Positions 1 through 64,000 of a stretch of 64,000 bases of DNA are shown here, in pieces (position 1 is the first letter of the stretch; the number at the start of each line of letters is the position of its first letter). This stretch comes from an uncultured Candidatus Saccharibacteria bacterium (GTDB lineage Bacteria > Patescibacteriota > Minisyncoccia > 2-02-FULL-40-12 > GWA2-44-9). The DNA is taken from positions 71,303 through 135,302 of the forward strand of contig CAZENF010000001.1 of NCBI GenBank assembly GCA_964513645.1. The letters run 5' to 3'. The notes below the pieces were generated by a model. That model did no database searches, was not told where the DNA came from, and saw only the letters and a program-made list of their open reading frames with translations. Position numbers and translations under genes: made by a program.

Positions 1-99
1 TCTTCGACCAAATTGTTTTTTAAAGTTTTCAAACAAAGCCGAAGAAGTGGAGGATTTTTAAAATTTATGATTATTATTGAAAGCATTATTGTAGTTATC

Positions 100-1164
100 T
101 TATTTAACTATATCCTGAAAGAATTTTTTTATTTCCTGAAGATTGCCGGATTTGGGTGTCAAAATGTACATATCATTGAACCGGCCTTCGGCCAGAAGAT
201 TTTCCGTTGAAAGAACGTATTTTTTTATGCTGTTCGCGTTCTTGAACTGATTAGACAAATTGATCAGGTTACCAATATCCCAGACATTCAAGTCAGTGTT
301 GATATTGGTTCTGACGGTATTAAGCACGCCTAAGGTCCTGATCGGGTCCGAAAGAATATTTAAGGCAGAGATCTTATCTTTTACCGCCATAACTATCTGC
401 TGTTGGCGGGCGGCCCGGTCAAAGTCATTCGAAGAATATCTCGAGCGGGCATAATAAAGAGCCTGGTCTGAATTTAAATGATTCAATCCGGCTGGTAAAG
501 AGAAAGTATAGCCCCACTGCTGGGTTTCGGAGAAAGGTTTATCCAAGGTCACATCGACCCCGCCCAACTGGTTGATTATCGATTTGAACGCCGAAAAATC
601 TACGACCACAGCACTGTCGATGTAAACTCCGGTTATCCTTGAAAAAAGTTTTTTAACAAACGTCAGACCATCATTTCTTGCCAGGCCGACCTGATAAGCG
701 GTATTGATCTTGTCTTTTTTGGTGCCGTAAATTTTTAAGTAAAGGTCACGAGGAATTGAGACCATCGAAGTTTTACCCGTATCCTGGTTATAACTGATAA
801 GGATTATTGTATCTGTCAGCAAGGGTCCGGTATCGACCGGGTCCGGCTGATCAAGACCGCGCATACCCAGCACCAAGAGATCCCATCTTCCGTCATCCGC
901 CTTAGGCATCGCATAATCAGGATCTTTTTCTATCGGAGGTTCTTTAGGCTCGGGCTGTCCTGAAAAATTAAAAATATTTGCCAGACCGTTCCAGATACTG
1001 TCCTGTTTTTGACCGGTATTGGCAACTGTTATGGAATGACTGCCTAACTCTGATCTGGGAACCAGATATATTATCGCCACTGCCGTCAAAACAAAAAACA
1101 GGACGCCTATATAGCGCTTTTTATCCGGTGAAGGTGTCTGGTTGAAAATCGGCTGTTGTTCCAT
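100..1164 (-). CDS. LytR-CpsA-Psr (LCP) family cell-envelope polymer transferase
   Basis: 354 aa with an N-terminal TM anchor and a central LCP-like core (ILISYNQDTGKTSMVSIPRDLYL...). It sits first in a glycosyltransferase cluster. Confidence 0.7.
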   Translation of the reverse strand: MEQQPIFNQTPSPDKKRYIGVLFFVLTAVAIIYLVPRSELGSHSITVANTGQKQDSIWNGLANIFNFSGQPEPKEPPIEKDPDYAMPKADDGRWDLLVLGMRGLDQPDPVDTGPLLTDTIILISYNQDTGKTSMVSIPRDLYLKIYGTKKDKINTAYQVGLARNDGLTFVKKLFSRITGVYIDSAVVVDFSAFKSIINQLGGVDVTLDKPFSETQQWGYTFSLPAGLNHLNSDQALYYARSRYSSNDFDRAARQQQIVMAVKDKISALNILSDPIRTLGVLNTVRTNINTDLNVWDIGNLINLSNQFKNANSIKKYVLSTENLLAEGRFNDMYILTPKSGNLQEIKKFFQDIVK

Positions 1165-2234
1165 TAATCAAAAAACCTGCTTATCTCCTCCGAAGACGCG
1201 ACCGCCTTTCCCATAATTATACTACGTTCTTTGAACATCTTGGGTGCGCCTTTTATAAACTCGGGGATCTCGAGTAAAACTTTGGGTTCAAAAATAAGCA
1301 GATAACCGAGCATTGAAATTTCCCTTTTGAGGAGATAAGGCAAATCTTTCAGAATATTGATTATATAATCATTTTTAATGATTGTAAAGCGGATATTTTT
1401 CCATTCGAGCTGTCTTTTTCTCAAAGGTATCGCGCGTCGAATAGCCAAGAAGTCGCTTAAATTTTTCTTCAATTTCTTAGTTGTCTGCCGATCATGCCAG
1501 GCAATTACCGAAGGTGCAAAAACCTGTTTCCAGCCGTAAAGCGTCATCCGCCAGGCAAAATCAAGATCATCTCCGTACCAGAAATATTCATTATCTATGA
1601 ACCGGCCATTAACCCTGCAATCATCAATCGCCTCTTTTCTTAAAAACGGAGCAGCGCCTTCAACTCCGAATATTTCTTTCAAATTATCATACTGACCCTT
1701 ATCCTCCTCACCGTGACCGATATTGATCACCCGGCGTGAATGGAATACCTTGAAACCACACGTATCCAAGACATTTGTTAATTGGGTTTTGTCATTTGAT
1801 ATTTCAAACCTATATATTTTAGCCTCGAGAGCACCTATCTTGGCATCTTTCTCCATTATCTCAACCGAGTTTTTAATAAAATCTTTATCCAAAATGACGT
1901 CTACGGCCATAGTTAGGACGTATTTTCCGGACGAATGTTTCAAGAGCTCCTCCTGTCCCGGCCACATACCCAGATTTTGCCTGCCTTCGATAAAATTAAA
2001 AGCGGCAAAATTGGAATCTCCAATCTCCCCGGCCTCGCCAAAGGCTTGCCGAGGGCGGGCCAATTTCCAATTTCCAATTAAAGACTTTGTCTTGTCCGTT
2101 GAACCGTTGTCCAGAATATTTAACTCGATAAATTCATGCGGATATGTCTGGGCCAAAATCCCAGCCAAACAATGGCGAATGTATTTTTCACCGTTAAGGA
2201 CAACGAGGTTAATTGATACTTTACCGTCGGACAT
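1164..2234 (-). CDS. family 2 glycosyltransferase
   Basis: N-terminal GT-A motif (VSINLVVLNGEKYIRHCLAGILAQTYP ... DNGSTD), 356 aa. It contains a TTCCAAT heptamer repeat. Confidence 0.8.
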   Translation of the reverse strand: MSDGKVSINLVVLNGEKYIRHCLAGILAQTYPHEFIELNILDNGSTDKTKSLIGNWKLARPRQAFGEAGEIGDSNFAAFNFIEGRQNLGMWPGQEELLKHSSGKYVLTMAVDVILDKDFIKNSVEIMEKDAKIGALEAKIYRFEISNDKTQLTNVLDTCGFKVFHSRRVINIGHGEEDKGQYDNLKEIFGVEGAAPFLRKEAIDDCRVNGRFIDNEYFWYGDDLDFAWRMTLYGWKQVFAPSVIAWHDRQTTKKLKKNLSDFLAIRRAIPLRKRQLEWKNIRFTIIKNDYIINILKDLPYLLKREISMLGYLLIFEPKVLLEIPEFIKGAPKMFKERSIIMGKAVASSEEISRFFD

Positions 2235-3786
2235 TATTTTTATCTTTATTCACAAAAATCAAAGAGATAACCGTTACAAAAAGTAAAAATGAACGCTCGT
2301 CAAAAAGCGCCACATCCGTCAGACAATAAAGCAAAACCCAGGGAACAAAAATTAATATCCCGGCAAAATATACAGATAGAAAAGAGTCTTTTTCTGTTGT
2401 GAAATTTATATATGCTTTTTTCAATAATAACCACAAAAACCATAAAGAAACGATAAGCGCCAGGATTCCCATCTCGGCCGCAATGTGCAGATAAATATTA
2501 TGCGCAGATGAGCCGGCTTTGGATAGTTCCAGATTCTGATTCAGAACAACAGGAAAATTTCCGATTCCAACTCCGAGAACAGGATGTTTGATAATAGATT
2601 TTAGACTCGCTTTCCATATCAGTACCCTTTGGGCATTCGAGGTCTCACCGAAATCAACAATTGATTTGATGCGGTTGCCCAACAGTCCCCAGTCTCCTTT
2701 TGAAAGCAAGAATTGAGGAGAAATAAATATCGGATAAGCAACCGCAAAAAGCATGAAGAAAATTATCAGATATAAGGAAACATATTTAAAAATATTTTTA
2801 TGTCGGATATCGGTTTTACATTCATTCAAAAGATAAATTATCCCGCCGATAAAAAGCAGAACTCCCGCGCCAGCGGCCCAAATTCCTCTGGTTCCGGTCA
2901 GAATTGCGATCAGAAATATCGCCGGTATCCAGAGAACGAACATCTTTGCCCGGATCTTTATCATTTTTTTCAGATTATCGGCCGATTCAGCGACCTTATA
3001 CAATGACATCGCAAAAACCGAGACCAATCCCAACAATATGAATTGCGGGAAAGAATGTGAATCCGGGAATAGAGAAAAAACTCTCAACGATAACTGTGGA
3101 CCGTAATACGCCAGCCAGGTATTTCCGACATGAACTGCAATATAACACCATTCCGAACCAAATTGTCTGCACTGTATCCCCTCACCCCACAAACGCATGA
3201 ACTGATAAACATCAATAAAATAAGTTGAAATAACCTGGATAAAACCGACTATGGTTACGACAATAACCGGAATGGAAATGCTCCGGATAAGTCTTTTGGT
3301 AAATTCGATATTTTTAGCCGACAGATCGTGAACAACAAATCCTATCAGAGAAAGATTCACAAAATAAATTATTCTTTTTAGCGCAGTTCCTTTATCACCG
3401 GCAACTATAACAGACATTATGGCGAGCAAAAGCAATGCCATCAGGACAACCGAGGGTTTTTTGTAATTAATACCTTTGAACCATTTTAAAATACTTGAAA
3501 CCCGGTAATTAAGGCCTCCGGCAAAAAACCATTTTAAAAATATAACGACTGATAAAATTCTCCAGATATTAAAATTATCAAAATTAGCGGTTAGAGGCAG
3601 GGCCAGAAAGAGTGGGATGGACATCACAAAAAATACCGTTCCATCTTCAAGCGAAGCCGATAAGGCATACATCGCCAAAGCAGCTCCCAAATACAAAGCT
3701 GCCATCCGCGGCAAAACACCGGTTATTATCAAAGCAAATAAAACCAACTCCGCACAAAAAAATAAATTAAAAAATTTAAATTTCAT
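2221..3786 (-). CDS. O-antigen ligase / Wzy-like polytopic membrane protein
   Basis: 521 aa, more than 10 predicted TM helices, in a glycan cluster. The start overlaps the upstream GT2 stop. Confidence 0.5.
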   Translation of the reverse strand: MKFKFFNLFFCAELVLFALIITGVLPRMAALYLGAALAMYALSASLEDGTVFFVMSIPLFLALPLTANFDNFNIWRILSVVIFLKWFFAGGLNYRVSSILKWFKGINYKKPSVVLMALLLLAIMSVIVAGDKGTALKRIIYFVNLSLIGFVVHDLSAKNIEFTKRLIRSISIPVIVVTIVGFIQVISTYFIDVYQFMRLWGEGIQCRQFGSEWCYIAVHVGNTWLAYYGPQLSLRVFSLFPDSHSFPQFILLGLVSVFAMSLYKVAESADNLKKMIKIRAKMFVLWIPAIFLIAILTGTRGIWAAGAGVLLFIGGIIYLLNECKTDIRHKNIFKYVSLYLIIFFMLFAVAYPIFISPQFLLSKGDWGLLGNRIKSIVDFGETSNAQRVLIWKASLKSIIKHPVLGVGIGNFPVVLNQNLELSKAGSSAHNIYLHIAAEMGILALIVSLWFLWLLLKKAYINFTTEKDSFLSVYFAGILIFVPWVLLYCLTDVALFDERSFLLFVTVISLIFVNKDKNNVRR

Positions 3787-4303
3787 TATCGATATGTATC
3801 AGGGCCGTCCGGATAGCTTCTTTAGTATATTCCTTCCGGTTCAGGCGTCCTTTGGTCATTATTCCCACCAGACCTTCGGCTGAACCGACTTTTTTATTTT
3901 TGGTCAGTCCGGCTTTAAAAGCGGCGTCATTCATATCCAACCCCTCATCAAGCATATATTGAGTCACTTTTTTAGGCGCTTCCCAGGCCGAGGAAAGGCC
4001 CAAATGAAATTCTTTTCCGTCAAAAATAGCACAAACACAAACATCCATGAATCCGGTCTTGGTCCGAGGAACCTGCATTAGGCCCGACTCTATTCCAAAA
4101 CTATATGAACAGTCTTTAAAGGCATTTTTGGCTCTGCCCATTGCCCCGCTAATAGTTTCATCAAGAGACTTTGGCTGTTCCGCCACTCCGGAAGAAGCGT
4201 CCATACCAGTAACTTCGGCATCCCTAAGATGCTGATAATCTTTCAGTATTTCTTTTAGGGCATCGATTTTTATTAAATTTGTCGAACCTACGTTAATTTT
4301 CAT
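3776..4303 (-). CDS. inosine/xanthosine triphosphatase-like protein (YjjX/DUF84 family)
   Basis: Motifs VGSTNLIKIDAL, SGVAEQP and ETISGAMGRAKNA align with the non-canonical purine NTP phosphatase YjjX. Confidence 0.55.
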   Translation of the reverse strand: MKINVGSTNLIKIDALKEILKDYQHLRDAEVTGMDASSGVAEQPKSLDETISGAMGRAKNAFKDCSYSFGIESGLMQVPRTKTGFMDVCVCAIFDGKEFHLGLSSAWEAPKKVTQYMLDEGLDMNDAAFKAGLTKNKKVGSAEGLVGIMTKGRLNRKEYTKEAIRTALIHIDNEI

Positions 4304-5403
4304 TTGAGTTCTTTAAAAAATTTCCCGGCAAAATTATGCCAGCTGTATTTTCGGGCAAATTCGGGTCCGGATGTTTTTATTTTTTCAATCTTATCTTTGT
4401 CGGTCAAAGTTATTCGGATTGCGTCGGCAATATTTTTCACTTCCGCATCTTTGCTGAAAAAAGCGTATTCGCCGAATATCTCCCGGCTCAAGTCGTTATC
4501 AATTACCAGCGGGGGGGCGCCGAAGGATAAAGCTTCAACCGGAGGTAAGCCGAACGCTTCATTGTCAGATACATACACCAGGGCCTTAGCGCCGGCATAA
4601 AGTTTATCAATTTCCTGTCTTTTTTCAATATAGTCATAATGAATAATACGTTCACTGCCTAACTTTTGGTTCATTTCTTTTATTAACTTTTCAATCACTA
4701 ACGGACTGTATTTATCCCGGCCAACCATTATTAATTTGAGTCCAGGAAATTCAGAAGCGATCTTTTCGAAGGCAAGTATCGTTTCTCTGGCATGCCTCCG
4801 GGGAAACATTTGACCGACATATAAAATATAATTTCCAATTTCCAATCTCCAATTTCCAATTTTTGAAACAGATTCTCCAACCCCCAGATAAGAAACAAAA
4901 ATTCTTGATGGATCAATCCCATATAATTTTACCAGCTCCTTTTTTGAAAATTCCGAAATGGCAAGGATCTTAGTAGATTTAATTGCCGCCCAGTTGGTAA
5001 ATAAGCGGTATGCCAACCGATAACGGAATGGAAGATTTCCGCTTTTATATTCATAAAAAACATCGTTGGTTAGCATTACCACCGATTTTCTCAAATATAG
5101 AGGCGGGAGCATATAAGCCGGGAAGAACATCCAGTCCAAACCGTCTGCCATCGCACGTAATGGCATCAGAATGTGATAAAAAATATTAAAAGAAGGGAAA
5201 CCAAGCACCCGCTTAACAAAAATAGAGTCTTTCAGAACCTCGTCGTCGGGTATATTTTTTTTGAAATACAAATAAAATTTATATTTTCCACGCCATTCGG
5301 GGTTTGCGGCATACTCTTTGAGTAAATTTAAAGTTACCGCGCCGACTCCCCAGCGTGACTTTGGGTCTTCTAAATTTTCACATTCAATTCCTATCTTATA
5401 CAT
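4300..5403 (-). CDS. family 1 (GT4-type) glycosyltransferase
   Basis: C-terminal GT-B signature EAFGLPPVEALSFGAPPLV. It contains a TTCCAAT heptamer repeat encoding IGNWRLEIGN. Confidence 0.8.
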   Translation of the reverse strand: MYKIGIECENLEDPKSRWGVGAVTLNLLKEYAANPEWRGKYKFYLYFKKNIPDDEVLKDSIFVKRVLGFPSFNIFYHILMPLRAMADGLDWMFFPAYMLPPLYLRKSVVMLTNDVFYEYKSGNLPFRYRLAYRLFTNWAAIKSTKILAISEFSKKELVKLYGIDPSRIFVSYLGVGESVSKIGNWRLEIGNYILYVGQMFPRRHARETILAFEKIASEFPGLKLIMVGRDKYSPLVIEKLIKEMNQKLGSERIIHYDYIEKRQEIDKLYAGAKALVYVSDNEAFGLPPVEALSFGAPPLVIDNDLSREIFGEYAFFSKDAEVKNIADAIRITLTDKDKIEKIKTSGPEFARKYSWHNFAGKFFKELK

Positions 5404-6250
5404 TTATTTTGCCCATTCTATTTTTATAAAAATCAACGACTCCGGACAATATCGCGAATGATTCTTCTCTTTTATAATTTAAGATTATTTTTACAAACTG
5501 TTTTTTTATTATCCAAAAACTCCACGGCCAGAGAAATAGTTTGATATGCCATGGCCCATTCTTCCGGTTGAAATACAAAGCATTCCGGAAATGATAACGA
5601 AGAAGCAGAGGACTTCCTAATTTTTTCGTCGTTCCAGAAACCTCATGATAAGCTTTAGGTTTTTCCAAAAAATCAACCGATATTCCTTTGTTTTTTGCTC
5701 TCAAGCAAAAATCAGCATCTTCAAAATATAAAAAATATTTTTCATCCAAAAAACCTATTTTCTCAAAAACATCCTTATGGATAAGCATCCCGCCTCCAAT
5801 AGCATAGCCGTCGACCGGACCCGGATTATAAATATGCCCGAGAGTTGGTTTTAGCCACTCTATTTTACCGGCATAGGCAGTATGTGGCCCTTCATCCAAA
5901 GGTATGCCAAGAATGCCTGTTTTTGAGCCCAAAACTGACCTTAGAGAAGAGATGAAATCCTTTTCTACCCAAGCATCATTATTCAACAATAAAACCCATT
6001 CCGAGCCATTTTTTAAGGCTTCGCGAATCCCGGTATTGTTGCCGCCAGAAAATCCAAAATTTTCTTTATTCTCTACCAAAACTGCTCCAGAACCGATATT
6101 TTTCTTTAAATTATCGAGGTCATTTTTCTCGGAGGAATTATCTACAACAATAACTGAAAAATCATTATCTGTCTGTGCTTTCAATGTTCTTAAAAGATTC
6201 AGAGTACTTTCAGAACCGTTATAATTGATGGTTATGATCGTTAATCGCAT
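5396..6250 (-). CDS. family 2 glycosyltransferase
   Basis: MRLTIITINYNGSESTLNLLRTLKAQTDNDFSVIVVDNSS, a GT2 N-terminal fold. Confidence 0.8.
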   Translation of the reverse strand: MRLTIITINYNGSESTLNLLRTLKAQTDNDFSVIVVDNSSEKNDLDNLKKNIGSGAVLVENKENFGFSGGNNTGIREALKNGSEWVLLLNNDAWVEKDFISSLRSVLGSKTGILGIPLDEGPHTAYAGKIEWLKPTLGHIYNPGPVDGYAIGGGMLIHKDVFEKIGFLDEKYFLYFEDADFCLRAKNKGISVDFLEKPKAYHEVSGTTKKLGSPLLLRYHFRNALYFNRKNGPWHIKLFLWPWSFWIIKKQFVKIILNYKREESFAILSGVVDFYKNRMGKINV

Positions 6251-6281
6251 TATTAAATTTTATTAAAAAAACCGGGCAGAT

Positions 6282-6527
6282 TCAATTGGCCCGGTTAGCT
6301 TTATTTTTTGCCAATTCAGGATATTTTTTAATGTATGCGTCGACCAGTCTTTTTATTGATTCCTTGTCATTATCCTCGACAACTAACATCAATTTTTCTG
6401 ATTGAGGCGGCTCTTCTAACTCAAGCCCGGAATCAGGACAATCCCAAATTTCATTAAAAAATTCCTTACCATTACGTGTTCTAAGGAACAAGCGGCACCG
6501 ATGAACGGTCATATGGACCCAAAACAA
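6282..6527 (-). CDS. hypothetical small protein
   Basis: 81-aa ORF followed by a minus-strand rho-independent terminator hairpin (aaccgggc...gcccggtt plus a U-run at about 6258-6292). Confidence 0.3.
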   Translation of the reverse strand: MFWVHMTVHRCRLFLRTRNGKEFFNEIWDCPDSGLELEEPPQSEKLMLVVEDNDKESIKRLVDAYIKKYPELAKNKANRAN

Positions 6528-6549
6528 AAGTTTTATAAATTATAGTAAC

Positions 6550-7632
6550 TTATAAAGAGTTTGTAAATCTTAAAATTTTATCTTTAAATTCTTTTTTCGA
6601 GAACTTAAGAGTGCTGTTTTTGATAAAAATTGGGTCGTATTTTTCATAATTTTCATTGAGGCGACGAATGCCGTCGGCCAGGGCTTCCGGAATAGCGTCA
6701 TCAAAAAATTCACCGGTCGCGCCTTCAATGACCGTCTCGCAAGCCCCGCCTTTTCGCAAAGCTAAGATCGGCTTGCCATATGACATCGCCTCTACGGACG
6801 TAATACCGAAATCTTCTTCCTGGGGCATTATAAAAGCCCGACAGTTCTGATAATAATACTTGAGTTTCTCATCATCAATAAATCCCAATAATTTAACATT
6901 CCTCGCTATCATTTTTTTAAGCCTGCCTTTCTCGGGCCCTTCACCAATAATGAACAAAGGTAGGTTTAATTTATTAAAAGCTTCGACCACTACATCTATG
7001 TTTTTGTGGGGGTAGAGGCGGGAAACAACGAGATAGTATCCCAAATCATCCAGAGATGATCTGAAATCTCCGGTAAAATTTACCGGAGGATAGATCACTC
7101 GGGAATCTTTTTGATAATATTTTTTAATGCGTTCCTGAACATGTTCCGAAATAGCGACGAATTCTGTTACCCGTTCAGATGCCTGCCGGTCCCAGATACG
7201 CAAAAAATGCTGTGCCAGAGAATAAAGGGCCGGCCTGGATGAGTACCTGAAAGAATCCGCGTGAAGGTCCCAAAGCTGGCGGGTCGGACTGTAGCAGTAG
7301 CAGATATGTTTTGTTTTGGGTTTCAGGACCAAACCTTTGGAAAATATCGCCGAGGAAGAAATGACCAGATCAAAATCTGACATATCAAAAGACTCCACTG
7401 CCGCCGGCATGAGAGGTAAAAGGTATTTATAGTTACGGGTAATCCCGGGTATTTTCTGTAAAAAACTTGTTCTTATAACCGCAGCCGGAAAATATTCTTC
7501 GGTAAATTTTTTATTCTGAAATAAAGTATATATCGGCGCCTCGGGAAATATTTTATGCAATTCCAAAAGCACACGTTCCGCTCCGCTTAAATTATTCATC
7601 CAGTCGTGGACTAAGGCAATTTTCATAAACAA
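6550..7632 (-). CDS. GT4-family glycosyltransferase
   Basis: MKIALVHDWMNNLSGAERVLLEL N-terminus and EDFGITSVEAMSYGKPIL C-terminal motif. Confidence 0.8.
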   Translation of the reverse strand: MFMKIALVHDWMNNLSGAERVLLELHKIFPEAPIYTLFQNKKFTEEYFPAAVIRTSFLQKIPGITRNYKYLLPLMPAAVESFDMSDFDLVISSSAIFSKGLVLKPKTKHICYCYSPTRQLWDLHADSFRYSSRPALYSLAQHFLRIWDRQASERVTEFVAISEHVQERIKKYYQKDSRVIYPPVNFTGDFRSSLDDLGYYLVVSRLYPHKNIDVVVEAFNKLNLPLFIIGEGPEKGRLKKMIARNVKLLGFIDDEKLKYYYQNCRAFIMPQEEDFGITSVEAMSYGKPILALRKGGACETVIEGATGEFFDDAIPEALADGIRRLNENYEKYDPIFIKNSTLKFSKKEFKDKILRFTNSL

Positions 7633-7680
7633 AGTATAAATAAAATATTATTTTTATCAAAATACTGAACTTTACTTCAC

Positions 7681-7709
7681 TTGACTTTATTTATTAATGT
7701 GGTTATTAT
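7681..7709 (+). promoter_or_regulatory. sigma70-like promoter (TTGACT, 17-nt spacer, TATTAT)
   Basis: Read directly at 7681-7709, about 30 nt upstream of the RBS AGAGGTGA and the ATG at 7739. Confidence 0.5.
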
Positions 7710-7738
7710 TAGGAAATCGTTCCTTACTAAGAGGTGAA

Positions 7739-8164
7739 ATGTCGACTTTTCGTGGAAAACCTTTGTGTGAATTAACAGCTGAAGATTTGTGTGATGTTCC
7801 TATTTCGCTCCTTGTTGGGATGTTGAAATTCCATTACTACCACAACGGTGCAAGGAATTTGGTTGATCAAAGAAAACTCGTAGTTGCCGAGGCAAGAAAG
7901 CGCAAGTTCGAACATTGGATATTAAATAATTTTGACCCGCCAAGATGTGATTGCGGTGGTCCAGGTCTTTACATAGTCGGTAAAGTAACATATTGCCGAA
8001 AGTGTAAACCCAAGGCAATTGAACATTTAAAAAAGGCGGTCACCAACCTAAGGGAACTAAGGTCAAAACATATTGATGAAGAGCTTAACGATATCGACAA
8101 AAAACTTCGCCGGAAAAAATCATTAAAAAATAGCGCGAGAAGAATAAATGGTAAAAAATGCTAG
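7739..8164 (+). CDS. hypothetical zinc-ribbon protein
   Basis: Start chosen at MSTFRGKPL behind RBS AGAGGTGA. Cys4 cluster CDCGG...CRKC. Followed by a terminator hairpin (ggcactgat/atcagtgc plus T5) at 8170-8195. Confidence 0.4.
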   Translation: MSTFRGKPLCELTAEDLCDVPISLLVGMLKFHYYHNGARNLVDQRKLVVAEARKRKFEHWILNNFDPPRCDCGGPGLYIVGKVTYCRKCKPKAIEHLKKAVTNLRELRSKHIDEELNDIDKKLRRKKSLKNSARRINGKKC

Positions 8165-8233
8165 TGACTGGCACTGATTAATATCAGTGCTTTTTAATAT
8201 ACGGACTGTCTTTCAATAAATTCAAGACAAAAC

Positions 8234-9235
8234 CTATCTCTTCGCTACCACGTTCTTTTTGTAAACCTCAAGATTCTCAAGAACCGTTCCGGTACCCCGG
8301 GCAACACAAAAAAGCGGGTCATCCGCAATATAGGCCGGGACACCGGTCACACGGGTAATAAGAGTAGCGATATTTTTGAGCATCGCGCCGCCGCCCGAAA
8401 TTGTTATTCCCCTGTCCATTATATCGGCACAGAGTTCGGGCGGAGTTACTTCGAGAACGCTTTTTACTATCTGGACTATTTCACGAAGCTGTTCCGACAA
8501 CGCTTCGGTAATCTCATTTGAACCTATCTCAATGGTCCGAGGATAACCGGTCGCAAGGTCGCGGCCTTTGATGCTTATTTTTTCTTCTTCCGGCTGTTTG
8601 ATGGCGCTGCCGATGGATATTTTCATCTGTTCGGCTGTTCTTTCACCGATCGCGAGACCGTGATTTTTTTTAATATAATCGACGATGGCCTGATCGAGTT
8701 TGTTGCCGCCTATCCTTACCGAATTCCAACTGACAATACCGCCAAGAGAGATCACCGCCAGTTCCGTCGTTCCTCCTCCAATGTTCAATATCATGTTGCC
8801 GGTAGGACTGTTGATGGGAATTTTCGCTCCGATCGCGGCTAAAACCGGCTCCTTAACCAGATAGACTGCTCTCGCTCCGGCATTTAAGGTTGCTTCGGTA
8901 ACCGCTCTTTTTTCAGTTGAAGTTATGCCGGCCGGAACGGATATCAGAACCTCCGGTTTAACAAAACTCATCAGGCCGATACCTTTTTTAATGAAATATT
9001 TAAGCATCGCTCCGGTAACACGATAATCTGCAATCGCGCCGTCAACCAAAGGCCTTGAGACAATGATACTGTCCGGGGTCCGGCCTATCATTTCTTTGGC
9101 TAAGTTTCCGACCGCAAGAAGTTTATTATCCAGAACCGAAATCGCCACCACCGAAGGCTCATTTATGACTATTCCTTTTTTAGGAATAAATACGACTGTG
9201 TTAGTCGTACCTAAGTCTATACCGATCTTTGCCAT
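8234..9235 (-). CDS. mreB: rod-shape determining protein MreB
   Basis: MAKIGIDLGTTNTVV... actin-fold ATPase, 333 aa, strong MreB identity throughout. Confidence 0.9.
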   Translation of the reverse strand: MAKIGIDLGTTNTVVFIPKKGIVINEPSVVAISVLDNKLLAVGNLAKEMIGRTPDSIIVSRPLVDGAIADYRVTGAMLKYFIKKGIGLMSFVKPEVLISVPAGITSTEKRAVTEATLNAGARAVYLVKEPVLAAIGAKIPINSPTGNMILNIGGGTTELAVISLGGIVSWNSVRIGGNKLDQAIVDYIKKNHGLAIGERTAEQMKISIGSAIKQPEEEKISIKGRDLATGYPRTIEIGSNEITEALSEQLREIVQIVKSVLEVTPPELCADIMDRGITISGGGAMLKNIATLITRVTGVPAYIADDPLFCVARGTGTVLENLEVYKKNVVAKR

Positions 9236-9401
9236 TATATATTGCCGGCCGCTCTCGCCTTAAGATTTGGCGAGCAAGCTCTTGGCCAACTTCTTCGTTA
9301 AAATCTCCGCTTGCTCGTCATCATACTTATAGTATGTTTCCTCGCAATGCTCGATTTTGCCTTGAATTTAGCCAAGCCGGCTGCGTTCTAAATTTTTCAG
9401 A

Positions 9402-10712
9402 TTATATTCTTGCAATATCTGCTCCTATTTTTTGCAAACGTTCTTCGATTTTTTCATAACCGCGATCGATCTGATAAACATTTTCTATTACTGAACGCCC
9501 TTTCGCGCATAAAGCGGCGATGATATACGCCATACCTGCCCGGATATCGGGACTTTCTATTTCGCGGCCTCTTAATTCTGCCGGACCCTTTATCTCTATC
9601 CTGTGCGGGTCCAGACTCAAAACATTTCCACCCATTCTTTTTAATTCTTCGGTCCAATTTAATCTGCCTTCATAGACAGTCTCGTGAACGAGAGCCTGCC
9701 CTTCTGCCTGTGTTAATAGCACACATAAAGGTGCTTGTAAATCTGTGGGAAATCCCGGATATTCCCTGGTTCTGATACTGACCGAACTTAATTTTGAAGA
9801 CGAAACAGAGATGGAATTTTTACTTATTTTGAATTTATTACCGGTTTTTTGGAGCAAACTTAGAAGAGAGTCGAGGTGTTCCGGTTCACAATTTTTAACG
9901 GTTATTGGACTTCCCAATAAAGCCCCCAGAATGACAAAACTTCCCGCTTCGATCCTATCAGGTATTGTAGTGTGATTGCCGCCTTTTAAAGTTTTAACTC
10001 CTTGAATAGTCATATTGTGTGTTCCGGCGCCTGATATTTTTGCGCCGCAACGGTTCAAAAACCCGGCCAGACTTTCAACTTCCGGTTCAGAGGCACAATT
10101 TTTAAGTATTGTTGTACCTTCCGCCAAAGAAGCTGCCATCATCATCGCCTCCGTACCTGTAACACTGATACTGCCAAAAACAAATTTAGCACCTTTTAAT
10201 TTTTTGGCACTGACAGAATAATTATTGTTTTTATACCCGACTTTTGCTCCCAAAGCCCGGTATCCGTCTAAAAAAACATCTATTGGCCGCTCACCGATAA
10301 CACAACCCCCGGGATGAGGAAAGTCAACCTTGCCGGTTCTGGCCAAGAGCGGTGCCGTCAAAAGTATCGAAGCCCTTAATTTTTTTGCTATTTCGGGCTG
10401 AATGGACGTATTTATTATTTTATCAGCCCTTATCTTATATTTTGAATCTTCGGGATGTTCTATATTCACCCCCAAATTAGCAATGAGTTCGGACATTCTT
10501 CTGATATCCTCTATTTCAGGGACATTACCTACGCTGACGGTTTTTGAAGTCAATAAAGAAGCGGCGAGAATAACCAACGAATCGTTCTTCGCTCCCTTAA
10601 CTTCAATAGTGCCTTTTAATTTTTTTCCTCCATTGATGATAAATTTAGGCATAACGTTATTAATATTATGGTTTTTAAAACATAAAGACAAGTTAGTTGA
10701 TAAATCCTCCAA
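9402..10712 (-). CDS. murA: UDP-N-acetylglucosamine 1-carboxyvinyltransferase
   Basis: 436 aa. MPKFIINGGKKLKGTIEVKGAKNDSLVILAASLL is a typical MurA N-terminus. Confidence 0.9.
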   Translation of the reverse strand: MEDLSTNLSLCFKNHNINNVMPKFIINGGKKLKGTIEVKGAKNDSLVILAASLLTSKTVSVGNVPEIEDIRRMSELIANLGVNIEHPEDSKYKIRADKIINTSIQPEIAKKLRASILLTAPLLARTGKVDFPHPGGCVIGERPIDVFLDGYRALGAKVGYKNNNYSVSAKKLKGAKFVFGSISVTGTEAMMMAASLAEGTTILKNCASEPEVESLAGFLNRCGAKISGAGTHNMTIQGVKTLKGGNHTTIPDRIEAGSFVILGALLGSPITVKNCEPEHLDSLLSLLQKTGNKFKISKNSISVSSSKLSSVSIRTREYPGFPTDLQAPLCVLLTQAEGQALVHETVYEGRLNWTEELKRMGGNVLSLDPHRIEIKGPAELRGREIESPDIRAGMAYIIAALCAKGRSVIENVYQIDRGYEKIEERLQKIGADIARI

Positions 10713-10730
10713 ACGTGTTATAAATTAACA

Positions 10731-11588
10731 ATGACAAAGGCGACAAAAAGAACGTTTTTTTATTCTGCGGTGGCGGTTTTTTTGTTATTGAGCTATATCA
10801 TCGTCCTCTACGCCCTTGGCTATAAGTATAGTTTTTCTGAAGGTAAATTCTTAAGAACGGGTGCGATATCCATGAAGGCAAATACTGGGGCAAATATTTA
10901 CCTCGACAATAAACTGGACGGCTCAACTTCATTTTTTAATAATAGTTATAGCATCAACGGGCTTCTGCCCAAAAATTACAAGCTAAAAGTAGAAAAAGAA
11001 AATTATTTCACCTGGTCAAAAACCGTGACGGTTGAGGAGGGTCTGGTGACGGATTTTCCAAGTATCTTTCTGATACCGACCAGCGGCGATGAAAAAGATA
11101 AACTCATCCAAAATATTCAGCAGTTGTTAGCGGAGCTTTCACCGACACCTTCACCAAAACCCAAAGCGATTCCGCCGGCGATTAAACCCAAGCTAAGTCC
11201 TTCGCCTTCTCCAGAAAAAACAGAGATGTTCTATCTTGATCCGAAAACAAAAAACCTTTACCAAAATACTTCGGATAATCCTAAACTTATCGCCTCTGCC
11301 GTCAAAGATTTTCAATTGTCCGAAAGTAAAAAGAAGATCTTCTGGCGGACTTCGAACAGTATCTGGGTTAAATGGCTCGATGATACAAATTACCAACCTC
11401 TCCACAAAAACGGCGATAAGAGCTTAATAGTTAATTTTTCCGCACCGATAGAGAGTGCGTCCTGGTTCAAGGATGAGGACCATATCGTGGCGGAATTTGA
11501 AAGGCAGGACCTGAAAGGTAGGCCTTATGCTTCATATAAGATAATGGAAATAGATACGAGGGGCGGGTTAAATATAGTGGAGATATAA
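10731..11588 (+). CDS. hypothetical membrane-anchored protein with Pro/Ser-rich linker
   Basis: N-terminal TM helix, a PEGA-like beta segment and a PSPKPKAIPPAIKPKLSPSPSP linker. It is divergent from murA. Confidence 0.35.
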   Translation: MTKATKRTFFYSAVAVFLLLSYIIVLYALGYKYSFSEGKFLRTGAISMKANTGANIYLDNKLDGSTSFFNNSYSINGLLPKNYKLKVEKENYFTWSKTVTVEEGLVTDFPSIFLIPTSGDEKDKLIQNIQQLLAELSPTPSPKPKAIPPAIKPKLSPSPSPEKTEMFYLDPKTKNLYQNTSDNPKLIASAVKDFQLSESKKKIFWRTSNSIWVKWLDDTNYQPLHKNGDKSLIVNFSAPIESASWFKDEDHIVAEFERQDLKGRPYASYKIMEIDTRGGLNIVEI

Positions 11589-11629
11589 TTTTCTTGGCAA
11601 AAAAATATTCCCCTTCCGGGGAATATTTT

Positions 11630-12235
11630 TTATCTCTTTGACCAGGCCGGTCCTTTTCTTGCTTTTTTGAGACCGTACTTGCGACGCTCCTTAACTCTCG
11701 AATCACGGGTAAGAAACCGGGCTTTTTTGAGTTTCTTTCTGAAATTTTGGTCGAATAGGACCAATGTTCTCGAAAGGCCGTGTTTTATGGCATCGGCCTG
11801 ACCGGATAATCCGCCGCCGTTAACTCTGACGGTGGCCTTAAAACGGTTTACAGAACGTAATTTTTTTAAAGGTGATTCTACGATCGATTGTAAAATTTTG
11901 TCGGAGAAATATTCGCGGTAATCTTTGTCGTTAACTCTGATCAGAGCATGTTCTCCATCGACGGCATCGGTCGATTTTTTTGTAAAAAGGCGGACAATGG
12001 CCACTGATTCCTTGCGGCGCCCGACTGATTGAAAATATTTTTCCTTCTTCTGGTTTTTTTCATCTTCTCCTTCTTTTTTAACATCCTCTTCTCCCGCTTT
12101 TGTTAGGACTTCCGGCTCTTCGTTCTCTTCAGGCAAAGTAAGGCCGGCCTGTTTCAAGGTTTCTTCGGCGGCTTTAGGTTTTTCTTTTACTTTTTTAACC
12201 GCTTTTTTGGATTTGGCTGTCGGCTTGGAAGGCAT
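11630..12235 (-). CDS. rpsI: 30S ribosomal protein S9 with Lys/Glu-rich N-terminal extension
   Basis: C-terminus ...RDSRVKERRKYGLKKARKGPAWSKR matches the S9 consensus. It carries an extra N-terminal domain of about 65 aa. Confidence 0.85.
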   Translation of the reverse strand: MPSKPTAKSKKAVKKVKEKPKAAEETLKQAGLTLPEENEEPEVLTKAGEEDVKKEGEDEKNQKKEKYFQSVGRRKESVAIVRLFTKKSTDAVDGEHALIRVNDKDYREYFSDKILQSIVESPLKKLRSVNRFKATVRVNGGGLSGQADAIKHGLSRTLVLFDQNFRKKLKKARFLTRDSRVKERRKYGLKKARKGPAWSKR

Positions 12236-12237
12236 GA

Positions 12238-12576
12238 TTAATTAAATTTCAAATTTTTTATTATTTTATCACGGGTCCGGTTGATAGGAAGCATACGGTA
12301 AACCATCCTACGAAGAACTTCTTGCGGCTTTTTATCCCAAAGCTCTTCGAGACCCCTGGCTTTAATTCCGCCGTGATAGCCTGAATAGTGGTAATATTTT
12401 TTCTGGCTTAGTTTATTACCGGTAAATTTAGCATTTTTCAAATTTTTAACAAGGACCTCATGTTCAGGTAATTTGTTGGGGGTATAAGAAGCTATCCCTT
12501 TACCGCGTAAAAGATGGGCAGTTTTGCTGGCTAATCGTCCCAATGATTGATTTGTAGCATCGAGGGTGTATTTCAT
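12238..12576 (-). CDS. rplM: 50S ribosomal protein L13
   Basis: LGRLASKTAHLLRGK...YYHYSGYHGGIK aligns with E. coli L13. Confidence 0.85.
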   Translation of the reverse strand: MKYTLDATNQSLGRLASKTAHLLRGKGIASYTPNKLPEHEVLVKNLKNAKFTGNKLSQKKYYHYSGYHGGIKARGLEELWDKKPQEVLRRMVYRMLPINRTRDKIIKNLKFN

Positions 12577-12578
12577 AA

Positions 12579-12926
12579 TTATTCAGTAAATTCTATCTGG
12601 GCCATTTCCGCGCCATCGCTTGTCCGACGACCAAGGCGAAAAACCTTAGTATAACCGCCGTTCCGGTCTTTAAATTTAGGACCGATATGGTTCATAAGTT
12701 TTTGAGCGGCTGTTTCTCCGATATCCTGCTTTATCTCTCTTTTGGCCGCGAGGCTGCTTTTCTTGGATTTGGTGACCAGTTTATCAGCAAAACCGGAAAG
12801 TGATTTGGCTTTGGCCAAAGTGGTCCTTATTTTGCCATGTTCAATTAGAGCCGTAGCTAAAGCTTTATAAAGCGCTTTGCGCTGATTTCTTGCTCTGGCA
12901 AATTTTCTTTTATTACCGCGGCGCAT
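12579..12926 (-). CDS. rplQ: 50S ribosomal protein L17
   Basis: HGKIRTTLAKAK ... GGYTKVFRLGRR..DGAEMAQIEF matches L17. Confidence 0.85.
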   Translation of the reverse strand: MRRGNKRKFARARNQRKALYKALATALIEHGKIRTTLAKAKSLSGFADKLVTKSKKSSLAAKREIKQDIGETAAQKLMNHIGPKFKDRNGGYTKVFRLGRRTSDGAEMAQIEFTE

Positions 12927-12931
12927 ATTGT

Positions 12932-13687
12932 TTATTTAGATTTCTTTTTCGTTTTTATTTCTTTGGCTTCTTTTTTCTTTGCTACAGGTTTTTCTTTCGA
13001 TTCTGGAACTTCGACGTCTGAAACCGTCTTGAAATGGTCTACTAATATTCCTGCGGCGCTTTTAAGCGCTTGTTCAGGTTCAATCGAGCCGTCTGTCTCT
13101 ACTTCCATGACTATTTTGTTATAATCGATCCTTTCGCCGACACGCATGCTTTCTATCGAAAAATTCACCATTTTAACCGGAGAGTACACCGCATCAATGG
13201 CGATAACTCCAATAGGAAGTTTATCTTTCCTTCTTTGTTCAACCGGAACGTAGCCGACGCCTTTTTCAATCTCAAGTTCCATGTTCATCGAAGCTTTCTT
13301 GTCGGTCAAAGTAGCGATGTGCTGGTCTTCGTTAATAAGCTCTATATCGGAGGTGAGCTTGATGTCCTTACCGGTAAGTTTTTTCTCGCCGCTGGCTTCT
13401 AAAATAACTTTAACCGGACCTTCTCCATGAAGTTTAAATCTTAATTTCTTAACGTTTAAGATGACCTCTATCACGTCTTCGAGAACTCCGGGAATAGTTG
13501 AAAATTCATGTTCGACTCCTTTTATCTTGATTGAAACGACGGCGGAGCCGGACAAAGACGATAAGAGAACCCGTCTTAATGGGTTTGCAATAGTAGCTCC
13601 GTATCCGGGCATCAACGGCGATATTTCAAAAACAACTTTACTGCCTTCTTTCGATACGACCTTAATTTTTTCTGGTAATTGTAACAT
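12932..13687 (-). CDS. rpoA: DNA-directed RNA polymerase alpha subunit (N-terminal domain only, Lys-rich tail)
   Basis: The alpha-NTD is conserved (VLEDVIEVILNVKKL). Only 251 aa, against about 330 in typical bacteria, ending in KKKEAKEIKTKKKSK. No alpha-CTD. Confidence 0.85.
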   Translation of the reverse strand: MLQLPEKIKVVSKEGSKVVFEISPLMPGYGATIANPLRRVLLSSLSGSAVVSIKIKGVEHEFSTIPGVLEDVIEVILNVKKLRFKLHGEGPVKVILEASGEKKLTGKDIKLTSDIELINEDQHIATLTDKKASMNMELEIEKGVGYVPVEQRRKDKLPIGVIAIDAVYSPVKMVNFSIESMRVGERIDYNKIVMEVETDGSIEPEQALKSAAGILVDHFKTVSDVEVPESKEKPVAKKKEAKEIKTKKKSK

Positions 13688-13756
13688 TGATATTGGTTAT
13701 TAGTTCTCTGCCGTTAGTACCCTCCGAGTTCTAATGGCCGGGACCTAAAAAACTTT

Positions 13757-14392
13757 TTACCTTGAATAAAATTCAATTATTGATTGCAAATCCTCCGTTC
13801 TGACACCGCTTTCTTCAAGAACCGGATGATTTTTTACTTTTGCAGTCATTTTTTCCTTATTTATCTCGATCCAACTCGGCGCTTCGTAACCTTTAAACCA
13901 TTGCGGCATAAGATTTGAAAAATAAGGCGAAGTCCTGCTGGCTTCCCTAATTCCTATCTCATCCCCGAGAGAAACCTGATATGACGGAATACTTGCCCTC
14001 TTGCCGTTAACAGTTATGTGGCCGTGGTTGACCAATTGGCGGGCTTGATCTCTGGATTGGGCGAAACCGCTCCGATAGACGATATTATCGAGTCTGTATT
14101 CGAGTTTATTAAGTATTGCGGTATATGGTTCTTTTCGTGAAGCGACAGCGCTTTTAATGTAATTTTTGAATTGTTTTTCGAGTAAACGGTAAATATTTTT
14201 AACCTTCTGCTTGGATTTCAATTGAAGAGCGAATTCCGAAGGTTTTCTTCCTCTGCTTTGTCCATGCATTCCTGGCGGATAAGGTCTTTTGACCATAGCC
14301 GATTTTTGCGAATGCGAACGCTCACCTTTCAGAAAAAGCTTTTCTCCTATCCTTCTTTCGATTTTTTCTCTTGGGCCTGTGTAACGAGCCAT
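13757..14392 (-). CDS. rpsD: 30S ribosomal protein S4
   Basis: MARYTGPREKIERRIGEKLFLKGERS is the canonical S4 N-terminus. Confidence 0.9.
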   Translation of the reverse strand: MARYTGPREKIERRIGEKLFLKGERSHSQKSAMVKRPYPPGMHGQSRGRKPSEFALQLKSKQKVKNIYRLLEKQFKNYIKSAVASRKEPYTAILNKLEYRLDNIVYRSGFAQSRDQARQLVNHGHITVNGKRASIPSYQVSLGDEIGIREASRTSPYFSNLMPQWFKGYEAPSWIEINKEKMTAKVKNHPVLEESGVRTEDLQSIIEFYSR

Positions 14393-14413
14393 GGAAATAT
14401 ATTAATTAAAATT

Positions 14414-14854
14414 TTATACTCTCCTTGGTTTCTTCCGCCTCACTCCGTTATGAGCGATCGGCGTGGAATCCATGATTGAAGTTATGTTGAGTCCGCTTCC
14501 GGCCAGTCCTCTGACTGCCGCTTCCCTGCCTGGACCGATACCTTTAACAACGACTCTGATGTTGGCTAAATTGAATTTTTTTGATTTCTCAACGCAATCC
14601 TTAGCAACCAAATTAGCCGCATATGGGGTTGATTTCTTGGTCCCTTTGAAACCTAACTTACCGGAAGATGACCAGGCAATAACCTCACCCTTCGGATCAG
14701 TAATACAAACCAGGGTGTTGTTGTATGAAACATTCACATAAGCCACTCCGTTCAAAACCTGTTTTTTTGAGGTTTTTTTCGCAGACGAAGAGATTGCTTC
14801 TTCGGAAGCAGTAGCTTGGTCGCCTTGAGTTGTAATTATACGCTTTTTACCCAT
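14414..14854 (-). CDS. rpsK: 30S ribosomal protein S11
   Basis: ...GIGPGREAAVRGLAGSGLNITSIMDSTPIAHNGVRRKKPRRV matches S11. Confidence 0.9.
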   Translation of the reverse strand: MGKKRIITTQGDQATASEEAISSSAKKTSKKQVLNGVAYVNVSYNNTLVCITDPKGEVIAWSSSGKLGFKGTKKSTPYAANLVAKDCVEKSKKFNLANIRVVVKGIGPGREAAVRGLAGSGLNITSIMDSTPIAHNGVRRKKPRRV

Positions 14855-14966
14855 TTTGCATCGAGGGACCCATTAGGTCGCCCGCGAGGGGTCCCATTGT
14901 GGTTTTGCTCCTTATGCTTTCGAGAAACACAATGGGGACACGCGTAGGCGACCAAGAGGGTCGATG
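14855..14966 (-). promoter_or_regulatory. GC-rich structured intergenic element between rpsM and rpsK
   Basis: Nested inverted repeats: ggaccc...gggtcc, then ccccattgtg...cacaatgggg. GC-rich in an AT-rich operon. It contains AAGGAG-N10-ATG, opening a 16-codon uORF whose TAA overlaps rpsK codons 2-3. Confidence 0.35.
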
Positions 14967-15353
14967 TTATGTTTTTTCGGCTGAAGGTTTTCTACCCGAA
15001 CCCATGGTCTTTCTGACATTGCCACGAATGGTTCTGGAATTAGTCTTGCTACGACCATGAACAGGGAGACGTCTCGCGTGTCTTAAACCACGCCACGCCC
15101 CGACTTCCTTGAGGCGTTTTATGTTCTGGCTTACCTCACGTCTCAAATCACCTTCAACTTTATAATTTCTTTCGAGAATCTTCTGAATCTTGTTCAGTTC
15201 CTCGTTGGTCAAGTCTTTGGTCATCTTGTCCGGATTTATATTGGCCGAACGAAGGATTACACGACTGACAGATAAACCCACCCCATAGATATAAGGCAGG
15301 GAGTAAGCTATCTTTTTATTGTCCGGAATTGTTATACCAAGGATTCTGGCCAT
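14967..15353 (-). CDS. rpsM: 30S ribosomal protein S13
   Basis: MARILGITIPDNKKIAYSLPYIYGVG is the S13 N-terminus. Confidence 0.9.
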   Translation of the reverse strand: MARILGITIPDNKKIAYSLPYIYGVGLSVSRVILRSANINPDKMTKDLTNEELNKIQKILERNYKVEGDLRREVSQNIKRLKEVGAWRGLRHARRLPVHGRSKTNSRTIRGNVRKTMGSGRKPSAEKT

Positions 15354-15358
15354 AATGT

Positions 15359-15472
15359 TTAACCTTGTCTTTGTTTATGCTTGGGATTCTTGCAGATACA
15401 ATACAGACGGCCTTTCCGTCTGACTAATTTGCAATTATTGCACATTTTTTTTACAGAAGCCCGTACTTTCAT
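15359..15472 (-). CDS. rpmJ: 50S ribosomal protein L36
   Basis: Not in the ORF track because it is under 60 aa. Translated by eye on the minus strand: [37 protein letters not shown] (37 aa, C4 zinc ribbon), in the conserved position between infA and rpsM. Confidence 0.8.
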
Positions 15473-15596
15473 CCCGTACAAAGTAGCCCTTACAGGGCTT
15501 GAAGGTCAAATGTTTGACTTTCAAATCCATGCGAGAACTCACCACATCCCGTCCAAGTATTTGCTACTTTGTTCGGGATTCACACATATTTAAAAC

Positions 15597-15848
15597 CTAT
15601 AACCTTCGAATTATCCTTCCTCTTTTACCGTCAGGACTAAGTTCCAAGGACACCTTATCTCCCAGCATTACCTTTATATAATTAAGACGCATTTTGCCCG
15701 AAAGATAGCACAGGACACCCCGCCCATCTTCAAGCTGGACCTTAAAATTGGTATCCGGCAGTGCTTCAATAACGATTCCGTTTACTTTTTCTTTGGTCTG
15801 GTTCTGGTTCACTCTAAATTTTTGCAAAAATAAACCTACATCCTTCAA
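15597..15848 (-). CDS. infA: translation initiation factor IF-1
   Basis: [57 protein letters not shown] matches the IF-1 S1-like fold. The true start may lie downstream of the annotated one, giving about 72 aa. Confidence 0.85.
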
Positions 15849-15971
15849 GAAAGCGCGAGTGGCTGTTAAAGCCCTATAACCGCTTAAAAATTGCGGCCGC
15901 TTTCTTTAAAAATACTTATAAACCTTAGTTTATTTTCAACTTATGCATATTACCAAAATTGAGATTAAAAG

Positions 15972-17942
15972 TCAATTCCCGTAATCTACGGTCAATTTTA
16001 TCCGGCTGCGGTCGGTCGGAACCTTAAAAACCCAGAAAGGCGATAGAATAACCCTGGCCGAAGTTACTCCGTCAACTCCTTTTATATATTCCTTGATGCC
16101 ATCTGAATTTTTACCCATCAGATCCGAAATTATTTTTTCCTGATCTACTGTCTGATAAACATTACCTTTAACCGCAACCGTAAAAGTCATTACCTTCTGA
16201 TCTTTATCAAAATTAACATTATCAAATTTTATATCCAGTTTATCTGGAAATACTGTCACTTGGTTTGCATTTTGAATTATCCTTGTTATGAGATCGTCAA
16301 AATCAGATTGTTTGAATCCGACAGTGTTAAGCGTAGCCGTGCCAGAAACAGTAAAGGTATCAGCCGCTTGATCTACCTGTGCGCTTGAAACAATATCGCC
16401 CATTTCCGGTGCGACATTGTCCAGGATCTTTAACTGGGCCGCCTGGCCTTTAAGGTCATTCTTAATATCTTCTGCCAGTTTTTTCTGAACAGCATCTTTG
16501 GCTTTTGCATAATCATCCTGGGTAACTACCTTGGCTTTTCCGATTATACCGCCGACCATCGCTTTATCTGCCTGGCCGTAAATTTTACCGTACCGGTCCA
16601 TGTCCCCTTTTTCTTTAAAAGCCGGCATCGTAAATTTCCCGGGACTTATATTATACGTATCACCCGCCTTATCGGCTATAACTTCAACGTCGATAGTTCC
16701 CGGTATTATCTTTCCGTTGACGACCTTTGTTCCGGGAACGGTAACGTTCTTTAATGTCCTGAATATCAGGCCATTGGAATTTTCGAAACGTGTCGTGGCA
16801 ATAAGTATCTGGTATGTGGTTCCGTACTCATTGTAGATTGTGATTGTGCCGCGCGCTTTTTGTGCTACATCTTTCTCGCCGGTCGAAGGAAAAGTCTGGT
16901 CTTCTTTTTTACTTAGAGAAAAAAGTTGGCCGGGTATTCTTTTCAAAGCCGGGTCGACGGAAGAATAAGAATCCGAAACGCTTATTTTTATTCCGGAAAA
17001 ATCAACCGGAGAAACTTTGGGTTTAATTATCAATTCTGCCTTGCCCATTGAAACATAAAGCACGAAGCCAAAAATTATAACCACCCCTAATCCGTAAAGA
17101 TAGAGCGTTTTTTTGGATAAATTAGAAACCCATTTACCGACCGGAAATCCTGGCAACTTGTAACCTTCGGTCGGACCGGCATATATCTTTTGAGGAACTT
17201 CGCGCCCCAGAGGTTCTTGAGGAGTCGGCATAGCACGCACGGGAGGAGACTCACGTCTTGATTGCCAAACATTTTGTATCTCATTCATTGCCGACCTTTC
17301 AAGCATTTTGCTTTTTACCGACTGCGAGCGCCTGAACTCGCGTCTAACTTCAACATCAAACGGTTGTTCTGCAGTCTCATCAACCTTAACACTCACTGGG
17401 TCTTCTTTTTCAGGCTGGATAATATCGTCCATTGATTTTGAAACCTTAGCCGCCGCAAGCACTGCGCTTTCTTCGGGATCAAGTTCCGGCGTTTCAGACG
17501 AACCATAATCAACTTCATCATAAGAAGGGCTTTTAAAACCTTCAGAATCATCTTCGTTCCGCATCTCATCTCTGGCAGTATTTGTTTCTTGATATTGGTC
17601 GTCCTTATCTTCTTCCTCGACATCTTCCTCGACATCTTCCTCGACATCTTCCTCGACATCTTCATCGGCTTCTTCTTCATCATCACTCTCACTGGTTAGA
17701 ATTCCAAAATTATAACTCGAAGCCATGGCATTTATCTCCGGATTTTCGCTTAAGATAAGGACGGCCTTATCTAATTCTTCGGAAACATCGGCTAAAAGAG
17801 AGAAATTATCTTCTTTGGCAAAAGCTTTCGGTCTTTTGGGCAAAACAAAAATGACCTCATCGGCCTGAGCTTTCTTGAAAATCTCGAGTATATCACTGAA
17901 CTTATCGTCCCGGAGGACGTTGATTATCTTTGTCCCCGCCAT
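15972..17942 (-). CDS. hypothetical single-pass membrane protein with acidic EEDV repeat region
   Basis: 656 aa. A conserved-looking N-terminal domain of about 85 aa, an acidic low-complexity region (EEDVEEDVEEDVEEDVEE), one TM helix (LYLYGLGVVIIFGFVLYVSM) and a C-terminal extracytoplasmic domain of about 340 aa. No family recognised. It sits where secY-adk-map normally precede infA. Confidence 0.5.
   Translation of the reverse strand: MAGTKIINVLRDDKFSDILEIFKKAQADEVIFVLPKRPKAFAKEDNFSLLADVSEELDKAVLILSENPEINAMASSYNFGILTSESDDEEEADEDVEEDVEEDVEEDVEEEDKDDQYQETNTARDEMRNEDDSEGFKSPSYDEVDYGSSETPELDPEESAVLAAAKVSKSMDDIIQPEKEDPVSVKVDETAEQPFDVEVRREFRRSQSVKSKMLERSAMNEIQNVWQSRRESPPVRAMPTPQEPLGREVPQKIYAGPTEGYKLPGFPVGKWVSNLSKKTLYLYGLGVVIIFGFVLYVSMGKAELIIKPKVSPVDFSGIKISVSDSYSSVDPALKRIPGQLFSLSKKEDQTFPSTGEKDVAQKARGTITIYNEYGTTYQILIATTRFENSNGLIFRTLKNVTVPGTKVVNGKIIPGTIDVEVIADKAGDTYNISPGKFTMPAFKEKGDMDRYGKIYGQADKAMVGGIIGKAKVVTQDDYAKAKDAVQKKLAEDIKNDLKGQAAQLKILDNVAPEMGDIVSSAQVDQAADTFTVSGTATLNTVGFKQSDFDDLITRIIQNANQVTVFPDKLDIKFDNVNFDKDQKVMTFTVAVKGNVYQTVDQEKIISDLMGKNSDGIKEYIKGVDGVTSARVILSPFWVFKVPTDRSRIKLTVDYGN
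17609..17668. repeat. 12-nt tandem repeat (catcttcctcga) x about 4.5 inside the CDS
   Basis: Seen directly. It encodes the (EEDV)n tract, and the antisense ORF MSRKMSRK is an artefact of this repeat. Confidence 0.8.
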
Positions 17943-17954
17943 TACCTTTCAATC

Positions 17955-18899
17955 TTACCACGATTTAGCTAAAAGCAAATCAACAGCTTCTTTTTTACCC
18001 TTAGTATCCATCAATTTAGCCCTGAACTCCTTGGCTCCGGGATAATTATTGATATATATCTTAAAAAATCTCTTCATAACATCAAAGTTCTTTCCTTCGG
18101 GCCAAAGTTTATCAAAATTATTGATATGCTTTAGCAATATCTTTACCCTCTCTTCCGGTTCGGCAACATCTCGGCCCGAGAAAAACCACGGATTTTGGAA
18201 TATTCCCCTGCCAACCATAATTCCGTCGAGACCGTATTGTTCGGCTTTTTGCTTTAGATCTTCCATGTTAACGACATCTCCGTTCCCGATAAATATTTTT
18301 CCTGAATTTCTAACGGTATCTAAAATTTTACCCAATTCATCCCAATGAGCCGGAACTTTGGACATTTCCTTGCGAGTCCGAGCATGAATTGATAAAGCTG
18401 TTATATCCGTATCGATAAGATGTTTCGGCCAATCAGGTTCAATCCTGTTGTAGCCAAGACGAGTTTTAACAGATACCGGAAGCGGACCCGCTCCACGAAT
18501 AGTTTCTTTGATAACCTTCTTTGCCAACTCCGGATCTTTTATCATCATCGCTCCGGCACCTTGTTTTTCCACCGACTTATCCGGACAACCCATGTTTATG
18601 TCTATTCCGTCAAAACCAAGTTCTTGGGCTAATTGGGCGCAGCGATACATGTTTTCAGGCACGGCTGAAAAGAACTGGACTACAATCGGCCTTTCGTTCT
18701 TTTCAAAATATAGTTCACCCCTGAATTTTTCTTTTCCAACCGCACATATCCCGTCGGCTGAAATAAATTCCGTGAAAAAAACATCCGGTCTCCCGGTTTC
18801 GATAATTATCTGCCTGAAGGCCCAATCGGTCACATTTGCCATCGGCGCCAGGACCGTAAAGGGCTTTTTTAACTTCTGCCAGAAATTATTCGTGGTCAT
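17955..18899 (-). CDS. dus: tRNA-dihydrouridine synthase (DusB-like)
   Basis: TIM-barrel flavoprotein motifs (LAPMANVTDWAFRQI, DGIDINMGCP). 314 aa. Confidence 0.85.
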   Translation of the reverse strand: MTTNNFWQKLKKPFTVLAPMANVTDWAFRQIIIETGRPDVFFTEFISADGICAVGKEKFRGELYFEKNERPIVVQFFSAVPENMYRCAQLAQELGFDGIDINMGCPDKSVEKQGAGAMMIKDPELAKKVIKETIRGAGPLPVSVKTRLGYNRIEPDWPKHLIDTDITALSIHARTRKEMSKVPAHWDELGKILDTVRNSGKIFIGNGDVVNMEDLKQKAEQYGLDGIMVGRGIFQNPWFFSGRDVAEPEERVKILLKHINNFDKLWPEGKNFDVMKRFFKIYINNYPGAKEFRAKLMDTKGKKEAVDLLLAKSW

Positions 18900-18900
18900 A

Positions 18901-19127
18901 GCAGAATTATATCCCTATCTCCGACCGGATGTCCAAAATCTCTGCGCATTTTGGCACCCTATCCCCTCGGCATTTCGAAGATCCGTTGTTAAGTCCGTGC
19001 TTATTTGTTACCGAAAATTATTCGTCAAAGCTCTAATTTTCGAACAAATGGGCACGACCGCCTTACGGCGCCTTATTGATGAGCCGAAATGCCTGCGGGA
19101 AATTCGGACTTAGAGATATAATTCTGC
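18901..19127. other. candidate structured RNA or MITE-like element bounded by 13-bp inverted repeats, strand unresolved
   Basis: gcagaattatatc at 18901-18913 pairs with gatataattctgc at 19115-19127. The 200-nt interior is GC-rich with several internal helices. It has weak, topologically inconsistent resemblance to RNase P CR-I and CR-V. Confidence 0.3.
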
Positions 19128-19182
19128 TATTTTGTTTAGCTATTTTAGTAAAAACATAGAATTTAACAGGAAAAAGCTAATC

Positions 19183-19211
19183 TTGTAATTACCCATAAAG
19201 CATGGTATAAT
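19183..19211 (+). promoter_or_regulatory. sigma70-like promoter (TTGTAA, 17-nt spacer, TATAAT)
   Basis: Read directly. The RBS AAGGATGGGG and the ATG at 19234 follow. Confidence 0.5.
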
Positions 19212-19233
19212 GATAGCAAAGGATGGGGCTGAA

Positions 19234-19452
19234 ATGGAAAAAATCTACAATTACCCCGTATTCGGAACACAGGGCGGAGGACTGGTTCGAGAAGTCAGCC
19301 AGAATCTGTATCGCTACGTCTTCATCGAGAAGCCCGATTGTCCAGGACTGGACGTCGGCGACTTCATGCCTGAGCAGTGGGACATAATTCCCGCCAATCA
19401 GTCAGCTCGCGACCAGCTATTCGATGAGCAATTTGGCCCAAACGCCAACTAA
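19234..19452 (+). CDS. hypothetical 72-aa protein with GC-rich codon usage
   Basis: Own promoter and RBS. MEKIYNYPVFGTQGGGLVREVSQNLYRYVFIEKPDCPGLDVGDF... Followed by a near-palindromic hairpin (agacagagac-ctcgag-gtctcgtgtct) and a U-rich tract at 19466-19510. Its GC content is well above the genome background. Confidence 0.4.
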   Translation: MEKIYNYPVFGTQGGGLVREVSQNLYRYVFIEKPDCPGLDVGDFMPEQWDIIPANQSARDQLFDEQFGPNAN

Positions 19453-19700
19453 CCTCGTGTAAGACAGAGACCTCGAGTCTCGTGTCTGGCACGGGGTTTT
19501 CTGTTTGATAAACAACCAATAATTAAGCGAGGGGGACTGGCCATCTGAGACACTGGAGACCCCGAAATTGGACGATGGTATAATGTAGGCCGATAGGCCA
19601 CCATCGGACAATTTCCGGGCGATTGTAGCTGAGGTCGGATAACTCACGGAGGAGTTATCCGACCGGAGGCGTGTCGGAAGATGGCTGGTCTCTTGAGCAA

Positions 19701-20540
19701 TTATAAATTCAATAAAAAATTCTCAAGCGCCAGCCGATGATTGTATTGAGGCTGGGAGATGAGGCCTTGAAGCGAAAGCAGGTCTTTAATTATTTTTTCA
19801 TTCTTGGGCGATGCGGCAATATGAGCGGAAACCCAGCCGAGCCAATATTCAACCGTCGGGCGGTAGTTCTCGGATTCATTTAATTTTTTAGCGTAATCCA
19901 TTCTCTCATATACACCCGAATTCAATAATTTACGCAGGTCGTCAATTGCTTTTCTCGCATTATCTATCCCTTTCTCATTTATTAATTTTTCCATTAGGCC
20001 TATCCGGCCGCCGGCAAGTTTAAGTAAAAAATCTTTATCTTCTTGATTCACTTTTTTTCTGTCCAAATATAATCCCGCCTCTTTATCATTTGTGCAATTA
20101 AAAATAACTTTTTCGCACCTTGAAACTATTGTCGGCAATATCAGGCCCGGCAATGAACTGACAAGGATGATAACAGAGAAACCGGGCGGCTCTTCGAGAA
20201 GTTTCAAAAGCGCATTCGACGCCTCGCCTGTCATATTATGAACATCATCAATAAGAGCCATTTTGTAAGGCCCTTGAGGTTTGAGTTTGAAGAAGGATTT
20301 TAATTTTCTTATCTCGGTGATGGATATTTTGTGTTCTTCCTCTGAATCCGGACCAAGCTTGATAAAATCAGGTTCACTCGACAATTCACGGCCATTAAGT
20401 GAGCGCAAGAACTCGAGAGCAAAAGTCCTTTTGCCCGTCATTTCCGGACCGGTAAATAAATAGGCATGGGCAAGGTTGCCATTGGTCATGACATTATGAA
20501 AATATTTCTTCTGACGATTGTGACCGGTTATGTTTCCCAT
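19701..20540 (-). CDS. holB: DNA polymerase III delta' subunit
   Basis: AAA+ clamp-loader motifs LAHAYLFTGPEMTGKRTFALEF and SRCEKVIF. 279 aa. Confidence 0.8.
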   Translation of the reverse strand: MGNITGHNRQKKYFHNVMTNGNLAHAYLFTGPEMTGKRTFALEFLRSLNGRELSSEPDFIKLGPDSEEEHKISITEIRKLKSFFKLKPQGPYKMALIDDVHNMTGEASNALLKLLEEPPGFSVIILVSSLPGLILPTIVSRCEKVIFNCTNDKEAGLYLDRKKVNQEDKDFLLKLAGGRIGLMEKLINEKGIDNARKAIDDLRKLLNSGVYERMDYAKKLNESENYRPTVEYWLGWVSAHIAASPKNEKIIKDLLSLQGLISQPQYNHRLALENFLLNL

Positions 20541-20546
20541 TATTGA

Positions 20547-21686
20547 TTAAATTTTTTGAAGACCTAAGAGCACAGCTGCTATTTTTTGTGCCGCATCCGG
20601 AGTGGCAAAGAAGCGTATCTTCTCACTAATCCTCATGTAATTTTCCGGATTAAGAATATGGTTCAGCTCGCGCATCATACTTTCACGATTAAAACCTTTT
20701 TCTTCTATCATTGCGGCTCCGTACAAACTGAACTCAAAAGCATTAAGATACTGATGATTTGCCGAAGACTGTGCAATGGGTATGATTATTGCCGGCTTGC
20801 CAAGTTGGGCTATTTCAAAAAGAGCTCCGGCACCTCCACGGGAAATAACAATATCCGATAACGAGTAGGCCATCGCAAGCTGATGTTCATTTAGAAAAGG
20901 ATCAAATCTGTAATATTTTCCGACCGGTTCCGAATATAGAGTCGTGCTTTCTTTCAATATTGTATTAAGAGTTGTTTTGACCGCCTGATACTGGTTTTCA
21001 CCACATTGATGAATAACGTTAAATTTTTCAACCATCACGATAACACTCGAAAGAACGACATCATTTATAAGTTTAGCCCCCTGGCTTCCACCGAGCACTA
21101 ATATTGTCGGTCTTGGTTCAGAAAGTTCAAAAAACCTCCTCGCTTCGTCCTTATTGCCCTGGATAAGGGATTTTCTGACCGGATTACCAGCAAAAACAAC
21201 CGTTTTGCCTTCAAAATATTTTTCCGCGGTTTTAAACGAAACAAAAACCATTTTAGCCATCCGGCCAAGAATCGAATTAGCCAGACCCGGAACCGAGTCA
21301 GATTCATGAACATAGACCGGAATGAAATAAAGTCTGGCAACTAAGACCGGCCCGAATGAATCATATCCGCCTTTCGAAAAAACTGCGTCCGGCATGAACA
21401 AAAAAATATAAAAAAGAGACTGGATAACGCTTAGGGGGATTTTAATGATATCGATCACTGTGAGGATGCTGAAATAGCGCCTTAATTTTCCAGCGCTTAT
21501 TTGCCTGAAAGGTATGCCGTCGTCTTGGGCCGCCCGGCGGATAAAACTTCCATCGCCGAGCATCATTAATTTAAGACTGATATTGTTTTGGGTCGCCTGT
21601 TGTTTTAATTCTCTGGCCACGGCAATAAGCGGATATGCATGTCCGCCCGAACCCCCGCCCACAAGTAATATGCGTTTTTCTTCCAT
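20547..21686 (-). CDS. murG: undecaprenyldiphospho-muramoylpentapeptide beta-N-acetylglucosaminyltransferase
   Basis: LLVGGGSGGHAYPLIAVARELK ... LGGSQGAKLIN are GT28 MurG signatures. Confidence 0.9.
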   Translation of the reverse strand: MEEKRILLVGGGSGGHAYPLIAVARELKQQATQNNISLKLMMLGDGSFIRRAAQDDGIPFRQISAGKLRRYFSILTVIDIIKIPLSVIQSLFYIFLFMPDAVFSKGGYDSFGPVLVARLYFIPVYVHESDSVPGLANSILGRMAKMVFVSFKTAEKYFEGKTVVFAGNPVRKSLIQGNKDEARRFFELSEPRPTILVLGGSQGAKLINDVVLSSVIVMVEKFNVIHQCGENQYQAVKTTLNTILKESTTLYSEPVGKYYRFDPFLNEHQLAMAYSLSDIVISRGGAGALFEIAQLGKPAIIIPIAQSSANHQYLNAFEFSLYGAAMIEEKGFNRESMMRELNHILNPENYMRISEKIRFFATPDAAQKIAAVLLGLQKI

Positions 21687-21691
21687 TGCTT

Positions 21692-22234
21692 TTAAGGTTT
21701 CAGGACATCTTTGTCCTTTCCGTTAACCGTTACCTTAACATCATCAATGCCGGGAAATTGTTTCAGTGTTTCGGATATTTGAGAACGAAGAGCTTCAATC
21801 TTGCATGAACCGGCAACACCGGTATTAAATTTATCATTAAAATCAACCGTGGCAACCTTGTTCTCGATAGTAATATGTTCTAATTTGGAATCCTTATTAA
21901 GAAGGGTAAAATAGCCGTTATCTTTTTCATATCCAACCGGACCTTTTAAAAGTTCAGAAATGGCCAGATAAGAATACTCGGCCAAAGCCGTTCTTTTATT
22001 TTCCGAGAGACGGCTGACTGCCCTTTCAACCGGATAGGTCCTGCCGCAATTCGTCATCAAAGGATCCTGGATACTGTTGGGGAAAAATATTCGAACTGTG
22101 GAATATTCAAGTACAATAGGCGGTTTGGGGGCAATGATTTCCTGATTAGCGTTTTTGAGAAAATAAACTCCCAGAGTTGTGAAAACAAGTATGCCGAGGG
22201 CGAAAGAGATCAGTGCGATTTGGTATCTTTTCAC
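21692..22234 (-). CDS. membrane-anchored GerMN-domain protein
   Basis: N-terminal TM helix. C-terminal ...TVDFNDKFNTGVAGSCKIEALRSQISETLKQFPGIDDVKVTVNG resembles the GerMN fold. Confidence 0.4.
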   Translation of the reverse strand: MKRYQIALISFALGILVFTTLGVYFLKNANQEIIAPKPPIVLEYSTVRIFFPNSIQDPLMTNCGRTYPVERAVSRLSENKRTALAEYSYLAISELLKGPVGYEKDNGYFTLLNKDSKLEHITIENKVATVDFNDKFNTGVAGSCKIEALRSQISETLKQFPGIDDVKVTVNGKDKDVLKP

Positions 22235-22241
22235 CTATTAA

Positions 22242-22505
22242 TTATAGCACCACTCCTTCTTGAGCTAAAATTCTCTTTTTCTTGTCAGAACCGCTGTTGA
22301 AGCCGCCGGCCGTACCGTCCGAACGGATGACACGGTGACAATAAACCTTGGAATTTCGGTTTTTATTCAGAATATTTCCCACTGCCCGATAAGCTTTCGG
22401 CCTTCCGGCAAGTTTGGCAACTTGTTTGTAGGTTAAAGTTTTACCTCTCGGTATTTTGGACGCTATTTCATAAACTTTTTGGGCAAATCCAGAAGGTATT
22501 GACAT
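22242..22505 (-). CDS. ogt: methylated-DNA--protein-cysteine methyltransferase (DNA-binding/catalytic domain only)
   Basis: Active-site VYCHRVIRSDG, cf. PCHRV, plus an HTH. The start is placed at the internal MSIPSGF, because the longer ORF overlaps the upstream gene. Confidence 0.7.
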   Translation of the reverse strand: MSIPSGFAQKVYEIASKIPRGKTLTYKQVAKLAGRPKAYRAVGNILNKNRNSKVYCHRVIRSDGTAGGFNSGSDKKKRILAQEGVVL

Positions 22506-22530
22506 AATTAGAGTTTTACGGGACTTTTTT

Positions 22531-22863
22531 TTACTTAATTCCTGTTCCAGGTTTAACTTCCGATTCGAGTGCAAGCAAAACCGGGCCTGTTTCATTCGAA
22601 GCCGCAAGAAGCATGCCCTGGGATTCAAAACCCATAAGTTTTCTCGGTTCGAGATTGGCAACAACAACTATCTGTTTGCCGACGAGAATCTCCGGTTCGT
22701 AGGCCTTTCCTATACCTGCAACTAATTGACGCTTGCCCAATTCCCCCACATCTATCTGTAGTTTGACCAACTTATCCGAACCTTCAACCCTGACCGCTTC
22801 TAATATTTTTGCGGTTCTAAGTTCAATTTTTGAAAAATCTTCGTATTTTATGGTCTCGCTCAT
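22531..22863 (-). CDS. tRNA-binding domain protein (CsaA/Trbp111/MetRS-C-terminal-like)
   Basis: FSKIELRTAKILEAVRVEGSDKLVKLQIDVGE...QIVVVANLEPRKLMGFESQGMLLAA is an OB-fold tRNA-binding (Myf) domain. Confidence 0.7.
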   Translation of the reverse strand: MSETIKYEDFSKIELRTAKILEAVRVEGSDKLVKLQIDVGELGKRQLVAGIGKAYEPEILVGKQIVVVANLEPRKLMGFESQGMLLAASNETGPVLLALESEVKPGTGIK

Positions 22864-23435
22864 TTTATATATTTCTTAAACTCCGACCAAGATTTAAGTT
22901 TTGTATAATTATCGGCCTTGTCAAAAGCATTGAAAGGATCAAAAAGATACCTGTTGGGAACATCCGACAAAACATTAATGACTTTGAGCTCATCGTCAAT
23001 GTAATGAGTAAGGCCTAATTTTATGGCCTGGTTATTTTTATCTCTGGGCTCATTCACAAAGAAAGAGTTATTTCCATGGAAGTGTTTAGGCCACAATTTA
23101 TGCTTCTTCAGTATATTTATCGCCACTTCGGGTATTTTTCTTCTGGATATCAGAAAATATGGTATCTTCTTTTCATCAAGCGCGCTCAAGGTGGCCTTAA
23201 TACCTTTCATCAACGGGACGGAAAGGGCGATCTCTGAATTGTCATAAAGAAGTTTTTGAATCTCCTCCCAGACGATATGAGGCATCATTGTTTTAAGTAT
23301 CTCGGAAGGAGTATGCCCCAATTTAAGGTCAAATCCGAACCTTTTAGCAAGTTTTAATTTGACGTCGTAGTTATCCAAAATAACCCCGTCCATATCAAAA
23401 CCGATTATTTTTTTGTCCGGCTTGCTCTTAGTCAT
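22860..23435 (-). CDS. HAD-superfamily hydrolase, 5'(3')-deoxyribonucleotidase-like
   Basis: HAD motif I, IGFDMDGVILDN. It has the size and layout of NT5C-type nucleotidases and is divergent from a kinase gene. Confidence 0.5.
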   Translation of the reverse strand: MTKSKPDKKIIGFDMDGVILDNYDVKLKLAKRFGFDLKLGHTPSEILKTMMPHIVWEEIQKLLYDNSEIALSVPLMKGIKATLSALDEKKIPYFLISRRKIPEVAINILKKHKLWPKHFHGNNSFFVNEPRDKNNQAIKLGLTHYIDDELKVINVLSDVPNRYLFDPFNAFDKADNYTKLKSWSEFKKYIK

Positions 23436-23490
23436 AGTATTCTATATATTAGAGCAGATATTGAACTTTTACAAATCGGTGAGAGACCGG

Positions 23491-24219
23491 ATGTCTAAAA
23501 ATAAAGACACCGAGCAAATTCTCGAACAAAAAGCCAAGAACATTCTTGAATACCTTAAGAGCAACCTCCGTTACGACAATGGTTTCTTGCCTAGACCTTT
23601 CATGATCGAATTCACCGGCCCTCCTTCAGCCGGCAAAACTACGACCATTAAAGAACTTTATGATTTTTTGAGGCCTTTGGGCTTCCGAGTCTGGCGACCC
23701 CAAGAAGGTGCCGAAAATATCCAGGACATTCCAAGAACAACCCCAATGTACAACATCGCCACTGCGATCTATTCTCTTGAAAAAATAATCCACGAGAGTT
23801 TCAGACATACTTACGATATAATCTTGTTCGACAGAGCTTTATTTGATGCTTATTGTTGGATGGAATACTGGCTCGAAAAAGAAAAATTGTCTTTAAATGA
23901 AAAAGGTCTGTTGCAGTCCTATTTTACTTTTGATTTTTTTACTAAAAACCTGGACCTTGTTTATTTTATGATCTGCGATTCACAAGTCGCGATCGAAAGA
24001 GAGATGCGAGTTGCTTTGAGCCGCAGACCGAGAGAAACAACCACTCCGGCGAGCATTGAAAGCAAGGTCAAACTTTGGCAAAAAGTTTACAAACTCCTCC
24101 ACCCTGTCCATCCCAATGTTAGATTGGTTAACACAACTGAAATGAATGAACAGGAAATGATCGAATTTGTTGCAAACGATGTTCTGACAGTTCTTGAAGC
24201 CAAGTCAAAACGCCTCTAA
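23491..24219 (+). CDS. P-loop NTPase, deoxynucleoside-kinase-like
   Basis: Walker A, FTGPPSAGKTT, and a DR-type motif, FDRALFDAY. The start is placed at the ATG at 23491 to avoid overlap with the divergent gene. Confidence 0.45.
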   Translation: MSKNKDTEQILEQKAKNILEYLKSNLRYDNGFLPRPFMIEFTGPPSAGKTTTIKELYDFLRPLGFRVWRPQEGAENIQDIPRTTPMYNIATAIYSLEKIIHESFRHTYDIILFDRALFDAYCWMEYWLEKEKLSLNEKGLLQSYFTFDFFTKNLDLVYFMICDSQVAIEREMRVALSRRPRETTTPASIESKVKLWQKVYKLLHPVHPNVRLVNTTEMNEQEMIEFVANDVLTVLEAKSKRL

Positions 24220-24230
24220 GGGCGTTTTTT
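24207..24230. terminator. bidirectional rho-independent terminator
   Basis: aaaacgcc-tctaag-ggcgtttttt, shared by convergent genes. Confidence 0.6.
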
Positions 24231-24909
24231 ATTGAGATTCGGATTGGAAAGCGTTGCTCAAACATTGTACCAACTGATCGGTCGGGGTCCAACCGCATTG
24301 CCCATCAGGTTGGCGTTCGCATTTTGCCGTTTTATAACAGGCGTATTCCGGCTTCACTTCACAGGTAGTGGTAACATCCTGATCCGAACATATCTGACCG
24401 GAGCAACCGGTAATTTTACACCCGCCGGAAGTCGTCGAACCGGAAAGCCAGTTGTTCAGATCAAAAGTCACTGGAACCTTCAGTTCAGCGTCATTTTGAG
24501 CTAACCCTGAAGGATTATCCCTTTTAAGGACCAAGAATCCGCCGGTTGTGGAGGGTTTCTTAAATTCAAGCAATGCCTGGAAAGAAACAAAATTGTCGGT
24601 CATCCAGTCGCCTTGAGCTTTGGCAGGTACTGAACCCAATAAATTCATGTTTGAATCATATATTTGGACCGGGAACGAGGCCTCGAAATACCAATTACCT
24701 CTCGCTTGGCCGCTGACATTGACCGGACTCTTGATAAGTTCGGCCGGGCCTGGTTTTTCAAGTTTTATCATATCCGAAACATCTTTACCTGTCGGACTCG
24801 GAGTAGGAGAAAATTGGGTTATATTCGTTGAATTATTCGATGAACGAAGCACAAATAAAGCAGCGACAACCAGAAATACGACCAAGGTAATTATTATTTT
24901 ATTTTTCAT
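24229..24909 (-). CDS. hypothetical secreted Cys-rich protein
   Basis: Signal anchor. C-terminal segment GGCKITGCSGQICSDQDVTTTCEVKPEYACYKTAKCERQPDGQCGW has 10 Cys. Confidence 0.4.
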   Translation of the reverse strand: MKNKIIITLVVFLVVAALFVLRSSNNSTNITQFSPTPSPTGKDVSDMIKLEKPGPAELIKSPVNVSGQARGNWYFEASFPVQIYDSNMNLLGSVPAKAQGDWMTDNFVSFQALLEFKKPSTTGGFLVLKRDNPSGLAQNDAELKVPVTFDLNNWLSGSTTSGGCKITGCSGQICSDQDVTTTCEVKPEYACYKTAKCERQPDGQCGWTPTDQLVQCLSNAFQSESQ

Positions 24910-24912
24910 AGA

Positions 24913-25380
24913 TTATTGAGAATTAAAACCAACCTGAAACCTTATAAAAATTATATTTCCGTTATTATCCTGGAAAGGTGTATCAATTGCCGGGGTAAAT
25001 ATTCCATCCCCACTGTCTTCATGAACCATTGCGTATAAGTACTCGCCACTTATTATCGGGTGGATAAGACCGATAAGAAATTTATCGGATTTTCCTGGTA
25101 AAAGCAGTCTGCTGTTACCGATTATCTTGCTAATATTACCACGGCTATCCTCTTCATAAATTACAACAAAACCCGCTTTTGTTAAAGATGCGGAATTCAC
25201 AACAACGGACGACCCTGGTCTTTGGACAGAAACATAAACATAGTTAGCTGGCAATTCTACAGGCTGGGAATTAATGGCGGTCTGTCCCGGAAGAAGCAAT
25301 GTTTTGCCGGCAAAAAAATTCTGATATATCAAGAGTCCACCGAGAATTATAAAAAGTGTGATGAGCAGAACTATCTTCAT
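24913..25380 (-). CDS. hypothetical secreted protein
   Basis: Signal peptide or anchor. 155 aa. Translationally coupled to its neighbours. Confidence 0.35.
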   Translation of the reverse strand: MKIVLLITLFIILGGLLIYQNFFAGKTLLLPGQTAINSQPVELPANYVYVSVQRPGSSVVVNSASLTKAGFVVIYEEDSRGNISKIIGNSRLLLPGKSDKFLIGLIHPIISGEYLYAMVHEDSGDGIFTPAIDTPFQDNNGNIIFIRFQVGFNSQ

Positions 25381-26042
25381 TTTTTGAGAAGCTTATATAT
25401 TTCTTCGGATGTTTTTTGATCGATAAGCTGGACATCTGTGTTCTCTATCAAAGAAACTATATCCGGCCTTGACGATATCCTGACCCCTCTGACTGTTTTG
25501 GGTACGGAGTTAAGATCGGCTTTTAAACTTGAAAAGGCAATGACTGGGGTTACAATAAAATCACGACTAAGATTTTTCTTAAGAAATTGAGCCAAACTGT
25601 ATGATTTCTCGAGCGAACCTGTTATCAGGCCCTTCAAAACCTTCTCATTCTGAACCAATTCTTCTCCGTTAAAACTTATCATCCCACCGCTGTCTTTAAT
25701 GTTCACCAGCCAGACCCCGGAAGAACCGATCGCAATGTAATCAGCTTTGACATTGTTGGACAAAGAAACCTTCGAAGCTAGCTGGAAACCTTCGGATAAT
25801 TTATGAATATCGATCGAAAAATTAAGATTGTCGGTCATAAGCTGAATAGCGTGGCCGGTGCTCAAGATTATTTCTATCAGAACATCAAGAATTATAAAGA
25901 ATATTCCCAACCAGATAAAACGGGTTAGGGTTGTATAGCCCGTCAGGTCATAAAAAGGCCAAAGCCAGTTGGCCAATGCCGCCCCGACCACAGCCGCCAT
26001 CCCAATAAAGTACCAGAATAATTTTTTGAAATAACCGGCCAT
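25377..26042 (-). CDS. membrane-anchored NERD-domain protein
   Basis: Two N-terminal TM helices. ADYIAIGSSGVWLVNIKDSGGMISFNGEELVQNEK matches the NERD (nuclease-related domain) core, cf. DhlvigpnGvfvIEtKnysG. Confidence 0.5.
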   Translation of the reverse strand: MAGYFKKLFWYFIGMAAVVGAALANWLWPFYDLTGYTTLTRFIWLGIFFIILDVLIEIILSTGHAIQLMTDNLNFSIDIHKLSEGFQLASKVSLSNNVKADYIAIGSSGVWLVNIKDSGGMISFNGEELVQNEKVLKGLITGSLEKSYSLAQFLKKNLSRDFIVTPVIAFSSLKADLNSVPKTVRGVRISSRPDIVSLIENTDVQLIDQKTSEEIYKLLKK

Positions 26043-26359
26043 TACAATTTTTTCTTTACTTCCATTTCATAATCACTGAAACCGGCAGAAACCTCCGAAA
26101 CATCAAACTTTCTTTTGATCAGGTCTTTCGATCTTTTGGAGAGCAAAAATTCAAAGGTCATTTTAACCAGCTCTTCAGGTTCCACCCTGCGGCCGGTCAA
26201 AAGGGTCCAATATTCCCGGTTAACGTTTACTAGATATTCAGTCAAACCGTCCCCATGACCAAGTTCAACCAAAAAGGTCCAGCCGTTCGCACTCTGGCCT
26301 TCTTCGGTAACCTTCATTTCATCGTAATCTTCAGCAAATTCGGACATCTTTTGAAACAC
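26042..26359 (-). CDS. hypothetical small acidic protein
   Basis: 105 aa. Its start overlaps the NERD gene stop. Confidence 0.35.
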   Translation of the reverse strand: MFQKMSEFAEDYDEMKVTEEGQSANGWTFLVELGHGDGLTEYLVNVNREYWTLLTGRRVEPEELVKMTFEFLLSKRSKDLIKRKFDVSEVSAGFSDYEMEVKKKL

Positions 26360-26388
26360 CCGGTATTAAGCCGGGATGCTTACTCACA

Positions 26389-27483
26389 TTATATCAATTT
26401 CCCCCTCCAATGAGAATCTATGTATGAGGCCGCTTCGCTTAATCTTAAGGATGTCGTACCGTTGCCGGTGCGGATAAAAAACTCTTCATTGACATCGTTT
26501 TGGAGGTAAGCAGGCTTTGAGGAAGGAAGGATCCTGACCAGACAACAATCCTTATTCCCGGCCCGGGTAAATTTAAGCTGGACAAACTGACGGTATTCAG
26601 GCCCGATCATAGAGTGAAAAACATTCGTAAAGTGATTCTCGAATCCGTCCGGGTTCTGTTTGGGCAATGAGCCATAATCATCTTCTAGACCGACAACGTT
26701 TCCTGAATCATTAACTCCTAATATCAGCTGCCCTCCGTTCGAGTTCATAAAAGCAACGATCGTTTTCATGACCGATCTCTCAAGATTCTTATTGACCTTG
26801 TTTTGCTTAAGATCCCATCTGAAGGAACTCTTGAATTCAAGCCGTTCGTGTTCACCACTGGAGATGATATCCTCGACTGTCATGTTATCTTTTTTATTGA
26901 GCGGATTCTCGGATGTATCCCTTAATTTACCCAGAAGTTCGACATAGTAACGAGGTTCGGGAATATTCTTTATCTGAAAATCTTTGATATTGCCACCGTG
27001 AAGGCTGACCGTTCCGTACTTGGTAAGTTTGGCCAAAGGGCCCTGGCTGTAGCTGATTGAACTGACATCTTTCATAGCCAAAACCGTTCTTTTCCTGAAA
27101 ATAATTCCCCGGGCATGAACTATTTTATCGGGCTTAATATCGTAATATTCCTTATACCAGCGGAAGAAAATATAAAACACCATCGAGGTTTCAAAAATAA
27201 ATATCCCCGCTGCTTCGGCAATATGAAAAGAAAGCAGTCTGGCAATCGGTAAACCACGGTATATTTTGACATAGTCCCCCATTACCGCAACAATGAAAAA
27301 AGCGGCAACAGCCGCCACCTGAAGCACAATAAAATTCTTGACTATAACTACCGGGCTTTTCTTTATCAAAATCGATGAATTGAAGCCGGTCTCATTCATA
27401 GATGTATTATGTATTTTTTTTAACGGAAGACAAGGGCAATAATCAACGCTAACCTTGACCGGAACAAAATTTAATATTATCAT
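26389..27483 (-). CDS. membrane protein with bacterial PH (bPH_2/YdbS-like) domain fused to AlbA_2/Schlafen-like putative nucleic-acid-binding domain
   Basis: TM helices, then a bPH_2-like segment (YDIKPDKIVHARGIIFRKRTVLAMKDVSSISYSQGPLAKLTKYGTVSL). The C-terminus, EHERLEFKSS...SVMKTIVAFMNSNGGQLILGVNDSGNVVGLEDDY, fits the AlbA_2 signature. Confidence 0.5.
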   Translation of the reverse strand: MIILNFVPVKVSVDYCPCLPLKKIHNTSMNETGFNSSILIKKSPVVIVKNFIVLQVAAVAAFFIVAVMGDYVKIYRGLPIARLLSFHIAEAAGIFIFETSMVFYIFFRWYKEYYDIKPDKIVHARGIIFRKRTVLAMKDVSSISYSQGPLAKLTKYGTVSLHGGNIKDFQIKNIPEPRYYVELLGKLRDTSENPLNKKDNMTVEDIISSGEHERLEFKSSFRWDLKQNKVNKNLERSVMKTIVAFMNSNGGQLILGVNDSGNVVGLEDDYGSLPKQNPDGFENHFTNVFHSMIGPEYRQFVQLKFTRAGNKDCCLVRILPSSKPAYLQNDVNEEFFIRTGNGTTSLRLSEAASYIDSHWRGKLI

Positions 27484-27514
27484 ATAGACGGCGTTCCTTA
27501 ACTAAGGAGACGAC

Positions 27515-27877
27515 ATGGCTTCAGTCATCATTGAAGGCGGCAATGATCCGATAATTGCCAAAACCTGGAAAGATACGGTAAGAGTCAGACTGCTTCATGA
27601 TATTTATTCTTACTGCGGTCATGTTGGCGACCTAACAAACATAGACGTTCAGCCCAAAAGATTTATTTCAAAAGATTCGGGTGATGAAGTAACCGTGGGA
27701 GATGTCAGGGCAATTCTGATAGAAATGTACGAGGAGGGCCTTATCACGGGAATCCGTTTCAAATGTAACTGTTGTGCGCACCAAAAATTCCCGCCTAAGG
27801 AAGTTTTAGACCACGTTCTTGAATTCAAATTGACCCAAAAAGGCTTTGACCGTACGCCGGAACATATTTTCCCATAG
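27515..27877 (+). CDS. hypothetical protein
   Basis: 120 aa with a CNCCAH motif. Followed by the terminator agcgcc-agaa-ggcgcttttt at 27876-27895. Confidence 0.35.
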   Translation: MASVIIEGGNDPIIAKTWKDTVRVRLLHDIYSYCGHVGDLTNIDVQPKRFISKDSGDEVTVGDVRAILIEMYEEGLITGIRFKCNCCAHQKFPPKEVLDHVLEFKLTQKGFDRTPEHIFP

Positions 27878-27893
27878 CGCCAGAAGGCGCTTT

Positions 27894-29093
27894 TTATTTG
27901 TGATATTCTATTTTGTATATCAATCCGGTCTTGTCATCAGAGACATAAAGGGCGTTTTTGTAAAATTTAAGGTCGACCGGACGGCCAAGAGCGCCCGCTC
28001 CGGTAAGCCAGCCGGCTACAAAATCTTCGGTTCCGGTATAATTACCGCTGCCACCTAATTTAATCCTTGCAAGTTTATAACCGGTCGGAACCGAGCGATT
28101 CCACGAACCATGATAGGCAACGATCAGGTTACCAAGATATTCTTTAGGCCAGCCGGAATCTTCCGGAACAAAAGCGAGTCCCAAGGGTGCGGAATGGGCC
28201 TGAAGGTCAATATGCGAAGGCTCTTTATCCAGACAAGGGTCACGAATATATTGATTTTTATCAAAATTGCTGTCATGGATATTTTGGCCGTAACAGATCG
28301 GCCAGCCGTAGTTTTTGCCTTCTTTGATTATATTTATTTCATCTGGTGGTAAATTGTCGCCCAAGTAATCTCGGCCCATTTCAGTCGCCCACATTTGTCC
28401 GGTTTTCGGTTGCCAGGTAAAAAACACAGAGTTCCTCAATCCTGAAGCGTAAAGTTTAAAATCACTCCCATCCCGGTTCATTGAATATATCGAAGCCCGC
28501 CTCGGATCTTTTTCATTACAAACATTGCAGGATGAACCGGTTGAAACATACAGTTTTTTATCCGGCCCAAATCCGATGGTTCTCGTAAAATGATCACTGC
28601 CATAAGGTAAATCAACTAATTTAACCGGCTTGCCTTCCGAATAAACAGAAATATTGGAAACCTTATCTTCTTCCGCAAAATAAAGAAGGGTCTTGTTGTC
28701 CGGGCTAAAAGCAAGTCCGTGCGGTTTTCTTAAATTCTTAAGTACTTCTTCCTGATGGTCGACTTTTCCGTTTTTTATCTCGATCAGCGATATTTTTCCT
28801 TGAGATGTTTGGCTGACCCAAAGATTCCCAAAAGTATCGAACTCCATCACTCTCGCCCCGGGTAAATTTTTGGCAAAAACCGAAATCGAAAAACCTTCAG
28901 GAAGTTTCAGAGGTAAGGATGTACGGTTTTCGGCCGGCGACGGAGAACTTAATTCTTCAGCAATATCCCCAGGTGGAGGCAGTATTACCGGCCCGACGCC
29001 TCTTAAATTTTTGTAATAAAAAACTCCGACTCCGAATAACAATACGCTAATCAATACGGATATCAGGCCAATGGCCAAAATTTTTATCGACAT
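27894..29093 (-). CDS. PQQ-dependent sugar (glucose/sorbosone) dehydrogenase-like beta-propeller protein
   Basis: N-terminal anchor. Motifs HGLAFSPD and YVSTGSSCNVCNE typical of the soluble aldose sugar dehydrogenase (YliI) family. Confidence 0.65.
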   Translation of the reverse strand: MSIKILAIGLISVLISVLLFGVGVFYYKNLRGVGPVILPPPGDIAEELSSPSPAENRTSLPLKLPEGFSISVFAKNLPGARVMEFDTFGNLWVSQTSQGKISLIEIKNGKVDHQEEVLKNLRKPHGLAFSPDNKTLLYFAEEDKVSNISVYSEGKPVKLVDLPYGSDHFTRTIGFGPDKKLYVSTGSSCNVCNEKDPRRASIYSMNRDGSDFKLYASGLRNSVFFTWQPKTGQMWATEMGRDYLGDNLPPDEINIIKEGKNYGWPICYGQNIHDSNFDKNQYIRDPCLDKEPSHIDLQAHSAPLGLAFVPEDSGWPKEYLGNLIVAYHGSWNRSVPTGYKLARIKLGGSGNYTGTEDFVAGWLTGAGALGRPVDLKFYKNALYVSDDKTGLIYKIEYHK

Positions 29094-29094
29094 A

Positions 29095-31560
29095 TCAGGA
29101 AAAAGAATATTTTTTATAAAACGCTCTTTTTATAAGCTCAACGCTAATTAAATATGCAACAACGATAGCAACTATCGCGAGAAGCGGTCCGGCTTTTAAG
29201 AAATGGAATTTAAAAATACTCCCGACAGGAGTCACACATAACAGCCAACCAATCACAACCGCGGACAAGGTGCTGATAAGAAGGACCTTGCTCGGCTTGC
29301 TTTGAATGAAAGGTATTTTTTTACTTCGAATTATATGAACCACGAGGGTTTGAGTGGCTAAAGACTCGAGGAACCAGCCGGTTTGGAAATTAGCATCCAT
29401 CAGATGAAAAACTGACAGCAGGATTATAAAAGTAATCAAATCAAAGAAAGAACTGGCTGGACCAAAAATTATCATGAATTTTTTAATGAAGCCGATGTCC
29501 CATTTCTTGGGTTTTTTAATATCTTCATCATCAACATAGTCGTAAGGAATAACAAACTGAGAGCTATCGTATAGTAAATTGTTTAGAAGTATCTGCACTG
29601 GAAGCATCGGCAGAAAAGGAATGAACAAAGAAGCTCCGGCCATTGAGAACATGTTGCCGAAGTTGGAACTTAGCGTCATCATCAGATATTTAAGCGTATT
29701 CGCAAAAGTCTTGCGGCCCTCGATTACACCATTGACCAGCTCGTGCAAACTCTTGTGTATCAGGATCAGATCGGCTGATTCCTTGGCCACGTCAACAGCA
29801 TTATTAACCGATATCCCGACATCCGCTGCCTTGAGGGAAGGAGCATCATTGATACCATCGCCCAAATAACCTACAACGTGTTTATCTTTCTTTAAGAGTT
29901 CAATTATTCTTACCTTTTGATCTGGCGAAACTCTTGAAAAGATCGTGGTATTTTCGGCTTTTATCCTAAGCTCATCATCGCTAAATTTATCTATTTCTTG
30001 GCCGGTAAGTATTCCTTTGATCTTGAGGCCGATCTCATTTGCGATCTTGGAACTTACCAGATGGTTATCGCCAGTAACGATCTTAATTTCTATTCCATAT
30101 TCCTCGAGTTTCCTTAATGTTTCGGCAACTGTTTTTTTAGGCGGATCAAGGAAAGAAATGAAACCTACAAAAGACATCCTCTCTTCTTCGTCTTTTTTAT
30201 ATATTTCTTTGTGGTCAGTAAGTTTTTTAACCGCCACGCCCAGAACCCTGAATCCATCCCGGCTTAGCCTTTCATATTCTTCATGGACTTCTTTCTTGGA
30301 AGACGCGTCGGCTTTTTTATCGCTTTTCCAAAAATCGGTACAAATATTCAATATTTCTTCAGGCGCACCCTTAGATATCAAGAACCGATGCCCATTGCCT
30401 TCGGCAACAATAGAATTCCTTTTTCTATTGTAATCAAAAGGTATTTCGTCGATCTTAGTATAATCGCGACGGTCTATTTCTTTAAATTTAATGACGGCGT
30501 CATTCAATGGGTTGGCAAAACCGCTCTGATATAAGCTGTTTATGTAGGCATAGAAAAAAACATCTTCTGATTCTTTACCAAAGCCATCGGAATATTTGAC
30601 AAGAACAATCTTATCTTCGGTCAATGTACCGGTTTTATCAGTACAAAGAATATCCATTCCTCCGAAACTTTGTATCGCCGAAAGTTTTTTAACTATCACG
30701 CCTTCTTTTGACATTATCATCGAGCCGCGTGAAAGGTTCAGGGCAATTATCATCGGCAGCAATTCAGGGGTCAATCCGACGGCCAAAGCGGCGGCGAAAA
30801 GAAAAGATTCAAGAATGCTGTGCCGGCCCAAGGTATTTACCAAAAAAACAAAAATAACCAAAGCAAAGGTAATTTTCATTATCAAATAGCTGAAATCCTT
30901 GATACCCCGATCAAAATCTGTGGGCTCTTCTTTTTTGACTATCATATCCGCTATTTTACCGAATTTAGTGTTCCGTCCGGTCGAGCTAATTATCATCAGA
31001 GCATTTCCAGTAACCACACTCGAACCCATATAAGAATCCGAACCGGGCTCCTTCTCAATTGGAAAAGATTCACCGGTCAAGACTGATTCATTAACAAAAA
31101 AATCTTTGGCTTGGATTATTTTACCGTCAGCAGGTAAAAGATCCCCTGGAGAGAGCGAGACTACATCTCCTGGAACTATCGTAGCTAAAGGCAATTCGTG
31201 AAGCCGATTATCCCTTACTACGGTTGCCGTTATCTTTACCCGTTCCTTGAGAGCCTCAGCCGCCTTTTGCGATTTATAAGTATTTATAAAATCCAAGGTC
31301 ACACTCATGATAACTATCGAGATAATTAACAAAGGATCCAGCCTGGCTCCGAAAGAACCCGAAATAAGCGCGGCAAAAATTAAAATAAAAATAAGCGGGT
31401 TCTTGAAAAGAAGCAGAAAATTAACAACGATAGAAAGCTGTTTCTTGTAAACTATCTCGTTCGGGCCGTATTTGCGTAAAAGCTTCTTTGCTTCGGTATG
31501 AGATAAACTCTTGTAGCCGTCCGGTATCGTTATAGCCTGGTTGTGATTAAGCTTAGCCAT
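29095..31560 (-). CDS. P-type cation-transporting ATPase, MgtA-like (type IIIB)
   Basis: DKTGTLT phosphorylation site, TGDNHLVSSKIANEIGL, GDGINDAPSLKAADVGISV. The N-terminus resembles MgtA. 821 aa. Confidence 0.8.
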   Translation of the reverse strand: MAKLNHNQAITIPDGYKSLSHTEAKKLLRKYGPNEIVYKKQLSIVVNFLLLFKNPLIFILIFAALISGSFGARLDPLLIISIVIMSVTLDFINTYKSQKAAEALKERVKITATVVRDNRLHELPLATIVPGDVVSLSPGDLLPADGKIIQAKDFFVNESVLTGESFPIEKEPGSDSYMGSSVVTGNALMIISSTGRNTKFGKIADMIVKKEEPTDFDRGIKDFSYLIMKITFALVIFVFLVNTLGRHSILESFLFAAALAVGLTPELLPMIIALNLSRGSMIMSKEGVIVKKLSAIQSFGGMDILCTDKTGTLTEDKIVLVKYSDGFGKESEDVFFYAYINSLYQSGFANPLNDAVIKFKEIDRRDYTKIDEIPFDYNRKRNSIVAEGNGHRFLISKGAPEEILNICTDFWKSDKKADASSKKEVHEEYERLSRDGFRVLGVAVKKLTDHKEIYKKDEEERMSFVGFISFLDPPKKTVAETLRKLEEYGIEIKIVTGDNHLVSSKIANEIGLKIKGILTGQEIDKFSDDELRIKAENTTIFSRVSPDQKVRIIELLKKDKHVVGYLGDGINDAPSLKAADVGISVNNAVDVAKESADLILIHKSLHELVNGVIEGRKTFANTLKYLMMTLSSNFGNMFSMAGASLFIPFLPMLPVQILLNNLLYDSSQFVIPYDYVDDEDIKKPKKWDIGFIKKFMIIFGPASSFFDLITFIILLSVFHLMDANFQTGWFLESLATQTLVVHIIRSKKIPFIQSKPSKVLLISTLSAVVIGWLLCVTPVGSIFKFHFLKAGPLLAIVAIVVAYLISVELIKRAFYKKYSFS

Positions 31561-31584
31561 AGTTTTCGTTTAAATTATATAACA

Positions 31585-32135
31585 AAAAACGAAAAAGACC
31601 GAACTATTCGAGTTCGGTCCGGACTTCCTTCCTTGTTCTTTCTTTTTCCTTATGCCGACGATATTTGCCGCCTTTAAGGGTTTTGTGAGGTCCGCCGGTT
31701 TGCATAAGAACCGGGAGCCTGACTTTCAGGTAGAGAGGTTTGTCTTTTTTAACCATATCTCCTGGATTATAACAAATCCCACCAAAATTTTCACGAATTG
31801 AAAACTTTGGTGGGAGGCCAAGGAAGAATTCACTTGGCTTGGGTAGTTTTTCCTGGAACATTCCTACCTCTGGCCTGTTTCGGCTTGTCGCCGTCCCGCA
31901 GCTGGGGGTTGCGGAATTTTTCGTCGGACACAGCAGGCTCCGACTAGATGAAACGGCGCTATCCCTTTTTGGGAGCAGGTTTACCGCCGCAGGGTGTAGA
32001 GATCATACGCTTTTGGAAAGCGCACTGTTGGCGGTCAATTTCCGCCTTCTCACGCCCTGACCAAGTGTACCCCTTTTTTCGGAGCAACATGGTTGCTTCA
32101 TCGGCCAAGTCCTTATTAGACTTTGCCATAAACAC
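31585..32135 (-). promoter_or_regulatory. long structured 5' leader, a candidate riboswitch or attenuator, ending in a terminator hairpin 30 nt upstream of the P-type ATPase start
   Basis: Minus-strand promoter-like TTTACT-17-TAATAT at 32141-32169. A GC-rich multi-helix region at 31870-32110. A 15-bp hairpin at 31771-31811. A terminator, gaccgaact-attcg-agttcggtc plus a U-run, at 31598-31620. Weak M-box-like strings (GUCAGGCUCC, GGCAUAAGG). It contains an 85-codon ORF (31604-31861) with RBS GAGGT that may be a leader peptide. Confidence 0.4.
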
Positions 32136-32206
32136 ATCATCATATTAACACATTTTTAACATAAAGTAAAGAACCGGTAAAAACCCGGTACTTTTATATT
32201 AGTACA

Positions 32207-32545
32207 TTAGAGACCGTTAACGTCGCTTTCCGAGAACTTAAATTCATTATTAACATCGCCTAAATTAACGCTGTTAATGGCATTATTGGTAACAGCATCC
32301 TGATGCGCATCCTGATCATTTTGTGTTTGTGGTGCTTGAACTACTGGTTCAGGTGCTTGTTGACCGATATACCACCAGGCACCGAAACCGGCAAAGGCGA
32401 TAAGAACCAATACTATCCAAAACCACAGATTTCTTTTTTTCATCGGTGTTGAAGGCATTAACGGGGCCGGCCCGTTTGGCTGGCTGCCCGAAGGGACACC
32501 CGCTTCTGGGTTTTGAGTTTGTGGAGTTATGTTTATATTGTCCAT
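32207..32545 (-). CDS. hypothetical small membrane protein
   Basis: 112 aa with one TM helix (LWFWIVLVLIAFAGFGAWWYI) and Pro/Gln-rich flanks. Confidence 0.35.
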   Translation of the reverse strand: MDNINITPQTQNPEAGVPSGSQPNGPAPLMPSTPMKKRNLWFWIVLVLIAFAGFGAWWYIGQQAPEPVVQAPQTQNDQDAHQDAVTNNAINSVNLGDVNNEFKFSESDVNGL

Positions 32546-32570
32546 ATTTTTTATTTTAAATAATTAATAA

Positions 32571-33299
32571 TTAAGGGGTTACGGCCGGCACCGGAGATTC
32601 AGACGGTTCCGGAGTCGGACCTGGCAGATCAGCATTATTTCCATGAACTCTTGCAAAAGCAACTGCCACAGCATGAACGGAATCTCTTGCAGCTTTAACC
32701 TTTTCACGGACAGTTTTAAGGTCGTTCTTTAACAACTCCATTGTTGTTTTGACACTGCTTCGAAGATTGGCGGCGGTTGTAACGTTTATGTTATATGTTT
32801 TGGCCGCCTGGGCGGTAACCGCATCTCTGGCGTCCATTATTGCCTGGTGGGCGGAACTAATAGCCGTCCTGATAGAAGAGACGTCAATGCCTTTTTCTTG
32901 GGCAGAATCCACTCTCGTCGTAATTCCATTCAAAACATCATCCATCTGGTCCAGGGCGGAAACGAAAAGATCGGTCATTTTTTGATTTATAGAATCGAAT
33001 CTCTGGTCCAGATCTTCAACAGTTTTTTGTTTTCTTTGGTCTTTAATTTTTAGAAGAGCGGTCTTTAGTGCGGCTCTTTTGGCGTCTATTTTTGTTTTAA
33101 GAGTATCTCTTTCAGACTGTATCTGTTTTTCAAAATTCATCCGCATCTGCTGAATATCATCTTTGGTCATTTCACGTAATTCCTTTATCGGCCTGATGGA
33201 AGGCAAAGGACTCGGGGTTGCTGATGTTTGTCCAAGCACTGGCAAAGCAAGGCTTAACCCGAGCAAAGAAATTGCCGAATATTTGAGATAGTTATTCAT
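32571..33299 (-). CDS. hypothetical secreted coiled-coil protein
   Basis: Signal peptide, then a long helical or coiled-coil region. 242 aa. Confidence 0.35.
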   Translation of the reverse strand: MNNYLKYSAISLLGLSLALPVLGQTSATPSPLPSIRPIKELREMTKDDIQQMRMNFEKQIQSERDTLKTKIDAKRAALKTALLKIKDQRKQKTVEDLDQRFDSINQKMTDLFVSALDQMDDVLNGITTRVDSAQEKGIDVSSIRTAISSAHQAIMDARDAVTAQAAKTYNINVTTAANLRSSVKTTMELLKNDLKTVREKVKAARDSVHAVAVAFARVHGNNADLPGPTPEPSESPVPAVTP

Positions 33300-33315
33300 A
33301 ATCCTTAATTATAAC

Positions 33316-34035
33316 TTACCACGGATTGCGGGAATATATAAAATTGTTGATAACTGAATAAGTTCCGACAACCGCCGCCGTTTCGGCGCGTAAAACGAGT
33401 TTCCCAAGATTTATTACTTTAAAGCCGCCATTTTTTGCCAACTCTATTTCGGAACCTGTCCAGCCGCCTTCAGGACCTATCCAGATGCCAAAATTGCTCT
33501 GTTCTCGGATTTTTGGATTATCATAATTTTCTCCTGACGGGTCAAAGAAAAAATTTATTTTTGATGCCAAAAGAACCGCTTTTCCAAAATCCATGGGCTC
33601 GTGAATTAATGGTACAATCCCCCGTCCTGATTGTTCTGCCGCCTCTCTGGCTATTTTTTGTAGACGATCGTGTCGGAGATTAAGTTTGACGGTCCGATCT
33701 GTAATTACAGGCGCAATTTCAGAGATACCAAGTTCGGTCGTTTTCTGGACGACCCATTCAACGTTTTCATTTTTCAAAACCGCACAATATAAAACAAACT
33801 TCCCTTTCGGTTCTTTATCATTCTTATAGACCTTCAGAATGTTGAAGCCGATGAATTCTTTATTTAATTCTGTGATTTCCGCCTCTGCTTCGTTCAAATT
33901 TCCGTCAGACAATATAACAATTTCACCGGTGCTTAAACGTAAAACTTTAACGATCTGTCCGATAAGTTCAGGTTCGGATACTTTAATCCCGCCGGGTCTA
34001 AGTTTAAAATTCCCTATAAAATGGTGTAATTTCAT
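33316..34035 (-). CDS. rsmE: 16S rRNA (uracil1498-N3)-methyltransferase RsmE-family
   Basis: N-terminal PUA-like domain and a SPOUT C-terminal domain (GIWIGPEGGWTGSEIELA). Confidence 0.7.
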   Translation of the reverse strand: MKLHHFIGNFKLRPGGIKVSEPELIGQIVKVLRLSTGEIVILSDGNLNEAEAEITELNKEFIGFNILKVYKNDKEPKGKFVLYCAVLKNENVEWVVQKTTELGISEIAPVITDRTVKLNLRHDRLQKIAREAAEQSGRGIVPLIHEPMDFGKAVLLASKINFFFDPSGENYDNPKIREQSNFGIWIGPEGGWTGSEIELAKNGGFKVINLGKLVLRAETAAVVGTYSVINNFIYSRNPW

Positions 34036-34183
34036 ATGATAAACAATATAACTCTTATGTGGATTAATTCCAATTGCTAAGATAGCGAGAAGTAGTATAT
34101 TTACATTATAATCAAATACGAAATACGAAATAAGAAATCATAAAAATTAGGGCTTCTATGTTCGGATTTCGAATTTCTTAAAA

Positions 34184-34540
34184 ATGCCAAAAAAAATGAA
34201 GACCGGATCGGCAATTGGTCTTGGTGCAGGAATTGCCGCCGCCGCGGTCGGTGCGGCGTTGGGAGCTTACCTTCTCACCGGAGACAGAGCGGCCAAAACT
34301 AAAAAAGTTTTGAAAAGCTGGGTCTTGAAAGCAAAAGGCGAGGTGCTTGAACAGCTCGAGAACCTTGAAGAAATAACCGAAGAGGGTTATGACAAGATCG
34401 TCGATGAAGTTGCCAGAAAATATTCCAAAATGGCCGGAGTATCAAAAGCAGAAGTTGAAGAAATGGCAGACGGACTCAAGAAAAATTGGAGAGCTGTCAG
34501 TAAGACCGTAACAAAAAAAGTTAAGAAGTTGGCAAAATAA
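34184..34540 (+). CDS. hypothetical YtxH-like small membrane-associated protein
   Basis: Gly/Ala-rich N-terminal helix and a Lys/Glu-rich helical C-terminus. Followed by the strong terminator aaaccccgc-atct-gcggggttttt at 34547-34570. Confidence 0.4.
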   Translation: MPKKMKTGSAIGLGAGIAAAAVGAALGAYLLTGDRAAKTKKVLKSWVLKAKGEVLEQLENLEEITEEGYDKIVDEVARKYSKMAGVSKAEVEEMADGLKKNWRAVSKTVTKKVKKLAK

Positions 34541-34648
34541 AAAAGAAACCCCGCATCTGCGGGGTTTTTAATTATCTTCAATCTGTCATCAGTCATATTT
34601 TCAGACATCTCATCCTACCGATTATATCTCGAAATTCAAAATTAGAAA

Positions 34649-37163
<2,515 letters not shown>

Positions 37164-37164
37164 A

Positions 37165-38688
37165 CTACACCCTTTTTAATTCAGCCAAGGAATTCTTTAA
37201 CTTCTTCTCCGTCTCGTCATCCAATAAATTAGTTTCTTTAATTCTTTTCAAAACGTCACCGTGAAGTTTCTCAATATTATCAAGTATTTTTGTTGAAACC
37301 TTGCTCACATTCTCAACTTTTACGTCATCAAGATATCCGTTCGTCGCCATATATATCTCGACGACCTGCTTTTCAAATGGTATCGGCTCGTTGTCGACTT
37401 GTTTTAAAATTTCGGTCAGACGCTGGCCGCGAGCAATCTGTTTTTTCGTATTTTCATCAAGATCTGAAGCAAATTGAACGAAGGCCTGAAGTTCCCGGAA
37501 TTGAGCCAGATCAAGACGCAATTTACCGGCAACCTTTTTCATCGCTTTGGTTTGGGCGGAAGAACCGACACGGGAAACAGATAATCCCGCATTTACTGCC
37601 GGACGCAGGCCTTTATAGAAAAGGTCGGATTCAAGATATATCTGACCGTCGGTGATAGAAATAACATTCGTCGGAATATAGGCCGAAACATCCCCCAACT
37701 GCGTCTCAATTATCGGCAAAGCGGTTAAGGAACCGCCTCCATTGTCTTTGTTCATCTTAGCTGCTCTTTCAAGTAATCGAGCATGGAGATAAAAAATATC
37801 GCCCGGATAAGCTTCACGCCCCGGCGGACGGCGCAAAAGCAATGACAATTGACGGTAAGAATCAGCATGTTTAGACAGGTCATCATACACCACAAGAGCA
37901 TCCTCGCCTTTATCCATAAAATATTCCCCTATCGCACAACCGGCGAACGGAGCCAGATACTGAAGAGAGGCGGGAGAAGAGGCCGGAGCAGAAACAATTA
38001 TTGAATATTTTAAAGCGCCTTTATCTTCAAGGGTTTTGATGAGTTTGGCTATTTTTGAATTTTTTTGGCCAATAGCAACGTACACGCAAACAACTTGGCG
38101 TCTTCCTGAATCGCGGCCCTGATTTATTATCGCATCCAAAACTATTGCCGTTTTTCCGGTTTGACGATCACCGATGATTAGTTCTCTCTGGCCTCGCCCG
38201 ATAGGTATCATAGAATCGATAGATTTGATGCCCGTATGTAAAGGTGTCGTCACTGGTTCCCTGGCAACAACCGAAGGAGCTTTGCGTTCAAGCGGATAAT
38301 CTTTAGCTTTTTTAGGATCTGAAAAAATCACTCCCTTGCCATCGAGCGGGTTGCCCAAAGGATCCACGACTCGTCCTAAGAGTTCCGGCCCAGCCTTAAT
38401 AGATACCACGTTTCCGGTTTGTTTTACTCGGTCGCCGACGTTGACTTTTTGGGCGTCGCCAAGAATAACAACGCCGATAAAACTTTCTTCGAGATTGAAC
38501 GCAATCCCCGCCACATCGCCTTTTGTGGTTTCTATATTTAAAAGTTCCTGGCTAAGGGCTCTCGAAAGACCCGAGATCTTCGCAATTCCATCCCCAACCT
38601 CGGTCACTATACCGACATGTTCAAATTCGGCCTTATTTTTGTAGCCGGAAATTTCTTTCTTAAGTTTTTCTATTATCTCATAAGACAT
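37165..38688 (-). CDS. atpA: F1 ATP synthase alpha subunit
   Basis: [19 protein letters not shown]-loop. The start is placed at the ATG for MSYEIIEKL at 38688. The track ORF extends to a TTG at 38739, inside the repeat element. Confidence 0.95.
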
Positions 38689-38701
38689 GTTTGATTTAAG
38701 C

Positions 38702-38836
38702 AAATGGCTATATTCTTTCGCTACCGTTCGCTCGCCCAACGAGCTCGCTCACTGCCTTTCGTCGGTCGCTCTCTCGCTTCGCTCGAACCATGCCCGCTTC
38801 CCTCCTCGAAGCGCGCGAGAAGAACATAGCTATTTG
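38702..38836 (-). promoter_or_regulatory. GC-rich structured leader element, copy A of a two-copy family, immediately 5' of atpA
   Basis: Conserved core shared with 48281-48431: ttcgctaccgttcg ... cactgccttcgtcggtcgctc ... gaaccatgcccgcttccctcctcRaagcgcgcgagaag. It is flanked by copy-specific terminal inverted repeats of 13-15 nt that covary between the two copies. Confidence 0.5.
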
Positions 38837-38847
38837 CTTAACTAATT

Positions 38848-39225
38848 TTATTTAAATAATTTTTTAAGCTTATTGTTCAAAGAATTGTCCAACTCCTGAT
38901 CGCCATTGATCGTCACCCTGACTCCGGCGACCAAGGAAGGGTTTAGTTTAAATTCAACACGGTCTTTTTTTGAAAAATTTTTCTTAATATTATCTATCTG
39001 GGAAACGCTCGCTTCTCTCGCTAATTCAACGATTACCCAATTTCCGCCGTTCAAACTAACGGCCTTTCTTTGAATTTTATTTAATATCTCGTCTTTGTGG
39101 GAAATATCGCCGTTTTTTTTCAGTAATTTTATAAAATTAGGAACAATGGACGCTCTCTCGACAGCCGGAATTTCATCTAACACATCCAGAAAAGCATCAA
39201 CGTAATTGTTTATTAAATATTTCAT
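38848..39225 (-). CDS. atpH: F1 ATP synthase delta (OSCP) subunit, short form
   Basis: Position between atpF and atpA. 125 aa, helical with an OSCP-like C-terminus. Confidence 0.6.
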   Translation of the reverse strand: MKYLINNYVDAFLDVLDEIPAVERASIVPNFIKLLKKNGDISHKDEILNKIQRKAVSLNGGNWVIVELAREASVSQIDNIKKNFSKKDRVEFKLNPSLVAGVRVTINGDQELDNSLNNKLKKLFK

Positions 39226-39363
39226 TTTATTTGACTAATTCTATCCTATCTGTTAATATAATTTTGCAACGTTTGGAAGTCGACTTCTGGCCGTTGAAGT
39301 GGGTATTGAGTGGTTGGACCTTTTTTGTCCTTCCCAGTCCAAAAGGACCAATACCCGCCTTTT

Positions 39364-39861
39364 TTATACTTTCAATACCTTGACCGCCTGCTCAATTAAT
39401 TTATCATCTATCTGCTCCGGCTTCATTTCAACTGTCCTGATAATTGCATCACGTACTAATTTTTTAGCTTCTTCCGAAACACGGGCCATTTCTTCTTTTT
39501 CTTTTCTCTCTGCTATCAGCATCGCTTCCCGCAAAGCATCTTGGGCCTTTTTGTCAGCTTGATTGATTATTTCCTGTGCACGTACGGAAGCATTTTTTTC
39601 AGCGTAAGAAATTATCGAAACGGCCTGCGAGTCGGCATCCTGAATTTTTTCCCCGGCTCTTTTTTCGGCATCTAATATAACTTCTTTAGCCATTTCGCCG
39701 CCTTTAATGCCAAGCTCTATCTTCTTACGACGTTCCTCAACCATTTTCATTAAAGGTTTGTAAACGAATTGGGTAAGGACGATGAGTAATATGACAAAAT
39801 TCACCCCTTGAGCAATGAGGAGTTTTGAGTCAATTCCCAATTGGCTTGTCAGTTGTTCCAC
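39364..39861 (-). CDS. atpF: Fo ATP synthase subunit b
   Basis: Single N-terminal TM helix followed by a long charged helix. Confidence 0.8.
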   Translation of the reverse strand: MEQLTSQLGIDSKLLIAQGVNFVILLIVLTQFVYKPLMKMVEERRKKIELGIKGGEMAKEVILDAEKRAGEKIQDADSQAVSIISYAEKNASVRAQEIINQADKKAQDALREAMLIAERKEKEEMARVSEEAKKLVRDAIIRTVEMKPEQIDDKLIEQAVKVLKV

Positions 39862-39867
39862 TTCGTT

Positions 39868-40197
<330 letters not shown>

Positions 40198-40959
40198 TTA
40201 ATGTTCTTCGACCTCGTGCCGAACTGACATTCCTAAGAATACCAGCGTCAGCATCGAAAAAATAAATGCCTGTATAAAACCGACGAAAACTTCCAGGAAC
40301 AAGAACGGCAACGGCAGAAAATACGGCCCGAGAAAACCAATTATGATCAGTAGCACTTCGCCCGCAAACACATTACCGAACAACCTGAAGGAGAATGATA
40401 TAATTTTAACAAATTCAGAGATTAGCTCAAGCAAGCCGACAAAGGTATAAACAGGATTTTTAAAATTAAAGAATTTCCCGACGTGCTGCTTGAACCCGAT
40501 TGCCATTCCTCCAAGGAAATTGACCGAAAAAACCGAAATTATCGCCAAAGCGAGGGTAAAATTAAGATCGCTCGATGGTGCCCGGAAAAGTGGCATCAGA
40601 ACGGTCCTCGTACCTTCACTGCCAGTTATCGTATGGCGAATGCCAAAAGAACCACTACCCGGAAGAAGTCCGAACCAGTTAGACACCAGAACAAACAAAA
40701 ATATTGTTGCGACGAGAGGAAAATATTTTTCGGACTCCCGGCGAGAACCCAGAACATTGTCCATCAGCTTGAATATTTCCTCCATCAAAAGTTCAAAAAT
40801 ACTCTGAATCTTGCCCGGTACGGATTTGATATTTTCTTTGAGCCAGAAGGCCAGCAGAACAAAAAAACCTACCAATATCAATGACAATAGGTAGGAATTA
40901 GTGAAATTAAAACCACCCAAGTGGAATAATGTCTCCGCTTTGATGGAAATTTCCTGCAT
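40198..40959 (-). CDS. atpB: Fo ATP synthase subunit a
   Basis: Polytopic. Conserved Arg-containing helix (FSFSFRLFGNVFAGEVLL). Confidence 0.85.
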   Translation of the reverse strand: MQEISIKAETLFHLGGFNFTNSYLLSLILVGFFVLLAFWLKENIKSVPGKIQSIFELLMEEIFKLMDNVLGSRRESEKYFPLVATIFLFVLVSNWFGLLPGSGSFGIRHTITGSEGTRTVLMPLFRAPSSDLNFTLALAIISVFSVNFLGGMAIGFKQHVGKFFNFKNPVYTFVGLLELISEFVKIISFSFRLFGNVFAGEVLLIIIGFLGPYFLPLPFLFLEVFVGFIQAFIFSMLTLVFLGMSVRHEVEEH

Positions 40960-41019
40960 CTATTCTATTTTACCAAGCCACTGCCACAAATCAAATAGTT
41001 TAAATCCCCTTCCGGAGGT

Positions 41020-42732
41020 TTACTTGAGCAACTTGAGCATTTCCGGCCATGGTCGAGTGTTTATAATGTCGTTTTTCTTGGCCCAGCCGCGGCGAGCTTG
41101 GGCAATACCATATTCAAGATACTGGGAATGCTTAACCGAATGAGAGTCAGAATCTATTGAAAATTTAACCCCCATGTCGATGCCTTTACGGATATATTCG
41201 TCTTTTAGGTCGAGTCGGTCAGGAAAAGCGTCTATCTCCATAACAGTTTTGGTTCGTTTGGCAGCTTTTAAAAGTTCCTCAACGCTGACCTTATAAGCTT
41301 CGCGTTTGTTAATTATCCTACCGGTAGGATGGAAAATAATATCCACATTTGGATTTTCCATCGCTTTGATTATCCTCGCTGTTTGTTCTTTTTCGGATAA
41401 ATTGAACATAGAATGAACGGCCACTCCGACGACGTCTAATTTGGAGAGGGTTTCATCATTTATATCAAGCGAACCGTCCTTCATGATATTAACCTCGGCT
41501 CCTTTTAATATTTTAAAGCCTGGAACTTGTTTCTGAACCTTATCAATTTCTTCCATCTGTTTTAAAAGTTTCTTTTCATCGCTTCCTCCGGTCATAGCCA
41601 AGGATTTTGTATGGTCAGTAATGCAGATATACTCGAGACCGGATTTTTTTGCCGCCTCGGCCATTTCTTTTATGGAATTCTCGCCATCGGTCCAATCGGT
41701 TTGAACCTGGAGGTCGCCCTTAAGGTCGCCATATTCGACCAGTTTGGGAAGTTTTCCTGTCTTAGCCGCTTCAAGCTCTCCATGATTTGTCCTTATTTCA
41801 GGCGGCATTACTTCAAAACCGAGTTTTTTATATATTTCTTCTTCCGTTCTGCCAGCGATAAATTTTTTACCTTTCAATAATCCATATTCGTTGAGCTTAT
41901 AGCCTTGTCTAACGGCCATTTCCCGCAGTTGGACGTTGTGATATTTATCGCCAGTAAAATATTGCCAGGCCGCTCCAAATGATTCAGGAGCGACGACAAG
42001 GAGATCAGCATCGATACCCATATTCAACCGGACTGAAGATTTTGTCGGTCCGCGGCCATGAACGGCCTCAACTTCCGGCATTGAAACAAAAAAATCCATA
42101 ACCTTTTCAGGTTTAGATGAGATAACCAGTATATCCAGGTCTCCGACTGTTTCCTGCATTCTTCTGATTGAGCCGGAAAATTCGGCTGTTTTTACGCCAT
42201 CAATTTTTTTAATTCTTTCGAGAATATTACGGAAAGCCGGCATGGCAAACCCAAGAACAAGCCGGCCACTTGAAGTTTTAACAAAATCTATGCCTTTTAG
42301 TATCTTTTGTTCGGATTTATCGCCAAGGCCTTTGATATTTCTTATCTTCCCGGCCTTGGCCGCCTCTTCGAGCTGTTTGAGGTTTTTGATACCTAATTTT
42401 TTATATAAAAGCTGGATAGTTTTAGGGCCAATGCCTTCAACAGAACGTAAACCTTCAATATCAACCGGGAGTTCTTTTTTTAATTTCTCGTAATCCTTTA
42501 TGTGATGAGTTTTGATATATTCTTCTATTCTTTCAGCAATTCCCTGACCGATGCCAGGGATATCTTCAAGGGCTTTCAGACTTCCTTCTTTATAAATATC
42601 CCGCAGATCTTCCTGCAAAGATTCTATGGCATAAGCAACTTTTTCGAATGCCTGGGGCTTGAAAGCTACGCCTTTAATTTCAAGGAAGACCGCCATCTCG
42701 CGGAAAATTTTGGATAGTTCATGATTGATCAT
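41020..42732 (-). CDS. polX: family X DNA polymerase with C-terminal PHP phosphoesterase domain
   Basis: HhH motifs, pol-beta NTase motif (GSIRRMQETVGDLDILV) and a PHP domain (ICITDHTKS...). 570 aa. Confidence 0.85.
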   Translation of the reverse strand: MINHELSKIFREMAVFLEIKGVAFKPQAFEKVAYAIESLQEDLRDIYKEGSLKALEDIPGIGQGIAERIEEYIKTHHIKDYEKLKKELPVDIEGLRSVEGIGPKTIQLLYKKLGIKNLKQLEEAAKAGKIRNIKGLGDKSEQKILKGIDFVKTSSGRLVLGFAMPAFRNILERIKKIDGVKTAEFSGSIRRMQETVGDLDILVISSKPEKVMDFFVSMPEVEAVHGRGPTKSSVRLNMGIDADLLVVAPESFGAAWQYFTGDKYHNVQLREMAVRQGYKLNEYGLLKGKKFIAGRTEEEIYKKLGFEVMPPEIRTNHGELEAAKTGKLPKLVEYGDLKGDLQVQTDWTDGENSIKEMAEAAKKSGLEYICITDHTKSLAMTGGSDEKKLLKQMEEIDKVQKQVPGFKILKGAEVNIMKDGSLDINDETLSKLDVVGVAVHSMFNLSEKEQTARIIKAMENPNVDIIFHPTGRIINKREAYKVSVEELLKAAKRTKTVMEIDAFPDRLDLKDEYIRKGIDMGVKFSIDSDSHSVKHSQYLEYGIAQARRGWAKKNDIINTRPWPEMLKLLK

Positions 42733-42734
42733 TC

Positions 42735-43373
42735 CTATATTACTTTGCCCGGTTCTGGCTTAACCTGACCCTGCTTGACCTTTGCCCTTAGGTCGTTGAA
42801 GATCTTGAGCTGTTCGATCCCACCGAAGATTGCAAAAATACCGCCGAGCATGAAAACAGTTTTAAATCCAAATTTTTCCGCAATAATACCTCCTACCGCA
42901 GCCGCACCCGCTGTCGCAATACCGATTCCGACCGACTCAAAAGACCATTCCAAATTCTCTTGTTCCTTATCCAAGTGACGCGAAAAAATAGCATTCCAAG
43001 GCGGAACTATCAGAGCCAAAGCCACTCCGGCCACAACCTCGATCATATAAATATGAATGACTTTACTGGCAAAAAGATACATAAAAGGAACCGAGGCAAA
43101 CAAAAAGTTACCTGAAATGAGAGAAATAAAATCATCATACTCACCATGATTCTTATCCAGATATCTTGCTATCGGGACCTCGAAAATTATTTTTACTATC
43201 TGACCGATGGCCGCACCGAAACCAACAACTCTTATATCCGCGCCCTGTATCTGCTGGGTAATGAATATCGCGAAGATCGGGCCGAACAAACTTAAACCCG
43301 CGTTCAGGTAAAAATCCGAGACTATCATTGTTTTGATCACGTGATTGACCTTCATTACTATCCATATTACCAA
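42735..43373 (-). CDS. MFS transporter C-terminal six-helix half, a possible truncated remnant
   Basis: Six TM helices with a DRxGRR-like loop (ARYLDKNHG). There is no N-terminal half upstream, because the protease terminator abuts. Confidence 0.4.
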   Translation of the reverse strand: MVIWIVMKVNHVIKTMIVSDFYLNAGLSLFGPIFAIFITQQIQGADIRVVGFGAAIGQIVKIIFEVPIARYLDKNHGEYDDFISLISGNFLFASVPFMYLFASKVIHIYMIEVVAGVALALIVPPWNAIFSRHLDKEQENLEWSFESVGIGIATAGAAAVGGIIAEKFGFKTVFMLGGIFAIFGGIEQLKIFNDLRAKVKQGQVKPEPGKVI

Positions 43374-43383
43374 AACAAAAAAA

Positions 43384-43415
43384 CACTGCCAAGCAGTGTT
43401 TGTAATTTATAAATG
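43384..43415 (-). terminator. rho-independent terminator after the S8 protease gene
   Basis: aaacactgc-caa-gcagtgttt followed by ttttttgtttt in minus sense. Confidence 0.55.
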
Positions 43416-43425
43416 ATAAAAGTCT

Positions 43426-44763
43426 TTAGAGGTGCGGAAAACCGAATCCGGACGCATCGTCATCGCCGACCGGGGCAAGGTCATGGCTATAATTGGTCTG
43501 AAGCAAGAGTCGAGTCGCAGTATCCGGCGAAGGATCGTTCCTTTGCCAAAGTTTAGCGGCCAAACCTGCAACATGCGGCGTAGCCATCGAAGTACCCGAT
43601 AAAACCATATAACTTCCGTCCTTCCAGGTTGATTCGATCCCCAGACCGGGAGCGGCATATTCAATGTCTTTTTCTTCCACTACGTAAGGTTTGTCGGTAG
43701 AATTTATCCCACGTGAACTCCAGTCAGGTATCTTAAGGTCGGGATCAAATGCCCCCACGCTGATAACATTCGGATCTGCCGCAGGATAATCAATACTGCC
43801 CTGATAAGGCCCGTCGTTACCGGCAGCGGCGACAATCAGGACATGTTTTCCGACAGCATATGAAACAGCGTCAGTTATCATAGAATTTGGGGTATCGCTT
43901 CCTAAACTCATATTAATTACGTTGGCACCGTTGTCAGCCGCGGTTTTAATGGCCGTGGCAATATCATCAGCCCAGCATGAACCGTTGGCACCGCAAACTT
44001 TATAGGCAAAAAGGTTAACTTCGGGTGCTACTCCGTAGATGCCAAGGCCATCAGCTCCGCCGTCAGCGGCAATAATTCCGGAAACGTGGGTACCATGGCC
44101 GTTCTTATCATCACATTGATTATTTACGACCGGTTTCGGTGAAGTAAAGTCTTTACACTGGGTAATCCGACTTTTAAGATCCGGATGAGTGCCTGTGATG
44201 CCGGTGTCCAAAACTGCGACATTAACTCCGGCTCCTCCGGATGTTTTTGTAAGGGCCGGATCATTGTTATAAATATCTTTTATTCCCCAAGGAATTTGGC
44301 TGCTCGGGGTGGGACGAGGCAAAGGCGTGACCGATGGAGAGACTGAAGGCAAGGGAGAGCCGGACGGCAGTGGGGTAATAGACGGAGAAGGTGCTGGTGA
44401 AGGTTTGTTCTTTCCATTGTTGGAAATATCTATTCCGGTCGAGGCAACCGACAAAGGGTCAACATTATCAAGAATATTGAGTTTCAAAACCGGTACAACT
44501 TCAATACCGAAAACGTGGGCAACTTTTATCTGCCAAGGGAAAAGGTCGGTTGTAAAACTGTCCTTGAAATCATTATGTACACCAAAAGATCTCTTCCAGA
44601 AAACTGAGTTAGTTTTGATCAAATAGCGGGAATCATCAGTGGCACCATAAGCAAACGAAGCCGCCCCTAAGATAAAGGAAAATACAAGAAAATTAGCTAA
44701 TTTCCTAGTCTTTATGTTCATTGTTATAACTTCAAATATAGCAAATCCGGCAACTTTTATCAA
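43426..44763 (-). CDS. secreted subtilisin-like serine protease (peptidase S8)
   Basis: Catalytic triad motifs DTGITGTHPDL, HGTHVSGIIAA and GTSMATPHVAGLAAKL. Signal peptide and a Pro/Ser-rich linker. Confidence 0.85.
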   Translation of the reverse strand: MIKVAGFAIFEVITMNIKTRKLANFLVFSFILGAASFAYGATDDSRYLIKTNSVFWKRSFGVHNDFKDSFTTDLFPWQIKVAHVFGIEVVPVLKLNILDNVDPLSVASTGIDISNNGKNKPSPAPSPSITPLPSGSPLPSVSPSVTPLPRPTPSSQIPWGIKDIYNNDPALTKTSGGAGVNVAVLDTGITGTHPDLKSRITQCKDFTSPKPVVNNQCDDKNGHGTHVSGIIAADGGADGLGIYGVAPEVNLFAYKVCGANGSCWADDIATAIKTAADNGANVINMSLGSDTPNSMITDAVSYAVGKHVLIVAAAGNDGPYQGSIDYPAADPNVISVGAFDPDLKIPDWSSRGINSTDKPYVVEEKDIEYAAPGLGIESTWKDGSYMVLSGTSMATPHVAGLAAKLWQRNDPSPDTATRLLLQTNYSHDLAPVGDDDASGFGFPHL

Positions 44764-44792
44764 TAGTTATCAACAATGAATTTGGTCAATCT

Positions 44793-45506
44793 TTAAGAAG
44801 GTCCCGCCTTTGGAGTACCGCCATCCTTTCCGTTTCCGTTTGACATCAACTTATCGAAGCCGCTCTTTATCTTATCACCCAACTGTTTCATCTGTTCGGC
44901 CGGAAGAATGGCTCTGACAAAGGCCGAACCCAGTAGCCATTTAAGGATATAGACCACTGCTATCGCGCCACCCAGAAAAAGAAGGATGTAGGTTACGTCC
45001 TTAAGATATACAACGAAGAACCGGTAACTTTGGCCGAAGAAATATCCGACAGAGAGAGTTATGGCAACCCACCCGACCGTACCGATGAAATTATACCAGC
45101 TGAATTTTTTAAAATCGTATTTTAAGGAACCGGCGAAAAGTAAGGTCGCAATCGTAAGAGAAAATGTGAATTTGGTTATAATTATCGCCCTGCCGCTGTA
45201 ACGCTCAAAGTAGCTTTCTACGGCATTGATGACTTTTTCGCTGCGTGGCTTTGAGCGGAGCCACTTGTCTATCGGTTTTGCTCCTACAAAATAACCGACA
45301 AAATACCAAATATAGCTGTTTATGGTTTCGCCCGCAAGAAATATGAAAAATATGGGCAGAAAAGCAACCGCACCGGTCGAAATAAGGAAACCGCCCAATA
45401 TCATGGTGTTCATTCCTTCAACAGATGAACCGATGAACAAAAAAAGATATTTATACTGGATAATTACCGGAAAATGAATTTTTATAAACTCGAGGAAATG
45501 CTCCAT
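44793..45506 (-). CDS. DedA/VTT-domain family membrane protein
   Basis: Polytopic, with a re-entrant DedA-like core (GRAIIITKFTFSLTIATLLFAG). Confidence 0.6.
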   Translation of the reverse strand: MEHFLEFIKIHFPVIIQYKYLFLFIGSSVEGMNTMILGGFLISTGAVAFLPIFFIFLAGETINSYIWYFVGYFVGAKPIDKWLRSKPRSEKVINAVESYFERYSGRAIIITKFTFSLTIATLLFAGSLKYDFKKFSWYNFIGTVGWVAITLSVGYFFGQSYRFFVVYLKDVTYILLFLGGAIAVVYILKWLLGSAFVRAILPAEQMKQLGDKIKSGFDKLMSNGNGKDGGTPKAGPS

Positions 45507-45517
45507 TCTTTTAAGGA

Positions 45518-46129
45518 TTATTTATATTTTTTCAAAATTTTAAAATCTTCTTTAAGCGCATCTTTCATATTACTGTTATAGACGGCCACCGCCGGATGAT
45601 ATAAAGGTATTATCGATATTTTCCCGTAATTCGTTTCAGCTTCAAGTTCCTTTCCGTGCAAACGGCTGATAGATTCAAGTTTCGGACCCAAACCAAATTT
45701 GTTCATGATATAAACCATCGAGAAACGACCTAAGGTTGCGATGACCTGGGGTTGAATAATGTTTATCTGGCGATCGAGATAAGATGAGTAAGATTCGATC
45801 TCATCCGGCAAAGGGTCCCGGTTCATCGGTGGACGATCTTTGACGATATTGGTTATATAAACTTTTTTCCTCTCAATATCGATGCTTTCCAGAAGTTCGT
45901 CAAGAATTTTCCCGGCAGCCCCGCAGAATGGCCTGCCGGTCTCGGCTTCATTGCGGCCAGGTGCTTCGCCGATAAACATTAACTTTGCATAATGATCTCC
46001 CTCGCCTATAACGGGAAAAACATGATTCTTTATCCGCTCATGGTATAAAGGAAGTTCTTTGTCCGCAAGAACCTCTTCCTTTATTTTCCTTAGCAATTCC
46101 GTCCGGTCATTTTTTAATTCAGTATCCAT
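45518..46129 (-). CDS. uracil-DNA glycosylase, family 4
   Basis: GEAPGRNEAETGRPFCGAAGKILDELL is the family 4 UDG signature. Confidence 0.8.
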   Translation of the reverse strand: MDTELKNDRTELLRKIKEEVLADKELPLYHERIKNHVFPVIGEGDHYAKLMFIGEAPGRNEAETGRPFCGAAGKILDELLESIDIERKKVYITNIVKDRPPMNRDPLPDEIESYSSYLDRQINIIQPQVIATLGRFSMVYIMNKFGLGPKLESISRLHGKELEAETNYGKISIIPLYHPAVAVYNSNMKDALKEDFKILKKYK

Positions 46130-46194
46130 TTAAAGTTAGACAACATTTGATAGTTTAACCAATAAAAAATTAAAATAAAAGACCCCTTCTGGGG

Positions 46195-46608
46195 TCAGTG
46201 TGTCGGAAATGACACAAAAGTTTTAGTCTTGGGCATATTTTCGTAACTTTCCTGGCAACCCTTGCAGCGCATCGCGAAAGGTATTGCTTCAAGACGATTT
46301 TCAGCTATCTCCTCGCCGCAGTCAAAACAAAAACCGTAAGTGCCTTTATCCAAACTTTCGATCGAAACATTTACTCTCTTGAGCCATTCCCGGTCGCGCT
46401 CCAGGTTTGAAACACTCAAGTCCTGCTCGCTGTTAGCTTTGGCAACGTCGGCCAGATCGTTCGCTCCCGGTTCCCTCGTACCGGCCGAAAGAATATGTTT
46501 ACGGCTCGAATATATCCGGGTTTCTATCTTATTTCTCCAATCCAATAGAATATTTCTTAACCGGCTTACCCGATCTACTGAATTGGTTAAATCGGTAGAA
46601 CTTGCCAT
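46195..46608 (-). CDS. DksA/TraR-family C4 zinc-finger regulator
   Basis: C-terminal CFDCGEEIAENRLEAIPFAMRCKGC has C-x2-C-x17-C-x2-C. Terminator hairpin gacccc-ttct-ggggtc plus a U-run downstream. Confidence 0.65.
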   Translation of the reverse strand: MASSTDLTNSVDRVSRLRNILLDWRNKIETRIYSSRKHILSAGTREPGANDLADVAKANSEQDLSVSNLERDREWLKRVNVSIESLDKGTYGFCFDCGEEIAENRLEAIPFAMRCKGCQESYENMPKTKTFVSFPTH

Positions 46609-46682
46609 CCGACCGCCTTTCCGCCGTTGTTGTTAACGACAATCAATATTATAGACTTCATTAAAAATAAGTCAATTATAAA

Positions 46683-46706
46683 GGGGCAACCGATGTTGCC
46701 CCTTTT
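46683..46706. terminator. bidirectional terminator hairpin
   Basis: ggggcaac-cgat-gttgcccc flanked by T-runs. Confidence 0.5.
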
Positions 46707-46716
46707 CTCGGGATTT

Positions 46717-46869
46717 TTAGCCCCGGAAGTAGTTACCGAGCTTGCCCTTGTGCTTGTGGCGGGTGTTGTGGCGCCGCGCCGCCTGCCGTGCCGCATGGCC
46801 ATGGCCCTGCTTCGCACTGCCATGGCGGTGAAGCTCCCGCTTCAATCTGTTCTCTCTCTTCCTGGCCAT
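46717..46869 (-). CDS. hypothetical highly basic 50-aa protein, GC-rich
   Basis: MARKRENRLKRELHRHGSAKQGHGHAARQAARRHNTRHKHKGKLGNYFRG, with RBS GGAGG 7 nt upstream. GC3 is far above genome background. Confidence 0.4.
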   Translation of the reverse strand: MARKRENRLKRELHRHGSAKQGHGHAARQAARRHNTRHKHKGKLGNYFRG

Positions 46870-46906
46870 TGGGCTGCCTCCTAAACAAAGTATTAACAAT
46901 TTCTTT

Positions 46907-48286
46907 CTAAATTATATCACTATTTTTAATATGTGTCAATAATCCGGCCGAGAACCAGAACACTATCCTCCCCTGCTGAAGGGTCATTAAAAAATGGTCG
47001 AAAAAGCCAATGAACAAAACAGAGATGAAAAAAAACAGAACCGAAAGCTGGTAAGATTTACTAAGCTTTGTCTTCAGGATAAAATCTTTTAACAAAAAAT
47101 ATAAAAATAAAATGAATGCCGTCAGACCTAAAAGACCGGTTTCTGAATAGATGAGCAGGTATATGTTATGGACCGGCTGATAAGCATAATTAGGAAGCAT
47201 CGGCTGTTTTTCCATCAGCCAGTTCACGAAATTACCAGCACCTACGCCAAGAAAATTAATTCCCCCTCCAGTCATTAAAGCCACTTTGTTGTAAAAACCC
47301 CTTAGTTCTACGGCCTGATCATCCGGGTTTATAGTTGAACGGGTTATTATAGCTTTGAAATAAATTGAACCGAAAAGGAGAATAACCACAAAACCCGCAA
47401 TAAGAATGGCTTTTATACGTTGCCGGCTTTCATCGGTCCCAAATATTATTCGGTAATGTTTTCTTGATAAAATTATTATGCCACGAATACAAAAAGTGAT
47501 GAACCAGATAAAAATAACGACCCTCGAAAAGGTCGCAAAAAACCCAAAAAGGATAACGCCGTAGGACAAAATAAAAAATTTATCCCAGTTGTCTGATAAG
47601 GGGCTGTGCTCTACATGAATCTTCGAATATAAATAAACAAAATAAAACGCAAAAATGGATAAGAACAGAGAACCAGCCAGAACGTTCGGATGCGGAGTTG
47701 TGCCATAAGCACGTATGAATTTATCCCCGTTTTGAAGATAGAATGAAGCCACCCCGGCAAGTTCTTTGTTCAGAACGCTTTCACCCAGATATTTAAGCCC
47801 CAGGCTTGATTGTTTGAACAACTGGGTCATTGCGATCAAGGCTTGGAAAACTCCTCCGGATAATATTGCCAAGAATGTTTTATATAAATCGAATTTGGCT
47901 AAAGCGTATCTCGAGATATAAAAATAAAAAACAACAAATTCAACTAATTTAAACCATTGATACCAACTAACCGTAATGTTGGTCGAATTTTTTATAGAAA
48001 TAAGAGAGATGGTCAAAAAAATAACAAGCCAGGGGTCAGACGTTTTAAGCTTTGATTTTAAAAATTCAAACTTGTTCGGAGGTTGGAATTTAGGATTTGT
48101 GTTTTTTTGATAAGAGTTTAAAAACCAAAAAATAAATAAAACGGCCAGTAATATATCCGTCAGATAAACACTGACCGATAGCCATTCATTAAAACGCCAA
48201 TCCGAATACCATAAGATCTTCCTGGTCTCAAAAGGAATACAAAACAAAAAAACATAAAAAAGACATTTTTCGAGTTTCAGAAACAT
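46907..48286 (-). CDS. O-antigen ligase / Wzy-like polytopic membrane protein
   Basis: 459 aa, more than 10 TM helices and a large periplasmic loop. Confidence 0.5.
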   Translation of the reverse strand: MFLKLEKCLFYVFLFCIPFETRKILWYSDWRFNEWLSVSVYLTDILLAVLFIFWFLNSYQKNTNPKFQPPNKFEFLKSKLKTSDPWLVIFLTISLISIKNSTNITVSWYQWFKLVEFVVFYFYISRYALAKFDLYKTFLAILSGGVFQALIAMTQLFKQSSLGLKYLGESVLNKELAGVASFYLQNGDKFIRAYGTTPHPNVLAGSLFLSIFAFYFVYLYSKIHVEHSPLSDNWDKFFILSYGVILFGFFATFSRVVIFIWFITFCIRGIIILSRKHYRIIFGTDESRQRIKAILIAGFVVILLFGSIYFKAIITRSTINPDDQAVELRGFYNKVALMTGGGINFLGVGAGNFVNWLMEKQPMLPNYAYQPVHNIYLLIYSETGLLGLTAFILFLYFLLKDFILKTKLSKSYQLSVLFFFISVLFIGFFDHFLMTLQQGRIVFWFSAGLLTHIKNSDII

Positions 48287-48431
48287 GGCTTTAACCTTTC
48301 GCTACCGTTCGTATTCCCAGCGAGAATCCTCACTGCCTTCGTCGGTCGCTCCCTTGTCCTTCGGACAAGAACCATGCCCGCTTCCCTCCTCAAAGCGCGC
48401 GAGAAGGTTAAAGCCATGTTTCTTAATTATC
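48281..48431 (-). promoter_or_regulatory. GC-rich structured leader element, copy B, overlapping the start codon of the Wzy-like gene
   Basis: Same conserved core as 38702-38836. It has perfect 15-nt terminal inverted repeats, aaacatggctttaacc and ggttaaagccatgtt, that include the ATG at 48284-48286. It also has an internal C(UUCG)G tetraloop hairpin. Confidence 0.5.
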
Positions 48432-48470
48432 TTCGCTAAATTATATCTTAATTATTAAGGTTTTGTTGTA

Positions 48471-48499
48471 TTGACAAATTAATAATTTAATAGTATAAT
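48471..48499 (+). promoter_or_regulatory. consensus sigma70 promoter (TTGACA, 17-nt spacer, TATAAT)
   Basis: Perfect hexamers read directly. It drives a GC-rich 5' UTR of about 170 nt. Confidence 0.6.
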
Positions 48500-48506
48500 A
48501 CGGGGT

Positions 48507-48677
48507 AGTACGTTGGAATCCTGCTCATAGGACAGCCGGTACGGGAAAGCGGTAGTTTGTTTAAGACAAAATAAAAAAGTTGAAAAACAATCTCCCGTAG
48601 ACCGAATCCAGGTTGAACACAGCCCTCGCCGCAATCTCGCGGCCGGCAATCTTCTGCTAAGGCAGAGGAGGTGTCCC
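48507..48677 (+). promoter_or_regulatory. structured GC-rich 5' UTR, a candidate cis-regulatory RNA
   Basis: Long-range pairing of tacggga at 48528-48534 with tcccgta at 48596-48602. Repeated gaatcc motifs. RBS GGAGG before the ATG at 48678. Confidence 0.3.
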
Positions 48678-49097
48678 ATGAGCTTGACCCTGTTCCGCGC
48701 TGATGTGATCGAGGTTCTTGTGAAAATGGAACTGGCACCCTACCAGTTCCACCTCACGGGTTCCCGGTTCTTCGGCCGCGCTACCCCTGGTTCGGATTGG
48801 GACTTCTTCGTGGAATTCAATCCGGACCTGGAGGGCTGGCTGATCTGTAACGGATTCTACCAAGAATCTTCTACAGACTACGCTTCAGCAGACATCTCTG
48901 AGGTTTGGAAGCATGTATCGTTCCCGATACATGTCCAAGTCATCAGCGATGCCCGCTTGAAAGCGGACGTCCAGAATCACCTGCAGAACTATTCGCACAC
49001 GCTCTATGGTGTGCCGAAAGAGTACCGCAAGGCGATCTGGAACCTTGCCTTTGACCTGTTTCAAACAGGCCAAAGACAAGCCGCCGAGCTTTTCTAA
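48678..49097 (+). CDS. small nucleotidyltransferase-fold protein (Pol-beta superfamily motif GS...SDxD)
   Basis: GSRFFGRATPGSDWDFFVEF matches hG[GS]x9-13Dh[DE]h. 139 aa. GC-rich codon usage. Followed by a long terminator hairpin (agctccgcac...gtgcggagct plus T-run) at 49098-49150. Confidence 0.45.
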   Translation: MSLTLFRADVIEVLVKMELAPYQFHLTGSRFFGRATPGSDWDFFVEFNPDLEGWLICNGFYQESSTDYASADISEVWKHVSFPIHVQVISDARLKADVQNHLQNYSHTLYGVPKEYRKAIWNLAFDLFQTGQRQAAELF

Positions 49098-49190
49098 AGC
49101 TCCGCACAGAGAAGTTTCACACTTCGTCTGGTGCGGAGCTTCTTTGTTTTAATCAACACTGAAAATATGTATACCAGATTCACGCAGAAT

Positions 49191-50336
49191 TTATCTGACC
49201 CAGAACGTATATCCTACCCCGCCGAGAAATATTAACGCAAGAATATAAAGGAGCCAGACCGGAACCGACAAACTATATTCCGGCAGACGGTCTCCATGAG
49301 ATTTGGCTTTTATAAAAAGCAAAATTATAATGAATGCTTCGAGGCCTATCGCCACGCCTCCGGCTAAACCGATAACATCAATAAAACTCCTCAATCCGCC
49401 TAAGAACAAAAGAAATGGGGGCAAAATAACCAGAGCCCAGGATAATTTTTTATTAAAACCGTAATCAAGTTTAAATATCTGGAAAAGGCCGGTACCGAGC
49501 ATGAGATAAGAGGTACTGACCGCCAAAACACCGAACAATGAACTCAAAAAAATTATTTTTCCGCCGATAAAATCTACCAGCCCGGTGATTGCATCCGGCG
49601 ATGTCCCCTGTCCCGATACTCCAAAAACAGTAAAAGCAAACAGGAAATATAGAAGCCCGACCAATAAAACCCCGGTAAAAATAGATCTCTTAAACCGTCT
49701 TTCATCGCCACCTAAAAGCTGTCTCTGGATAGGGATGGCCGGCAAACCTCCGAAAGCAAAAAGAAAAACACCGTAAGGAAAGAACCACATGCTTGGGTTT
49801 GTGCCGATAAAATTAGAAAAATTTATTTTAGAAAAACCAAATCCGAAAATAAGAAAAATTACGGCGATAAAAAGTATGGATATCCCCAGTTCAACCCAGG
49901 CAACAGTCCGCAATCCGAAAAATACCAGCAAAGAAGCGGCGACAAAGAACCAAATGCTCAAGCTTTGAGCTGAAGCATAGGTAAAAGGAGCTAGGACGGT
50001 CGTCAAAAATTCGCCCGAAATTATTATATAAGCTAAGAGAGCGGCATAAGTATTGAGTAGGATAGAGAAAAATATCACCCGTTTCCAGGTATTTCCCAGG
50101 TAAAGTTCAGTATAACCCACTAGTTGGTGGGACTGATGGGTTCGCAAAATTATCTCACCGTAAATGAGATTCAGAAGAAGAGTTACCGCTCCGATCGCTA
50201 CCAAAAATAAAAGACCGATACCAAAACCGGACTTTGCAAAAGCAAAAGGTATGCCGAATATCCCGACACCAACCATGGTCCCGATCAGGATAGCCGTGGC
50301 ATGGAGAAATTTCTTGTCTTTAAGAAATGAAGCCAC
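49191..50336 (-). CDS. HAAAP-family amino acid permease (TnaB/Mtr/TyrP-like)
   Basis: N-terminus LHATAILIGTMVGVGIFGIPFAFAKSGF aligns with the TyrP/Mtr TM1. 11 TM helices. A GTG start is proposed. The track ORF runs to 50549 but overlaps mgtC. Confidence 0.6.
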   Translation of the reverse strand: MASFLKDKKFLHATAILIGTMVGVGIFGIPFAFAKSGFGIGLLFLVAIGAVTLLLNLIYGEIILRTHQSHQLVGYTELYLGNTWKRVIFFSILLNTYAALLAYIIISGEFLTTVLAPFTYASAQSLSIWFFVAASLLVFFGLRTVAWVELGISILFIAVIFLIFGFGFSKINFSNFIGTNPSMWFFPYGVFLFAFGGLPAIPIQRQLLGGDERRFKRSIFTGVLLVGLLYFLFAFTVFGVSGQGTSPDAITGLVDFIGGKIIFLSSLFGVLAVSTSYLMLGTGLFQIFKLDYGFNKKLSWALVILPPFLLFLGGLRSFIDVIGLAGGVAIGLEAFIIILLFIKAKSHGDRLPEYSLSVPVWLLYILALIFLGGVGYTFWVR

Positions 50337-50349
50337 GTTTAATAGATTA

Positions 50350-50886
50350 TCACTTTTCGGAGTTGGAGTCGAAGTGATGAACACCGTCTTTAAGTTCACC
50401 AAAGATGCCCTCTCCTTTGTAGCGCATTTCGCGGGTAAGATATTTTTCAACCAGCCAAAGGCCGGCCAAAATAACATAAACAATGACGGTCGTTGCGATC
50501 GCTTCCTGATATAATCCCAAACCTGCCGCAATCCCGATTGCCGCCACAACCCAAAGACTCGCCGCCGTAGTTGTGCCTTCGATCTTGTTATCCCGACGGA
50601 TTATCGTTCCGGCACCGATAAAACCGATACCGACCACGATATTTGCGATCAGGTGGTAGTCAAATCCGGAAGTACCGTTAACCGAAGGAAGAATATCGAA
50701 CAGTCTCAATGAAATGACAGAAAGCAGTGCCGCCCCAACCGCAACCAGACTGTGAGTTCTCAAACCGGCGACCTTACCGGACCTTTCTCTTTCAAAACCG
50801 ACCATTCCGCCCAAAATAGCCGCAGCTATAAGACGGTAAGTGGTCTCCCAATCAACCGCGGAGAATAAATTACCAAGTAGTGCCAT
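50350..50886 (-). CDS. mgtC: MgtC/SapB-family membrane protein
   Basis: RLIAAAILGGMVGFERERSGKVAGLRTHSLVAVGAALL is the MgtC signature. Confidence 0.8.
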   Translation of the reverse strand: MALLGNLFSAVDWETTYRLIAAAILGGMVGFERERSGKVAGLRTHSLVAVGAALLSVISLRLFDILPSVNGTSGFDYHLIANIVVGIGFIGAGTIIRRDNKIEGTTTAASLWVVAAIGIAAGLGLYQEAIATTVIVYVILAGLWLVEKYLTREMRYKGEGIFGELKDGVHHFDSNSEK

Positions 50887-51006
50887 TAAATTAATCTTAG
50901 AACAGAAAAAACCTTAAAACAAATGATTTATGCACATTGGCCGTGATTTGATTTGAATAAAAAAAACTATATAATTAACTGGCTCATTGATAATTCAGGA
51001 GGCAAA

Positions 51007-51333
51007 GTGAATATCGTGAAAGTGAGGCGTTATCTTTGTATCATCTGTAAAAATACTCCCGTATTTGAAAGGATAACCGAGCATACATGCGAAGGTGAAA
51101 TACCAGACCAGAGTAATTGCGACCTTAGCACTTATAGCGATCATCGGATAGTCGGCGGAAAGCTCCTGTCTAATCGCCCGATCGTACCTTGGGAAATTGT
51201 TTTGCCCAATTTTGGCCACTCTGAAGCAGCAACCTCGCCCGGAGGAATTTGCCATTTCTGCCTTGCCACGGATGAGATCGTCGCTAAACTGGTCAAAGAC
51301 GGACATATCCGCTTTGTGACATTAGAGAACTAA
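51007..51333 (+). CDS. hypothetical Cys-rich protein (CxxC...CxxC)
   Basis: GGAGG RBS, then a GTG at 51007. CIIC and CHFC pairs. Strong terminator aagccc-ttac-gggcttttttg at 51331-51351. Confidence 0.4.
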   Translation: MNIVKVRRYLCIICKNTPVFERITEHTCEGEIPDQSNCDLSTYSDHRIVGGKLLSNRPIVPWEIVLPNFGHSEAATSPGGICHFCLATDEIVAKLVKDGHIRFVTLEN

Positions 51334-51379
51334 GCCCTTACGGGCTTTTTTGTTATGAGTTTGCAGAAAATATCACGCC

Positions 51380-53713
51380 CTATTTTAAAGCCACCTTGAG
51401 AACTTCTTCCATCGTCTTGGCAAAATAAAACTTAACATCTTTTTGGATCTCTTTGGGGATGTCGTCCATGTCTTTTTTGTTATCAAGCGGTAAAATAGCA
51501 ATTGTCAGGCCGGAACGGTGGGCGGCAAGAATTTTTTCCTTAACTCCCCCTATTTCAAGAACCTTACCACGGAGTGTTACCTCCCCGGTCATGCACACTT
51601 CTTTTTTGACGGGCTTTTTAAGAAAGAGAGAGACTAAGGCCGTGGTCATGGCGATTCCGGCCGAAGGACCATCCTTAGGAATGGCTCCGGAGGGAACGTG
51701 GACATGGATATCGTCCTTTGTGAAATCTTCTTTTACGCCGTAACCAGAAGCATATGCTCTGGCGAAACTCAAAGCTGCCTGGGCCGATTCTTTCATTACT
51801 TTGCCCAGTTGGCCGGTCAATATCAGTTTGCCCTTACCCGGCATTTTTGCAGCTTCAATTGAAAAAACTTCACCTCCAACCGGAGTCCAACCCAAACCGG
51901 TAACAACTCCAACCTCATCTTTTTTCTCGGCCAGTTGGTGAGAAAATTTCGACGGACCGAGATATTTGTGAATTATTTCTTTGGTTATCGAAACCTGTTT
52001 ATGCGATCTTGATTCTACGATTTTTCTCGTAACTTTTCTGATTATCGACGCCAGTTGGCGCTCAAGGTCTCTGACCCCGGCTTCACGGGTGTGTTTCTGG
52101 ATAATGTCTGACAGAGCGGAGTCCACAAAAATAAGATCTTTTTTGCCAAGACCATGGTCCTTGAAAAGTTTGGGTATTAGGAAATTTTTAGCAATATTGA
52201 ATTTTTCTACCTCGGTATAACCCGGGAAATAGATTATTTCTAAACGGTCACGCAAGGCGGGCGGAATGGTTTCAAGGGTGTTTGCGGTCGTAATAAACAT
52301 TACTTCCGAAAGGTCAAAAGGTACCTCAAGGTAGTGGTCGGAAAAAGAATTGTTCTGCTGGGGATCGAGCGCTTCCAGCAAAGCCGCCGAAGGGTCCCCA
52401 CGGAAATCCATGCCAAGTTTATCTATTTCATCCAGCATAAAGACAGGATTTTTGACACCTGCAGTATGAATACCTTGGATTATCCGGCCGGGTAAAGCTC
52501 CGACATATGTCCGACGGTGGCCCCGTATCTCGGCTTCATCGCGCAGACCGCCGAGTGATACCCGGACAAATTTGCGCGCCAGAGATTTTGCAATCGACTG
52601 GCCGATGGAAGTTTTTCCGGTTCCGGGCGGACCGACAAAACATAGTATCGGGCCCTTTAACTTGCCGACCTGTTTCTGAACGGCCAAATATTCGAGAATC
52701 CGTTCTTTAACCTTAGGCAAACCGTAGTGGTCCTGGTTCAGAATTTTTTCGGCTTCTTTCAGGTCTATCTTTTCTTTTGTTTTCTTTGACCATGGAATAT
52801 CAACCAGCCAATCGAGGTAAGTCCTTAGGTAGGAGGCCTCAGGATTGAAAGGCGGCATTTTGCCGAGGCGATTAAGTTCTTTGTATGCTTTTTCTTTGAC
52901 ATCTTTGGGCATGCCGGCGGCTTCGATCTTGGTCCGCAAAGCATTCATGTCATCTTTCTCGTCATCTACCCCCAACTCTTTCTCGATGCTTTTTAGTTGT
53001 TCTCGGAGGAAAAGTTCCTTCTGCATCTTGCCTATTTGTTTCTTGGTTTCTTTGGCGACGGTTTTCTCCGCTTCAAGTATCTCTATTTCCCGGGTCAAAA
53101 ATAAACTTAATTTTTTCAAAGCTTCGTAAGGGTCCTCGGTCTCGAGAATGCTTTGCTGGTCCTGAAGTTCGAGACTCAAGTTAACCGTGATCAAGCTTAT
53201 AACCTGTTCGACATCCCTCAACTGGGACATCATATAGATCACCTCTGGCGAAACGGCGGGAAAAGATTTCATTTCTGATATGTTCCGGAACTGGTCGATA
53301 ACCAGACGGGTAAGAGCTTTGCTCTCCAAATTCTCGAAATGGACTTCCGGCGGAACTGATGGCCGGACCCGGACATTAAAATAAGGATCTTCGCTTGTAA
53401 ATTCCGAGATTTTGCCGCGAACCAAACCTTCAACATCTATTTTTGATGAGCCGTCGGGAAGTTTAAAAACAGATACGACACGGCCGATAGTTCCCGCTTT
53501 AAATAGGTCTTCCACCCTGACATTATCTTCGATATTTTTTTGAGTAACAAAAAAAACGAGCCGGTCACGGTTCATTGCGCTGTCGAGAGCCCCGATGGAT
53601 TTGGGCCGCTGGACAATCAGAGGAATTACCACCTTTGGGAATAAGACCGTATTTTTTAAAGCGATAAGAGGTAACTCTTCCGGTATTAGAATATTATTGA
53701 GTTTGAAAGACAT
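51380..53713 (-). CDS. lon: ATP-dependent Lon protease
   Basis: AAA+ Walker A (GPPGTGKTSIGQSIAKSL) and protease-domain Ser motif (PKDGPSAGIAMTTALVS). 777 aa. Confidence 0.9.
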   Translation of the reverse strand: MSFKLNNILIPEELPLIALKNTVLFPKVVIPLIVQRPKSIGALDSAMNRDRLVFFVTQKNIEDNVRVEDLFKAGTIGRVVSVFKLPDGSSKIDVEGLVRGKISEFTSEDPYFNVRVRPSVPPEVHFENLESKALTRLVIDQFRNISEMKSFPAVSPEVIYMMSQLRDVEQVISLITVNLSLELQDQQSILETEDPYEALKKLSLFLTREIEILEAEKTVAKETKKQIGKMQKELFLREQLKSIEKELGVDDEKDDMNALRTKIEAAGMPKDVKEKAYKELNRLGKMPPFNPEASYLRTYLDWLVDIPWSKKTKEKIDLKEAEKILNQDHYGLPKVKERILEYLAVQKQVGKLKGPILCFVGPPGTGKTSIGQSIAKSLARKFVRVSLGGLRDEAEIRGHRRTYVGALPGRIIQGIHTAGVKNPVFMLDEIDKLGMDFRGDPSAALLEALDPQQNNSFSDHYLEVPFDLSEVMFITTANTLETIPPALRDRLEIIYFPGYTEVEKFNIAKNFLIPKLFKDHGLGKKDLIFVDSALSDIIQKHTREAGVRDLERQLASIIRKVTRKIVESRSHKQVSITKEIIHKYLGPSKFSHQLAEKKDEVGVVTGLGWTPVGGEVFSIEAAKMPGKGKLILTGQLGKVMKESAQAALSFARAYASGYGVKEDFTKDDIHVHVPSGAIPKDGPSAGIAMTTALVSLFLKKPVKKEVCMTGEVTLRGKVLEIGGVKEKILAAHRSGLTIAILPLDNKKDMDDIPKEIQKDVKFYFAKTMEEVLKVALK

Positions 53714-53718
53714 TATGT

Positions 53719-54303
53719 TTAATCGCCGACGTGATCCTCAACCTTAACATCTTTCCTATCTTTGTCAATAATAGCGGTCAGCTGTTTTACCAGATCTTTA
53801 GGGTCATCTGAAAAAATAAGGTTACCTTTGCCGTGATGATGGGGATCTTTTATCTTAGCCAACAAGCTATATATCTGGTCAGCCGTACCGCAGGTTCCGG
53901 TTAAAACTCCGATCGGCTTATCATCTTCAAGGGCAATAGTAAACTCATTCAATGTACCAAATCCGCCGCACACAACCACAACCGCATCCGCCGCCTTAGT
54001 CAGGATGAGGTTACGGCCGGAATAATCAAAGCCAGAATAAATTATAAAATCGAAATAATCCGTCGGCAGACGATAACTCTTAACATGGGCAGCATAGGTT
54101 GCTGCCGGCGAGATACCTATCGACATTCCGCCTTCTTCTTTAGCGCCTTTGGCTGACAAATGTGGGATGCCGGTTGTTGCGCCGGTGATCAAAATCCCAT
54201 CTTGTCGGACAATCTCACGTCCAAGCTCTTCGGCCTTTTTTTCAGCATCGGCACAGCAATAAGTCGTATTCGCCGCACCAGAAACAACAAATTTGTATTT
54301 CAT
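53719..54303 (-). CDS. LOG-family / TIGR00725 Rossmann-fold protein
   Basis: GGFGTLNEFTIALE and ITGATTGIP motifs typical of the LOG/DprA-like Rossmann family. Confidence 0.6.
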   Translation of the reverse strand: MKYKFVVSGAANTTYCCADAEKKAEELGREIVRQDGILITGATTGIPHLSAKGAKEEGGMSIGISPAATYAAHVKSYRLPTDYFDFIIYSGFDYSGRNLILTKAADAVVVVCGGFGTLNEFTIALEDDKPIGVLTGTCGTADQIYSLLAKIKDPHHHGKGNLIFSDDPKDLVKQLTAIIDKDRKDVKVEDHVGD

Positions 54304-54365
54304 AGTAATTCTATTTTACAAAAAAAAATTTAAGCAAGCAAGGAGTAAATAAAAAGCGGGCGATA

Positions 54366-54842
54366 TTATCGCGCCGCAAGTATGGATCTAATCTGCTTAA
54401 GTTCACCCGTTTTTCGAAAATCAAGCGGATCCAACGCTGCCATCATACCGGGATCATGTTTGGCTAGGACCGGATTTTGGTGATATCTCAAAGCCCATAT
54501 GCCTTTCTGATTTTCTTTGAACTTAGGCGCTTTATACCAGTCATGATCGACGCTGGCCGGAAAATATACGTTCAAAATGGCTTTTTCATACACATTAACC
54601 GACAAGCCGCTAAGAACTTTATCAACTTCCACCCTGGCAACATACCAGTCCGGATTGTGTTCGGATACAGCGGAATGAAAGATGTTTGGTTTGAAAACTT
54701 CAATAACTTTGCCGACTACAACTGCATCAGCTTCAAGAAGACGTTTTTCGGATCTCGAATGTTCGGTTTGAGCAAAAATATTTAAAGATAGGACACTCAT
54801 CAAGCTAAGTGTAACCGCCAATCTCATTAGCTGTCCTTTCAA
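54366..54842 (-). CDS. hypothetical secreted protein
   Basis: Signal peptide (MRLAVTLSLMSVLSLNIFAQ). 158 aa. A terminator hairpin lies downstream at about 54330-54362. Confidence 0.35.
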   Translation of the reverse strand: MKGQLMRLAVTLSLMSVLSLNIFAQTEHSRSEKRLLEADAVVVGKVIEVFKPNIFHSAVSEHNPDWYVARVEVDKVLSGLSVNVYEKAILNVYFPASVDHDWYKAPKFKENQKGIWALRYHQNPVLAKHDPGMMAALDPLDFRKTGELKQIRSILAAR

Positions 54843-54902
54843 GGTTCAAAGTACCCGAATCCTAAACTAATATTGTAATCCAGTCAAACAGTCTGGCAGC
54901 CG

Positions 54903-56270
54903 CTATAACTCAAACCCTTCCCCCATTTCCGGCACTATTGCTTCAACCCCTATCTTGCTTTGTATCTTTTGGCGCAGTACAGAACTTGAGTGATATTCGC
55001 CGTGAGTAATGAAAACTTTTTTAAGCGTACCGTCTTGTTTTGCCTTATCTATCCAACCGAGCATCATTGCCTGATCGGCGTGAGCTGAATAACCCTCAAT
55101 CACCCTGACCTGGCAATTCACCGGCACTGAATGACCGAGTATCTTAACTTCTTTCTTACCATCGAGTATCTGTCTGCCGGGCGAACCTTCCACTTGATAA
55201 CCGACAAATAAAATCGTCGATTTCGGGTCGGGGAGATATTCCCTTTCATGGAACAAAATCCTTCCCCCTAATGACATGCCGGAACCGGCGATTATAACCT
55301 TGGGACCCTTAACACCGTTTATCATCTTGGATTCCTGGGATGAAAAAGTAAGCTGAAGGCCTGGAAAATTAAATATATCATCCCCGGACCGAATATCATG
55401 AAGGATCTGATTATTAAAATACTGTTCGTAATTTTTATAGACCTTGGTAAGTTTTATCGCTAACGGCGAATCCAGAAATATCGGAATCCTTGGAAAATGT
55501 TCATGTTCTATGAACTCGTTCAACTGATAAAGAAGTTCCTGGGTCCGCTCTATGGCGAAGCTCGGAATCACAACCGTCCCTCCCCGTCGCACGGTTTCGC
55601 TGACAATTTCCTTTAATTTTTCTTTCTTATCGGTATTGTCGTCATGAAGTCGGTCACCGTAAGTTGATTCGGCAACAAGGTAATTGGCCTGATTCGGCAT
55701 ATCAAAGTGTTTTAAAAGTGGGGTCGGATAATTGCCGAGGTCTCCCGAAAAATATATTGTCTTGGTTTGTCCTTCATCCGACCAATTAATTTCTATCACC
55801 GCCGAGCCCAAGATATGCCCGGCTTCATGGAAGGTTGCCCTTACCCCATTGCCAAGCTCTATTTCCTGTCCATACTCAATTCCTCGGCCAAGTAAAAAAA
55901 CCTGATGAAGGTCGCCGGAAGTAAATAAAGGTTCGTGGCCGTCTCTATGTGCTTCCTCTTTTATAAGGTCAAGATTGTCTTCCAAAGCAATAACAGAAAG
56001 GTCGATGGTCGGTTTAGTGGCTAACAATTTACCCCGGAAACCATGTTTATATAATTTGGGTAACCGGCCGGAATGATCGGCATGGCTATGAGTCAAAAGA
56101 ACATAATCTATCTCTTTGGGGTCATAGGCGAAATCGCTGTAATTAAGGGTTTCGGCAAATTTCGAACCCTGAAACAGGCCACAATCAACCAAGATCTTTA
56201 ATCCGTTCTTTTCGAGAATAAAATTTGAACCGGTCACCTGTTGGACACCGCCATGGAAAGATATTTTCAT
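54903..56270 (-). CDS. MBL-fold beta-CASP family hydrolase, probably a ribonuclease
   Basis: HSHADHSG motif II and a beta-CASP insertion. 455 aa, the size of the RNase J/CPSF73-like minimal form. Confidence 0.65.
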   Translation of the reverse strand: MKISFHGGVQQVTGSNFILEKNGLKILVDCGLFQGSKFAETLNYSDFAYDPKEIDYVLLTHSHADHSGRLPKLYKHGFRGKLLATKPTIDLSVIALEDNLDLIKEEAHRDGHEPLFTSGDLHQVFLLGRGIEYGQEIELGNGVRATFHEAGHILGSAVIEINWSDEGQTKTIYFSGDLGNYPTPLLKHFDMPNQANYLVAESTYGDRLHDDNTDKKEKLKEIVSETVRRGGTVVIPSFAIERTQELLYQLNEFIEHEHFPRIPIFLDSPLAIKLTKVYKNYEQYFNNQILHDIRSGDDIFNFPGLQLTFSSQESKMINGVKGPKVIIAGSGMSLGGRILFHEREYLPDPKSTILFVGYQVEGSPGRQILDGKKEVKILGHSVPVNCQVRVIEGYSAHADQAMMLGWIDKAKQDGTLKKVFITHGEYHSSSVLRQKIQSKIGVEAIVPEMGEGFEL

Positions 56271-56275
56271 ATTAT

Positions 56276-57106
56276 TTAAACTAATTGGCTGAGCAAATAT
56301 CCAATTATCGTCAGGGTTGCGATCGGAGGAAGCGCCGCCATCGGCTTTCTTTCCTTCTGGTTAATGAATATCAGGTGAGTAACAAAAAGACCCAGTAAAA
56401 CAAAGACCGATACGAACATGGCTCGGCTGATGGAGGTCATAGCGACGGAACTTACCATTATCAATGGCAGACCGATATCGCCCGAGCCGAGGATCATAAA
56501 TTTTTCGCCGACCATCTGTTGAGCTTCGCCGCTATGATAGAAAAAATCCTTGAACTCAAAAGGAATTATAAATCCGAATATCGCTCCGCTTTCAACCATA
56601 CCTTTGGCCAGATAGACCATATGTTTGGTCCAGTAAACAGAGATAATATCGTAAAAAGAAAGTATCACCAGCAGAAAAATAACCATTTGGGGTGAGAGGG
56701 TCACCCCGACCACACTGCCGATACCTGCGATACCTAAAGCCACGGCCAGGTCGTGTATCATCACATTTTTACCGTAAATAAAAATAAATACCGTGGCCAA
56801 AGCAAATACAAGGTCAAACGGAGACGGGAAAACAGAGGCAAAAATGGCCTGTGAACCGGAAAAGACCACGAGCAGCAAAAAAAACCTCAAAGACACCGCG
56901 CCCAATCTTTTAAATTTTAAAAGGATAAGAGATAATAGGGCGAACATCGCCAAAAAAACTATTATACTGCTCCAGGAGAAAATTTGCTTAGGTTCGGTAA
57001 CGCTCTGCGGCATGAAGCGGTAATGGTATGCCGAAAAAATACCCATTAACAGGGTCAGGCCAAAAAGAACAGATTCTTTCCAAAATAATTTAAAACGGAT
57101 TAACAA
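56276..57106 (-). CDS. presenilin/signal-peptide-peptidase-like intramembrane aspartyl protease homologue
   Basis: Polytopic. YD motif (SFYDIISV) and GxGD motif (LGSGDIGLPL) in consecutive TM helices. Confidence 0.4.
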   Translation of the reverse strand: MLIRFKLFWKESVLFGLTLLMGIFSAYHYRFMPQSVTEPKQIFSWSSIIVFLAMFALLSLILLKFKRLGAVSLRFFLLLVVFSGSQAIFASVFPSPFDLVFALATVFIFIYGKNVMIHDLAVALGIAGIGSVVGVTLSPQMVIFLLVILSFYDIISVYWTKHMVYLAKGMVESGAIFGFIIPFEFKDFFYHSGEAQQMVGEKFMILGSGDIGLPLIMVSSVAMTSISRAMFVSVFVLLGLFVTHLIFINQKERKPMAALPPIATLTIIGYLLSQLV

Positions 57107-57111
57107 TTTAA

Positions 57112-57570
57112 TTATCTTACGATGATCGTGCCTGCCTCGTCGGAATTGGAACTGTTATGATAACCGAAGGTTCCTTTTTCGGAAAAAGTATATGAAAAAT
57201 AACTGCCCTGTGGAATGTTGCCAACGCTGTCGAACATCGGAACCTGGCTACCGGTCTGAGAATCAGAAACGATCCTGATACCGAAGAAACCGTCATTTTT
57301 GAACCTGACCGTATCGCCGTCATGGATCCTTAAGTTCGTAGGACTAAAAACGCCACCTTTATAGGAAATAGTATAGACTCTCGGCTCTCTAACATCTGTC
57401 GGTAACGGGGTCTGGATATTCGAGGTCAAATCCTGTGGTTTGCTCAAGACTTTCACCGAAAGCCCTCCGAGGGACATCAGGACTATTATCAGCAGCCAAA
57501 AGACCGCCGGATTATGATGACGATTAGGGTGATTGTTGTCAGTCCTTAGCTCCATATTATATAGAGCCAT
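57112..57570 (-). CDS. hypothetical membrane-anchored protein, possible cupredoxin-like fold
   Basis: TM anchor. A GDTVRFKND segment resembles a cupredoxin strand, but no Cu ligands are evident. Confidence 0.3.
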   Translation of the reverse strand: MALYNMELRTDNNHPNRHHNPAVFWLLIIVLMSLGGLSVKVLSKPQDLTSNIQTPLPTDVREPRVYTISYKGGVFSPTNLRIHDGDTVRFKNDGFFGIRIVSDSQTGSQVPMFDSVGNIPQGSYFSYTFSEKGTFGYHNSSNSDEAGTIIVR

Positions 57571-57611
57571 TTTATCAAAAATTTTATAAAAAGAAAAATC
57601 CTCTTAATAAG

Positions 57612-58334
57612 TTAAGAGGAATAGAAATCATTGGCATTTAAAATAGCCGCCATCTTTGACTTAATACCTTGAACGCTACCGCCTTCGCCAAAAAGTGTTT
57701 TAAAAGCCCAGAGCTGATAGCCGGTGGCTGTATTACCCTCAAAAAAATCCTGAAGATTACCATTATCGAACAGTTCTTCCTGATCAAGCAGTTTTGATCC
57801 GAAGACCATAAAAAGCATCATCATTTTAAGAAGGTTCTCTGCGGTTACCAGATCTTCTCCGCCGAAAGTCCTTGACCACAGACTCTCAAGCTGGGCAGTC
57901 CTGACCATTTTTCCAATTTTAGCAAACTTGCTTTTTTGAAAATCATTTTTCTGTTTTTCCTTGCCTCCTTCAAGATCGCAACCCTCTATCCACCATTGAT
58001 GGATATGTTCTTTGTCAGTCTCAAATATCGATGAATGGATCCGATCAAGAATGTTCCAGACTTCGTCTATTCTAAGGTTCCAGAACAAAATGTGATAGGT
58101 ACGGTGGGACCTTTTGATGTAAGGAAAAACGAGGCGGTTATTATTTTCTTTTTCTTCTTTGCTAAACGACTTGGGTAAACGGCTGGTAGGTATTGGGTGA
58201 TGGAGATCGGTACCTGGAAAACGACGACCATACTTTTTACGAAGAATTAACGAATCAAAGCGATCCGTCAAACTTGCCTCTTTTAACGAACGAGCTAACG
58301 GAGGGAAGATAACAAATTGACGAAAAATGGTCAA
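57612..58334 (-). CDS. hypothetical protein with possible HNH-like nuclease motif
   Basis: DLHHPIPTSRL...NNNRLVFPYIKRSHRTYHILF resembles an HH...N...H HNH core. This is weak. A terminator hairpin lies at 57577-57606. Confidence 0.3.
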   Translation of the reverse strand: MTIFRQFVIFPPLARSLKEASLTDRFDSLILRKKYGRRFPGTDLHHPIPTSRLPKSFSKEEKENNNRLVFPYIKRSHRTYHILFWNLRIDEVWNILDRIHSSIFETDKEHIHQWWIEGCDLEGGKEKQKNDFQKSKFAKIGKMVRTAQLESLWSRTFGGEDLVTAENLLKMMMLFMVFGSKLLDQEELFDNGNLQDFFEGNTATGYQLWAFKTLFGEGGSVQGIKSKMAAILNANDFYSS

Positions 58335-58345
58335 TCAAAAATTTT

Positions 58346-59620
58346 TCAATTGGGCAAGAGTTCGCGGACGATTTTTTTGTCCGACCAACGGACTTTTTTG
58401 TTCCCAGCTATGGCCATTGTGGTTTCCGAACCCTTACCGGTAATTATTACGGTGTCGCCTTCAGCCGCTTTACCCAAGGCATTCCTGATTGCCGCTTTCC
58501 GGTTGAGAATCCTGACGACATTAACATTATTATTCGCAAAACCCAAGGCAACTTGGTCCAGAATTTCATCAGGATCCTCATCATAAGGGTCTTCATCAGT
58601 CAGAACAATATCGTCGCAGTATTGAGAAGCAATGCGGCCGAACTCCGGCCTTTTCCACTTATCACGCCCGCCACCGGCCGCCCCCAGAACACATATCAAT
58701 CTTTTGTCCGCCAGTTTTAAGGTCTGATAAACCGCCCTCAAAGAATCGGGAGTATGGGCATAATCAATGACAACATTGAATGGTTCACGTTGGATAAATT
58801 CCATCCGGCCGGGAATAAATTCCATCTGTTCAAGTATTGATTTAGCTGACGGCAGGTCAAATCCGTACATCGCACCGACCGCCAAAGCCGCCAAAAAATT
58901 CATAATATTGAACTGCCCGGCCAAATGAGTGTTAAAATTGGTCCCGTAAATCTCAAAAGACGCTCCTTGCCCAGATAGTTTAATTTTACCGGCAACAATG
59001 TCACCTTTGGTAAGCCCGTAATATATTTTATGATTGGCCGGAAAATCACCGAACAATTCAGCGTATTTATCTTCCGCATTCACCACATGGATATTTTTGG
59101 TCACCTGGAAAAGCTCCTGCTTGGCTCTGTAATAATTCTCAAAAGAACCGTGGCTCTCGATATGTTCCCGGTGAAGATTGGTAAAAACCGCACAGTCGAA
59201 ATCTATGCCTAAGTGCCTTTTTTGTTTGATACCTTCAGAGGTAACTTCCAGAACAAAATATTCGCAGCCCTCCTTGACCGCCTCGGCCATTAATTTTTGG
59301 AGACGGAACCGGCCCGGCATTGTCATTTTTAAATTGTTCGGCCATTCTTTATCTTTTATTTTAAAGCCAAGCGAACCGCAGGCCGCAACCGGCCGGCCAT
59401 GTCCCTCGAGAAGTTTTGTTATCAGATAAACTACCGTTGATTTGCCCTTAGTACCAGTAACTCCGATGACCTTTAATTTTCTGGACGGAAAACCATAAAA
59501 TACCGCGCCTGAATAAGCTAACGCAGTGTGATAATAAGGTTGAAAAAAATTAAAAACTGACTTCGGTATCAGCTTCTTGACTTTAAATAGGAGTTTGTCT
59601 AAAATGCTTTCCTGTATCAT
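58346..59620 (-). CDS. murE: Mur ligase, MurE-like (UDP-MurNAc-L-Ala-D-Glu:diamino acid ligase)
   Basis: GVTGTKGKST P-loop and the MurE-typical VIDYAHTPDSL. It lacks the usual N-terminal domain. Confidence 0.7.
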   Translation of the reverse strand: MIQESILDKLLFKVKKLIPKSVFNFFQPYYHTALAYSGAVFYGFPSRKLKVIGVTGTKGKSTVVYLITKLLEGHGRPVAACGSLGFKIKDKEWPNNLKMTMPGRFRLQKLMAEAVKEGCEYFVLEVTSEGIKQKRHLGIDFDCAVFTNLHREHIESHGSFENYYRAKQELFQVTKNIHVVNAEDKYAELFGDFPANHKIYYGLTKGDIVAGKIKLSGQGASFEIYGTNFNTHLAGQFNIMNFLAALAVGAMYGFDLPSAKSILEQMEFIPGRMEFIQREPFNVVIDYAHTPDSLRAVYQTLKLADKRLICVLGAAGGGRDKWKRPEFGRIASQYCDDIVLTDEDPYDEDPDEILDQVALGFANNNVNVVRILNRKAAIRNALGKAAEGDTVIITGKGSETTMAIAGNKKVRWSDKKIVRELLPN

Positions 59621-59663
59621 GTTTTTCAGGAATATAGCATAAATTTAGACTTTTTCACAGATA

Positions 59664-59692
59664 TTGACAGATATATCTATTTATGATAAAAT
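59664..59692 (+). promoter_or_regulatory. sigma70-like promoter (TTGACA, 17-nt spacer, TAAAAT)
   Basis: Read directly. Transcription would start at about 59700 into a GC-rich non-coding region. Confidence 0.5.
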
Positions 59693-59699
59693 ACTAAGA

Positions 59700-60330
59700 C
59701 GGTAAAGTTCTTTATATGCAATAAGCGTTGTGGGTTCAGAAAGGGCCTACTAAGAAGCAATTAGCTCTTTACATACAGGCCCTTTCCGAGCCCCTAGCAC
59801 GCAAGTAAATTAAGGCGGCGGCGAAGCAGTAGATGCACGCGGCTGCCACCTCCGCTGGGGGCTCGCTCAGTGATGCGGCCAAGGGCCCTTCACCTCTATG
59901 TCGTATGGGATACGTGTTTATCCCCCAAGCTCGTCCGCCGCCCTAAATAGGCGGACAAAGGTAATTTCCCCCGGCAAATGTTCGGGGCCAAAAAGGAGCT
60001 TTTGCATGAGAGGTATAAGCCCCTTGATGGCAGGGAGCCATCGCGGATAGCTGGGATCCGAACACCCCAGACAAGGGAGGGCTCAAGCCCTCCCACCTTC
60101 ATCCATAGTCTCAAAAATTTTGAGGATATAGACGAGGGTTGAGAGATGTGTGCGCATAGACGTAAAGTCGGCGACCGAAAGTACGCCCGAGAACGCTTTG
60201 CCCCTTCTCTCCCCTCACCTTTCCTGATCCCGGCAAGTGACCGGGGTAGGATAATCAAATACATCGGTAAGGCACACAAGGAGCAACGATGCGCTCCTTC
60301 GGTGGAACGCCGGGTTGAACACCCGGCTTT
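59700..60330 (+). ncRNA. candidate large structured non-coding RNA of about 630 nt, GC-rich and flanked by promoter and terminator
   Basis: No credible ORF. Many perfect helices: aaagggcct/aggcccttt (9 bp), gtccgcc/ggcggac, gggagggc/gccctccc (8 bp), cccgg/ccggg. Also ggcggcgg at 59814 pairing with ccgccgcc at 59936. It ends in an intrinsic terminator ccgggt-tgaaca-acccgg plus T5 at 60311-60333. No downstream plus-strand gene. Confidence 0.45.
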
Positions 60331-60333
60331 TTA

Positions 60334-61248
60334 TTACAAAAATTTTCTTGCGACCAAGTAAGATAAATACCACACCCACGATATCGGCATATCAAATGAA
60401 CCGGGATATTCTTTTAAATCCCCTCCCCAGCCGAACTTGAACCGAGTTACGCCCGGCCATCGCTTAGCATCAACTCCCCAAAAATCATAATGTCTAATTC
60501 CATGCTTCCTCAGCCATTTAATTATTTCCCAATGCAGAGCATAGGGCGCCATCATTGCCCGATATTCATAATCTGAAGCACCGTGAAGATAATATCCGGT
60601 ATCTTGGTATATCAGTACTATCGCGCCGGCGACCGGCTTGCCGTCATGTTCGGCCAAAATAATATCGGTTTTTATTTCTCCCTTTTCTTTCAAAAAATTC
60701 AATAACTTTTCATAATAATTTTTTGAATGAGAGGAGAATTTATCACGCTCGGTGGTTTTCTGAAGTAATTTCCAAAATTCATCCACATTTCCACCTGATC
60801 TTGTTTTTATCCCGTGTTTTTCGGCAACTTTAATATTGTAACGTGTCTTTGAATGCATCTTGACCAATAATTCATCTTCCGAACGGTCGAGACCGAGAAC
60901 AACGGTCAGGTAGGGCTGGATCTGTTTTGACGAACGCTTAAAACCCCGCCGATAGATGAGCTCCGTCACCATATCAGACAAAGGTTCTATTTTTGCAAAT
61001 ATCGCACCTTCCTCGTAACTCAAATCTTTTAAATATTTCAAAAATATCCCAAGTTCATTCTTAACTCCGCCCTTAATATGTTCGAAATCTATTTCCGGGC
61101 CATGCGGAATATAAAGCATGCTTTTACCGAGCGGCAGTCCGAGCTTTATGATATTGGCCACAATCTTACCGTCGTCAAAGCGCCAGGTCTTGTGCCCGGC
61201 TTCTTTTTGAAAATCGAGCCATTCTTTTGTCTGTAAAAACGACTTCAT
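60334..61248 (-). CDS. FemAB-family peptidoglycan interpeptide-bridge aminoacyltransferase
   Basis: 304 aa. FemX-like GNAT-fold motifs (WRFDDGKIVANIIKLGLPLGKSMLYIPHGP). Confidence 0.7.
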   Translation of the reverse strand: MKSFLQTKEWLDFQKEAGHKTWRFDDGKIVANIIKLGLPLGKSMLYIPHGPEIDFEHIKGGVKNELGIFLKYLKDLSYEEGAIFAKIEPLSDMVTELIYRRGFKRSSKQIQPYLTVVLGLDRSEDELLVKMHSKTRYNIKVAEKHGIKTRSGGNVDEFWKLLQKTTERDKFSSHSKNYYEKLLNFLKEKGEIKTDIILAEHDGKPVAGAIVLIYQDTGYYLHGASDYEYRAMMAPYALHWEIIKWLRKHGIRHYDFWGVDAKRWPGVTRFKFGWGGDLKEYPGSFDMPISWVWYLSYLVARKFL

Positions 61249-61613
61249 TTTTTATCACTACCGACTACCCGGCTTATCGCAACAAAACCATATCCCCAAA
61301 GTATCGGCAGCCAAATCGGCATTATTCCAAGCAAGCTATAGCGGTTAAAAACTTCGACATTGGACAAGATAAAAATAAATTCAAAAAACATCATCAGAAC
61401 CATTCCGCCGAAAAATATTCCCCATTCTCCAGGATATTTTTTAAATTTAAAAATAGAAAAAATTATAAGGATATATACCGTCGCAAGCCAGTAATCATTC
61501 TGTATCACCGGCACCAATGCCACCATAAAAATTATGGGGATGGCATTCAAAATTATTTTATATAATTTGGACATCCGATAAATATGGCTGTGTGTAATTT
61601 TATTTATATTCAC
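61245..61613 (-). CDS. hypothetical small membrane protein
   Basis: Three to four TM helices. 122 aa. Confidence 0.3.
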   Translation of the reverse strand: MNINKITHSHIYRMSKLYKIILNAIPIIFMVALVPVIQNDYWLATVYILIIFSIFKFKKYPGEWGIFFGGMVLMMFFEFIFILSNVEVFNRYSLLGIMPIWLPILWGYGFVAISRVVGSDKK

Positions 61614-62073
61614 CGATAATCACTTTGGGTTTAATCCCTGATGCTCTGCATATCATGAGCCGAGTATTTCCGCTTACCAGATGCAAAATTCCGTCTTTTT
61701 TAATAATAGTTGGAATTTCTATCCCATGGCCGTTCTCAAATACCCTCAAAAGTTTTTTAAAATCACGTTTATTTTCAGAAGCTAATTCGCTGTTTGATTC
61801 ATCTATCGCCTGTCTGGCATCTTCGAAATGTCCAGGTCTCACGTTGTGATATGAATCCGTATTCTCGAGTGATGCCCAAAGTTCTTCTGTTAATTCAGTG
61901 GTCTCGGATTTATTTATAATATCGATGACGTGATCCACATTTTCTTTTGAAGGTTCTAAACCAAGAAAACCGATAACCACTCTTTCTATTTCACCTCTTT
62001 CAGATTCCATATCTGGCCGAACCCAGTTAACTTCAGCTATTTGTTCAATTATATCAGTCTCTATTTTTTCCAT
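61600..62073 (-). CDS. hypothetical protein
   Basis: 157 aa, acidic N-terminal half. No family recognised. Confidence 0.3.
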   Translation of the reverse strand: MEKIETDIIEQIAEVNWVRPDMESERGEIERVVIGFLGLEPSKENVDHVIDIINKSETTELTEELWASLENTDSYHNVRPGHFEDARQAIDESNSELASENKRDFKKLLRVFENGHGIEIPTIIKKDGILHLVSGNTRLMICRASGIKPKVIIGEYK

Positions 62074-62329
62074 AAAAATAAAATGTGAGATAGTTGGTTA
62101 TATTTATTTTAAAACCAGCGAAGCTCTTTTATTTCGTAGACCGTCTTTTTTCGAGCGGCTAAATGCTTAAATTAATTAAAAATTAAGTTATTCAACAAAT
62201 TTGAGGGGAGGTCTTCCGACGAGGCTCAAATTTGTTAGCTTAATTGAGATTAATTTAAACATTTAGCCATGAAGATAAAAAGTAGGTCGAAAAATGAAAG
62301 GGCAAAGCAATTAAAATAAATATCCCAAA

Positions 62330-62923
62330 CTATCTCTTCCCCAATATCTTTAACGCCTCCCTTACCCTTTCCTCCAAAGTTTTACCTTTTGATTCTTTCA
62401 AAGCCTCCTTGGCCTGATATTGAGTATAGCCAAGAGCCAGAAGTGCTTCGACGGCCTGACCCTCCTGACCCAAATCAACGCCTTTCATGTCGCCGATATC
62501 AAGAAAATCTATCTTATTCTTAAGCTCAAGCACCAAACGCTGGACGGTTTTGGGACCAAGTCCGGAAACTTTTTTTAAGTAATCTGCGTCTTCGTTCACG
62601 ACTGCAGCTTTTAAATGTTTGGGTTCAACGACTGACAGAATATTCATCGCACCTTTTGGACCAATGCCGGAGACCGAGGTCAACAAATGGAATAGGTCCA
62701 AATCCTCTGATTTATCGAATCCGTACATATCAAAAGTCCCTTCACGCATATTGAGTTGCGAATGAGTAAACAGCTTAACTTTGCCATTGACATCCTCCCT
62801 GGTTTTTGATAGAATATTCACTAACTTGGGAGAGACTATTACCCTGTACCCTATACCACCGGCACTCAAAACGACCTGTTTTTCACCCAAATGTTCAATT
62901 TTACCTTCGAGAAAACTGATCAT
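62330..62923 (-). CDS. ruvA: Holliday junction branch-migration protein RuvA
   Basis: N-terminal OB fold (MISFLEGKIEHLGEKQVVLSAGGIGYRV) and HhH pairs (GIGPKGA, GLGPKTVQRL). Confidence 0.85.
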   Translation of the reverse strand: MISFLEGKIEHLGEKQVVLSAGGIGYRVIVSPKLVNILSKTREDVNGKVKLFTHSQLNMREGTFDMYGFDKSEDLDLFHLLTSVSGIGPKGAMNILSVVEPKHLKAAVVNEDADYLKKVSGLGPKTVQRLVLELKNKIDFLDIGDMKGVDLGQEGQAVEALLALGYTQYQAKEALKESKGKTLEERVREALKILGKR

Positions 62924-63011
62924 ATATATAAGACTAACAAATGTTTAAACTAAGTTCAAAATTCCCCGCCTACGCTAAAGCTTCGGCAGGCAGCAGGCAT
63001 CCTAAATAAAA

Positions 63012-64000
63012 ATGTTCAAATTAACTTCAAAATACAAAGCTACCGGCGACCAGCCGGATGCAATCGCCAAACTGACCAAAGGATTAAAGGCCGGTAAAAA
63101 AGACCAGGTGCTTTTAGGTGTGACCGGCTCGGGCAAAACTTTCACCATGGCCCAGGTCATAGCCAATCACGGCAAACCAACCCTAATTATTTCTCATAAC
63201 AAAACTCTGGCCGCTCAGCTTTATAAAGAATTCAAAGAATTTTTCCCGAAGAATGCCGTTCATTATTTCGTCTCATATTACGACTACTACCAACCCGAGG
63301 CATATATCCCGCATACCGACACTTATATTGAAAAGGATTCAAAGATAAATGAAGAACTTGACCGCTTGCGTCATGCTACAACTCAGGCTCTCATGAGCCG
63401 TGATGATGTAATTATAATCGCCTCAGTCTCCTGTATCTATAACCTCGGCTCGCCGGAAGAATACAAGAATATGGGTCTTAATATTTTTGAAGGCCAAAAG
63501 ATAAAAGCCGATGAGTTCATCCGCGGACTTATCCGTTTACAATATGCTCAAGATATCGAATTAAAACGGGGCTGTTTCCGCAAAACCCGGAACGAAGTAG
63601 AACTAATGGGCCCGGATGGACAGAATATTTTCAAGGTTACTTTCGGTTCAAATAAATTACTTGGCGGCCAGGATAAGATAATAAAAATAATGCACGCCGG
63701 CATCACGGATCCGGAAGTGCTTGAAACGAACGAACCGGTTTTTGATAAAATAATTGAAACCACTATCCTGCCGGCTAAATACTGGCTAACCTCGGACAAC
63801 AAACTCGGCGTTGCTATCGAGAACATTAAAGGCGAGCTCCAGCAACATATGAAAGTTCTAAAGAAACAAAAGAAAGCCCAGGAAGCAGGCCGTTTATATG
63901 AAAAAACAATGCATGATATAGATATGATGAAACGGACTGGCTACTGTCACGGGATTGAGAACTATTCACGCCATATTGATTTTAGAAAACCTGGCGAACC
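63012..64000 (+). CDS. uvrB: excinuclease ABC subunit B (5' partial, it continues beyond the window)
   Basis: MFKLTSKYKATGDQPDAIAKLTKG...LLGVTGSGKTFTMAQVIA...YYDYYQPEAY, a near-canonical UvrB N-terminus. Confidence 0.9.
   Translation, partial: MFKLTSKYKATGDQPDAIAKLTKGLKAGKKDQVLLGVTGSGKTFTMAQVIANHGKPTLIISHNKTLAAQLYKEFKEFFPKNAVHYFVSYYDYYQPEAYIPHTDTYIEKDSKINEELDRLRHATTQALMSRDDVIIIASVSCIYNLGSPEEYKNMGLNIFEGQKIKADEFIRGLIRLQYAQDIELKRGCFRKTRNEVELMGPDGQNIFKVTFGSNKLLGGQDKIIKIMHAGITDPEVLETNEPVFDKIIETTILPAKYWLTSDNKLGVAIENIKGELQQHMKVLKKQKKAQEAGRLYEKTMHDIDMMKRTGYCHGIENYSRHIDFRKPGE

Follow-up and report, generated by a model that had tools for sequence, protein, structure and literature searches.

The first ATG of the gene for a predicted Wzy_C (O-antigen ligase-like) membrane protein, which occupies 46907..48286 on the minus strand of the window (i.e., the whole 64-kb stretch of DNA that was analyzed), lies inside a long stem, which raises the question of what the structure around this start codon is and whether it is there for the sake of the gene. 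The initial annotation had interpreted the structure as one of two copies (copy B) of a leader element in which translation of a small upstream ORF (uORF) is coupled to that of the main gene. The analysis reported here leads us to favor, with somewhat better than even confidence, a different reading, namely that copy B represents a rare, non-coding, and non-autonomous structured insertion element of approximately 145 nt found in small-genome, groundwater-type bacteria with Patescibacteria/CPR-type genomes, rather than a leader dedicated to one gene.

Copy B is a stem-closed, multi-helix structure (P1 to P5) that spans 48279..48425 on the minus strand, where it matches covariance model R1 with 159 bits (E 1e-38). 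In the minus sense, this region (approximately 48278-48425) folds with a minimum free energy of -70.6 kcal/mol (z -8.3), with equal stability reached by none of 200 shuffled sequences, and its GC content is 0.52 as compared to 0.42 window-wide. The closing helix, P1, is perfect over 20 bp, pairing 48423-48404 with 48298-48279, and continues after a 1-nt bulge with two more pairs. Its 5' arm (48404..48423 on the minus strand; AGAAACAUGGCUUUAACCUU) carries an AUG at 48417-48415 that opens a 46-codon ORF, while its 3' arm (48279..48298, same strand; AAGGUUAAAGCCAUGUUUCU) carries the start codon of the wzy-like gene at 48286-48284, which is thus buried in the outer stem just as the initial annotation had described; the two stem strands reported there are also exact reverse complements (48282-48298 on the minus strand and 48404-48420 on the plus strand), even though they are 17 nt and not 15 nt long. 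Within P1, and likewise on the minus strand, the P2 hairpin (48376..48400; GC-G-CGCUUU / GAAGCG-G-GC) presents the 7-nt loop GAGGAGG (48391-48385) and is followed by an AUG (48373..48375) that is located 9 nt past the GGAGG, confirming the proposed GGAGG-N9-AUG arrangement. The variable hairpin P3 (48351..48371; UUCUUGUCC GAA GGACAAGGG) precedes an arm (48301..48349) in which P4 (GCGACCG / CGGUAGC plus an inner CG/CG) encloses P5 (48335-48318; CAGUGAG GAUU CUCGCUG).

An internal GUCC-UUCG-GGAC tetraloop hairpin had been reported in the plus-sense reading of copy B, and the functional strand had been described as not fully settled. This tetraloop is a miscount; the actual sequence is GUCCUUCGGAC, which has 11 rather than 12 nt, one G having been counted twice, and the internal hairpin has 7-9 bp and a 3-nt loop on both strands (GAA in the minus sense and UUC in the plus sense). 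G·U pairs and fold energy now assign the element to the gene (minus) sense. Over the four copies described below, 15 G·U pairs are found in the gene sense, where they correspond to mismatches on the opposite strand, as compared to a single pair the other way, and the gene-sense fold is lower in energy than that of the opposite strand in all four copies.

Four distinct copies of the element were identified across three genomes, each at an unrelated locus, including copies A and B in the window, one copy in a Yanofskybacteria MAG (L027), and one copy on a metagenome contig (L066). Copy A, for which the initial annotation had already noted a shared conserved core, has a core nearly identical to that of copy B and is located at 38698..38841 on the minus strand, where it fills a 159-nt gap between the atpH stop codon (38848-38850) and the atpA ATG (38688). 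In five related operons that lack the element (L004/L005, L006-L008, L078/L079, L080-L084, and L085-L087), atpH and atpA abut, overlap, or are separated by 32-60 nt, and because these orthologous sites are empty, the sequence comparison shows copy A to be an insertion. The L066 copy takes up the whole spacer ahead of recO. The L027 copy, by contrast with the intergenic copies, lies within mnmA, antisense to the gene and in frame, and leaves the ORF intact (401 bits to NF001138); when this MnmA is aligned to PDB 2hma, residues 170-218 interrupt the match, 49 aa standing against 10 aa, and this interruption coincides exactly with the element on the opposite strand. All three intergenic copies are co-oriented with their flanking genes and end either 5-9 nt from or upon a start codon; in copies A and L066, P1 ends 6 nt past the upstream stop codon and 5-9 nt ahead of the downstream start codon. 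This co-orientation and proximity to start codons could reflect a host-level function. A family of four distinct copies is too small for statistics on orientation or target preference.

All four copies accommodate a common fold of five helices, in which a P1 of 20-23 bp surrounds a G+C-rich and highly conserved core of approximately 105 nt that contains P2 with its GAGGAGG loop, the sequence-variable P3, and the conserved P4-P5 arm. P1 and P3 covary; 17 of 23 P1 pairs are altered on both sides, and instead of the P3 strands of copy B the other copies have unrelated sequences that still pair. Between copies, the P1 arms are alike only in their inner 10-12 nt or so (AAGAWWAUAGCC), while the outer halves diverge. 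RNAalifold found 48 pairs, including 15 with double changes, and in a model-based alignment 96.4% of cells pair, as compared to 37-41% with partners slid, with both-side changes in 19 pairs, a number reached by none of 500 shuffles. P2 is sequence invariant across all copies, its helix being conserved with covariation absent, and P4 and P5 (helices 6 and 7) are conserved with solely one-sided changes, from G·U to G-C; the P5 loop and J5/4 are variable, while helices and junctions are conserved. With their compensatory changes and G·U asymmetry, these substitution patterns show selection for the single-stranded fold in the gene sense. Conservation of the core across three genomes, even in helices that are free to covary, looks more like that of a functional RNA or protein-binding site than that of decaying selfish DNA. 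The idea that the arms were copied from the insertion target was rejected for copies A and B, as their arms resemble each other (AAG..AGCCAU.U..CU).

The element is rare and patchily distributed. Exact pattern scans yielded one true match (L027) in 185,579 species genomes, along with 25 chance matches (in Collinsella and others), and two true matches (L066 and L077, the latter described below) in 241 M metagenome records, along with 36 chance matches that mostly represented ribosome-binding sites followed by ATG in high-GC genes; one further sequence, L056, looked similar by eye and was rejected as a family member. No copies were found in viral, phage, or plasmid collections, with five pattern scans of viral contigs yielding chance matches or nothing and blastn against phages and plasmids yielding no match. 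With regard to RNA identity, Rfam searches of the whole window at gathering score gave no matches, a search of 48150-48600 at E <= 10 gave only noise (E 1.5-6.9, 13-18 bits), and searches at related loci, including the L027 and L066 copies, gave nothing, showing that the element matches no curated RNA family. A tRNA-like structure (no ARAGORN match), a terminator (no U-tract), and a retron (no reverse transcriptase) were considered and rejected. An integron attC site was also rejected; while GCTTTAAC / GTTAAAGC in copy B are each one position off the R'' RYYYAAC / R' GTTRRRY consensus, copies A, L066, and L027 show no likeness to R boxes, and housekeeping genes rather than a cassette array are found between copies. 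Group I and group II introns were likewise rejected, on account of the insufficient size of the element (145 nt), the antisense orientation of the sole intragenic copy, and the lack of Rfam intron matches. A literature search for palindromic, MITE, or structured-RNA elements in CPR bacteria found nothing relevant.

For the wzy-like gene, the predicted consequences of copy B are substantial. Starts upstream of its ATG are excluded because of an in-frame TAG in the core (GGUAGC). Opening the region from -12 to +14 around the AUG would require 23.8 kcal/mol, as compared to a median of 5.8 and a maximum of 15.6 kcal/mol for 44 other genes in the window. In a comparison of start-region folding with and without the element, of the kind suggested in the initial annotation, the opening energy drops from 23.8 to 9.2 kcal/mol once the 5' arm and the core are removed; for a transcript that begins inside the element, the value is 8.7 kcal/mol. 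No promoter was called on the minus strand. Strain variants of the copy B locus were sought by exact look-up of two proteins, the wzy-like one and a nucleotidyltransferase, and neither is on record. Our best reading of these folding models is that copy B occludes the wzy-like start codon incidentally, with a large predicted effect. Initiation at this ATG would be strongly hindered in the folded element, and because the sole usable ATG is buried in the 3' arm of P1, expression of the gene is probably low or dependent on something that melts P1. A candidate for such melting would be a ribosome that translates the ORF running through the element, which has 32 codons from the core AUG and 46 codons (48277-48417) from the AUG in the 5' arm, where the same frame opens earlier, and which terminates 7 nt past the ATG. 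Such uORF-dependent opening of the stem is possible for copy B alone, and the coupling would then be a by-product particular to this copy and not the purpose of the element.

The reading of the initial annotation goes further, in that the element would be a dedicated cis-regulatory 5' leader whose core GGAGG-AUG drives a uORF, with translation of the uORF melting the outer stem and termination-reinitiation occurring at the hidden start. The anatomy behind this proposal was confirmed at copy B, where the stem, the buried start, and the overlapping stop are all present; the uORF does end at a UGA (48279-48277) that covers codons 3 (CUG) and 4 (AAA) of the main ORF. Such an overlap is the textbook geometry for termination-reinitiation, and the SD-like P2 loop, with an opening energy of merely 2.4 kcal/mol, is accessible while the main start is occluded. 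The GGAGG-N9-AUG is identical in all four copies, and the uORF of copy A ends in the 3' arm, 19 nt upstream of the atpA ATG. The proposed leader role did not hold up at the level of the family, however. The genes involved are unrelated (atpA for copy A, the wzy-like gene for copy B, recO for L066, and mnmA around L027), one copy is antisense within a coding region, and copy A is a lineage-specific insertion into a junction that is empty in relatives, a combination that argues against a gene-specific leader. A start codon within the stem and a uORF stop overlapping the main ORF are found in copy B only, the L066 uORF has 13 codons and ends about 80 nt ahead of recO, and neither the peptides nor the frames of the uORFs are conserved. 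In addition, SD-like motifs are scarce, being present at 2 of 52 ORFs in the window and at none of 7 ORFs on the L066 contig; because of this scarcity in the window, it is doubtful that GGAGG serves as a ribosome-binding site in this organism. We thus regard a dedicated leader as improbable. Even less probable, to the point that we give it little credence, is that the element is a small protein gene for a short, Arg-rich peptide that starts at the conserved AUG and is conserved at the protein level. While the RBS-like motif and AUG are conserved, the frame reaches the 3' arm in three of four copies (27, 32, and 34 codons), and two indels between copies A and B, of 4 nt and 1 nt, offset each other so that the frame is kept, the L066 frame stops after 13 codons and covariation follows helices rather than codons. 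The conserved block GAGCGACCGACG is moreover read in different frames in copies A and B, and conservation must therefore be at the nucleotide level. Protein-database searches with the translations gave nothing real; a 985-aa six-frame concatenate had no match among the best 8000 candidates and a 150-aa four-frame concatenate had none at all, and the lone match of an MnmA-frame query in a representative library (P0017, a 1915-aa repeat protein) was compositional and hence rejected as spurious. As these searches missed even the L027 MnmA itself, their negative outcome carries little weight.

The same conservation could also be explained by an RNA module that benefits the host rather than by selfish DNA. 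Such a module might be cleaved by RNase III at P1 and serve in processing or insulation, might be a novel RNA that cleaves itself or binds a protein, or might juxtapose the stop and start codons of neighboring genes and thereby preserve translational coupling. We consider this unlikely. It would be consistent with selection on the element as a single strand of gene sense (15 to 1 in G·U pairs), with a conservation pattern like that of functional RNAs (variable P5 loop and J5/4, covarying P1 and P3), with the co-orientation of all three intergenic copies, and with the closeness of the P1 edges to flanking stop and start codons in copies A and L066, as well as with the occurrence of several other stem-closed elements, with unrelated cores, that are similarly placed in this and related genomes. 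It is difficult to reconcile, on the other hand, with an extremely rare and patchy element, with the five related atp operons that manage without the element, with an antisense mnmA copy in which a sense RNA function could not act on the host transcript, and with the absence of any match to ribozyme or other Rfam models. A more speculative reading, to which we assign a rather low probability, is a previously undescribed mobile structured RNA in CPR bacteria, i.e., a stem-closed domain with a catalytic or protein-recruiting core that would copy itself via RNA or ssDNA and would be tolerated as its closing helix rejoins flanking stop and start codons or ORF halves. Finally, metagenome assembly can create inverted repeats, and this general caution is what speaks for a biologically meaningless chance palindrome or assembly artefact. 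We consider such an origin extremely improbable, as the same locus recurs in Logan assemblies made independently from two runs (L002 and L003), the L027 copy was independently recovered in a JGI contig (L077), and none of 200 shuffles folded as well; in addition, a 20-nt core motif occurs twice in the window as compared to 0.02 times expected.

When compared to known systems, the element appears, in what we consider the best reading of these analogies, to be closest in behavior to Rickettsia palindromic elements (RPEs), REPINs, and MITEs. RPEs are in-frame palindromic insertions in conserved housekeeping genes that do not destroy the ORF (PMC10969869), and the element resembles them in being approximately 100-150 bp long, non-autonomous, palindromic or hairpin-forming, and located between genes as well as in frame within genes, the latter behavior being seen for one of four copies (L027 in mnmA). 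However, RPEs are high-copy elements of Rickettsia with a conserved peptide per family, whereas the element described here is very low-copy, found in CPR-type hosts, and has an unconserved peptide; it folds into a junction of several helices in which the core is invariant in sequence and the closing stem hypervariable, and the likeness noted here is one of behavior. REPINs are mobile hairpins that are kept by compensatory changes and are thought to act as single strands (PMC3116915); the shared features are a short, extragenic hairpin with compensatory changes and no transposase inside the element. REPINs differ in that they consist of two inverted conserved REPs with a variable middle, while the element shows the reverse, a conserved middle between variable ends, and in that they are normally abundant in a genome, while the element is rare; in addition, no RAYT or Y1 HUH transposase was found among approximately 47 Pfam-scanned proteins of the window. 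MITEs (Correia, ERIC, RUP, etc.) are likewise small, non-coding, and structured when transcribed. They insert in operons and leaders and thereby alter mRNA stability or translation of their neighbors. In MITEs, the terminal inverted repeats are conserved and the target site is duplicated, whereas the arms of the element pair within copies but differ between copies. Leader-peptide coupling offers a further parallel for copy B, in which the uORF with its exposed RBS-like loop crosses the helix that hides the AUG; the other copies lack this geometry, the element is tied to no gene family, and the host is poor in SD sites.

With unrelated loci, empty orthologous sites, and no transposase coding capacity, the element does fit a broad definition of MITE/RPE-like elements, and the insertion element that we favor may be pictured as follows. 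It would spread, or have once spread, via a single-stranded intermediate (a transcript or ssDNA), with a trans-acting enzyme encoded elsewhere recognizing the conserved core; P1 and P3 would need only to pair, and tight self-closure would spare neighboring genes. Pfam searches of approximately 47 proteins in the window found no transposase, reverse transcriptase, or integrase. By eye, the flanks of copy A contain a possible 10-nt imperfect repeat, TTAAAT(A/C)AAA, with nothing comparable at copies B, L066, and L027, and no convincing target-site duplication was found in this way. Separately from this family, equivalent positions both in the window and in related atp operons are taken by at least four other stem-closed elements of 130-250 nt with unrelated cores, including one that is an insertion polymorphism and one that overlaps a start codon. 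In the more speculative, low-probability reading given above, the element may also belong to a wider, uncatalogued class.

Repeats and mobile DNA are otherwise believed to be scarce in CPR genomes. If the favored reading is correct, these small-genome bacteria carry compact, uncatalogued structured insertion elements that can occupy operons, cover start codons, and even lie in frame in the genes of essential enzymes. Annotation would be affected, as regards the choice of start codons, small ORFs that are spurious, and apparent "insertions" within conserved proteins, and so would our understanding of how expression is tuned in such genomes without Shine-Dalgarno sites; for the copy B locus specifically, translational throttling of the wzy-like surface-polysaccharide gene is predicted. 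For RNA discovery, the combination of an invariant core of 105 nt and freely covarying closing stems would be the signature of a folded single strand that is recognized by a putative partner.

Copy B of the structured element (window 48279-48425, minus strand) is closed by a helix, P1, whose 5' arm at 48423-48404 (AGAAACAUGGCUUUAACCUU) is exactly complementary, in minus sense, to its 3' arm at 48298-48279 (AAGGUUAAAGCCAUGUUUCU), with two extra pairs beyond a 1-base bulge prolonging the helix into the core. This 147-nt stretch folds at -70.6 kcal/mol, as compared to a shuffle mean of -41.9 kcal/mol (z = -8.3), with none of the 200 shuffles reaching this stability. The ATG (48286-48284) of the downstream wzy-like gene (ORF 46907-48286, minus strand), which encodes a Wzy_C / O-antigen-ligase-type membrane protein, is located within the 3' arm, and any start further upstream is barred by a TAG (GGUAGC) that the core carries in the frame of this gene. 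The core also contains GAGGAGG (48391-48385) followed, after 9 nt, by an AUG (48375-48373), the frame of which ends on a UGA (48279-48277) that overlaps codons 3 and 4 of the wzy-like ORF; an AUG in the 5' arm already opens the same frame, giving an ORF at 48277-48417. The initial annotation, which described the paired stem strands, the start codon inside the outer stem, and the GGAGG-N9-AUG uORF with its overlapping stop, was essentially correct in these observations; its plus-sense GUCC-UUCG-GGAC tetraloop was a misreading, as the real sequence is GUCCUUCGGAC, with a 3-nt loop on either strand.

Apart from P1 and P3, the core of copy B is nearly identical to that of a second copy in the window, copy A (38698-38841, minus strand). 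In the five-helix fold common to the element, P1 comprises 20-23 bp, P2 is formed by GC-G-CGCUUY / GAAGCG-G-GC with GAGGAGG as its loop, P4 by GCGACCG/CGGUAGC, and P5 by CAGYGAG/CUCGYUG, while the P3 hairpin has its own sequence in each lineage (CUUGUCC/GGACAAG in copy B; CUAUCCCGCCC/GGGCGGGAUAG in L066, a metagenome contig; and CGAGC/GCGAG with tandem G·A in copy A and in L027, a Yanofskybacteria genome). In a model-based alignment of four sequences, which was fitted to the model, 96.4% of pair cells held standard pairs, as compared to 37-41% after partners were slid by 1-3 columns; in this same four-sequence, model-fitted alignment, 19 pairs had changed on both sides, a number reached by 0 of 500 shuffles. 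P1 accounted for many of these changes (both sides changed in 17 of 23 pairs); P2, P4, and P5 showed no covariation among the four sequences, being conserved or merely changed from G·U to G-C.

The arms of copies A and B are still alike (AAG..AGCCAU.U..CU), and their inner part is common to L066 (AAGAWWAUAGCC), which rules out arms copied from the insertion target and argues for element-borne arms that diverged through compensated change; the ATG in the copy B arm corresponds to AUU in the copy A arm. On the common fold, 15 pairs are G·U in gene sense and mismatches on the opposite strand, with a single pair showing the reverse, and the gene-sense fold is the more stable one in every copy. The structured strand, which the initial annotation had left unsettled, is thus the minus strand of the window. 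These sequence patterns indicate selection on the single-strand fold of the element; maintenance of a hairpin by compensatory change has been documented for REPINs (PMC3116915).

An exact-pattern scan of 185,579 species genomes identified one true member, L027, from Candidatus Yanofskybacteria RIFCSPLOWO2_02_FULL_45_18 (Parcubacteria group), and a scan of a metagenome collection identified two, L066 and L077, the latter identical to L027. Searches of all fetched loci with nhmmer and R1, the covariance model of the element, confirmed just four distinct copies, and viral contigs, phages, and plasmids yielded no member; the family thus is real, yet rare and patchy. A single JGI metagenome or sister ones are the source of L077, the non-member locus L056, and the related atp locus L087 (Ga0209542) as well as of L066 (Ga0209541), so that the Yanofskybacteria-type copy and the one in L066 were sampled along with a relative of the window organism, with AtpH 51% identical. 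The carriers of the element may live in one habitat, in keeping with horizontal spread.

A leader element was the reading initially proposed, and it is only partly supported. In its favor are the predicted burial of the start codon and possible coupling at copy B. When the energy required to open positions -12 to +14 around the AUG was computed, the wzy-like gene with the intact element required 23.8 kcal/mol, while 44 other window genes showed a median of 5.8, a 90th percentile of 10.5, and a maximum of 15.6 kcal/mol; deletion of the 5' arm and core lowered the value to 9.2 kcal/mol, and an RNA starting inside the element required 8.7 kcal/mol. The promoter scan yielded no minus-strand call at this locus; a lone TATAAT found by eye at 48445-48440 would place the start approximately 10 nt upstream of P1. 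On the plus strand, a perfect TTGACA-17-TATAAT (48471-48499; 12/12, σ70 consensus) faces the divergent nucleotidyltransferase gene 48678-49097, and these organisms thus appear, from this sequence, to use canonical promoters. With regard to the uORF, GGAGG-N9-AUG is the same in all four copies; however, the ORFs from the core AUG comprise 27, 32, 13, and 34 codons with varying stop positions, and the frame in which the invariant block GAGCGACCGACG is translated is not the same in A as in B, which indicates conservation at the nucleotide level. Shine-Dalgarno sites play little part in the host genome (SD-like motifs at -20 to -4 in 2 of 52 window ORFs and 0 of 7 in L066, with A/T-rich upstream regions). 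Translational coupling therefore is no family property, and at copy B alone it may serve to open the stem.

Against the leader reading stand the unrelated genes next to the copies and the insertion between atpH and atpA. Copy A occupies a 159-nt gap from the atpH stop to the atpA ATG, while the corresponding genes of five related atp operons, with AtpH 42-54% identical, directly adjoin, overlap, or have 32-60 nt between them. In L066, the element takes up all the space from a hydrolase gene to recO, beginning 5-6 nt past the stop and ending 5 nt before the ATG. In L027, the element lies inside mnmA, on the opposite strand, and leaves a 433-aa ORF uninterrupted (401 bits vs the MnmA equivalog); alignment to PDB 2hma breaks exactly at the element, with 49 residues against 10. 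One and the same element is thus found ahead of unrelated genes and can sit in frame inside a conserved enzyme, a behavior reported for Rickettsia palindromic elements (PMC10969869). This excludes a gene-specific leader. Also in L027, the CUCGCGCG motif occurs a second time (~6598-6606, minus strand), 35 nt upstream of the L027 core, and the copy's own 5' core end reads AAAGCGCGC in place of CUCGCGCGC; inside mnmA, the 5' end of the element may have undergone partial duplication or rearrangement.

Other structures and repeats were also observed. A 239-nt multi-branched structure without an Rfam match (window 18895-19133, minus strand; -99.6 kcal/mol, z -8.5) has a core unrelated to the copy A/B element and a 20-bp closing helix that reaches the ATG (18899) of a dihydrouridine synthase (Dus) gene, making it the window's second closing stem, after that of copy B, to overlap a start codon. 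A 256-nt near-perfect rod-like hairpin, also without an Rfam match (62084-62339, minus strand; -83.9 kcal/mol, z -10.3), forms the whole spacer from ruvA (62330-62923) to gene 61600-62073, with its 5' arm over the ruvA stop codon. Between atpG and atpD of the related locus L006/L007 (12862-12994, plus strand), a 133-nt G+C-rich core with a 14-bp A/T-rich closing stem (z -5.7) is unrelated in sequence to the copy A/B element and is not matched by R1. In the related atp locus L078, a 130-nt stem-closed structure (5883-6012, plus strand; closing helix AAUCUCGC/GCGAGAUU, z -5.5) between the atpA stop and the terminator is missing at the homologous site of L085 (3374-3400), an insertion polymorphism of a different structured element. 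Six tandem 12-nt units (TCTTCCTCGACA; 17587-17682) presumably encode an acidic repeat in a 656-aa ORF (15972-17942) without a Pfam match. No tRNA or Rfam family was found in the 64-kb window.

The approximately 47 window proteins scanned with Pfam were housekeeping (among them the atp operon, glycosyltransferases, MreB, Lon, Mur ligase, RuvA, beta-CASP RNase) and included no transposase, RT, or integrase; the element copies show no clear target duplication, and translations of the element had no real match in protein databases. In its behavior the element is nearest to RPE, REPIN, and MITE elements, from which it differs in that its multi-helix core is invariant, its closing stem is hypervariable, and its copy number is very low; we judge it quite improbable that the element represents a new class of mobile structured RNA. 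The best explanation for copy B is a structured insertion element of CPR-type bacteria that is rare, uncatalogued, and non-autonomous, and of which it would be one copy; the burial of the wzy-like start codon by copy B would be incidental at this locus.

Follow-up and report, generated by a model that had tools for sequence, protein, structure and literature searches.

A self-contained nucleotidyltransferase gene cassette with a hairpin-dense transcript and probable phage ancestry in a Saccharibacteria-like chromosome

The window, i.e., the whole 64-kb stretch of DNA analyzed here, contains at positions 48471-49150 of the plus strand a short unit consisting of a promoter, a structured leader of about 172 nt, a 139-aa nucleotidyltransferase (NTase) ORF, and a hairpin/U-tract terminator. 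Together these elements form one self-contained unit, as the first-pass annotation had proposed. The predicted sigma-70-type promoter (48471-48499, plus strand) matches the consensus at 12 of 12 positions, with the -35 hexamer TTGACA at 48471-48476, a 17-nt spacer, and the -10 hexamer TATAAT at 48494-48499. Such promoters had been called rare in this genome. The 64-kb window has only two perfect TTGACA-17-TATAAT sites, a number that nevertheless exceeds the 0.02 sites expected by shuffling. Promoters of related cassettes are perfect in loci L001, L009, and L034; the others read TTGACA-16-TATAGT (L010), TTGACA-17-TAATAT (L012 and L070), and TTGACA-17-TATATT (L071). The Shine-Dalgarno sequence AGGAGG (48666-48671, plus strand) is located 6 nt upstream of the ATG codon, and the stretch AGGAGGTGTC at this site is unchanged across the window, L001, and L010. 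The predicted intrinsic terminator (49097-49150, plus strand) comprises a hairpin (49097-49141) and a U-tract (49142-49150); the outer stem, 11 bp long and perfect (49097-49107 paired with 49131-49141), lies inside a longer hairpin and is followed by CTTTGTTTT. A hairpin and a U-run immediately downstream of the stop codon were found in all eight cassettes compared, with compensatory changes in 6 of the 11 consensus pairs of the terminator, while the hairpin sequence is almost the same in L012, L033, L034, and L070. The layout with a cassette's own promoter and own terminator is seen again in L001, L009, L010, L034, and L071. Target-site duplications, terminal inverted repeats, and a recombinase gene were searched for around the cassette, and none was found.

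The genes flanking the unit are housekeeping genes on the opposite strand, and the unit has no second ORF. In CPR-type genomes the cassette occupies at least five contexts, among them between a membrane protein gene and permease-MgtC-Lon genes (the window, L001/L002, and the P0002 contig), at holB/mreB, next to an HhH-GPD gene, and, in one case, between secY and adk inside the ribosomal operon. Every copy carries a promoter and a terminator of its own. The flanks are cellular (permease, MgtC, and Lon; holB and mreB; secY and adk), with no recognizable prophage. The unit in the window is adjoined by a repeated element, referred to as copy B (48277-48421), with a second copy at 38698-38840. The first-pass annotation had treated this element and the unit as one GC-rich region; copy B does have a GC content of 54%, but it is a neighbor only, and its inclusion in the unit was rejected, as none of the 70 related loci compared contains its core.

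The ORF (48678-49097, plus strand) encodes a stand-alone protein of 139 aa that contains GSRFFGRATPGSDWDFFV and has the characteristic residues G28-S29, D40-x-D42, H85-V-Q87, K95, Q99, K114, and W121. Judged by profile matches and a structural model, it is a real member of the Pol-beta-fold nucleotidyltransferases, with nucleotidyl transfer as the predicted activity. The NTase motif reported earlier is upheld by a profile search: the protein matches Pfam NTP_transf_2 (PF01909) with 23.8 bits against a gathering cut-off of 21 (E 6e-5), and, among 129 relatives, 32 match NTP_transf_2 and 17 match Polbeta. The AF2 model (pLDDT 91.5, pTM 0.83) has the order H-E-H-E-H-E-E-E plus C-terminal helices and thus contains the alpha-beta-alpha-beta-alpha-beta core of the Pol-beta fold. 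The top Foldseek matches in PDB are all Pol-beta NTases (TUT1, Cid1, Tailor, GrpB, and a chain of the MenAT1 toxin-antitoxin complex), all weak (E about 3e-3, TM 0.4-0.5). The superfamily motif, hG[GS] followed 9-13 residues on by [DE]h[DE]h, is present as L26-T-G28-S29 ... D40-W-D42-F. Residues T27, G28, S29, and D42 are invariant in 153 of 153 representatives, D40 is found in 152 of these, and S39, D40, Q87, K95, Q99, and W121 reach a conservation of 97% or more. No residue stands out as the usual third catalytic carboxylate: in the candidate strand I-H85-V-Q87-V, 93 of the 153 representatives have His at position 85, 49 have Asp, and 9 have Gln, and Q87 is retained in 151. Searches for better characterized homologs gave only spurious OmpG matches in PDB sequences (phmmer), nothing beyond motif-level or sub-threshold matches in PHROGs, a single motif-level match in PADLOC-DB to the candidate PDC-S09 (E 0.006, residues 23-54), and weak matches in BFVD (TM 0.55-0.60) to uncharacterized small phage proteins.

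The family comprises 1,845 representatives at E<=1e-3 (about 1,800 clusters), all unnamed. Relatives reside mostly in phage-like or viral contigs, including a 144-kb viral contig with seven tandem NTase paralogs; 18 IMG/VR and 36 metagenome loci of the family were examined. A tblastn search of 50,697 GenBank phage records with the window protein and a phage-type relative gave zero matches. NTase genes are often located next to tRNA genes: a tRNA gene occurs at most 150 nt away from 11 of 52 of them, compared with 29 of the 452 other ORFs of these loci (OR 3.9, p 0.001). All 31 of 31 tRNA genes share the strand of the NTase gene, and the phage tRNA genes adjoining it lack encoded CCA. This linkage could reflect the role of phage tRNA arrays as hot spots of accessory genes. 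No conserved partner gene was found around 45 phage-like loci or the CPR cassettes, nor was a HEPN neighbor. In the literature no description of this NTase family was found, only background on the phage Pol-beta NTases RlaP and CCA-adding enzyme and on HEPN-MNT systems. The distribution of the homologs supports a phage ancestry of the unit.

The predicted 5' leader (about 172 nt, 48506-48677, plus strand, with the start site placed from the -10 box) has a minimum free energy (MFE) of -65.6 kcal/mol (z -2.87 against shuffles). Its architecture and sequence blocks are common to the window, L001, and L010. The long-range pairing noted in the first-pass annotation is confirmed, as in predicted folds the 5' segment of the leader pairs with the start-codon region: the 5' strand of helix P1 (GCTCATAGGACA, 48523-48534, plus strand) pairs with 48672-48683, covering the AUG. 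Independent MFE folding of L001 and of L010 gives helix P1 again; the helix shows a compensatory change from G24-C184 in the window to A22-U190 in L010, in step with the replacement of AGC by AGU at codon 2. It encloses block 1 (CCGGTACGGGAAAG, 48536-48549, plus strand), predicted to form the 5' strand of P2/P3, and block 2 (GCCGCAATCTCGCGGCCGG, 48628-48646, plus strand), predicted to form the 3' strand of P2/P3 or an alternative local hairpin. Block 1 is identical in the window, L001, and L010 despite a protein identity of 51-52%, and in the L001 and L010 folds it pairs with block 2 along its full length. Block 2 is conserved at 18-19 of 19 nt; its changes are solely C/U opposite G, turning G-C into G-U pairs, which is consistent with an RNA transcribed from the plus strand. 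In the predicted folds the two blocks pair around a small A-rich internal loop, inside the P1 helix that holds the start codon. The variable hairpin P4 (48555-48591, plus strand), with an A-rich loop, occupies the same position in all three leaders and differs in sequence with pairing retained (stems UUGUUU/AAACAA in the window, AUUUGG/CCAAGU in L001, and GUUAGA/UCUAAC in L010). Hairpin P5 (48650-48669, plus strand) abuts and partly covers the Shine-Dalgarno sequence; a hairpin directly upstream of AGGAGG, of differing sequence, is also present in L001, L010, and L069.

Covariation statistics are weak, as only three distinct leaders of the block 1/2 type were found (in the window, L001, and L010). 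The leaders of further cassettes (L009, L011/L069, L012/L070, L033/L034, and L071) are of another kind or short, and hence this leader is not an obligatory part of the cassette. Within the window and all fetched loci, the blocks occur in these three leaders only. In IMG/VR, block 1 had zero matches and block 2 had seven, all in phage contigs of 60-68% GC without the NTase, representing chance or terminator-like hairpins. Rfam 15 gave zero matches at the gathering threshold in the whole window, and only noise (E 1.5-9.7) in 48150-49200 at E<=10. The earlier suggestion of a conserved structured regulatory unit is borne out as to structure and conservation, while no Rfam family could be assigned to the leader. 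A tRNA-like or T-box element was ruled out, with both ARAGORN and Rfam blank.

The atypical composition suspected earlier was quantified. The GC content of the unit is 50.1% against a window mean of 42.0% (z 2.6; 50 of 6,332 sliding 680-nt windows are as high). The ORF has a GC3 of 0.66 compared to 0.427±0.046 in the 52 long ORFs of the window (z 5.05; their maximum is 0.52), and its CAI-like index (z -5.06) is below the minimum of these ORFs. The ORF also folds unusually well, with an MFE z-score of -9.5 relative to dinucleotide shuffles and of -8.0 when synonymous shuffles serve as the reference; shuffling of synonymous codons, with composition and codon usage held constant, costs about 46 kcal/mol of folding energy. 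Synonymous-shuffle z-scores range from -3.0 to -9.2 in eight cassettes and from +0.6 to -3.2 in nine control genes of the window. Conserved coding hairpins include those at 48728-48750, 48852-48868, 48905-48938, and 49044-49080 (plus strand). Double changes were observed in 23 of the 92 coding consensus pairs compared to 5-9 in slid controls, and G-U occurs in these pairs 59 times against 20 times for A-C. In 4 of 9 cassettes, however, the two strands fold about equally well. The whole transcript is selected to be a compact, GC-rich, hairpin-dense RNA, and selection on RNA structure over its entire length explains the GC and codon anomaly better than a recent acquisition would.

Comparison of the window with L001 gave pS 0.54 and pN 0.30 for the NTase gene, against pS 0.75/0.71 and pN 0.17/0.19 for the adjacent permease/MgtC genes. 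Protein identity is 51% for the NTase and 72-73% for the neighbor genes. The lower synonymous divergence could alternatively stem from a more recent lateral replacement of the NTase gene. GC3 stays at 0.66-0.68 at syntenic sites whose flanking genes have saturated synonymous sites, and the GC-richness looks like a stable property rather than the mark of a fresh transfer. Of the horizontal acquisition initially suggested for the unit, phage ancestry is retained, given the relatives in viral contigs and the unrelated contexts, while recent acquisition is not, as the anomaly persists at syntenic sites.

In our best explanation, to which we would give an even chance with the proposed role included, the unit is an accessory-gene cassette, autonomous and descended from phages, that has become fixed in a Saccharibacteria-like (CPR) chromosome. 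The promoter would provide strong constitutive transcription, with translation gated by the long-range helix P1; the latter may open when a ligand or a protein engages the invariant P2/P3 blocks, or through RNA processing. The hairpin-dense, GC-rich message would be long-lived or nuclease-resistant in an AT-rich cell. The NTase, as a best guess, would carry out NMP transfer, probably of AMP, with a macromolecule as acceptor, in a tRNA-centered conflict between phage and host. It may modify and neutralize an RNase toxin, as MntA does with HepT, or it may add to or repair the 3' ends of RNA or tRNA. A doubtful extension is that the unit is an "immunity cassette", that is, a phage counter-defense enzyme domesticated by CPR bacteria that disarms a tRNA-targeting RNase by nucleotidylation or re-extends tRNA 3' ends that have been damaged, with its GC-rich, near-fully paired mRNA resisting a single-strand-specific RNase and translated only once the leader lock opens.

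Several rival functions were weighed. A new class of metabolite-binding riboswitch controlling NTase translation, suggested by the invariant blocks pairing around the A-rich internal loop within the start-codon-containing P1, by the distal variable hairpin P4 with its compensatory changes, and by the lack of a known family in Rfam, is unlikely: the three distinct examples all precede the same gene, other cassettes of the NTase gene lack the motif, a search of the window, fetched loci, and IMG/VR for further copies of the blocks gave only chance matches in GC-rich phages, and a protein-binding (autoregulatory) or processing site would fit the data equally well. A shade less probable is a toxin function of the NTase, directed at tRNA 3' ends as with MenT or AbiEii; the leader would keep the message silent until phage infection or stress releases it, in the manner of abortive infection or of a type I toxin mRNA. 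The transcript is predicted to be strongly transcribed yet locked, its 5' UTR of about 170 nt pairing with the initiation region, and the mRNAs of hok- and tisB-type toxins are likewise structurally locked; the association with tRNA genes and a weak fold match to the MenAT1 complex chain 8an5_B (TM 0.41) also agree with it. On the other hand, neither an antisense promoter nor an antitoxin gene was found in the unit, Pfam gave no DUF1814/AbiEii match for the protein and 129 relatives, and the leaders of L033, L034, and L071 are short and unstructured, which would hardly be tolerable for a toxin expressed from a consensus promoter. The presence of seven intact-looking copies in a single phage fits an offensive or anti-defense role better than a host suicide gene. 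An antibiotic NTase of the aminoglycoside/lincosamide ANT type, with the leader as an inducible attenuator, seems quite improbable. The ANT and Lnu resistance proteins do belong to the small NTP_transf_2-type enzymes, the Actinobacteria on which Saccharibacteria live produce antibiotics, and a strong promoter with a leader hiding the start codon resembles inducible resistance genes. However, NCBIfam at E<=1 yielded the weak MntA match only and no AMR model, so the resistance NTase proposed at first pass gains no family assignment; no ANT/Lnu structure is among the top 50 Foldseek PDB matches, and no leader peptide is evident. Moreover, a drug-resistance family would not be expected to reside mostly in phage-like contigs, with tRNA genes as neighbors and with paralogs in tandem.

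The other function proposed initially, an MNT-like antitoxin, was also considered in its canonical form, as a type VII system in which an MntA-type minimal NTase AMPylates an adjacent HEPN (HepT) toxin. MNT antitoxins are the sole sequence matches outside the family, through the active-site motif only (the PDB entry 7ae2_B, "MNT antitoxin", E 0.029, with LFGSRATGNINANSDWDFAV aligned to LTGSRFFG....SDWDFFV; NCBIfam MntA, E 0.006), and fold and size are similar. Nevertheless this reading is very improbable: the score for NCBIfam NF047752 is 16.5 against a cut-off of 60, with 12-16 bits for four other family members; opposite-strand housekeeping genes flank a unit devoid of a second ORF; no neighbor family, HEPN or other, is conserved in the 45 phage-like loci or the CPR cassettes; and the terminator directly follows the NTase stop codon. 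As a two-gene module, this reading is already contradicted. The least probable reading of all is a recently acquired, decaying foreign gene, with GC-richness and structure as functionless by-products. The atypical composition and the fast protein evolution (51% identity against 72-73% for the neighbors) would agree with it, but the syntenic gene keeps its GC3 of 0.66-0.68 while its flanks are synonymous-saturated, the catalytic residues are intact, and so are the promoter, Shine-Dalgarno sequence, and terminator, which are also conserved. The loss of about 46 kcal/mol on synonymous shuffling and the hairpins with compensatory changes argue against it as well.

Phage tRNA gene arrays are now viewed as counter-measures to tRNA-cleaving defenses. 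A wholly unannotated family of stand-alone NTases, of about 1,800 clusters and tied to such arrays, is of interest in this respect, as its substrate could reveal a new step of the arms race. The conserved secondary structure of the coding region would lower synonymous divergence below that of the neighboring housekeeping genes, and the case cautions that a GC or codon anomaly need not signal recent horizontal transfer. If the "immunity cassette" reading is true, selection on mRNA architecture visibly shapes the codons of an enzyme and, in part, its amino acids. The leader may represent a new cis-regulatory RNA of the Saccharibacteria/CPR group, which has been little explored, and the consensus promoters of the cassettes could serve as genetic parts.

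Among known systems, MntA of HepT/MntA resembles the window NTase in being a single-domain Pol-beta NTase of about 140 aa with an almost identical active-site motif, GSR-x-x-G-x5-SDWDF-x-V. In contrast, the window NTase has no HEPN or other partner, is monocistronic with its own promoter and terminator, carries its own signature in the rest of the protein (Y68, [H/D]85-V-Q87, K95, Q99, K114, and W121), and belongs to a phage-borne, tRNA-linked family. Phage Pol-beta NTases of RNA repair and RNA-end processing, RlaP and the CCA-adding enzyme, are covered in a review of jumbo phages (PMC7824862). They share with the window NTase family the phage-encoded Pol-beta fold and a tie to tRNA biology, here by adjacency to tRNA genes, and the best PDB fold matches of the window NTase are template-independent RNA 3'-end transferases (weak, TM 0.4-0.5). 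However, the window NTase is much smaller and lacks the neck, body, tail, or PAP-associated RNA-binding domain; its family has no RNA ligase or kinase-phosphatase neighbor, and neither the window protein nor the 129 relatives match the Pfam PolyA_pol (tRNA-NTase) and RlaP families. MenT/AbiEii (DUF1814) toxins differ by their Pfam family, which the window NTase does not match, and by an adjacent antitoxin gene, which it lacks. The cassette is similar to phage morons in several respects: promoter and terminator are its own, its one accessory gene has an atypical composition, it sits between unrelated genes, and it has a phage gene pool. Unlike morons, it resides in bacterial chromosomes outside recognizable prophages, even inside the secY-adk operon, and its composition is kept by RNA-structure selection rather than being a transfer scar. 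Finally, the 5' UTR of about 170 nt, with its 5' part paired with the initiation region, and the predicted constitutive transcription are reminiscent of type I toxin-antitoxin mRNAs (hok, tisB, and zorO). In contrast to these, no antisense RNA gene was detected here, the product is a soluble enzyme of 139 aa instead of a small membrane peptide, and the structure runs through the whole ORF.

The segment 48471-49150 (plus strand) is an autonomous promoter-leader-gene-terminator unit encoding a Pol-beta nucleotidyltransferase (NTase) with intact catalytic motifs. Its promoter, TTGACA (48471-48476) and TATAAT (48494-48499) with a 17-nt spacer, scored 12/12 in a promoter scan; the first-pass annotation had called it perfect and rare, and indeed the window contains only two exact TTGACA-17-TATAAT sites, compared to 0.02 expected from dinucleotide-preserving shuffles. 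The second site (46939-46911, minus strand) heads a small GC-rich self-contained unit (46700-46939) with GGAGG, a very basic 49-aa ORF (MARKRENRLKRELHRHGSAKQGHGHAARQAARRHNTRHKHKGKLGNYFRG) and a hairpin and T-run terminator, just upstream of a DksA-like gene. Assuming a transcription start about 7 nt past the -10 box, the NTase leader is predicted to be approximately 172 nt long. The 139-aa ORF (48678-49097, plus strand), containing GSRFFGRATPGSDWDFFV, has an AGGAGG Shine-Dalgarno sequence 6 nt upstream of its start, and a long hairpin (49097-49141) with a perfect 11-bp outer stem directly follows its stop codon and precedes CTTTGTTTT; the ORF, Shine-Dalgarno sequence, hairpin and T-run bear out the earlier description of a self-contained unit.

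Quantification of GC content and codon usage likewise confirmed an atypical composition. The GC content of the unit is 50.1% versus 42.0% in the window; the GC3 of the ORF is 0.66 versus 0.427±0.046 in 52 long window ORFs (z 5.05, exceeding their maximum), and its CAI-like index is below their minimum (z -5.06). Within the window, GC content peaks at 59740-60320 (up to 53.8% per 680-nt segment), some 600 nt that lack a convincing ORF and separate two minus-strand cell-wall genes; Rfam gave nothing for this region at E<=1, and it is possibly one large structured RNA. Two copies of a GC-rich element about 140 nt long are present, A (38698-38840), between two genes of an apparent ATP synthase operon, and B (48277-48421), directly upstream of the NTase cassette. 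Both have a long closing stem, differing in sequence with complementarity kept, fold with z of -4 to -7 on either strand, and carry on the minus strand GGAGG-N8-AUG and a possible basic ORF of 27-32 aa. The element had no Rfam match and was absent from the 70 loci compared. A 12-nt tandem repeat, TCTTCCTCGACA, is present in about six copies within a coding region (17587-17682).

The NTase motif of the first-pass annotation was upheld by profile search, Pfam NTP_transf_2 scoring 23.8 bits (gathering score 21, E 6e-5). A word-indexed search of 5.8 billion proteins yielded only 15 relatives; a profile of these 15 recovered 1,845 of 1.84 billion cluster representatives at E<=1e-3 (1,325 at E<=1e-10), almost all single-domain proteins of 120-180 aa, unnamed or "hypothetical" and with no precomputed Pfam domain. 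The signature derived from 153 representatives comprises F24, L26-T-G-S-R30, F32-G, S39-D-W-D-F-F44, L55, G59-F60, Y68, D70, [H/D]85-V-Q87, V89, D/N91, K95, Q99, K114 and W121; the catalytic GS and DxD are essentially invariant, and the third carboxylate usual in such enzymes is not obvious. The AlphaFold2 model, built from the 15-sequence alignment, is confident (pLDDT 91.5, pTM 0.83). Its Foldseek matches in PDB are weak (E ~3e-3, TM 0.4-0.5) and all Pol-beta NTases (TUT1, Cid1, Tailor, GrpB and a MenAT1 complex chain), while the BFVD matches are small uncharacterised phage proteins (TM 0.55-0.60). Among characterised proteins, only MNT antitoxins (PDB 7ae2_B, E 0.029) show a resemblance in sequence, through their active-site motif. 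Because of these profile, signature, structural and motif results, we regard the protein as a genuine Pol-beta-fold NTase belonging to a family of its own, which has no name or description in Pfam, NCBIfam, PHROGs, PADLOC or the papers found.

In the subfamily nearest the window protein (42-57% identity), found in CPR-type genomes, the NTase is a lone gene amid cellular genes, and every copy with sequence available comes with a near-consensus promoter and a terminator of its own. The context of the window, with permease (Aa_trans), MgtC and Lon genes, recurs in L001/L002 and the P0002 contig, L001 having a perfect TTGACA-17-TATAAT. Other cassettes lie between holB and mreB (L009, perfect promoter), next to an HhH-GPD gene (L010, TTGACA-16-TATAGT), downstream of a putative gyrA C-terminus-like gene (L012/L070, TTGACA-17-TAATAT), and between secY and adk of a ribosomal-protein operon (L071/L072, TTGACA-17-TATATT); the promoter of L034 is perfect. 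The L071 cassette (2367-3197) interrupts the conserved spc operon, where it has a separate promoter and terminator, and is followed by an AT-rich spacer of about 290 nt. L033 also has, 1.1 kb downstream of its cassette, a second, unrelated NTase-like ORF (1635-2276, 213 aa, GGSRSKG...SDWDL motif). A hairpin and U-run directly follow the stop codon in all eight cassettes compared; 6 of 11 consensus pairs of this hairpin show compensatory changes, and its sequence is nearly alike in five cassettes with proteins only about 45% identical. No direct or inverted repeats flanking the cassette were found. Independent assemblies (L001-L003, L010 and the P0002 contig) end 130-350 nt upstream of the NTase gene, which suggests a repeat or coverage problem there.

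The leaders of the window, L001 and L010, whose proteins are just 51-52% identical, have in common two invariant blocks, CCGGTACGGGAAAG (48536-48549, plus strand) and GCCGCAATCYCGYGGCCGG (48628-48646, plus strand), as well as AGGAGGTGTC upstream of the ATG. Independent MFE folds of the three gave one architecture, bearing out the long-range pairing proposed earlier: P1 is predicted to form between the leader's 5' portion and the GUGUC-AUG-codon 2-4 region, P2/P3 to pair the blocks with each other, enclosing a small A-rich internal loop, P4 to form a variable distal hairpin at the tip, and P5 a hairpin abutting the Shine-Dalgarno sequence. In these folds all of the AUG is paired in the window, and part of it in L001 and L010. 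A G-C pair of P1 in the window is A-U in L010, where codon 2 has changed synonymously from AGC to AGU, and each leader extends P1 by its own sequence pairing its own codons. The stem of P4 reads UUGUUU/AAACAA in the window, AUUUGG/CCAAGU in L001 and GUUAGA/UCUAAC in L010; within the blocks, C/U opposite G are the sole changes. These compensatory changes, from three distinct examples, are suggestive and statistically not strong. Elsewhere the leaders are long and unlike these (L009, L011/L069, L012/L070) or short (L033, L034, L071).

Selection at the RNA level acts along the whole transcript. The window ORF folds at -181.9 kcal/mol versus -127.6±5.7 for dinucleotide shuffles (MFE z -9.5; -6.5 for the L001 ORF). 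With synonymous-codon shuffles, which hold protein, codon usage and GC content constant, z was -8.0 for the window ORF and -3.0 to -9.2 for eight CPR-type cassettes, versus +0.6 to -3.2 for nine control genes or segments of the window; thirteen phage-type members gave +0.65 to -5.6. RNAalifold on a protein-guided codon alignment of six cassettes predicted 92 consensus pairs with 88% canonical cells; double changes occur in 23 of them, versus 5-9 with partners slid by 1-3 columns, and G-U outnumbers A-C (59 versus 20). In the hairpin 48905-48938, K-H-x-x codons pair with x-I/V-H-V-Q codons, and the intervening variable residues co-vary at the nucleotide level. Strand specificity is partial: of 9 cassettes, 5 fold clearly better as the plus strand. 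When the window is compared to the syntenic L001 genome, non-synonymous divergence of the NTase (pN 0.30) is above, and synonymous divergence (pS 0.54) below, that of the permease (0.17 and 0.75) and MgtC (0.19 and 0.71); conserved residues have identical codons in 62% of cases, versus 45% and 48% for the two neighbours. The NTase gene has a GC content of 0.49-0.59 in every host, versus 0.33-0.47 in the flanks. From the synonymous-shuffle scores, covariation, low pS and GC-richness in every host, we therefore conclude that the GC and codon anomaly is a maintained property tied to RNA structure, although lateral replacement of the gene at a more recent date may be part of the reason for the low dS.

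The NTase gene pool is phage-borne and tRNA-linked. Relatives are mostly found in IMG/VR viral contigs (18 loci) or phage-like metagenome contigs with many small unannotated ORFs; 50,697 GenBank phage records contain no family members. The nearest genome match is a Candidatus Saccharibacteria MAG. tRNA genes, the only recurrent neighbour, are present in 18 of 45 non-redundant phage-like loci, and all 31 lie on the NTase strand. A tRNA gene is located within 150 nt of 11/52 NTase genes, compared to 29/452 of the remaining ORFs in these loci (odds ratio 3.9, p 0.001). These tRNAs are chiefly Leu-UAA, Ile-UAU and Lys-UUU, none with a gene-encoded 3' CCA. In the window (1-64000), ARAGORN found no tRNA genes. 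A 144-kb viral contig (L017, IMGVR_UViG_3300033149_003715) carries seven tandem NTase paralogs (1651-6485), among which two tRNA-Lys(UUU) genes are interspersed; in one paralog the GS and DxD motifs are degenerate. Adjoining the array are four paralogs from a further small protein family (MKIYYKVV...).

Taken jointly, the statements on identity and anatomy are very probably correct. Transcription would be strong and constitutive, and P1 may gate translation until processing, or a factor that acts on P2/P3, opens it. Less probably, the leader is a true riboswitch; Rfam has no family matching it, nor any at gathering threshold in the window. The compact GC-rich message might also confer stability or nuclease resistance. 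The phage-borne pool favours the horizontal acquisition proposed in the first-pass annotation; the compositional anomaly is not simply a scar of recent transfer, and a decaying foreign gene is an unlikely reading.

As to the enzyme, we suppose that, in a conflict centred on tRNA, it may transfer an NMP to some macromolecule, a specific biochemical role that we propose tentatively and hold to be rather doubtful. The MNT-like antitoxin suggested earlier shares the active-site motif, but a canonical MntA is disfavoured by a score of 16.5 bits against the NCBIfam cut-off of 60 and by the lack of a conserved partner protein in an all-against-all comparison of neighbouring ORFs. A drug-resistance NTase and a silent NTase toxin are further, less likely alternatives.

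The fold and chemistry class of the NTase are already known. The libraries and papers searched describe neither the family nor its habitat in tRNA arrays, nor its domestication in CPR genomes in the form of free-standing cassettes, nor a conserved structure spanning leader, ORF and terminator. The anatomy of the cassette is that of a phage "moron"; unlike morons, it resides in chromosomes rather than prophages.

Follow-up and report, generated by a model that had tools for sequence, protein, structure and literature searches.

A large, predicted modular RNA between femAB and murE in Yanofskybacteria-like bacteria lies outside the families of Rfam 15

The window, by which we mean the whole 64,000-nucleotide stretch of DNA analysed, carries on its + strand a predicted RNA gene that is flanked by two genes of the − strand. 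A MurE-like Mur ligase gene (58346-59620; Mur_ligase_M and Mur_ligase_C matches) is divergent from the RNA promoter, and a gene for a FemAB-family peptidoglycan bridge transferase (60334-61248), identified by a Pfam scan of the neighbours, is convergent with the RNA. The near-consensus promoter TTGACA-17-TAAAAT described in the first-pass annotation was found at 59664-59692 (+); it is of the sigma-70 type, scored 11 of 12 in the promoter scan, and carries in addition a TG at the end of its 17-nt spacer (extended −10). The textbook intrinsic terminator that had been reported for the 3' end was likewise recovered, by a terminator scan, at 60309-60333 (+), where a 7-bp GC-rich stem with a 5-nt loop is followed by UUUUUAUU. 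Its stem, GCCGGGT/ACCCGGC (60309-60327), and the adjoining TTTTTATT read as a terminator on the + strand only, and the element adjoins the stop codon of femAB. Taking the start from the position of the −10 element and the end from the terminator gives a predicted transcript of ~635 nt (59699-60333, +). No plus-strand gene follows the RNA, as had been stated, because the next gene, femAB, is in the opposite, convergent orientation.

The GC content of 59699-60333 is 54%, compared with 42% in the whole window; the enrichment noted earlier was therefore genuine, although the figures given for it (~55% in a ~39% genome) differ from those computed here. The minimum free energy of the same segment is −258.7 kcal/mol, versus −215.9 ± 5.4 kcal/mol in dinucleotide shuffles (z = −8.0), and the reverse strand also folds strongly (z = −6.6). 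Many perfect or near-perfect helices could be seen in the region, in line with the multiple perfect helices described before. The long-range GGCGGCGG/CCGCCGCC pairing proposed with them fared less well: the complementarity exists (59810-59821 with 59935-59946), but the helix is absent from the minimum free energy fold, and its conservation was sought in the relatives and not found. The longest open reading frame in the region encodes 127 amino acids on the minus strand, and no ORF within the RNA region, this one included, had a Pfam match. Comparison of six-frame translations with the homologous loci revealed no conserved reading frame; matches between copies did not exceed 45 aa (best E = 1.6e-5) and fell in several frames at once over blocks conserved at the nucleotide level. 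The neighbouring proteins of other loci showed no homology to the RNA regions, and the region is not a pseudogene of the proteins found in this interval. The absence of a credible ORF thus stands, as does the overall description of an orphan, independently transcribed and densely structured non-coding RNA, with the transcript predicted from its promoter and terminator.

To place the RNA among known families, the 4,227 covariance models of Rfam 15 were searched against the whole window at gathering thresholds, against 59500-60500 at E ≤ 10, and against six homologous loci and the full-length copy L002 at E ≤ 1-10. No match was obtained in the whole window at gathering thresholds, and the relaxed search of the region returned chance matches alone, of 13-24 bits, to microRNA-type hairpins. 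The six homologous loci and full-length L002 gave no family match and likewise only chance hairpins. ARAGORN detected no tRNA or tmRNA in the window or in eight homologous loci, and no account of an RNA of this kind turned up in literature searches. With these covariance-model and tmRNA-specific searches, both of which had been recommended, the earlier judgement that this is not a standard housekeeping RNA was borne out, there being no Rfam RNase P or tmRNA match and no ARAGORN call. A tmRNA was rejected since ARAGORN found no tRNA-like domain with a tag frame in the window or the eight loci and Rfam gave no tmRNA match, and a group I or group II intron was rejected since no core model matched and the element is intergenic with a promoter and terminator of its own.

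Relatives were sought by several routes. MurE-based retrieval from species-representative genomes placed the organism among Yanofskybacteria-like members of the CPR Paceibacteria, and nhmmer located the RNA upstream of murE at two loci, L001 and L002. A motif scan of 241 million metagenome contigs with TAGCTGGGANCNNAACNCCCCAG gave 7 matches, of which L085 alone was a true homolog; it adjoins femAB and was recovered independently of synteny. Another match, L086, consisted of the hairpin only (27 bits). Contigs coding for FemAB homologs added L089, L091 (identical to L092), L097, L172, and L173, bringing the total to nine copies (the window and eight homologous loci), three of which are cut by contig ends. 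All eight homologous loci are Yanofskybacteria-like, and each of the nine copies sits within the femAB-murE interval, antisense to both genes. A covariance model, R1, made from the B core and module C described below, was searched over 93 loci and revealed no further members; a 26.7-bit match at 46642-46747 of the window proved to be a terminator beside a small ORF and not a paralog, so that the 64-kb window has a single copy. The TAGCTGGGANCNNAACNCCCCAG motif was too strict, for it misses even the nearest relative, L173, and the family may have members beyond those recovered here. As it stands, the RNA belongs to an undescribed family that is outside Rfam 15 and has a handful of relatives in sister genomes.

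The assignment of the RNA to the + strand is well supported by these copies. A promoter of the layout TTGAC[A/T]-17-TGnTAnnnT is present in 6 of 6 copies with an intact 5' end, and a same-strand intrinsic terminator is present in 9 of 9. Moreover, the helices contain recurrent U·G pairs, which would read as A·C on the opposite strand.

The 5' half begins with a leader, AAGUUCUUUAUAU (59705-59717, +), which is predicted to be single-stranded and is conserved in the window copy, L002 (GGUUCUUUAUAU), and L089 (AAGUUCUUUGUAU). Module A (59732-59794, +) is a long hairpin, GGGUUC-A-GAAAGGGCCU ... AGGCCCUUUC-C-GAGCCCC, whose pairing and covariation can be followed in the relatives: 95% of cells are paired and 4 pairs have changed on both sides, sliding the partner reduces pairing to ≤60%, and the U·G pairs are compatible with the + strand only. 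The 3' strand of the module A base, GAGCCCCUAGC, may instead form an alternative helix with the downstream GCUGGGGGCUC (59788-59865, +), enclosing a variable GC-rich insert. This downstream partner occurs in 5 of the 5 relatives carrying the region; the loop between the two strands is short in L001, L002, and L085, whereas the window copy and L089 have a long insert there. Module B, a GC-rich domain, comprises several short hairpins. H1 (59968-59987, +), CCCCCGG-CAAAUGUU-CGGGG, is preceded by a conserved AAUUUCCC and has compensatory changes at 2 of 5 positions (window copy, L002, L085, and L001). H3 (60026-60042, +), GAUGGC-AGGGA-GCCAUC, has them at 4 of 6, reading GCCGAC/GUCGGC in L002 and ACCGGC/GCCGGU in L085. 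The core of the module, GGAUAGCUGGGAUCCGAACACCCCAG (60045-60070, +), is conserved in relatives and contains H4, a stem of 5-6 bp with the conserved loop A-Y-C-N-N-A-A-C-R; all 5 stem positions are compensatory (GCCAG/CUGGC in L089, CGGGU/ACCCG in L173). It is followed by H5, GGGAGGGC-UCAA-GCCCUCCC (60075-60094, +), found in the window copy, L001, L002, L085, and L173, where one position changes from G-C to A-U.

Module C (60096-60138, +) is a long hairpin with a conserved base, CCUUCAUC/GA(U/C)GAGGG, and a variable tip that carries an insertion of ~70 nt in L002. It is present in 8 of the 8 copies that include the region; L172 lacks it because its contig ends upstream of the hairpin position. 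The hairpin is a near-perfect helix of 17-19 bp in which, over 7 sequences, pairing is 92% and 5 pairs have changed on both sides, with 0 of 500 shuffles reaching its covariation score. A variable branched insert follows (60139-60216, +), with a closing helix GAGAG/CUCUC and a GAAA-tetraloop hairpin at 60170-60187. The closing helix covaries (4 of 5 positions compensatory; UGGGU/ACCCA in L173, GGGGC/GCCCC in L002), and the insert is shrunk to a loop of 4-7 nt in L089, L091, and L097. Module D (60222-60251, +), UCCU-GAU-CCCGG-CAAGUGA-CCGGG-GU-AGGA, displays a conserved CAAGUGA loop on an inner stem that is compensatory at 4 of 5 positions across six sequences, within an outer helix of 3-4 bp. 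The last element of the window copy before its terminator is module e (60280-60297, +), a hairpin GGAGC-AACGAUGC-GCUCC followed by UUCGGUGGAA, which is conserved in relatives: it is the same in L173, is replaced by GCUAGC/GCUAGC in L091 and L097, and is compensatory at 4 of 6 positions. In the relatives, module e leads into a 3' domain, E, which the window copy does not have. Domain E spans ~300 nt, is present in most relatives, and has a closing helix with 7 covarying pairs. Three look-alike motifs were rejected: a tRNA-like UACCA end of domain E, which reads UACGU in L172, is missing in L089, and belongs to a domain absent from the window copy; a tetraloop receptor in the CCUAAG stretch of domain E, for which the sequence offers no UAUGG partner; and a hammerhead-like reading of GAUGAGGG ... 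GAAG, which fails on its spacing and on the lack of conservation of the CUGA.

The search for compensatory base changes in an alignment of relatives, which the first-pass annotation had proposed, was thus carried out, and such changes are present. Because MAFFT placed some module D and B sequences out of register, the helices of these two modules were counted by script from hand-listed strands. Nine copies make a small set, the more so as contig ends cut three of them, and sequences of common descent can outscore shuffles even where no structure exists; the covariation figures are accordingly weak and are to be read as supportive rather than as proof. The conserved nucleotides are concentrated in loops and junctions, the invariant ones being the AYCNNAAC loop, the CAAGUGA loop, and the CCUUCAUC/GAUGAGGG helix base. 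No frame is coding, and the helices, read with the same reserve, are kept by compensatory changes.

The nine copies differ in which modules they contain. L002 has the full form, A+B+C+D+e+E, of ~950 nt, and L089 is complete with a reduced B. L085 and L173 run from B to E and L172 has E and part of D, the 5' end of each being cut by a contig end. The window copy runs from A to e and then ends in its own terminator at the point where L173 goes on into E, L001 runs from A to C, and L091 and L097 run from C to E without A and B, with their own promoter just upstream of C. The terminator at 60309-60333 is specific to the window copy, the relatives continuing at that point into domain E. As judged from these sequences, then, the modular RNA, up to ~950 nt long in relatives, is represented in the window by a naturally 3'-truncated variant, although this copy could also be a decaying remnant that merely retained its promoter. 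The 3' truncation had been missed in the earlier description.

Two conserved strands can each pair in either direction: GAGCCCC at 59788 and GAGGG, which lies at the base of C, have one partner upstream and another downstream wherever a copy contains them. The real fold might accordingly be that of a switch and not of a static scaffold; the doubly partnered strands could also reflect a misassigned helix.

The RNA is not a constant feature of the interval. The femAB and murE genes abut or overlap, with no RNA between them, in L006, L008, L013, and L090. In a FemAB tree the RNA-positive loci all fall in one clade, in which RNA-negative loci are interspersed, and the outgroup has no RNA; absence was judged at the femAB-murE interval only. 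This pattern, seen in sequence comparisons of the loci, fits one ancestral gain in a Yanofskybacteria-like clade followed by repeated loss or trimming, and repeated loss or trimming would make the RNA accessory or dispensable rather than essential. The interval is itself a variable hot spot, with cupredoxin, fn3, and small unknown genes among its other contents, and nearby lies a distinct AT-rich hairpin element whose position differs between two genomes. Three scans of viral contigs and BLAST searches of phages and plasmids gave no matches, no convincing terminal repeats or target-site duplications were seen flanking the element, and the neighbouring genes scanned included no transposase, reverse transcriptase, or integrase.

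We consider it probable on balance that a large structured non-coding RNA is encoded here by a gene of its own and belongs to a new family, absent from Rfam 15; such an RNA would be lineage-specific, dispensable, and trans-acting. One alternative is that the RNA is the remnant, or a domesticated RNA, of a selfish or mobile element (such as an ORF-less intron-like element or retroelement) that inserted once between femAB and murE in an ancestor and is now decaying in a different way in each lineage. The adjacency of the two genes in related genomes makes the RNA look like an operon-splitting insertion, and the patchy distribution, the truncation of copies at either end, the variability of the interval, and the shifting AT-rich element all agree with this. 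On the other side, all nine copies occupy the same interval in the same orientation and the 64-kb window holds one copy; the missing terminal repeats, target-site duplication, and mobility genes among the neighbours scanned, the lack of any Rfam group I/II intron, retron, or other match, and the blank viral, phage, and plasmid searches add to this. Every truncated copy has, moreover, kept or acquired a promoter and terminator, and the compensatory changes argue that the fold is under selection. An origin of this kind therefore appears fairly unlikely. It is also unlikely, to about the same degree, that the locus comprises two adjacent RNA genes or a processed precursor, with A+B as one unit, D (with E in relatives) as another, and C as a terminator or RNase III-type cleavage site. 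This would explain why L001 ends at hairpin C, which with U7 forms its terminator and beyond which nothing homologous is found, and why in L091 and L097 a promoter just before C stands in place of A and B; the 17-19-bp near-perfect helix of C with its conserved base would suit either role. The window copy, L002, and L089, however, have neither a U-run after C nor a promoter-like site before D, the lone candidate in the window copy (60139-60168) scoring 9 of 12. Such a reading refines the favoured explanation rather than contradicting it.

That the RNA could be a highly diverged housekeeping RNA missed by standard models, most plausibly RNase P RNA, deserves attention because CPR forms of the latter have been reported to be diverged and below Rfam thresholds (PMC8172020). 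In 10 of 35 closed CPR genomes it was detectable only at a lowered score threshold, with helices extended or missing (PMC8172020), so an Rfam negative alone is insufficient. The present RNA resembles those molecules in being a structured CPR RNA missed by standard covariance models, with large helix extensions, missing helices, and a few short look-alike motifs (GGGGUUCAGAAAGG and GAAAGGUGG; GGUAAACCACCC and ACAGAAAUUCC in relatives), the similarity of which is superficial. It differs in that no P4-type long-range helix could be assembled. For the candidate pairing of a GGAAAGUCC-type 5' strand with an ACAGAA-NCCGGCUUA-type 3' strand, the GAAAGG forms the 5' strand of a local hairpin with compensatory changes, and the AAAGUC-like stretch that follows hairpin C (AAAGUCC-like) is not conserved across copies and lacks a complementary 3' partner. 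The matches listed, which extend down to ~13-15 bits, include no RNase P model even below threshold, either for the window copy or for full-length L002, although CPR forms can score low (PMC8172020). Copies exist without the whole 5' half (L091 and L097) or the 3' half (L001 and, in part, the window copy), which is incompatible with a ribozyme core joining both ends, and the RNA is missing from the same interval in many close relatives. ARAGORN reported no tmRNA. A housekeeping identity seems very improbable. Just as slight is the probability of a cis-acting regulator, in the form of a T-box-like or other riboswitch-controlled terminator whose read-through would be antisense to the convergent femAB. 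The attraction of this idea lies in GGUGGAAC, immediately 5' of the terminator, in which the first-pass annotation had seen a weak resemblance to a T-box antiterminator core; the GGTGGAACGCCGGG stretch is at 60301-60314 and overlaps the terminator stem. The likeness to T-box leaders consists in a GGUGGNAC-like stretch beside an intrinsic terminator next to femAB; FemAB enzymes use aminoacyl-tRNA, so tRNA sensing would be biologically sensible. In L089, L091, L097, and L173, as in the window copy, the terminator abuts the femAB stop codon, and alternative pairing is open to two conserved strands. The hint did not survive comparison: GGUGGAAC is the tail of the conserved module e hairpin and hence not a T-box element. 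In the nearest relative, L173, it reads GGCGGAAU, with no adjacent terminator and ~290 nt more of structured RNA before one is reached, so that the UGGN-type motif is neither conserved nor terminator-adjacent in relatives. The T-box covariance model gave no match, whether at the gathering score or, on 59500-60500, at E ≤ 10; the window RNA showed no recognisable Stem I, specifier loop, or K-turn, and no downstream gene shares its orientation. The terminators of L002, L085, and L172 lie 400-580 nt from femAB with another gene or element between, femAB is not adjacent at all in L001, and a length of 450-950 nt far exceeds any known leader.

Under the favoured explanation, that of a stand-alone RNA gene, the RNA would most likely, by exclusion, act in trans as a folded scaffold, either protein-bound or self-assembling, in the manner of large orphan bacterial RNAs. 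This role is suggested by the invariant nucleotides in loops and junctions, the lack of a downstream gene, and the finding of no extended complementarity between the RNA and the neighbouring genes. The 5' and 3' halves may be separable units joined at hairpin C, given that natural one-half copies exist, each with a promoter and terminator, and the gene would be ancestral to one Yanofskybacteria-like clade, having been lost or trimmed repeatedly. A bolder version, which we regard as speculative and rather unlikely, is that these RNAs represent a new class of the CPR lineage, namely a modular catalytic or self-assembling RNA of up to ~1 kb with separable domains and an either-or conformational switch, maybe tied to the adjoining aminoacyl-tRNA-dependent cell-wall genes.

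Few bacterial non-coding RNAs combine a length above ~400 nt with a conserved complex fold. Those of known function are mostly ribozymes or the cores of ribonucleoprotein machines, and the orphan classes OLE, ROOL, and GOLLD are still unsolved problems. CPR bacteria account for much of bacterial diversity, yet their RNA biology is, to our knowledge, almost unexplored apart from unusual rRNA features and diverged RNase P. Natural single-domain variants of a CPR-specific RNA of 0.5-1 kb would provide structural and biochemical studies with domains that nature has already dissected; were the RNA merely an insertion relic, it would still mark a variable hot spot within a conserved cell-wall operon.

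The first-pass annotation had compared the RNA with the OLE, ROOL, or GOLLD class. OLE RNA occurs in Firmicutes beside an oapA-type partner gene, and GOLLD has one variable and one conserved half. Membership of these families was rejected in each case: for OLE, there is no consensus match, the neighbours are MurE-like and FemAB-like, and the organism is Yanofskybacteria-like; for ROOL, there is no covariance-model match in Rfam 15; and for GOLLD, there is no model match, no tRNA in the window or the eight loci, and no viral match. The window RNA and six scanned loci thus match none of their Rfam models, the window region not even at E ≤ 10, and as a class assignment the likeness is one of size and complexity only. 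The host also differs, being CPR Paceibacteria rather than Firmicutes, rumen or lake bacteria, or phages, as does the context, which includes no oapA-like partner gene, tRNA, or prophage. One report (PMC12286853) describes OLE, ROOL, and GOLLD as forming RNA-only homo-oligomers. As with those RNAs, the RNA described here is a multi-domain molecule of 0.5-1 kb, GC-rich relative to its genome, encoded by a stand-alone promoter-to-terminator gene, with conserved nucleotides in loops and junctions, a narrow and patchy distribution, and no obvious target gene; unlike them, it occurs in natural copies from which a whole half is missing.

The interval between femAB and murE, which houses the window RNA (a putative structured non-coding RNA gene, 59699-60333, plus strand), was found to be a variable hot spot across the compared loci L091, L093, L097, L171, and L001. 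Depending on the genome, it contains cupredoxin-like, fn3-like, PF1765-like, or 141-aa unknown genes, the RNA itself, or nothing.

Two further sequences were matched by R1, the covariance model derived from the module B core and hairpin C of the window RNA. The metagenome contig Ga0308176_10379264 (L086, 58% GC) carries at 1153-1216 a hairpin, GAUAGCUGGGACCCGAACACCCCAGC, that is near-identical to the module B core hairpin (window 60045-60070) and scores 27 bits with this model. No part of the window RNA beyond this core-like hairpin could be recognized in L086, and the hairpin reflects either chance or a distant relative of the window RNA in a higher-GC organism. The second match was rejected as spurious; it drew attention to a small ORF on the minus strand at window 46717-46869, which encodes a very basic 50-aa peptide, MARKRENRLKRELHRHGSAKQGHGHAARQAARRHNTRHKHKGKLGNYFRG. 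This ORF has a GGAGG ribosome-binding site and sits in an intergenic gap of 52% GC, with a terminator hairpin downstream.

Three further ORF-poor gaps of ∼590-650 nt each (39-48% GC) were noted in the window, at 15354-15971, 19114-19700, and 31561-32206. None contains an ORF of at least 110 aa, and none gave an Rfam match at gathering thresholds.

The window also contains an AT-rich (30% GC) intergenic stretch of ∼250 nt at 62087-62336, which folds as a single very long imperfect hairpin with nested inverted repeats and a GC-rich tip. L172 likewise has a long inverted repeat (2000-2340), located between the RNA terminator and femAB; it is GC-containing, with the arms AAUAAUUACUCAUUUUCUCUGACCGAUUGGGAU ... 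AUCCCAAUCGGGUCCCAGGAAAAUCUCAUAAUUAUU, and nhmmer gave no match between it and the window hairpin. A homologue of the window hairpin is found at L085:2460-2690, placed differently relative to the genes, and the element may be MITE-like or a separate non-coding RNA.
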